A stretch of DNA of 64,000 nt from Lingula anatina (lineage: Eukaryota; Animalia; Brachiopoda): NCBI GenBank assembly GCA_051362555.1, contig CM120640.1, positions 67,496,788 through 67,560,787 on the forward strand. The letters run 5' to 3'. The position numbers and the translations under genes were made by a program. The number at the start of each line of letters is the position of its first letter. Position 1 is the stretch's first letter. The notes under the pieces were generated by a model that saw only the letters and a program-made list of their open reading frames with translations, did no database searches and was not told the origin of the DNA. This document shows positions 1-64,000 of this stretch, in pieces.

Positions 1-1
1 A

Positions 2-1162
2 GAGACTAGTTTCTGAGCTATTGGTGCATTTGCTATGAATTTTTTCTTCCAGCCATGATTGTGGACATTGGTCCACCATCCAAAATCTCAATCCATGATT
101 GTCCACATGACCTTGTTTGCTTTGAGATCTTTGTTGATGCATTGTTGGAGTATTTCTACAAGAGCTTTTACGTGCCAGGGAAATCAAAGTAGACAAAGGG
201 TCAACTTGTTTTTTCTGCCTAGCTAAAGAGGACCTATTGGTATTGTTAGTGGACCCAAAGGTGGTGCTGTTACTTTGAGTTTCTGTTAAGTTGTATGCAG
301 ATATAATTACAGATTTCAAGGGGTTATGGGCCTTTGTTAACTGGACAGAGGCTGCGCACACTGTCATATTTTCTGTAGCTCCATAACAGCAGTCATCATA
401 CAGGATGCAAAGAGGGTCACAGTTGCAATGGACCTTGATGCTGCCTTGATGTTGTCCAAGCCTTACACAGAGCCACTGATAAGGTGTAAGAGTTGTGTGT
501 AGGAAAAAATTGGTTTTCTTTGTTTTTTTAGAAGTTTCATTACTGTTGGTCAGTCCTTTTAGCAATGTATCCTCTTGATAGGGCAACTTTGGTGTGACTC
601 CCTCATCCATTGTACCCTTAGTTGTTGGTGACTCTTGCATGACACCTTCCTGCATCTTACCCTCAGTAGTTGGTGACTCTTGTGTGACTCCCTGGTGCAT
701 TCTACCCTCAGTAGTTGGTGACTGTGGTGTGACTCGCTCATGCATTTTACCCAGAGTAGTTGGTGACTCTTGCATGACACCTGCCTGCATTCTACCCTCA
801 GTAGTGGGTGACTCTTGTGTGACTCCCTGGTGCATTCTACCCTTAGTAGTTGGTGACTCTTGTGTGACTCCCTCATGCATATTACCTTCAGTAGTTGGTG
901 ACTCTTGTGTGGTACCTTTGTGCATTCTATGTTCAATAGTGGACAACCCTTGTACAACTGCCGATGGTTCTATTGTGTTTGCTTCTGACATTCGATCAAC
1001 ATATGGTGACTCCGTCCTGATTCCCACAGGTGTCCAAATGTCTAGATTTGGTGACTTTTGTGTGGATCCATCGGATTGACTATTATCTTGAACCATATTG
1101 AGCATGACTGCTGTTGGCTGAACTAGTAACAGTGCACATATAGTGAGGTGTATGATTATCAT
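2..1162 (-). CDS. Secreted or cell-surface protein: signal peptide, mucin-like 15-aa repeats, somatomedin-B-like Cys motif; probably the ectodomain of an SMB-type Methuselah/adhesion-like GPCR; truncated by the window edge
   Basis: Open frame of 387 codons from ATG 1162 to the window edge, absent from the ORF track. It reads MIIIHLTICALLLVQPTAV, then (QESPTTEGRMHQGVT)n, then HCNCDPLCILYDDCC, then FWMVDQCPQSWLEEKIHSKC. The GPCR call is an inference from ectodomain motifs; no TM region lies in the window. Confidence 0.8.
   Translation of the reverse strand, partial: MIIIHLTICALLLVQPTAVMLNMVQDNSQSDGSTQKSPNLDIWTPVGIRTESPYVDRMSEANTIEPSAVVQGLSTIEHRMHKGTTQESPTTEGNMHEGVTQESPTTKGRMHQGVTQESPTTEGRMQAGVMQESPTTLGKMHERVTPQSPTTEGRMHQGVTQESPTTEGKMQEGVMQESPTTKGTMDEGVTPKLPYQEDTLLKGLTNSNETSKKTKKTNFFLHTTLTPYQWLCVRLGQHQGSIKVHCNCDPLCILYDDCCYGATENMTVCAASVQLTKAHNPLKSVIISAYNLTETQSNSTTFGSTNNTNRSSLARQKKQVDPLSTLISLARKSSCRNTPTMHQQRSQSKQGHVDNHGLRFWMVDQCPQSWLEEKIHSKCTNSSETSL
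590..940 (-). repeat. Coding tandem repeat, 45-bp (15-aa) unit, about 7-8 copies
   Basis: GGTGACT recurs at 627, 672, 717, 762, 807, 852 and 897 (period 45); it encodes QESPTTxGxMxxGVx on the minus strand. Confidence 0.95.
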
Positions 1163-1200
1163 GTTTTTTTCTAAATGAAATCTCTGGCAGTGGCACATAG

Positions 1201-1235
1201 AAGTGATGCAGAGCAGTGTTTGCTGAGCTTTTATA
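1201..1235 (-). promoter_or_regulatory. TATA box plus Inr-like element for the SMB-motif gene
   Basis: Minus-strand TATAAAA at 1235-1229 and TCACTT at 1206-1201. TATA-to-+1 spacing is 31 nt, and the ATG is about 40 nt downstream. Confidence 0.55.
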
Positions 1236-1855
1236 CCATTCATTAACTCATATCCTTATTGATACAGATTATTGCTGTAGTTATTAGAAGGAAACACATC
1301 AACAGAATTACAAAATATCCTTCTTTAGAACACTTATTAAGTAGAATTCATCCCAAGCTGTAAATAGGAAGAAGAGTGGCTATAGGTCAACAGGTTATTG
1401 AGGCAGATACATACTAATTTCAAGCAGCTTATGTCTCAAGTTGATCAACCGTTGGATGATAGATAGTTTATGGTAATCTAATGCAGCACCACCAGGGGGA
1501 TTAATTACAATAAATTACAGAAATAAGACAGTATAATACCACTTAGGATAGAATATGATCTCAAAAAGCTGAGAAATTTTGTATTCAAATTATGGTCCTC
1601 TTTGAGTTTGGAAATAAATTTATACATATATTGTACTACATTGTAGCAGTGACTTACACTCAACAACTTGTATGAAAATATATTTCCTTGCTTGTAAATA
1701 AATTTCTTATTATCACTTACATACAGAAAGTTGGAGATACATTTTCAATCAGTGCATATAATTCTAACCTCCCAGGTGCATGCATGTTTCTAATCTAACA
1801 ATCACAACTTACAAATATAGCCAGCTAATTTCTGCAGTTATCTGGGTTGGATATT

Positions 1856-2335
1856 ATCCTGCCAAACCTTAAGTTGTTAATGACCGTTTGCGCAAGTAAA
1901 TGATCATTTCCAAATCTGTTCTTCAATATTTCCTGTGCCTTTGTATAGCAATTGAGGCCACCAATGAGAAAGCGTTAAACCAGACCAGATGTGAAGTGCA
2001 GCAATCGAGACAATTTCATGGAATGGTCACTGACTTTACTTTCAATTATCTCATTAAAAACCACAATGAAAGAATAATGATCAATCTCAGCTCTTGGAAT
2101 GGATAATATATTTAATATTTGATGGTCTACAGAACTTCCCCTTTGTGTTTTATTATAACCAGCACCTTTCAAGAATGACAAACCTAGTTTTACAGATTTG
2201 ATAAAATTCTGTTCAATGGCCTTATAACAGTGTTCACTCTCGCCCAAGTCATTTTTGTTGACAAGTTCTGCCTGATGTTTAAAACATTGAGTAATACCTC
2301 TATGTCTTTCCCAAAATTTAAACAAACATGAAGCC
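1856..2335 (-). mobile_element. Degenerate BEL/Pao LTR-retrotransposon gag fragment (partial second copy about 2704-3050)
   Basis: Minus-strand translation across frameshifts: SIPRAEID...FIVVFNEIIESKVSDHSMKLSRLLHFTSG...LIGG...YTKAQEILKNRFGNDHLLAQTVINNL. This resembles the Pao gag (DUF1759-like) pattern as I recall it. Confidence 0.65.
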
Positions 2336-3419
2336 TTTCTTTATGCCATAAGTTTTTGTATGCACAAAATGCTATAAACTGGTTCTCCTCTAATGAGATG
2401 GCAGCGAACCCTGAAAAATTTCAAGCTATTTTTATTGGCAAAACATGAGTCAACCACAGTAATGAGCAACTATCTTTCACTGGAAAATTGGTGAAAACAG
2501 AACCTTGGGTTAAGCTCCTTGGGATTTACTTTGACTCAAGACTGACTTTCAACAAACACATCTCAGAATTATGTTCTAAAACAGCATGTCAATTAAATAC
2601 TCTGAAAAGGCTTTCAGCTCATCTAGATGTCCCCAGTCGGCTTGCCATTTTCAGGCACTTCACATTATCAAAATTTAATTATTGCCCGTTAGTATGGCAC
2701 TTTTGAAGTGCAGCAATCGAGACATTTTCATGGAATGGTCACTGACTTTACTTTCAATTATCTCATCAAAAACCACAATGAAAGAATAATAATCAATCTC
2801 AGCTCTTGGAATGGATAATATATTTAATATTTGATGGTCTACAGAACTTCCCCTTTGTGTTTTATTATAACCAGCACCTTTCAAGAATGACAAACCTAGT
2901 TTTACAGATTTGATAAAATTCTGTTCAATGGCCTTATAACAATGTTCACTCTCGTCCAAGTCATTTTTGTTGACAAATTCTGCCTGATGTTTAAAACACT
3001 GAGGAATACCTCTATGTATGTCTTTCCCAAAATTTAAACAAACATGAAGCCTCTCTTAATGCCATAAGTCTTTGTATGCACAAAATGCTATAAACTGGTT
3101 CTCCTCAAATGAGATGGCAGTGAACCCTGAAAAATTTCAAGCTATTTTTATTGGCAAAACATGAGTCGACCACAGTAATGAGCAACTATCTTTCAATGGA
3201 AAATTGCTGAAAACAGAACCTTGGGTCAAGCTCCTTGGGATTTACTTTGACTCAAGACTGACTTTCAACAAACACATCTCAGAATTATGTTCTAAAACAG
3301 CATGTCAATTAAATACTCTGAAAAGGCTTTCAGCTCATCTAGATGTCCCCAGTCGGCTTGCCATTTTCAGGCACTTTACATTATCAAACTTTAATTATTG
3401 TCCGTTAGTATGGCACTTT
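1992..3419 (+). repeat. Tandem duplication of about 712 bp (1992-2703 / 2704-3419) joining gag and LINE fragments
   Basis: TGAAGTGCAGCAATCGAGACA...GTATGGCACTTT occurs twice, with scattered substitutions and small indels such as an extra TATG near 3015. Confidence 0.95.
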
Positions 3420-4235
3420 TGTGGTGAGGGAAATATGAAAAAATCAGAAAAGATACAGGAAAGGGGTCTAAGATTTGTCTACGACAACCACACAAGCAGT
3501 TACGATGAGCTTTTAAATATGTCAGGCCTCAACACTCTGCACTTACAACAGGCTACGTATGCTTGCACTTGAGGTTTACAAAGCTATACATGGACTTGCA
3601 CCTTCCTACATCTCCGACCTTTTCCAGGAAAGAATAACAAGCTACAAACTTAGAGGAGAAAAGACTCTAAATATACCCAGATTTAATACAATGACATACG
3701 GCAAAAAATCCTTATCATATCTTGGGCCAAAAATATGGAATGATCTCTCAAATGACTTAAAGCAAAGCATCAATTCAAATGAGTTTAAATCACTTTTAAG
3801 GCTTTGGGAAGGACCCAAATGCATTGTAGCCTGTGTAACCTATATGCTTTTAGTGAAACTGTGTAATAATATGAAATATTTATATTATTTTGTATATCTG
3901 TACCAGTGAGCATTTGTATGTAGAATTGTCTGTTTTTCACAATTGATCTAAGTATAGCATTTTGCACATTTCCCATAGAAAGATTTTTTTTTCAATTATT
4001 ATCTTAATAGATTACATGTGTTTCTGGTATACTCTTTGTAGAATGTTCTTCATATGTTTTGTATACGCTTTGTAGAAAGATTTTCCTTTTAATATCTTAC
4101 TAGACTTCATGTGTAAATATTGCATTATTGTAGATATGTTTTTGTCCTTACCCAGTCGGCGAATAGCCGTAAAGCTAATGTTTCCTTTCAATTTATACCC
4201 GACATGAAATAAAATTCATTGTATTGTATTGTATA
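3078..4235 (+). mobile_element. 5'-truncated CR1/L2-group LINE (RT C-terminus, 3' UTR, tail); partial copy at about 2360-2703
   Basis: NWFSSNEMAVNPEKFQ, KLLGIYFDSRLTFNKHISELC, NYCPLVWHFC, YGKKSLSYLGPKIWNDL, with stops and frameshifts. Ends in AATAAA followed by (ATTGT)n at about 4208-4233. Confidence 0.85.
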
Positions 4236-4379
4236 CTCACATTTTTAAAATTAAGTGCCCTACATGCATATGTTGACATAACTAAAAGTCCATGACATAA
4301 TCTAAAGTTTCTAGGACTTGCAAAGAATGCTTATCTTCGACAATCTCATTTCTGTTGACTTTGTGTGTCCTCGAGATGT

Positions 4380-4582
4380 TCCTCTGCACTGGTCCCCAGT
4401 TCGGGCTAGATTTATTTAAAATAATTATTTTAGTTTTTACATGTGCTGCATTTTATAATCTAGCTCCATCTTATGTTACTGATTTGGTTAAACATAATAA
4501 CCCTAAAAGAACCTGGAGGCCTGGTAACAACCTTTTACTGGGAACTCCCAAAACTATAGGTTAAAAACATATGGTGAGATAC

Positions 4583-4590
<8 letters not shown>
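4380..4590 (+). mobile_element. Old L2/CR1-type LINE 3' fragment
   Basis: Degenerate LHW.PV..., FKIIILVF...NLAPSYVTDL...LLGTPK...LKTYG motifs. Confidence 0.55.
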
Positions 4591-4614
<24 letters not shown>

Positions 4615-5769
4615 TAATCCTATTTTTAAACATGTTGTAAAATCTAATGAACATTTTATGGATTTTAGACTTAAAATAGATATTATTAGTATTATAAAAT
4701 GATGCTGGCCATGGAATAACATGTAGAACTAGAAGAAAGAGATCATGGCTAGGGCCAGAGGGTTCCTGTACAGGTAGGAAATAAAACCAACTCAGATGTT
4801 ACTCAGTGAAACATGTATTCTTTCGTAAAATCACCAAACTGCTTATGGCGTTTTTCATCATTTCCTAATCATGAAAGGTGTTATATTCAATTCTCACATG
4901 TTTATATTACTTGCATTATTACCCAGTGGGTTAATATGATGGTTATTGCACATGATTATGAATGACAGAAATAGTTGAATGAATAAAACATGACAGAGAT
5001 GAGGAAGATCTTATTTGATGCAGTGCATTGTTCCCTATTTAGGTTGTCAAACTGCTTATTGCATTTCTCATCAAATTTTATGTCATAATCAAGAAATTGT
5101 TATACTCAATTTTCACTTGGTTATATTACATGTACTGGCATTATTACATCTCCCCAGTAGCTAAAGAGGATTGCAGCTATGTACAATCTAGTTCAAAAAT
5201 AGTTAATGACTTGAGCAATAAGGAAAGCAAAGGTACTTATACATGTAAGTTCCCCAATTAAAAATTTTTTTTCTAACACAAATAGATTAAATGGATTATG
5301 CCGAGTGAAATTTTTTGCAAGTAATAGTTTACTGGAGGTTGGTAGGATATGCTGATGTGATCTGCCAATATGTACTGCACATTGCCAAAATATATAGGTA
5401 CCAGTACAACGTACTGGTACATCTCAAATGTGTTTTATTTAATAATTCTTCTTATAACTGATAGAATAGCACTTTGTTATAATTTGAAAATTATTCTCAA
5501 AAGGAGCACCAAAATAATTATTAGAAATTTAAAGTAAGAATTTGAGAGATATGATGCCTTAGAAGGTATAAGTTTTGATGAGAATTTTTCAGTGTGGAAG
5601 TGGCTATTTTCACCAATGCATATGTATATTTTTCCACTTTGATAATTCTTTTTGTTAGTACTCTCTCACAGTGATAATGTATTTTTAGACTATAATGTGT
5701 AAACAAAGAAATTATTATAATTTTATACATTTTTAGACCCCAGAAGGAGACATTCTTTAAGAAACACCA

Positions 5770-18409
<12,640 letters not shown>

Positions 18410-21097
18410 GGATGCATGGCTAGTGTTCTTGAAAAGATTATTATGTGAATGAACGGGGATTGTTGAAAGAACTTGTCTGTCATGTATGGATGGTCCACAA
18501 ATGTACAAGAAAGACAGCCTGAAGTAGCAGTACAGAAAGATGCCTAGTTATCAGTTGAGAATATTTATGTATGATAAAGAATATCAGAATGATCTTTTAC
18601 TGTTGGTGTCCATGCAGTGATTATTTCAACCGAATTTTTGTTTATTTATTCAGATGTTTTTCACTGTTTATTGAGATAGTATTTTGCAAGATTGACATCT
18701 GCGTGAAACTAGTTTCTAAGTCAAAAATTTTCAATATATTCCATCCAACTTTTTTTCTGCTGGAATGTTTTGATTAAAAACGGTGGAAGCCAATTATTTC
18801 TGTATCTTCTTTTGTTTGTTTGTTCTTTTATCTTTTAGATACAATGAGAGCTTGTCATTTTCGTATTTACGATTTCAGTATCAAATTATGGACAGGTGTA
18901 CCATGTTTTGCCATCTTTCAGTGTTCCAGGTATTCTTGACCGCCTACCTTAATCTTGTTTTTCATGCCCTACGATTACCTTCTACCAGGGACGCAGATTT
19001 ATTATGTGTGTTTTTTCTCCAACGCAGACAAGGGGCATGAATTAACCATATCTTTAAATATCATCAATCTGTGGCCCTGGTAGATGGTACGATTATATGC
19101 ATATTGTGCTTTAAACAGACACGGCGAGTGCCTCATCGCCTTCACTATGGCCGTTTCCATCACCACCCGTCACATGTTGCTCAGTATATAACTGCCAAAC
19201 CATATTTTTGTTTACTTTGACTTTACTTGGAGTCAAAACTCGCGTCGGTGATAATACGGAGTTTACGAAGGCGTTTACGGTTAAAAGGACGGATCGACCA
19301 TCTTCGGTCCACAACGTGGCGATTTTGTTTATCCCTGGTTAAGATAGACTGGCGTTGTGTGTGTAAAAAATAAGTTTTTTTTAGGGAACTTCTGGCCGTC
19401 GCGAGGCCCAAAAATGAAATAGCATAACCTAGCGGGTGCAATCCCTGACTATAATAACATATAAACCGAATAAATAAAAATACGTAATGGAGCCAGACGT
19501 TCATTACACGCGCAACAAAGCTTAACACACACACTTGGAGTGGATTGCATTTGTCTTCGGGATTGAAATATTACAGCGACATGTAAAACGTTTTGCATCT
19601 TTTGTGACAACTCAAACTGTTGGAGAAAGAGTTACTTTAGCATTGTGTTTATACAAATATATCGAGATAGAGATCGCTGAAATGAAAGAACTTTCAATGA
19701 AAGATTCTTTGAACCTGAATGAGTCCACACGAATATATGTGCAAGTGTGATGTGTGAAACGGCTGTGTGCGTTTAATTCCAAATAGAAACAGAACTTTGT
19801 TGCCGTGGATAAATTTTCAAGGGTTATCAACCTCTAGCAGCTCTCAGTATCTCAAACAAACGACTAAGGTGGTCTGGGCAACAATAACTTTTGACCCAAC
19901 CCATATTTTGCACTTAGATGTTGTTTTGACACACCGTTCTTTAATAGCACTCTTCTGCCTTGTAATGAACCTACGTTTGTTATGATGTCATACATTTACG
20001 CACTTCATGTTACATTCAGCATGGACAAATAGCGAATAAATTGTTCATGAATAAAGAATTACTTGTGCATAGTAATTATTATTATAATTAATATTATTAT
20101 TGTGAAGGTAGACTATTTTGAATTATAGAAACACGCACATCATACAGAGGCAGATGGAGGCAGTCTTCTGGTCTTCCAAAAGACGGTTAACAATAATATC
20201 TCTAATCTTATTTCTTCTTTCGGAAGATGGTCAAAAAAGGAGGATGGATCAAAAAATTAATTTAGAATGCTGTCAGAAAATATCTCTGGATCCGCCCCTG
20301 TCATATATAAAATATATCAAATTCCATGAAATGCCCTTCACTTCGAACATTTTCCAAATGTGAAACGCTTTATGTGAACACTTTATGCTCTTCATGGGGT
20401 GCAGAAGCGCTAAAGAGGCCACTCATCTGCGTAACTCCTTGCCTTCTGCCCTAAGTGGAGTGGGAGAAGGTGTTGCTGTCTATCCCTCTTCATAGAACAC
20501 TTCACGTACCGCTGTTACTTACAGTGAAAACAAAACGAGGGGAATTTTTACGTAATTTTATATGAAACTGTTCATGATTAGAGATATTAATCTTTTCCTT
20601 AAACAGCTTGATTTTAACAAGCCATTCTGAAAATGCATAAATATCCCTTTTCTAAACAAATCTGCCTGTTGGATTCTTTTAAAATTTACATTTGCTATTA
20701 AAATGTTAGAAGGTAAGTTTGAAAACCAACCAACGGCTATTTGAATGAAATTGCTCGGCAATATAGATATTTGTATAACTTTAGTATATTAGAATCATGT
20801 ATATATAAATGATTTATCAGATAAATTACGTCATTTTGATCGACATAAAGCTTCACGATTTACGATGGGTTGGTTTAAAGAACGGGGGAGGGGGAAATAT
20901 GCATATTACAGAGTGTCTGTCCTCCAATTGGATTCATACAGGTTAGGGACAGTATGACCTGAATGGGTCAAAATCTAGGACTAGGTCTACCTGTACAAAC
21001 CAACAGAAACCAGACAGTGCGTCATCCTCAAAGCCAGACCGAAATTGCCAATGGGGCAGATTTAACCCTTATTACGATCTCTCTTGGGCTAAACTAA

Positions 21098-21352
21098 GAG
21101 CCCGTTCCCATAACTAGATCGATCTAGCATGATCGACCCACCTCCAAGGGGTTTCTCACTAAATTGCATTTAGCTTAAGCGGCTGTGATGTCTGGCTCGC
21201 CTTATGAAGCTGTTAGGAAGTAATTAACTGTCGTTTAGAAGCTTCAATAGGCGTGTCAGACATCTAAGCCACTAAGCTGAATGTAATTTAGCGAGAAACC
21301 CCTCTTAGATGGGTCAATCCTGCTAGATCGATCAGGTATGGGAATGGGGTCT
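21098..21352. mobile_element. Palindromic hairpin-type MITE, related to the copy at about 54940-55190
   Basis: Arms of about 110 bp: TTCCCATAACTAGATCGATCTAGCATGATCGACCCA...GGGGTTTCTCACTAAATT versus AATTTAGCGAGAAACCCC...TGGGTCAATCCTGCTAGATCGATCAGGTATGGGAA. Confidence 0.75.
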
Positions 21353-22856
21353 AAGTAATAATTTAATTTCTCTAAAAGCACCCATGACCACGTTTTACCA
21401 CATGTTGGTTTTTTTTCGTTTTCATATTTGAAATGTAATAACATAACACTTATCTTTCTCCAGTGTGTGAGAGAGCAGGCGGTCATCAAGTTTGCAGGCT
21501 ATTCACTTTAACGACTACTTTAAACAAGTTAATAAACAAATTACAAAACTAAAGTATAAGTACTTCTACATAAAGTATTTCATAGTTAGAGACAAAATAC
21601 GAGTATGTTTGCAAGAAAAAATATAAAAAATGGGCTGGTAGGGATTTCAATCTACACATTCCCTTTCCATTCACAAACATTCAGTTTGAACGCCTTGCAC
21701 TGACGCTGAAGATACATAATAAAGTTCGCTAGATTAAATATAAAAATATTTTGTGTCAAAACAGTGTCAAAACGGGGCAAAGTAATTTGCAAACTGTTGC
21801 GTCGCTCTGTGTCAAAAGCAAACAAAACCGTGCGATACACTCATATAATAAGAAATCAGCAGATCGAAAGCCTTACAAAAGAGGACAAAAAGTTATTCCA
21901 ACAGATTTAGTATAATCAGACACGTATTCACTTGGTTGATATTGTTTCCGGGGCAGAAGTGCACTCATTTCGTGATCAAGCAATACTTATCACATAGATA
22001 TATAAACATTTATTAACTAATTTAATTGTGTTCCAGATTTTTCTTAACTCCATATTTCAATAAAAAATAATCGTTTTGAAGATTATTATTAAAGATTACA
22101 GTGTGGAAATTAATCTTGTTTTTATTAAAGTGTTTAGTCTATACTCCATTTATCCCGCCATAATTTTTTCTATTATATTTATCATCTTTTTTTTTAATTC
22201 ACAAAGCGCTTTACTGTTTTTATGGTCTGTTCTATTTTTTGTCAGAATTTCAAAATTTTTCTGTTAATTTATTTATTTATTTTTTGTTTGTTTATTAAAA
22301 TTTTGCGATTTTTTAAAAGCAAAATATAAAGGGTTCGTTGATTGTCATTTTTTAAAATTGAAATACCCTTAATTGTACTTAAATATGTCTTATCTTAAAC
22401 ATATAACACGCTGTTAATAAACAAATGAAATTATAAATTACACACTGAGAAAAATCGATCAGGACGACGGAAAAATAGCAATTACATTTGGGTAACACGT
22501 TGTGAACAAATTAAAACAAATTTAATCGGTCGCTGAAGCTCTATCGAAATCTGTTCCACAAAGTAAACGGCATTAGTACCCCCGTATCTTTCGGTTAGTT
22601 TATTGTCATTTCAGCGTCGATTTGGAACTAAGTCCTAATTATAAAGAAAATCGATCACAAAAGCCCTCTATCTCAATTAGGCACTGAATGACTGAATAAC
22701 AGAGTGTGTTGATTCAGTTGCATTTTGTCAACTGCCTTCGTAGCTCATGATCAACATCTCGGTTTATTAGACATAGACGGTAAATGCAGGTGCTTTTACA
22801 ACTAACAACAATCTGACATTGCTTCCTTACGAAATATGCAGTTTTTCTAGCATTCA

Positions 22857-22897
<41 letters not shown>

Positions 22898-23464
22898 TTA
22901 ACACACCGGTAGGTCTAAAATGAAGAAGCAAGCTTTACAAGTGTCCTTTGTAAATTTATCTAAATGACTAAATTTCAATGTAAATAGATACAGGAAATAT
23001 ACAAACCATGCTACTATTGAAAACTGAACGCAGCTTACATATATTTGATCACAAATAATCACCCGTAAAGGGGCTTTGTCAGTGCAAACATGGGGAGGAA
23101 TCACAACAAAACACCCCACGTTCAACGAGCACTTTTATCAATGAGCAGTTCATCGTCGGAGAACGATACATATGTAATTGTTGCTGGTAGCATTTCTACA
23201 ACGGCGCTTACAAACAATCTAAGCCCATTACATTTTGACAACTACAAAAGCACAAAGTAAACATATCACAGTTAATGAAATTGACACAAAATCCTAAGTA
23301 AACATTCAAAAAAGCATCAAAAGAAAAATGACAATATGGCTTCAATAAAAATAATGGCTACACTGTAAATAATACTTGACATCGTTCAAACACATCATTA
23401 AACTTCTCGTGCTGAAGGGAGGCATTGTTCACTATTAACCTAGCCGAGACCTAAACGATATTAA

Positions 23465-26400
23465 GAGCTCGTCCACGAGAGAACCAGCCCAGGGTGGCAA
23501 GGTGGGGGTCAGCGGATTTCAACCAAATTTGTTGTATGGAGGCATATTAGGAAGTTATTCATGAGTTAGGAAGGAATCCCAAAAATATCCTTTCTTCAGA
23601 GAATTATAGCCTATTATAAGTCATGGCTTATGTAGCCTCTTTGAGACTCCATTTTTACCTTGGAAAAATAATGATATATTTTGTGTAAATTAAACAAAAA
23701 TGGAGAAAACTAAAAAATATTAGACCTTACAAACATTAAAAACAATCATTTGGCTTGCCACAGATATATGTAGAATTCAGATAAGACCCTGCTTGGGCGA
23801 GCCACACCCATTTATAACACCCCTCCCCCCAAAGTCCAATTTTGATACTACCATCTTTAATTGCATATATCTCCATCTTCACAGGGTTTACAGCTATAAA
23901 ACTGCATGAATATTTTAGGCAGATATGGATCACTCCAAATCAAGTTTCAAAAGTTACTGCTGTATAAAAACAGGTACTGAAAAATACCCCCAAAGTTGGC
24001 CATTTTTAAGGCAAAAAATCATGGTGGATTCATTCCAAGTCTATGTAGACAATGGGTTTGATTAATATATTAAACCATTTTGCTCTACAATAATTTTACT
24101 AAATCAATAGGGCTGGTGAGCATGGAAAGTGGATGTGTACTAATGATTATCAGGTCAGTGGGTCATAGGTCAAGGTCACTGGGCTTCATATTTGTAAATT
24201 GCCATATATGGACTTTTTAATTTGTATGGACAAAAAGTTTAGAGGAAATAAATCTTAGATTCTGTTACTTTGGATAGGCACTGGCAATTAACTTGAGAGT
24301 TTACATGATAATTTTAATATATATATATATTTTTAATATCATCAATTTGGTGAATACAAATTAAAATCTTAGTTTAGTAGCGATTTCTTTTTGGTGCAAT
24401 ATTTATCATATAGAGATCAGGATATGCCATAGTATTTATGAGAGCAAAGCCAGAACAAATCTTTTTTAATTATCAAAAGGTTTTTTTAATCATCCACACC
24501 ACTTTTTGGTGACTATTTATGAGCATACAGTAACTAAAAAATTATTCAATTTAGTTTATTGTTGTCTCAGATGAATAATTACAAATAATAAAAAAATCAC
24601 AAAATTGTTATACAGCAATACATGCAAAGCAGTGCAACATTAGTTGTGATCATTACAAACTATATCATAATGTAGCAAAACAAGATAATTTTCTATTCAA
24701 AAAGCAAAACTAACACAACTGCAAAATATATCCTGGTGTTATGAAACATCTTTGCAGTTTTATATCAAACATTACAGCTCATAACATCAAAGTTTTTAAT
24801 ACATTTTTCTTCCTGATTAGTCTGTAACCCTCCTTACTGACATTTCAATCTCATCTTCATGCTCACAAATGCTAGGTTCTGCTGGCCTGTTTCTTGTGCC
24901 CTTCTAAACTCATTCAGTAAAACTCCTTTACTTTATTTGAATATAGTTTCAAAGGTTTAGATGACTTTAAAGCTCATCCATTGTGTAACTCAGTGAGATA
25001 TTCAAGAGGGTGGAGTTCTCTCACAGCTGATGTGCTTTAAGTTTTTCTTTAGTCAGATTGTTGGCCCACTAGACTTTAATTTGATCAAAAGCTGTTTTTT
25101 TGGCACATTTCATAACTGTGGTCTAAAAAAAGGACCTTACAATTACTCTTCAGTCTTGGTAGCAAAAGATTTCAGAGAAGACTTCTCTGGACAAGAAAAA
25201 TTTCCTTGTTTGTGATCTTGCTTGGTATGGTTCCAGTTGGCACATTTGCCTCAGAAAAATCCAAATTAACTTTAACATCAGTATCACTCATGTTAAAACT
25301 GCTCAAGGAAGGGAGACACCTTTTCTCATGTTGTAGGAATCAAGAAAGTTAAACTGTTGTAATTGGACACTCCAGTCCACGCAGGTTTGGAAGATGTCTG
25401 TCTAGCTGGATGTAGAAAATGGCTCCAACTGCAGAAACTAGGGCCTCTTGCATCTCCTCGGCATTTGTTATATTGTGGCTTTCATTTACACATATGCCTT
25501 TCTACAACAGCCGTCATTTCCACACTAGTTTCAGTTTCTGCAAGGCTTTGGACTCTTGCTGACCATAAGATCACTGTGTGTCAAATAACACTTCTCAAAT
25601 ATGCCTGAAATATAAATATAGCTTAATATAGACACATACAAACACTTATCTGAAAGTTAATTGATACATTGATGAAAAATAAATTATTATCCCATTTGTC
25701 CATGTTTTATAAGTATGAGGAGCCTAGCAATTTTGCCAAGACCAGCCATAGCTTCAATCTAATTCCAATTGTTACCCTTAAATTTATTTTACCCAAATAC
25801 ATTAAACCTACATAAATACCCACACAAAGATAGCTTAAAAGAAAATTATCACAGGTCCTTAGGCTGCAATTTCATTATTTGAAAGGGGGCATTTTTCTTT
25901 TTTAAAAATGGACCGTTTACCATTAAAAAATTACACCTAGATCATTTTTCTGAGTGAACTTTTTTTTTCTGGCTTTTAGTCTGTATTAAAATACAAACAC
26001 ACCGGTTTCTTACCTGAACCAAGTGGCACCAGTAGATTCAAATGGCTTTTTGTCTACACTGACATCTGCAAGTTAATCCCATGACATATTTCGTTATAGG
26101 CTCGTTTTTCCCTGTGTGGATGGTTTCCAGCACAAACCAAGCCCATATCCCAGTGCTGGTCACATGGTGTAACCCATTCATTCTCCCAAAGATACTTGGA
26201 AATGTCCAATTGCGATCATCGGAGACAAAATAATCCACACCTGACAAGAATCAGTTTGCTTTCGTAACTCACGCTGTTTTGCTCCACGTAAACGCGACGA
26301 AGATGACTGTTAATATCTCTGTTGCAATTTTTCAATACACTACATGCTTTTTTATATCTGTACACAGAGTATAAACCACATGATATACGACTTCGTTGAG

Positions 26401-27197
26401 GAAGATTTTCAAAGAAACAGTCTGCTATTTCCGCCATGTTGGATAATGACGTTGTGCTGTTCTGACGTTAGTACATTAGTTTCACATGATTTTAAAATGT
26501 GTTAGATGCTTGTTTTAACCAGAAAAAAATATAAATAGGTAAAATGAAAATAAAAAAGTTCAACTAACAGTGTTTTAAACCATTTGTTGACTTGAAAGAG
26601 ATAGCTGAAGTTGATTGCACCGATATACATGTCCGGATAGATTGACGAAAAATGAAGAAATTAGGTCATGTTCTATCTGTTACAACGGACAAGTTGTAGA
26701 ACAGCAGTAAGTTTTGATTTCATGTATAAATAGATTAATGAGTTATCTGTTAGTCCTGAACAAGCTTTACCCCAAAGACCTGTGAAGATGAAGATATTGT
26801 CAAAAATAGAAGGGGGGTGTTAAAAGCATGTGGTTTGTAGGCCGGAGAAAAACGCTTGGTTTGTTACCATGGAAACAAAGAGAGTGAAAAAAGTGTATAT
26901 CATTTTAATCCCCTATCTTTAGGTTATAATATATCACCAAACTAAATCATTCAGTGACACCTGTATAAACTTTAAGGCCAATCAATATAACCCTGTTTTT
27001 CAGAAGAATTTTTGGTTGATTATACCCCCAAATTGTCACTGGCCATATCTCTGTAAGTAGGGATTTTTTTCAGGAAATATTGCAGCCTCAGATATTGTTC
27101 ATATAAAGGTTCAAACACACCAAATATGATATAAATCCGTTCACCCCCACCTTGCCGCATTTTCTACATTTGGGTTGGTTTTCTCGTGGACACACAC
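23465..27197 (-). mobile_element. Decayed Sola3-like DNA transposon with an intron-containing transposase 5' remnant
   Basis: TTAA on both sides (23461-64 and 27198-201). Termini GAGCTCGTCCACGAGAGAACCAGCCC...GGCAAGGTGGGGGT and the inverted ACCCCCACCTTGCC...GGGTTGGTTTTCTCGTGGAC. Internal minus-strand remnant from ATG 26437 (CNRDINSHLRR, LILVRCGLF, LLVPLGSG|intron|IFEKC) is frameshifted. The superfamily call rests on the TTAA target, the GAG terminus and recalled motifs. Confidence 0.65.
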
Positions 27198-27411
27198 TTA
27201 AAGAATTTGTTTGCTGTGTAGCACTGAATACGGAAATGATTACAGTTGTGGCAATCTTAATTGTTATCTTGTTGCTAGGCTGCTGTATTTATCTTACATG
27301 TACTTAACATAAAAAGCGTTTCATATTTTTCTGATTTCACAACTATATTTCCCCATCGCAATAACTGCCCAAGGCTTCTTGCTCAATCTAAAAATATGCT
27401 TTTCATTATAT

Positions 27412-28083
27412 TTATTTGGATCGTGTGCCCCTTTTTCTAGATGTTGCACTTCTTATGGTAGGATCTTTAAATTTTGAATCGATCACCCGTGAAATGCCAG
27501 CATTTTTACTGGGTTTATCATCTGCACTGTTAAGAATTTCTTGCAGAAATGTTATATAGTTAATTGCACATCTCAAAGTGTCAACCTTGCTGACACGTTT
27601 TTCCTTGTTCTTCAGTGGCAAGCAGCTTCTAAGTTGAAAATAACCATCATTAACATTGCGGACGCGATCTCGCTCCCGTTCGTTCCTTCTGCGGATCAAA
27701 CTGCTTTCATAAGGATCTCCTCCATTGAGAGACGGAAGAGGGACTAAAGCTTTTGGGGAAAAGGGATCATTTGGTTTATGTGGGTCGAAATTCAATGCAA
27801 ATCTTGCGGAATGGTGGTCCTGTGCTTCTCTAGTGTTTGTGTCTGCAGGAATGCCACCACTGGATTGGTTACTGTCAGAGCAGCTCGTGCGCGGATATCG
27901 TGACATGGGGGTGGAGTAGGCGTGGCTGAAGATCGGGCATGCTGGCTCGCTGTGATTGGTCCAGAAACTATCAGACGTGAAGTCAGGAGAGAGTTGTTCG
28001 CCGGATCCGCACGATGATGAGGGGATTAGTGAATCAAGATCGAAGATGGTGTTGAAATCGAGGTGAATGGAATCGTGATCCAT
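27412..28083 (-). CDS. Achaete-scute-family bHLH transcription factor (ASCb / ASCL3-5-like), single coding exon
   Basis: SLIRRRNERERDRVRNVNDGYFQLRSCLPLKNKEKRVSKVDTLRCAINYITFLQEIL; 223 aa. Confidence 0.9.
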   Translation of the reverse strand: MDHDSIHLDFNTIFDLDSLIPSSSCGSGEQLSPDFTSDSFWTNHSEPACPIFSHAYSTPMSRYPRTSCSDSNQSSGGIPADTNTREAQDHHSARFALNFDPHKPNDPFSPKALVPLPSLNGGDPYESSLIRRRNERERDRVRNVNDGYFQLRSCLPLKNKEKRVSKVDTLRCAINYITFLQEILNSADDKPSKNAGISRVIDSKFKDPTIRSATSRKRGTRSK

Positions 28084-28096
28084 GCTGAGGTAGATT

Positions 28097-29398
28097 CTGC
28101 AAGATAAAGGTCACAGGTCAACAATTAAGATGTCCCTGCGTGAGCTCACAGAATGAAACATTTTCGTGCAGCTTGGCGTGCTATTTTCAAAGAAAATAAC
28201 TACTTGCGCGTAAGACAACTTGCCCAGTAGTGGCGTGTAAACCGATACTACTCAAATAAATAAAAATGAATCAATGATGACATTATTGCTAGGGTGACGA
28301 GGCTGAAACACGCTCATGGTAAGCATCTCTCTAAAAAATTAAAGCCCACATACAAAGGAACAAGAAAATCAGAACTGTTTACTTTAGAAGCGTGCAGCAG
28401 CAAAACCAGAATACAATTGGCGATCATTAAAATCTCATCCCACCACTGATACGTCGCTAATTGGCCCCAATGTTTGTAGCATTTTGTCAGGTGTGGCTCT
28501 AGGCACCTATCAAGCTTCAATGTGCTCGCAAGCCTCAATAGTAATGATGTGTTACGCAAATTAATTTTATCCAAACATATGAATCTAGGTGTTTCAGGTG
28601 CCGTACAAACTTAACTCCCGTTTTCCTCGTTAAACACCATATTTAATATTATCATTTGTCATTAATTTCTTTTAGTTGAAAAAAGATATTTTGCATACAC
28701 CCTTCATTTGCAATGCGAATTTACCTTGATTCTATGAAAACTTGAAACATTCCTTCAGAAAAACATTGATATTGCTATGTGACAGCTCTGTATCTGTAAC
28801 TGTTTCCGGGCCCCGATGTACAAAAAAAGACCATATATGCAAAGTGCAGTATTTTGCTAAAAACGACGCTGCTTTTAGGCAAAAACTGTTTATCTTTGGC
28901 GAAGCGTGCCCAGTTGTTTTATGTGGACTAATAAGATTTACTCAGACTAAATGTTTCAATGTAAACCAACATTGGACTTCCAATCTTTTAAGAAGATGGA
29001 CGCTGACCAAAGAAACAACTTGTTAAAATAAAAGTCTTTTTGGCAAAATAAATCATAACATTCAAGTTCCTATTAATTTTTTCATCATAGTACTGACTAG
29101 GGCACTATGCTGTTCGATATAGAAAATATCACAACACCATACACCAATTTGTTATTGTTTTAGAAAAAATGTGAACAAAGTAGGATTAAGATGTATTCAT
29201 AAGAAAATAAATTTAAAAAGATGCCCCTCGATCTACAGAAATAATACACACTCTTACCTGTCTAAATGCAATGCCCTTTCTTCAGTTTCTTAAATGTTGG
29301 ATCCTCTGTCGCTATTTTCTTCAACGCGTGGCAGCGGATGCGAGTCACACGCGGAGCGGCCTGCTACTCTCGTGCCGTGCAACAAGTCTCTATTTATA
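28097..29398 (-). promoter_or_regulatory. Inferred TATA promoter, non-coding exon 1 and 5'-UTR intron of the ASCL gene
   Basis: Minus-strand TATAAATA at 29398-29391. Donor CAG|GTAAGA with exon ending at 29258; acceptor TTTATCTTGCAG| 13 nt before the ATG; intron 29257-28097. Confidence 0.6.
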
Positions 29399-30220
29399 CA
29401 CCTTGTTGCGCTTTGTCAACACAGCGGAGTTAGGAGACCGCGAAACTGTTTATACCCAGGCCGCATGCGACGGGCTGGACCTTTCTCTGCAGAGTTTGAA
29501 GATTGTTTGCATGAACATCTTGTAGTCTAATTATAAAACAGGTGTTTTTGACTCCCGTCCCGAAGATTATGAAACTGTAACATCGATCAAACGAATTTTG
29601 ATGTGCTTTTTTTGGATCGCTGGAAGAGAGGTAGGGTTAAGGCGGTGAGGGATGTATGTCACGCCTCTTTCAGACCAACTAGATTTTTTTCTAAATAAAA
29701 ACAGATATTACATAATTAAATGCTTATCTTTTCCGTCGAATTGTTTTCTTTTTAAATGCAACTTGATAAAGGAAAAGATAAATGTCAGTATCGCTTACAT
29801 TCACTTCACTTTTTGTAGGATTGTTCCCCATCACATCAAAACGACCTGAGTACAGGTTCGTTAGAAAATGGAAGAAAATTAAAATCGAACTTCAAGTTTT
29901 TCAAATGTGCAAACATTCTATAGCAGTAGGGGTGTTTTCCTTTATGAACAAAGAAAAAAACGTAGAATAAAGCCTTTTCTCTTATATAATATACAAGGAG
30001 AGGGTGCAGATCGGGTTTGGTTGATTCAGTTGCGGGCCCGGTATATTCAGCTGTTCTCAGTGCAAACTGATTCGCGTGCCCAGCGCTCTTAAGAGAACAT
30101 TGTCGCACTTAATTTGACAGCTTAAATAAAGATTTTAGGAGAACAGAAGAAAATAAAGAGTGTTTTGGAGTGAAAATATAGGCACTTAAAGCAGGCAGGT
30201 GGTTGTCTAAAGTTTGCAAC

Positions 30221-30520
30221 CACCTCTCTCTCCGTCCCTACTGCCTAGGTCACTGCAAAACCCGTTCTACACATAAGGCACACTCTAAACATTCTCCTGC
30301 AAAACCAGTTCTTACGTGTAATATTCAATGTGAATAAAGGGGTTACTCGTAACCTTTGCCTAAATTAGTTACGACCCCCTCTATCTCCATCCCTTAGTCA
30401 CTGCAAAACCAGTTTCGCACATAAGGCACACTCTAAACATTCTCCTGTAAAACCAGTTCTTACGAATAATATCTAATGTGAAAAAAGGGTTACTCGTAAC
30501 CTTTGCCTAAATCTGTTACG
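30221..30520. repeat. Two-copy tandem duplication of about 150 bp
   Basis: GTCACTGCAAAACC...CACATAAGGCACACTCTAAACATTCTCCTG...GGGTTACTCGTAACCTTTGCCTAAAT occurs twice. Confidence 0.9.
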
Positions 30521-33500
30521 GCACATCGCCAGTTTCAGAAATTTGAGTGCATTAAATAGAAAATTAATAGTTGTGGTAGGCTGTCTTCAAAGACCGCATC
30601 TTCCTCTTCATTGCCATAAACAAGAACACCACTCTGTGATGTCAAACCAAATTGTGGTGGATATCAAGACTCTTACTTATACAATACCGTGTTCTTAACC
30701 ATGGGATCGTGTAAAATGTAACTGTAATATCTGAAGTCTGTTTGGAAATTAATGTCGTATCCATGCAAGTTATGGTTCTTTTTCATGTTTGGAAGTTAAC
30801 ATATTTTACATAACTTTTATGTAATCTGTGGTGCTTTTTCATTTATATATATATTAAAAGCTCTCGTGCCATTTACTGTTTGCAATGCGCATTAATGCTC
30901 TAATCAGATAAAAAAATTTAGCCAGTATTGGCATGATTGGTCTAAAACTCTATTGCTTTTTGTCGGTGAATGGCTACTCAGCTAACCTTTGTGCTCTTTG
31001 TTGCATCAGACATGAAAGAAGCGTTATTTATTTTACACAGCTACTCCGCTTAAACACATTCTGTTAAGAAAGGACAAAAAATAAAAGTAAGGTATGACCA
31101 AGATTAACTAAACATTAGGCGTGAAATGAAATGCCTGTTACCTAGCTTTAAGCAGTAACTATATGATAGTAGTTGTTTTTTCGATTTTAGAAACGGTAGC
31201 AGTCAATTCGTGACATATTGTTTATCGCAACGCCTGTATAATTTGGAGGAATAAGCGTGAAAATACTCTTATGTTCAATTGAGGGTTTTACTTGCGTATT
31301 TCCACACGCATCTTACCAAAACAAACGCCATAAACTTGGTGAGGCTCTTATAAAACCGTGATAAGTGAAACGATTCACAGTCATGGAAAAGCTAATTTAA
31401 CTGGTAAGTTAAGAGTGCTTCGTGGAACGTCAATGAGGCAGATCTCACACCACAATCATTGTCTTGTAACTACTTGAAGGACACTCACTAAGTCAAACTA
31501 AAACAAAACCAATTGTTCAAGGGCGACTCTGCGGTCCGCCCTGCCCCGGCGGTTTGTTGACAAGAGGATTGAAGTTGCATCACTTGAAACGAATACCAAA
31601 CAAGTTCTCTAAATGAAGGGAAGGAAACTGTTTATGTTTGAGCGACTTGGGTCTGGGGACTTTATGCAGCATTTGTCTTAGATGATTTGATAGACATTAG
31701 ATTGGGTTTTGTGTGGGACTGTGCTGACAATATTTCATGCAAAGTTTATTGCCTTCTTCTCCCTGCCAGAGGCTACCAGATTCCGGTTTGGTGACGACTT
31801 TTTTCCAAAAAGATTCTTACAGTACAATGATGCGCACAGAATAGTTAGAGGAATGTAAATGAATATCTAGTCAAATTTCCCTGTATGGCCCAGGTACAGG
31901 GTAATTACCTCCTGTGCATATCGTGGCACGAGGGGGTGGGGTGACCATGATGGTCTGGCGGCGATGGCAGACACTATCATAAGTTATCCCTTGATTGAAT
32001 TCATTCATTCAACGTACAACCTTACGTCTTTGATTATTCTCGATATTGATTGAACTCCTAGCACTTTTTGAAAAAAGAAACTTATGCATAGAATAGAATG
32101 CCGAACGCAAATATGTCTTTCCTAGATCTCATCAGACTGACCTTTTTCTTGGAAAGTTAGATTTAAAAAATAACGCTATTTCATGCAGGGATGATAGGGT
32201 ACATGTATATGGAAGAAAGACTAGAGAAAACTTAGGAGGTAAGGCTGAATCATTTAAAACGAATCAGAGCAGAGGAAAAGCAGTAACTCTTTGTGTTATT
32301 TTAATCTGGTTATTTTTATTTACAAAATAATTCACAGCACATTAATTTAAGGCAAACCGACACGTTAATTTTGACAAATATATTCGTTGCATAACCTGAA
32401 ATAACGTGACATCACCAGAGAACTAATTTAAGAATTCACCATGAAATATTTAATACCGTTGACTTCATTGTCTTTGATGATTACTGTAAGAAAAAAGTGA
32501 ACATACTGTATAATAACAGGTCACACATGTATTGAGTGGTGGAGTCAGTTTTACAAAGGAACTTTGGTCCGAAAATTTGTTTTATCTTTCAGGCAAAAAA
32601 TTGACCTTTTCCATTGAAAAGCAACAGTGCTCAACTTTAAGTAAGTATTGGTATGAAACTTTACTTATATATATATTTTTTGTTAAAACATGCGCAATAT
32701 TTAATTTAGTTAGAATGCTACTGATTTCTCTTGAGTCATAGCAGACTTGAATTTTAGTCTAAAAGCTTAGCGCTATTTCAGGGTTTAAATTCTTTTGTGT
32801 AATAGAGCCCAGATTGGGTTTGACTAAAGCTTCGTATTCAGTAGCCTAACCTGTTTTGTCTAATTTAATGTCATAACTGAGCATTCCCTCTGTGTAACCG
32901 ATAAATATTTTGTCAAGAATGTTATGCTTGCATAGGGACCACAAATCCTTCCTTTTTGTTACGTCTTTCAGGTTAATGTTGCTAATATTTAGTTAGAGAT
33001 GGGCAATTTCCGATTAGGGCACTTCTCATTCAGCAGTGAAATGTATCACAATATATTTCACTTGCCAGTGCGCTGTAAAACATGTTTTTGTTTCGCTGTT
33101 GACAACTAAAAGGAAGAAATATACCAGTGTAGTTCAAGACGCTTGCAATAACAGGTAAATAAAAGGTATGGTGTCTCTGCTCTAAGGTTTCATCGGACTG
33201 GATCTTGAATTGCTGGGTAAAGACTGACTTCAGGCAAAGTCAAATACATAAATAGAACCCTTCGCGCATATTTTACAATGGGTCGCGTAATTCCAATTGA
33301 AAATAGCCATTGAAACCCTGGTTTATAAAATCAAATAGTTTGGTCCCTTTGGAAGGAGGTACATGTGATTTTGCATGGATCTCAGGTAACGCATTTGAGC
33401 TCCGTTTACTTATTTCTTGAGATCGAACCAGGTGACCTTGTCATTATTAACATGATTGTTTTTTTCTAATACCACTGTAATCTCTAATGTTTCCTGTCAC

Positions 33501-34615
33501 AGACAGAATGATAACACATATCAAAGTCATGTGTCGAAAATAAGACGATTTTATGAGAGTAAAGCTCATTAATAAAGAGCTGCTTTTGAACTGCTATTTT
33601 TACATATTCCCTTCCAGTACTACTGCAGAGACACAACGTGAACACTGCATAAAAAGACAAAATGAAAGTAAGCACTCACATAGAAGATGAAAAGCAGCAG
33701 GGCTTATTGTCATCCTTCTCCATCAGAAGACTCCTGCATGCCTTTCTTCATAACTAATTTCTACTGATACAACATTCAGTAGCCATCGTTAAAAAAAATA
33801 GAAACATGATAGATTAGGAAGACACAATGTTGACCAAATATTGAATAAATATCTCCATAAAATGATGAAATAAAAAGGAATATTTTACAGAAAACTTGTG
33901 GTTTTTATGATGCAGATGGTTTACTTTGTGGATGTTTGATTTTATCCTCACACAAAAATATTAGAAGATGAATGAGTATACTAGACGAACTGATATGTCT
34001 CGCCAAAATGTTCCCCTGCTTTTTGATGGAAACGGTTTGTTTAAACTAGAGAAAACCCATAAACGGATATTTAATCGGGGTAGCTTGAACAATGTTTACT
34101 TTTTAACCTGAGCCTAAGATCACCTCGAGTTGATTTGAATTTAAACGGTCTATTGACACGTCAACATGTAATGCAAAGTTTAACCCTCATGTGCGTCACG
34201 CGACAGTCGGGTAAAGAATCACGAGTCGAGGGCACGCCAATGTTTGCGTTTGAATTCACACGCTTCTCGTAAAAGCTGTGGGGTAAAAACGCGGGCAAGC
34301 CTGTTAAGTTCTATTTTAATGAATGAGATCATTGCGCAAGAGTGAAATAGAAATATATATCACGATTCATTCATTCATTCATAAAAAAGGTGCTGGAAGA
34401 TCTTTATATCTTCACGTTCTCCAAACCAACCTCAGTTGGTTCCCACAGGCGTTATCCTGGATTTGTATTGCCCTGCTTTGGAATAGATTTTAGACTCGCG
34501 TGTCAGTTAAGTTATTTTGAGTCACTTATGAAATTCTGTAATTATGAATAAATGTAAAATACAGCAAATATTCTTGTAACTTTTTACAGTTCTCACGCAC
34601 AGGGTTTTGTAGGTA

Positions 34616-34851
34616 CACACACTGGACAATAGAAGTGTCACCCCTACTGAACCAATACTTTGGGGGAGATAAATGACTGTGGAATGATATGCTCCTGGTA
34701 TCATTTAATTAACAAATTTCACAAAAAGACCAACAATACAATTCCATGGTACAGCGGTTTTATACTCATTAGTCACATTATAAGTAGACCAGGCATTATA
34801 AAGTTTGATTACTCTAATTCAGGGGGTGACACTTCTATTGTCCAGTGTGTG
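34616..34851. mobile_element. Tc1/mariner-type MITE
   Basis: Perfect TIR CACACACTGGACAATAGAAGTGTCACCCC / GGGGTGACACTTCTATTGTCCAGTGTGTG, flanked by TA on both sides. Confidence 0.85.
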
Positions 34852-35804
34852 TACATGTAGGGCTACGTGCCACTGATGCGGCCTTTGTAGTGCTACATGA
34901 TGTTCAACAAGTTATAGGCCAAAAACATTGAAAATGATACTTACGAGAATAACAAATATTAATGGAAAAGGCTTGTTTTTTAATCAAAACTTCACATTTC
35001 AAAGCAAAGGCAATTTTCTAACTTTGTTTTGATTTCCTCAACAAGCAACTCCAAAAAAGAACCCTTTTATTCCGTTTAGCCAAAGTCTTGTGGTTGTGGA
35101 TGCTTTTTTTAGAAGCATTTACCTTGAGCCTATAGGCCTACTGGCGATAGTAGTAGGATACCCGTGCAATGCAGAGTCAATAAACTTAAATTTTAAATTG
35201 TTTTCTGCTTTGCCTTCCATCCTGGCTCCATCTTTCGTATTCTGAGTCATTGGGTTTTAAGTCTCGCTGATAGAACAGCAACACCAGGAACGGCTTCTAA
35301 TAGAAATTTAATGTATTGATAAAAAATGCCACTGAAATGCCACAGTGAGTAGGTCTATCCCCCTACCCCACTGTTATATTTCTCCTCTGTAAATTATTTT
35401 GAGCTCTTCGTTTTTAAATGAAAAGAGAAAAACACCATTCAAACAATTATGCATGCGATTTTCTGACTTGGACTAAAATGTTTGGAGAAAAGTGGCAAAC
35501 ATTTTTAGGAAGTGAAAGTCTGCCGAGTGGCCCACGGTGGAAAACACAATCATCACAATTAAGGCTGTGACTCTACAAAGCAAACGCAATCACAACTAAC
35601 TTAATTTTCGATGATCAATAAGTTCAATAAATAGACATTATTCCGTTGAATAAGCAAAAATTCCACATATGCTCATCTACAGTTATCTCGTTTTTGAAAA
35701 CTTTATCACGATTTTACACTTTCAAAGAAAGTACTGGTGTAAAGTTGAGCTTATCTTGTAAAGTGTCGCCTCTTTATGTCATCGCTGTTCAAAACGACTG
35801 CACG

Positions 35805-38525
<2,721 letters not shown>

Positions 38526-39834
38526 AGTATGGGCAACTGCAACCAAACTCCATTTCATTATAAATATATCTGTAGCATAATGAATAAGAAGTCTTACTTA
38601 GATGTGTTGACATGAAGTCCCACTTAAAAATTGGTTTTTGGCCTTAGCAGCTTAGGCTGCCATCTTGCCCACAACATTAGTGCCACTTGTAACCCACTAA
38701 GTCCAAATTCTACGGACAGTATTGTAATTGCATATTTTGTAAACATTTAAATTCAGTTGAAAGTTACAAAGTGAAAGCAATTGTAAACACAAATATCTAA
38801 TATTGAAGTGCTATGTTTAAATCCAGTGTAGGATAGTGATATAGGAACAAAGAAGTGGTTTGGAAAGTTTTCACAGGTGCAAAGCATCGATGGGTTTAGA
38901 ATTGTTAGAGACTGCAATACAAGATACACTTCTTTAATGACGTGTGAGAGATCTCAGCATTCCATTTTATGTAATATTTACATATTTGTTTACCAAAGAT
39001 TACTTTTACCTAGTATATCATTTTATAATTTTGTTATAGTATTTAGACAAGTTTTATAACCTTAGATGTGCAATGCTTTGAGCATGACATGACAAAGTCA
39101 GGTAGATTATTAATGTCAAAGCTAGTTATAATATTATAACAAACTCTAGTTTACTTTTTACTACATTTTGTGGCTTAAAATATAGCAGTGGGACTGTGCT
39201 TGAAAGACATGAACATAAGCATATGTGACATTTTATGATGATGTTCAGCATAAGGAAAGTGCTGCCAATAAGATCTTGAAAGTGTCAATAGAAAGAGCAT
39301 ATTAGTAGTAAATTTAATTGACAGCTAACATTACACATTGATTAAATTTCTGTAATTTTCTGCCAAGTCATAAAAGCTTGAAAGTTATCTCTGTTCAAGT
39401 TCAGTAATAAATTACCATAATTTTTCTAACAATCCTTCTAGTCTCCTGAATATATTGATGTATATGTAAACAATTACTCTTTCATTTGTCTTCTTTATTT
39501 TTGTAAAAGATTCACGATCCAACTTCTTTCTTTCTTTGCTGAAACATTGCTCAATACTCAAGGCTTACTTTTGTAAACCAAACTGTTGGAAAGTCTGAAA
39601 TCTTGTAAAAACCAACATGCGGGGTGGGGTTGGGGGAGCATTAGAAATGCAGCTCCGTCTATGAAAATGTTCACTGCCCTGCATTATGGGAGACGTGGCA
39701 ATAACAAATGATGATGGTACACTTGAGCCAAACCATGAAAACTACTTGACCTTTATCATAATCTGACTGTTCACAGACATCAATTCTCACTCCTCAACCA
39801 GACCTAATTTTAACTACATTTTGACGGGTAGCGG

Positions 39835-40187
39835 TGTCACTGTCAGTTCCCCTCACTTTATTGTTGAATCCAAGCCTGGCCACGCCGGAACACAAGAGAG
39901 ACGATAATTTCATATGAAAACGCCCCGTAAAGTGTTCCGCCGTGGCCATCAGGGCTATACCCCCGCCACTAAGCAAACGACTAAGGTTTGATAGCGCGGC
40001 CGCTGTGGGGGTGGTCGCCCTTCAAGCCTGGCGGAGTTTAAAGATCCATTTGAAGCCGCTGGAAAGCGACCTCAAGACGAAGTAAGCGTTATTTTTTTCT
40101 TATCGGCACGTTGAAGGTTGATGTCGAAGTATGCGAGATGAGTACTGCCCTCCAGCCCGCCATACCGAAGGTTTGGTGTACAGAACT
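39835..40187 (-). ncRNA. Candidate Pol II structured RNA (or micropeptide gene) divergent from MSH2; family unidentified
   Basis: Minus-strand CCAAT 40257-53, TATAAATA 40219-12, TCAGTT Inr 40189-84 and AATAAA 39862-57, enclosing several nested helices with G-U pairs on the minus strand. Confidence 0.4.
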
Positions 40188-40419
40188 GATCTCTACAGGA
40201 AATGTTGGCTATATTTATATGGCATAGACTGCTGACTGTCAGCATTTCTCCTATTGGTCAACCTACAATGAAGCCAGACGTCACTGATATATCGATCACG
40301 AGCAAATATGCTGCCTCAGCGCATAGTTATCAGCTGTGTGGCGTGTTGTGGTTACCTGTGTCATTGTAAATAGGTCAAGGTTGTGACATCCTTTCCCGCG
40401 AAATATTAAAAGACCCAAC

Positions 40420-40425
<6 letters not shown>
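40184..40425. promoter_or_regulatory. CpG-rich bidirectional promoter region: E2F site for MSH2; TATA, CCAAT and CRE-like sites pointing the other way
   Basis: TTTCCCGCGAAA at 40392-40403 (overlapping E2F motifs on both strands); CAACATGGCG (YY1-like) over the MSH2 ATG; GACGTCA at 40277-83. Confidence 0.65.
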
Positions 40426-58325
<17,900 letters not shown>

Positions 58326-58354
58326 ATTCCTGCCTTAGGTGGTAGCTAGTCTAA

Positions 58355-58887
58355 GAGCGCATTCTCAACGAATTAAGCCAGGCTTTACAAACCCAGTGAC
58401 CTAAAAATTGCGGACGTACATGAAAGAAAAACCGCCTAATCTTTTAATAGTCTCTCCGCCTCTCACACGCCTCCCCACACGTCGTCCCTGCGGGGTACAG
58501 TAATTAAATCTCGGCTCCGAACATTAATATTTCTGTGAATATCTCTGGTGATATTATCTCCGTAGATAGTCGATTCATTGCTGCTCTACGGGCCAAATTA
58601 TTCCTTTTTCGTCTCTGTTTTCAAAGATAATAGAACAGAAGAGCTTTTTTCCTTCGATCGCCTTCAGCCGCCATGCTTTCTTCCCCACGAGGTTAACTGA
58701 TGAGCATGCGCACTTAATATTTCTCAGGTAGCTTCCGCATGGCGAATGGAGACGCGATTTAATTACTGTACCCCGCAGGGAGGTGGAGGGACTATTAAAA
58801 GATTAGGCGTTTTTTCTTTCATGTACGTCCGCCATTTTTAGGTCACCGGCTTTGTAAAGCCTGGCTTAATTCGTTGAGAATGCGCTC
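58355..58887. mobile_element. Long-TIR MITE (TAA TSD, PIF/Harbinger-like) 30 bp after the MSH2 stop
   Basis: TAA|GAGCGCATTCTCAACGAATTAAGCCAGGCTTTACAAA ... TTTGTAAAGCCTGGCTTAATTCGTTGAGAATGCGCTC|TAA. Inverted similarity extends about 130-160 bp. Confidence 0.9.
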
Positions 58888-60482
58888 TAAAACAATGTTT
58901 GACTGCCTTAATATGTTGAGCAAAAGTCTTAATTGTACTTACAGTGTTAAGACAGATGCTCGGATTTGCCATGCACTAGTACTTGCCTGTTATTCTACAC
59001 AAGTAAAAGTGTTGCATGAAGAAGGCTTTCTTGTACATTGCAGTTTGAAAAGACATTTAAAGATAATAGATTCAAACTTATTTTGGAAACTTAATTGCTT
59101 TAGAAACTCACATATTTTTGACACTAAGGCTTAAGTGAGAAACTTGTTATGCATATCAATGTTTGTACTACACATAAATGTACATACCTGTAGATAATTA
59201 GTATACATTGCTAATGCAGATATTATGACATTCACTTTAATGTTGAAATTAAGGATTCAAATGTTTATTTGTTGAGCATTAAATTGGCATGTTATTTGAT
59301 CTAGTTGTCTCCATGGCATATTGCTCAAATCTGGACATAATGCCTGCATCCTCGATTTTTTTTTATCAATCTCCTTATTGTTTCTGTCTTCATATATACT
59401 GTAAATGCCATTCAATGTAATGACTTGAATTTTTCATGTAACTTCCTTACTGCCCATTATGTAGTTCTCATACTGCACTTCATGTCAATCACTTGCCCTA
59501 TTTAACTTATTGCACAATACAATATGATACAAAATTATGGCCTTATTAGAGATTAAATAACGATCAACCCTTACTGCCAAGTCAAGCTAGCCCCTGTCAA
59601 AAGGGGTGTTCATTCCATTGATTTGCAAAGAAATCACACCTGATCTTGCTATAACAATAAATTCTGCGGTAGGTAAATGATTTGGAAGAATAAATATCAA
59701 AAAACGTGAAATCCAAGTCTGCACTAATTAATTCTGCATCTTTTTCAACAGTTGAAAATTTCCCTTAGAAATGGTTGCTCACATTCAAAACAAGGAAGTG
59801 ATTGTTCAAAGTTTACCCATTTAATATTTTTTTCCTGACGCAAACAAGTCACTTCCTATAAATAGAGGCAAGGCAATCTTTCACAAAAAGCATAAATGAA
59901 TAGTGTCTTTGCTTCTGTGTTAGATTAACCATCCTTGGGTTAGAGATTTAATTAATTAAATGGCTTCATTCTAAATTGATAGTATATGTAGTACGTAGAA
60001 AGCGGGAAGTGCCCAAGGTGCTCTGAAATTCAGAATACTATAGTTGAAAGTGGTTGATCCTCCCGTGAGGTTTCATAATCATATTGCGTTTTTTATTTTT
60101 TTATTTATTTATTTTTTTTTTGTGTGTTGTTTATAATTATTTATTCATTTTTGAGTGCAAATATTCTCAAATTACAAAGAAAGTCCTCCCAGGCTCGTAA
60201 TTCGTATTATAAATATTTCCACTAACCGTTAGGCAATCATTGATTACCCACCTAAAATACTTTACGAATTAAAAGCTATTTGATACTTTAGACCTGCTAC
60301 AAAATGTCAACTATGAGAAGAGGGAAATTTTCTGCGTGGGTTAATTTATCTGCGGGTTATTTAAAGCGTCGGTATTTCCCTCACGTGACCAAAGGTAGAG
60401 CTGCTATAGGTGTACAATTTTTGATATCGGTGCACGCCCCGTCAAAACCTCGAGAGATCCAGTGCTACCGAAAATTTAGAAG

Positions 60483-61547
60483 ATGTCTCTGTTGTGGCGA
60501 TTCGTGGCTTGTATAAAGGAGGTAAGGGCACTTGGTCGCACACTGTGATTCAGATGATATAGACAGTTTAGACAAGAGCGGGTCAACTTCGCTTTATCTT
60601 TGTTTACACCTCGCAAACTTCACATAGCGGATAGTTGTTTCAAACTCCTCTGTACAAACAAATGAAACTACAAGCTGTAGATTATAAATCTGGCCACCCT
60701 TAGACATCGCCTTTATGGGGACTGCCGCTGTCTTAAAAAAGGCCATGATCAATGAGATACAACGAAAGGCTTTTAAACTGCCTTATTGATTTATTTATCT
60801 ATTTGTTTTCTCTCTCTCTCTCTCTCTCTCTCTGTGAGCGCTTCAGGTAAGTAACGACAACTATTTAATATTTTTGCATGCTAAAATGTAGTGGATCTTC
60901 GTTGAATTACTTAAGATTTAAACTTAATATAAATACTTAATATAAGAAACTTTATATAAATACTTCGTGTTCTACTTATTAGTCTTGTCGCTGTTCCATT
61001 ATATAAAAGCCTTTTATTAAAATCCTGCCACGTTTAATCCGCAACTGTAACCTATGTGTCTTGTGGTGCAGGTCGAAAAAGTTAACATTGTTTTTTTTAT
61101 TATATTGATGGCTTGCATACATCGGTTAGTGTTTAAGGCTGCTTGCAACCGAAAAATGTAGTACAATGGACGGATTGTTTGCGCATCTTGTTTGTGTTGT
61201 TTATTTGTCTGCGATAAGTATTTATAAATTCCAGCTGCCTGGGTTGTGCGAGATAATAAACCACAACTTAAAAGCAAAAGACGCCAATAAAACACAATAA
61301 ACTTAATGCAAAAAAAAAGTGAAGACTGAACGCCGTTTCTATACCAGTACATGTATCTTAAAGACCGATGTCAACTTCATCTAAATAATCCTGTCAACAT
61401 GCATGCAGTGGCGGATTTAGGGAAGTGTCAGGGGGTCATTACCCCTTTCGATTTCTAAAAATACCCCACAAATGGTCCCCTCTTGATAATAGAATTTTGA
61501 CTAGTTGAATCATAGTTCTAAACCGTACCAAATGGCACCGTACGCAC

Positions 61548-61584
<37 letters not shown>

Positions 61585-64000
61585 CGGGGGCCCTCCAGCG
61601 CTAAGGTGGTGGGGGGAGGTGTCGGCTTCGTATCCACGGACCCCCTTCAAAAATCCTGGATCCACCCCTGGTATCCAAATGTATCCAAACGGCTTTTCAA
61701 CCTGCACTGAACTTCATTACGCGACGAACGAAAACTGCAATCCATTACCATATCTCGCAAATGCAGCTTTTGCCAGTCATGTCATTCTCATCAAACACAT
61801 AAAAAGATACTGATAAGAATAAAATTAATAAGTAAAAACAAATAAATAAAGAATAAATAAGAAAATAAATAATGATAACAGTATAAATAAATAATCAATA
61901 AACGAAAGAAACGAAGAAGAAAGATTATCGACTGCCTACCTTCACGTACCACTATAGCCTTATTTAGAAAATAGCAGCGCATGTTAATTGCCATCTGTTT
62001 TTTATTTTAGTTCTTCTATCCAACTGTTAAAGAACCCCCAGCTTACACAACTTTAAATCTGGTTGGTGTCAGCGACAATGTGTTCTGTTTCTCCGAAGAT
62101 CAGAAGAAATTGAAGGACCTGAATGTTGAAAAAATTAAAGATGGCCAACTCCCCTCAAATCACGCAAAGGTAAGTATGTAGTAAATGATTTCAATGAGCT
62201 TATATTTGTGGAGACGCTAAAATAGTCCCGTTTTCCTGCGTTAGCGTTATTATTGTTTGAAAATGAAAAATATGGAATTTTTTCGTTTATTACAGATTGT
62301 TGTTTTAGGAGATCCTAGAGTTGGAAAAACTAGCCTGTTAAGGCGTCTTCTGGGTCAAAGCTTTCGAGATGACGAGCAAAGCACTCCTGGCTTGGACACG
62401 AAGTATGTCGAGGGGAAAAAGGCATATGAATCCTTCGAAGAGGTTGACCGCGGTGATTCAATCGACAGAGACACACAGGAAAGTGCCTCGTACTTGGTTG
62501 CCAAAGAGCTGATCCCACATCCTCCTGTCTGTGCAACAGCCAGTGGTTTGAAACATATCAATGCACAGGATTTTGGAGCGTGTTATGTGATAGCACATGT
62601 TTCAAAGCTGTTGGTCATGACAATTCCTTCTGTTGTCCTTTTTTCACTGCACAATGTCTTGGGGTTTCCACTGATATTTGGTTGCGTTTGGTTTTCGGCC
62701 TGGGTCATTGGCTTGCTCGACACTAAAAATAATTTCGTTAGTGTCATTGATGCAAGCGCCGTTGGCATGACAATGGTCAACTTTTTGATTCGCAAAAATC
62801 CTCTTGCTGAATGCTTTGATTGGTTGAAAGATACAGACATCTGCTGCATAAGAGGCAATTTTTCTTCATCACATTGGGTGTTTCTTTGTGATATAATTCA
62901 CCGGGTTGGATATATTACTCCGGAACACTTCTTTTCCGGAATAATTTGTAGTTTTGGTCATTTGTTGGTGGTTGTACTGGCCGGTTGGACCATTGGTTTC
63001 GTTCTTGGATTGCGGATTCGAAAGTGGATCGTTTTCCCGGCATTCTTAATAATGCTGCCTTCCGTAAAATCCAACGAACAACATTTCAGCGTTACGCATT
63101 TAGCGTTTTTGGCAGTGCATTTTTCTTATGCCCTTGGAGTTAGTATTGGGGTCGGTATTACGTCCAGAAACTACATGCTGTCAAAAACGAACGCTCTGAA
63201 AGAGTTCCCAAGAAACATGGCACTTCATGTAGTCACTTTGACTCTTTTCATTTTTCTGATGCCTATTGCTCTGAGTGAGTACAAAGATCACTTTTTCTGT
63301 CAAGTTACACTGTCTGGGGGCTTTGGGATAGTATTTGGATTAATGTATGCTCTAGCCAGTCACAGCTGCCGAAACCTAAAAAGTTTCTTGTTTCAAAATT
63401 CAGGAATATACAGCTTTTTTATCGGTGTAATGGCTTGTCCTCTTTACTTGCATTCCATTGGCTGGACAGTTGTGGATCTATCTGTTCTGGCTGAGCAGCC
63501 ATTTTGGCTTCGTTTGATTTTTGTGATCTCTCCACTCATAAGACTTGGTATTGAAATCCGGAGAAAGGTTGTGCTCAAGGCGTTTGATGCGTGCGGAGTT
63601 GATTTGATTTCTATCTCTCGACATTTGTCCAGAATAAACCTCAATCTTGAGTCTTTGCCCACTTTCTTAAATATTTTAGATTTTGCTGGTCAGGAGAAAT
63701 ATCGTTCGTGGCATCATCTTTTTATGTCCAAACATGGCATTTATTTGTTGGTTTTCAATTTAGCTCATGTGGTCGAATCCCCGGAAGCCCCTGAACGTCA
63801 GCTGAAAGATCTTGAGTACTGGCTTAACTCCATTTTTGCGCACACCTCTCATCCAGATTCTGTTATCCTCCTGGTCGGTACACACGCCAGAAGTTTTGAT
63901 AAATCTCTAGAAAACCGGGTTAAAGAGTTTGAAACAATACTGAAACGTAGAATTTTATCAAACCCAAAGTACGAAAAGAGGCTGTACACATGTGATTTTC
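60483..64000 (+). CDS. Roco-family GTPase with an N-terminal Roc domain interrupted by a multi-pass membrane insert; truncated by the window edge
   Basis: Inferred exons 60483-60521 (MSLLWRFVACIKE|gtaagg; less certain), 62011-62169 and 62296->64000, all phase 0 and open. G1 GDPRVGKTS (62308), G2 STPG (62380), G3 ILDFAGQEKY (D at 63679), then HHLFMSKHGIYLLVFNL, YWLNSI and G4 LVGTH. Confidence 0.88.
61406..61669. mobile_element. Small non-autonomous DNA element (CAGTGGCGGAT...ATCCACCCCTG termini) in Roco intron 1; older relative at about 20144-20300
   Basis: Imperfect TIRs and an internal poly-A run; no TSD seen. Confidence 0.55.

Follow-up and report, generated by a model that had tools for sequence, protein, structure and literature searches.

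The end of a 64,000-nucleotide stretch of Lingula anatina DNA (the window) contains a gene for a Roco protein whose Roc GTPase domain is interrupted by a long hydrophobic insert. This gene is real, and it is transcribed with its insert. The insert is predicted to be a polytopic membrane bundle set into the interswitch. We propose that the protein may be a membrane receptor made of one chain, with the bundle as its putative sensor, Roc-COR as the switch and a Death domain as the part that would signal, a reading to which we give about even weight. The family of membrane-insert Rocos is apparently undescribed.

The gene lies on the forward strand. Its large third coding exon (62296-64000) comprises the N-terminal half of Roc, the insert and the C-terminal half of Roc, and runs off the window; it is identified by translation, Pfam and RNA. 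A preliminary description of this DNA had reported a single stop-free exon, and this holds over 62296-63999, which translates into 568 residues with zero stops. The G2 threonine is residue 30 of the exon translation and the G3 aspartate residue 462, giving the spacing of 432 codons reported earlier, and all the Roc motifs and hydrophobic peptides that had been quoted are found in the translation. No stop-free sequence was obtained in 20,000 base shuffles of the G2-G3 stretch. Pfam detected Roc (E 2.5e-18) and Ras in the exon, each matched in two stretches, and a Pfam scan of the insert by itself gave zero family matches.

The P-loop exon opens after an AG acceptor, and the lysine of KIVVLG is encoded by the exon upstream. 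This second coding exon (62011-62169, 53 codons) provides the linker to the lysine before strand β1, and is placed by tblastn, its splice ends and RNA depth. It is separated from exon 3 by a 126-nt GT-AG intron (62170-62295), recognized by its sequence and by zero RNA depth in the bin 62184-62254. Coding exon 1 (60483-60521), with the ATG and 13 codons, was located by tblastn of the protein P0002 (see below) and by its GT donor, and 10 reads of RNA run X7 pass from exon 2 into its sequence. The boundaries of all three exons carry GT/AG. Exon 1 encodes the start of a predicted N-terminal amphipathic helix, with a hydrophobic moment of 0.49, a value reached in 382 of 10,000 shuffles. Intron 1 contains a consensus splice donor CAG/GTAAGT at 60847 (60800-60852, forward strand), right after a CT microsatellite, a possible alternative first exon. 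A MITE-like inverted repeat (58349-58893), with 114-nt arms that are 93% complementary and 317 nt apart, lies 1.6 kb before the ATG of the Roco gene.

Four of the nine listed RNA runs were mapped (X7, X9, X1 and X4). The 112 reads from X7 covered 28 of 30 bins, both empty bins being intronic; X9 gave 22 reads, in the 3′ part only, X1 gave six and X4 none. X7 depth covers the whole insert and, among the joints listed, none skips it. Evidently the insert is kept in RNA, with low sensitivity to minor insert-skipping isoforms because the joint of the true 126-nt intron is also absent from the listing. Most of the X7 reads (93 of 112) are 95-99% alike to the window, and come from other alleles or a close paralogue; within the 64-kb window no Roco paralogue was found. 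Among the read differences listed (40 of 51), those in the C-terminal half of Roc are six synonymous and no non-synonymous, those in exon 2 are synonymous in five of five cases, and those in the membrane part are six synonymous and six non-synonymous (P 0.037 versus site counts).

The window has some further features. A single-frame bHLH gene is found at 27415-28110 on the reverse strand (Pfam HLH, E 4.8e-18), with achaete-scute homolog 1 as its closest solved relative. Short exon-like peptides at ~17170-17600 on the forward strand, which we take to resemble cytosolic alpha-mannosidase MAN2C1, received no support for that label from Pfam and PDB scans of these frames. Two overlapping, frameshifted forward-strand frames at 3165-3906 resemble the C terminus encoded by a LINE reverse transcriptase ORF, and have no Pfam match. 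Repeats at 541-990, 47628-48657, 55948-56413 and 1992-3316 comprise tandem arrays (45, 146 and 31 nt) together with one duplication of ~700 nt whose copies are nearly identical.

G5, COR and the Death domain lie beyond the end of the window, and are seen in P0002, a 1170-residue, 99% identical full-length record that was the sole protein matched by a search with the insert. Of the 568 residues that P0002 and the window can be compared over, 7 are different, so the record comes from another allele or assembly. The COR domain whose presence downstream of Roc had been left to be sought is indeed there: residues 505-966 of P0002 are COR by hhalign (probability 99.9) to A2, a set of 38 rows combining search proteins, loci and cluster members, of which 16 remain at 90% identity, many being near-copies. 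Foldseek matched it to the COR structure 3dpt (E 5.6e-7). P0002 itself has no listed match to Pfam COR-A, which is matched at E<=0.5 in 36 of the 38 A2 rows. The Death domain (PF00531, residues 1076-1156, E 3.8e-6) is known from P0002 only. No LRR, ankyrin or other repeat family and no kinase appears in the Pfam listing for P0002, and with only 66 residues ahead of the G domain (β1) the protein lacks the LRR, ankyrin and kinase parts of other Rocos. A GES scan found no certain membrane segment outside the insert.

Judged by its sequence, the interrupted domain is a Roc-type G domain with intact G1, G2 and G3, a feature of Roco membership. The G1 P-loop GDPRVGKT is at 62308-62331, and GDxxVGKTS is present in 38 of 38 A2 rows. 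The G2 threonine of switch I, which is invariant in A2, and the putative strand β2 occupy 62383-62412; β2 is placed by reference to no-insert Rocos, and is not resolved in the P0002 model. The C-terminal half (63658-64000) carries β3, G3 (DFAG, 63679-63690), switch II and G4 (THAR, 63880-63891). The distance from G1 to G3 is 457 residues in the Lingula protein, compared with ~50 in no-insert Rocos. The aspartate of the G4 motif (N/T)(K/H)xD is absent from the Lingula protein, and there is no D in any of the 37 A2 rows having G4, so that guanine specificity is uncertain. It is kept in P0030, and is missing too in two bacterial LRR-Rocos; thus it is not Roco-defining.

Do the two halves form a single domain? 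The preliminary description had taken them to be parts of one G domain, and in AlphaFold models of two family members they close into one. The P0002 model (calculated with alignment A1) has a mean pLDDT of 45.6, with values of ~50-85 for the G domain and COR, and an all-helical insert below 50. Residues 60-663 of this model aligned to LRRK2 Roc 1330-1511 over 163 residues (rmsd 3.3, Z 16.0), and also to 160 of 173 residues of Rab33. Residues 30-576 of the model of the relative P0021 aligned to LRRK2 1330-1528 with Z 15.9. This single G domain is a predicted one, and the models may be biased towards GTPase folds that are already known.

Comparison with no-insert Rocos puts the insertion site behind the strand that follows G2 and ahead of the one that leads into G3. 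We infer that the insert sits at the β2-β3 tip of the interswitch, with helix-like segments leading out and back. The outgoing stalk, a predicted helix and linker from the tip to the bundle (62413-62598), corresponds to a low-pLDDT AlphaFold helix at residues 122-138 of P0002, and a similar helix-like segment is found in relatives. The predicted bundle of 8-10 helices (62599-63558) is delineated by hydropathy scans and by the all-helical AlphaFold model with pLDDT <50. It includes a 54-residue loop (62791-62952) with five cysteines and the only N-glycosylation sequon of the insert loops, predicted to be on the outer or luminal side. A basic stretch after the last helix and the return stalk to β3 (63559-63657) are suggested by the AlphaFold model, the topology scan and relatives.

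The proposal that the insert is a polytopic integral-membrane domain was examined using the Kyte-Doolittle and GES hydropathy scales and positive-inside counts. Its central part stands, in that the insert is polytopic by hydropathy (8-10 segments) and lies on the interswitch; the helix number and topology are predictions from scale-based scans. There are six hydrophobic segments at Kyte-Doolittle >=1.6 and nine at >=1.3, and the GES scan gave seven certain and two putative segments. In all 19 hydrophobic-insert rows scanned the insert has 5-12 certain segments, with none outside it in 18 of the 19, and the gap is free of them in six of six control rows. In 12 of 19 rows the topology that best obeys the positive-inside rule has an even helix count and a K/R-rich G-domain side; six of the 19, including the Lingula protein, have an odd count or are N-out, and one row is tied. 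Adding a tenth Lingula segment (469-487), found by Kyte-Doolittle only, to give a hand-chosen 10-helix topology results in a K+R ratio of 14:4 with both ends inside and the Cys/sequon loop outside. Our favored reading is therefore a predicted arrangement of 10 helices with both ends of the insert cytosolic. Across hydrophobic-insert members the predicted number of helices is about 8 to 12.

Only G-domain and Roc-COR matches were listed in fold searches with full models, and they carry no information on the fold of the insert, because the listings were filled by the G domain and the pLDDT of the insert is mostly <50. Family and profile searches found no homology of the insert to FeoB or GPCR, and an atlas search with the insert alone gave no usable match. 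One insert-search match among 1.84 billion representatives, P0095, was rejected as a 4342-residue tandem repeat matched by composition. DUF3177 was matched in 16 of 38 A2 rows, with a best E of 4e-4.

The architecture is not peculiar to Lingula. A search with residues 60-700 of P0002 returned 30 proteins, P0002 itself among them. In 24 of the other 29 the same site is occupied by a hydrophobic insert, with a G1-G3 gap of 389-547 residues and 5-8 strong hydrophobic segments each. Over all hydrophobic-insert rows the gap is 370-550 residues. Two of the 24 are named, from the corals Montipora capricornis and Stylophora pistillata, and are NCBI-annotated. Database entries for the family read 'uncharacterized' or 'cyclic GMP-binding protein', and because of these labels and the lack of a Pfam match to the insert, domain-based surveys would miss them. 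In the atlas P0011 adjoins a 52-member cluster, possibly its own, whose commonest phylum is Cnidaria. Nine of 27 metagenome loci were translated, giving four with a hydrophobic insert (one ending before G3), one with a soluble insert, two with little or no insert and two small GTPases. ENA-type family sequences end at an intron donor (two of two loci checked), and do not cover the C termini. In the two RefSeq coral members P0010 and P0011 a Death domain was absent by Pfam, their matches above the E 0.01 level being Roc, Ras and COR-A only. A profile search with A1 was dominated by LRR-Rocos and added no member.

Soluble inserts had been said to occur in invertebrate Rocos, and five of the search proteins have one at this same interswitch site, with a G1-G3 gap of 120-244 residues. 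The soluble-insert Rocos P0019, P0027, P0028, P0029, P0031 and L011:4866-6641 are largely low-complexity, with a gap of 120-257. This interswitch site is an insertion hot spot. In trees of the Roc-COR core, the Lingula protein and P0030 form long branches that fall outside the coral-type clade, and their order relative to the soluble-insert proteins is not settled by these trees. The hydrophobic-insert rows need two changes; a single origin (p-AU 0.49) is neither rejected nor shown. P0030, a divergent member that branches by itself, has about 12 predicted helices and keeps the G4 aspartate. The coral-type locus L002 has a frameshift at the start of COR (~2270-2340), from a pseudogene or an assembly error. 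Short-pattern scans found no matching locus in viral contigs and a single one in prokaryote genomes, an ordinary LRR-Roc with 50-residue-type G1-G3 spacing. The bacterial locus L028:1912-4923 (Candidatus Angelobacter) is LRR-Roc-COR with a TIR-like end, judged by eye, and no insert.

The insert evolves faster than Roc and COR, with a mean identity of 29% compared with 73% and 60% for the Roc halves and 69% for COR. Between L001 and L002 dN/dS is 0.77 for the insert and 0.25-0.40 for Roc, where the frameshifted L002 may be decaying; between L001 and L003 the values are 0.43 and 0.12-0.34. All insert indels between L001 and L002 are in frame. In metagenome-locus comparisons the segments retain more hydrophobicity than a simulation of neutral mutation predicts in four of four cases (P 0.026 to <0.001), and charge is excluded from the hydrophobic segments in three of four (P<0.01). 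The inserts of two coral subclades, P0010, P0030 and Lingula gave no convincing alignment above a local-shuffle null, and hhalign gave about 1% or less. In two of 11 alignment tests <=3 of 200 shuffles scored as high, and in one of these the reversed sequence came close to the same score. The main coral subclade by itself has >=85% identity at 38 of 271 insert columns, including R262, E380 and several glycines. These comparisons indicate that the insert is hypervariable, yet that its hydrophobic character is kept under selection. Since dN/dS never exceeds 1, the divergence can be accounted for equally well by relaxed constraint and by an arms race.

How might such a protein work? We read the bundle as input because the Lingula Roco has a switch and an effector and no repeat sensor, and because the bundle is the fast-evolving part. 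It would stand in for the LRR or ankyrin sensor of other Rocos. The bundle would move in response to a ligand, a membrane protein of a microbe or damage to the membrane, and through the two-helix stalk this movement would put tension on the strands that lie between switch I and switch II. The nucleotide state and the dimer-monomer state of Roc-COR would change in response, and Death domains would cluster at the membrane and recruit death-fold adaptors, with innate immunity or cell death as the outcome. In coral members that lack a terminal effector domain, a partner would pass on the signal. More broadly, we tentatively suggest, with somewhat less than even confidence, that these proteins are an undescribed animal class of single-chain receptor, with a hypervariable multi-pass membrane domain connected to its own GTPase through the interswitch, so that one polypeptide would combine a receptor with its G protein. 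The class would have diversified in corals, would occur in two or more further deep lineages of the Roc-COR tree, and would serve membrane-level immune or symbiont surveillance. These would be overlooked candidate membrane immune receptors in reef corals.

The bundle could instead be a passive membrane anchor or organelle-targeting module in an insertion-tolerant loop, which concentrates Roc-COR-Death on a membrane and carries no signal, much as LRRK2 is brought to membranes by Rab proteins. That only hydrophobic character is kept across subclades, and that the higher insert dN/dS is near neutral, would suit such a role. Moreover, soluble inserts of 120-260 residues sit at the same site, which therefore tolerates cargo that is perhaps uncoupled, and the available text on Ectocarpus Rocos describes one- or two-helix anchors (PMC3341825). 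Yet two helices would do for an anchor, not the 8-12 predicted here, while the G1-G3 gap stays at 370-550 residues, and the Lingula insert has a Cys-rich loop with a sequon on its predicted outer side. We consider this rather unlikely.

The preliminary description had offered a channel or transporter gated by the nucleotide state alongside a built-in receptor. In the former case the bundle would be an output, and nucleotide-dependent rearrangement of Roc-COR would open or assemble a pore, channel or transporter; one possible role is that of an effector of cell death. The bundle is attached directly to the interswitch, it is the only candidate output in P0010 and P0011, where Pfam lists nothing but Roc, Ras and COR-A above E 0.01, and the conserved columns of the main coral subclade might reflect such a function. 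Substrate-specific transporters usually retain their pore residues, however, and the channel is weakened by the failure of inserts of different subclades, P0010, P0030 and Lingula to align above the shuffle null; the predicted helix number varies from about 8 to 12, and the Lingula Roco already has a separate effector domain. We regard a pore as unlikely. Divergence combined with kept hydrophobicity appears to fit a variable sensor better than a conserved channel, and of the two proposals the built-in receptor probably fits better.

It is very improbable that the insert is helical and hydrophobic without spanning the bilayer, as a lipid-binding, lipid-droplet or monotopic domain would be: several segments are moderately hydrophobic (three of nine in Lingula below KD 1.6) and there is no confident model of the insert, but the proteins have 5-12 certain segments each, short loops and, in most rows, a positive-inside bias. 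An unspliced intron or chance T-rich open frame can practically be dismissed, since, for all that RNA depth is low and mainly from one run and the joint of the short intron is absent from the listing, depth is continuous over the insert while true introns are empty, none of the 20,000 shuffles was stop-free, insert indels are in frame, and 24 other proteins, two of them NCBI-annotated, share the layout.

A single-chain receptor of the kind that we favor can be compared with several known systems. The best sequence and fold matches are LRRK2, LRRK1 and the Chlorobium tepidum Roco (PDB 8fo9, 8e05, 6hlu, 3dpu), which have Roc followed by COR in common with the Lingula Roco. The latter differs in having no LRR, kinase or WD40, a predicted bundle inside Roc, and G4 without its aspartate. 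Characterized Rocos such as LRRK2 are soluble, and are recruited to membranes by partners. The order Roc-COR-Death is shared with DAPK1 and with invertebrate Roc-COR-Death proteins such as Mytilus P0031. DAPK1 has a kinase and ankyrin part, whereas P0002 has neither N-terminal kinase nor ankyrin repeats, and P0031 has a G1-G3 gap of 120 residues with no hydrophobic segment. In FeoB a G domain is coupled to a polytopic membrane domain, as predicted here. However, the N-terminal G domain of FeoB is uninterrupted and its transporter is conserved, while the Lingula G domain is split. GPCR and Gα offer an analogue of such coupling in separate chains, and the Arf interswitch toggle an analogue for coupling through the interswitch. 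The trigger of Roc switching is still debated, and a membrane domain built into the interswitch would be a direct test of whether input at β2-β3 controls the Roc-COR cycle.

In the available text of published work, GTP drives monomerization of the bacterial CtRoco (PMC11052575). A preprint proposed interswitch movement for LRRK2 ROC (10.1101/676627), and the accessible part of a later paper treats the extended form and large interswitch movement of isolated LRRK2 ROC as a likely artefact (PMC13102002). Roc-COR-TIR and Roc-COR-Death forms are listed in the available portions of anemone and Aplysia immune surveys (PMC5094078, PMC9334734). Our literature search, which covered the main text of mostly open-access papers, found no description of a polytopic insert within Roc. 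In brown algae, membrane-anchored Rocos and insertions within Roc are reported in the text available (PMC3341825, PMC11378527, PMC4104024). As far as these partial texts go, the Ectocarpus ROCOs are likewise candidate immune receptors, some with predicted transmembrane segments and some with Roc insertions; they differ in having one or two C-terminal membrane anchors after COR, and their Roc insertions are described as repeats or non-conserved sequence rather than membrane bundles (PMC3341825, PMC11378527). P0002, in contrast, has no certain transmembrane segment C-terminal to COR.

A parallel in design is offered by the AP-GTPase (Roc-COR) conflict and immune systems, whose layout, in the available part of the publication, is a fast-evolving sensor, AP-GTPase/COR and a variable effector (PMC8195603; Kaur et al. 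2021); that part makes no mention of a membrane-insert form. The N-terminal LRR or repeat sensor of this class is absent here, and a C-terminal effector is present in P0002 (Death) and absent in P0010 and P0011. Within the same scope, the two share a switch GTPase, COR, a variable C-terminal effector and a fast-evolving part, with the difference that the fast-evolving sensor of the AP-GTPase systems is an N-terminal LRR array, whereas in the Lingula Roco the corresponding part would be a membrane bundle inside the G domain.
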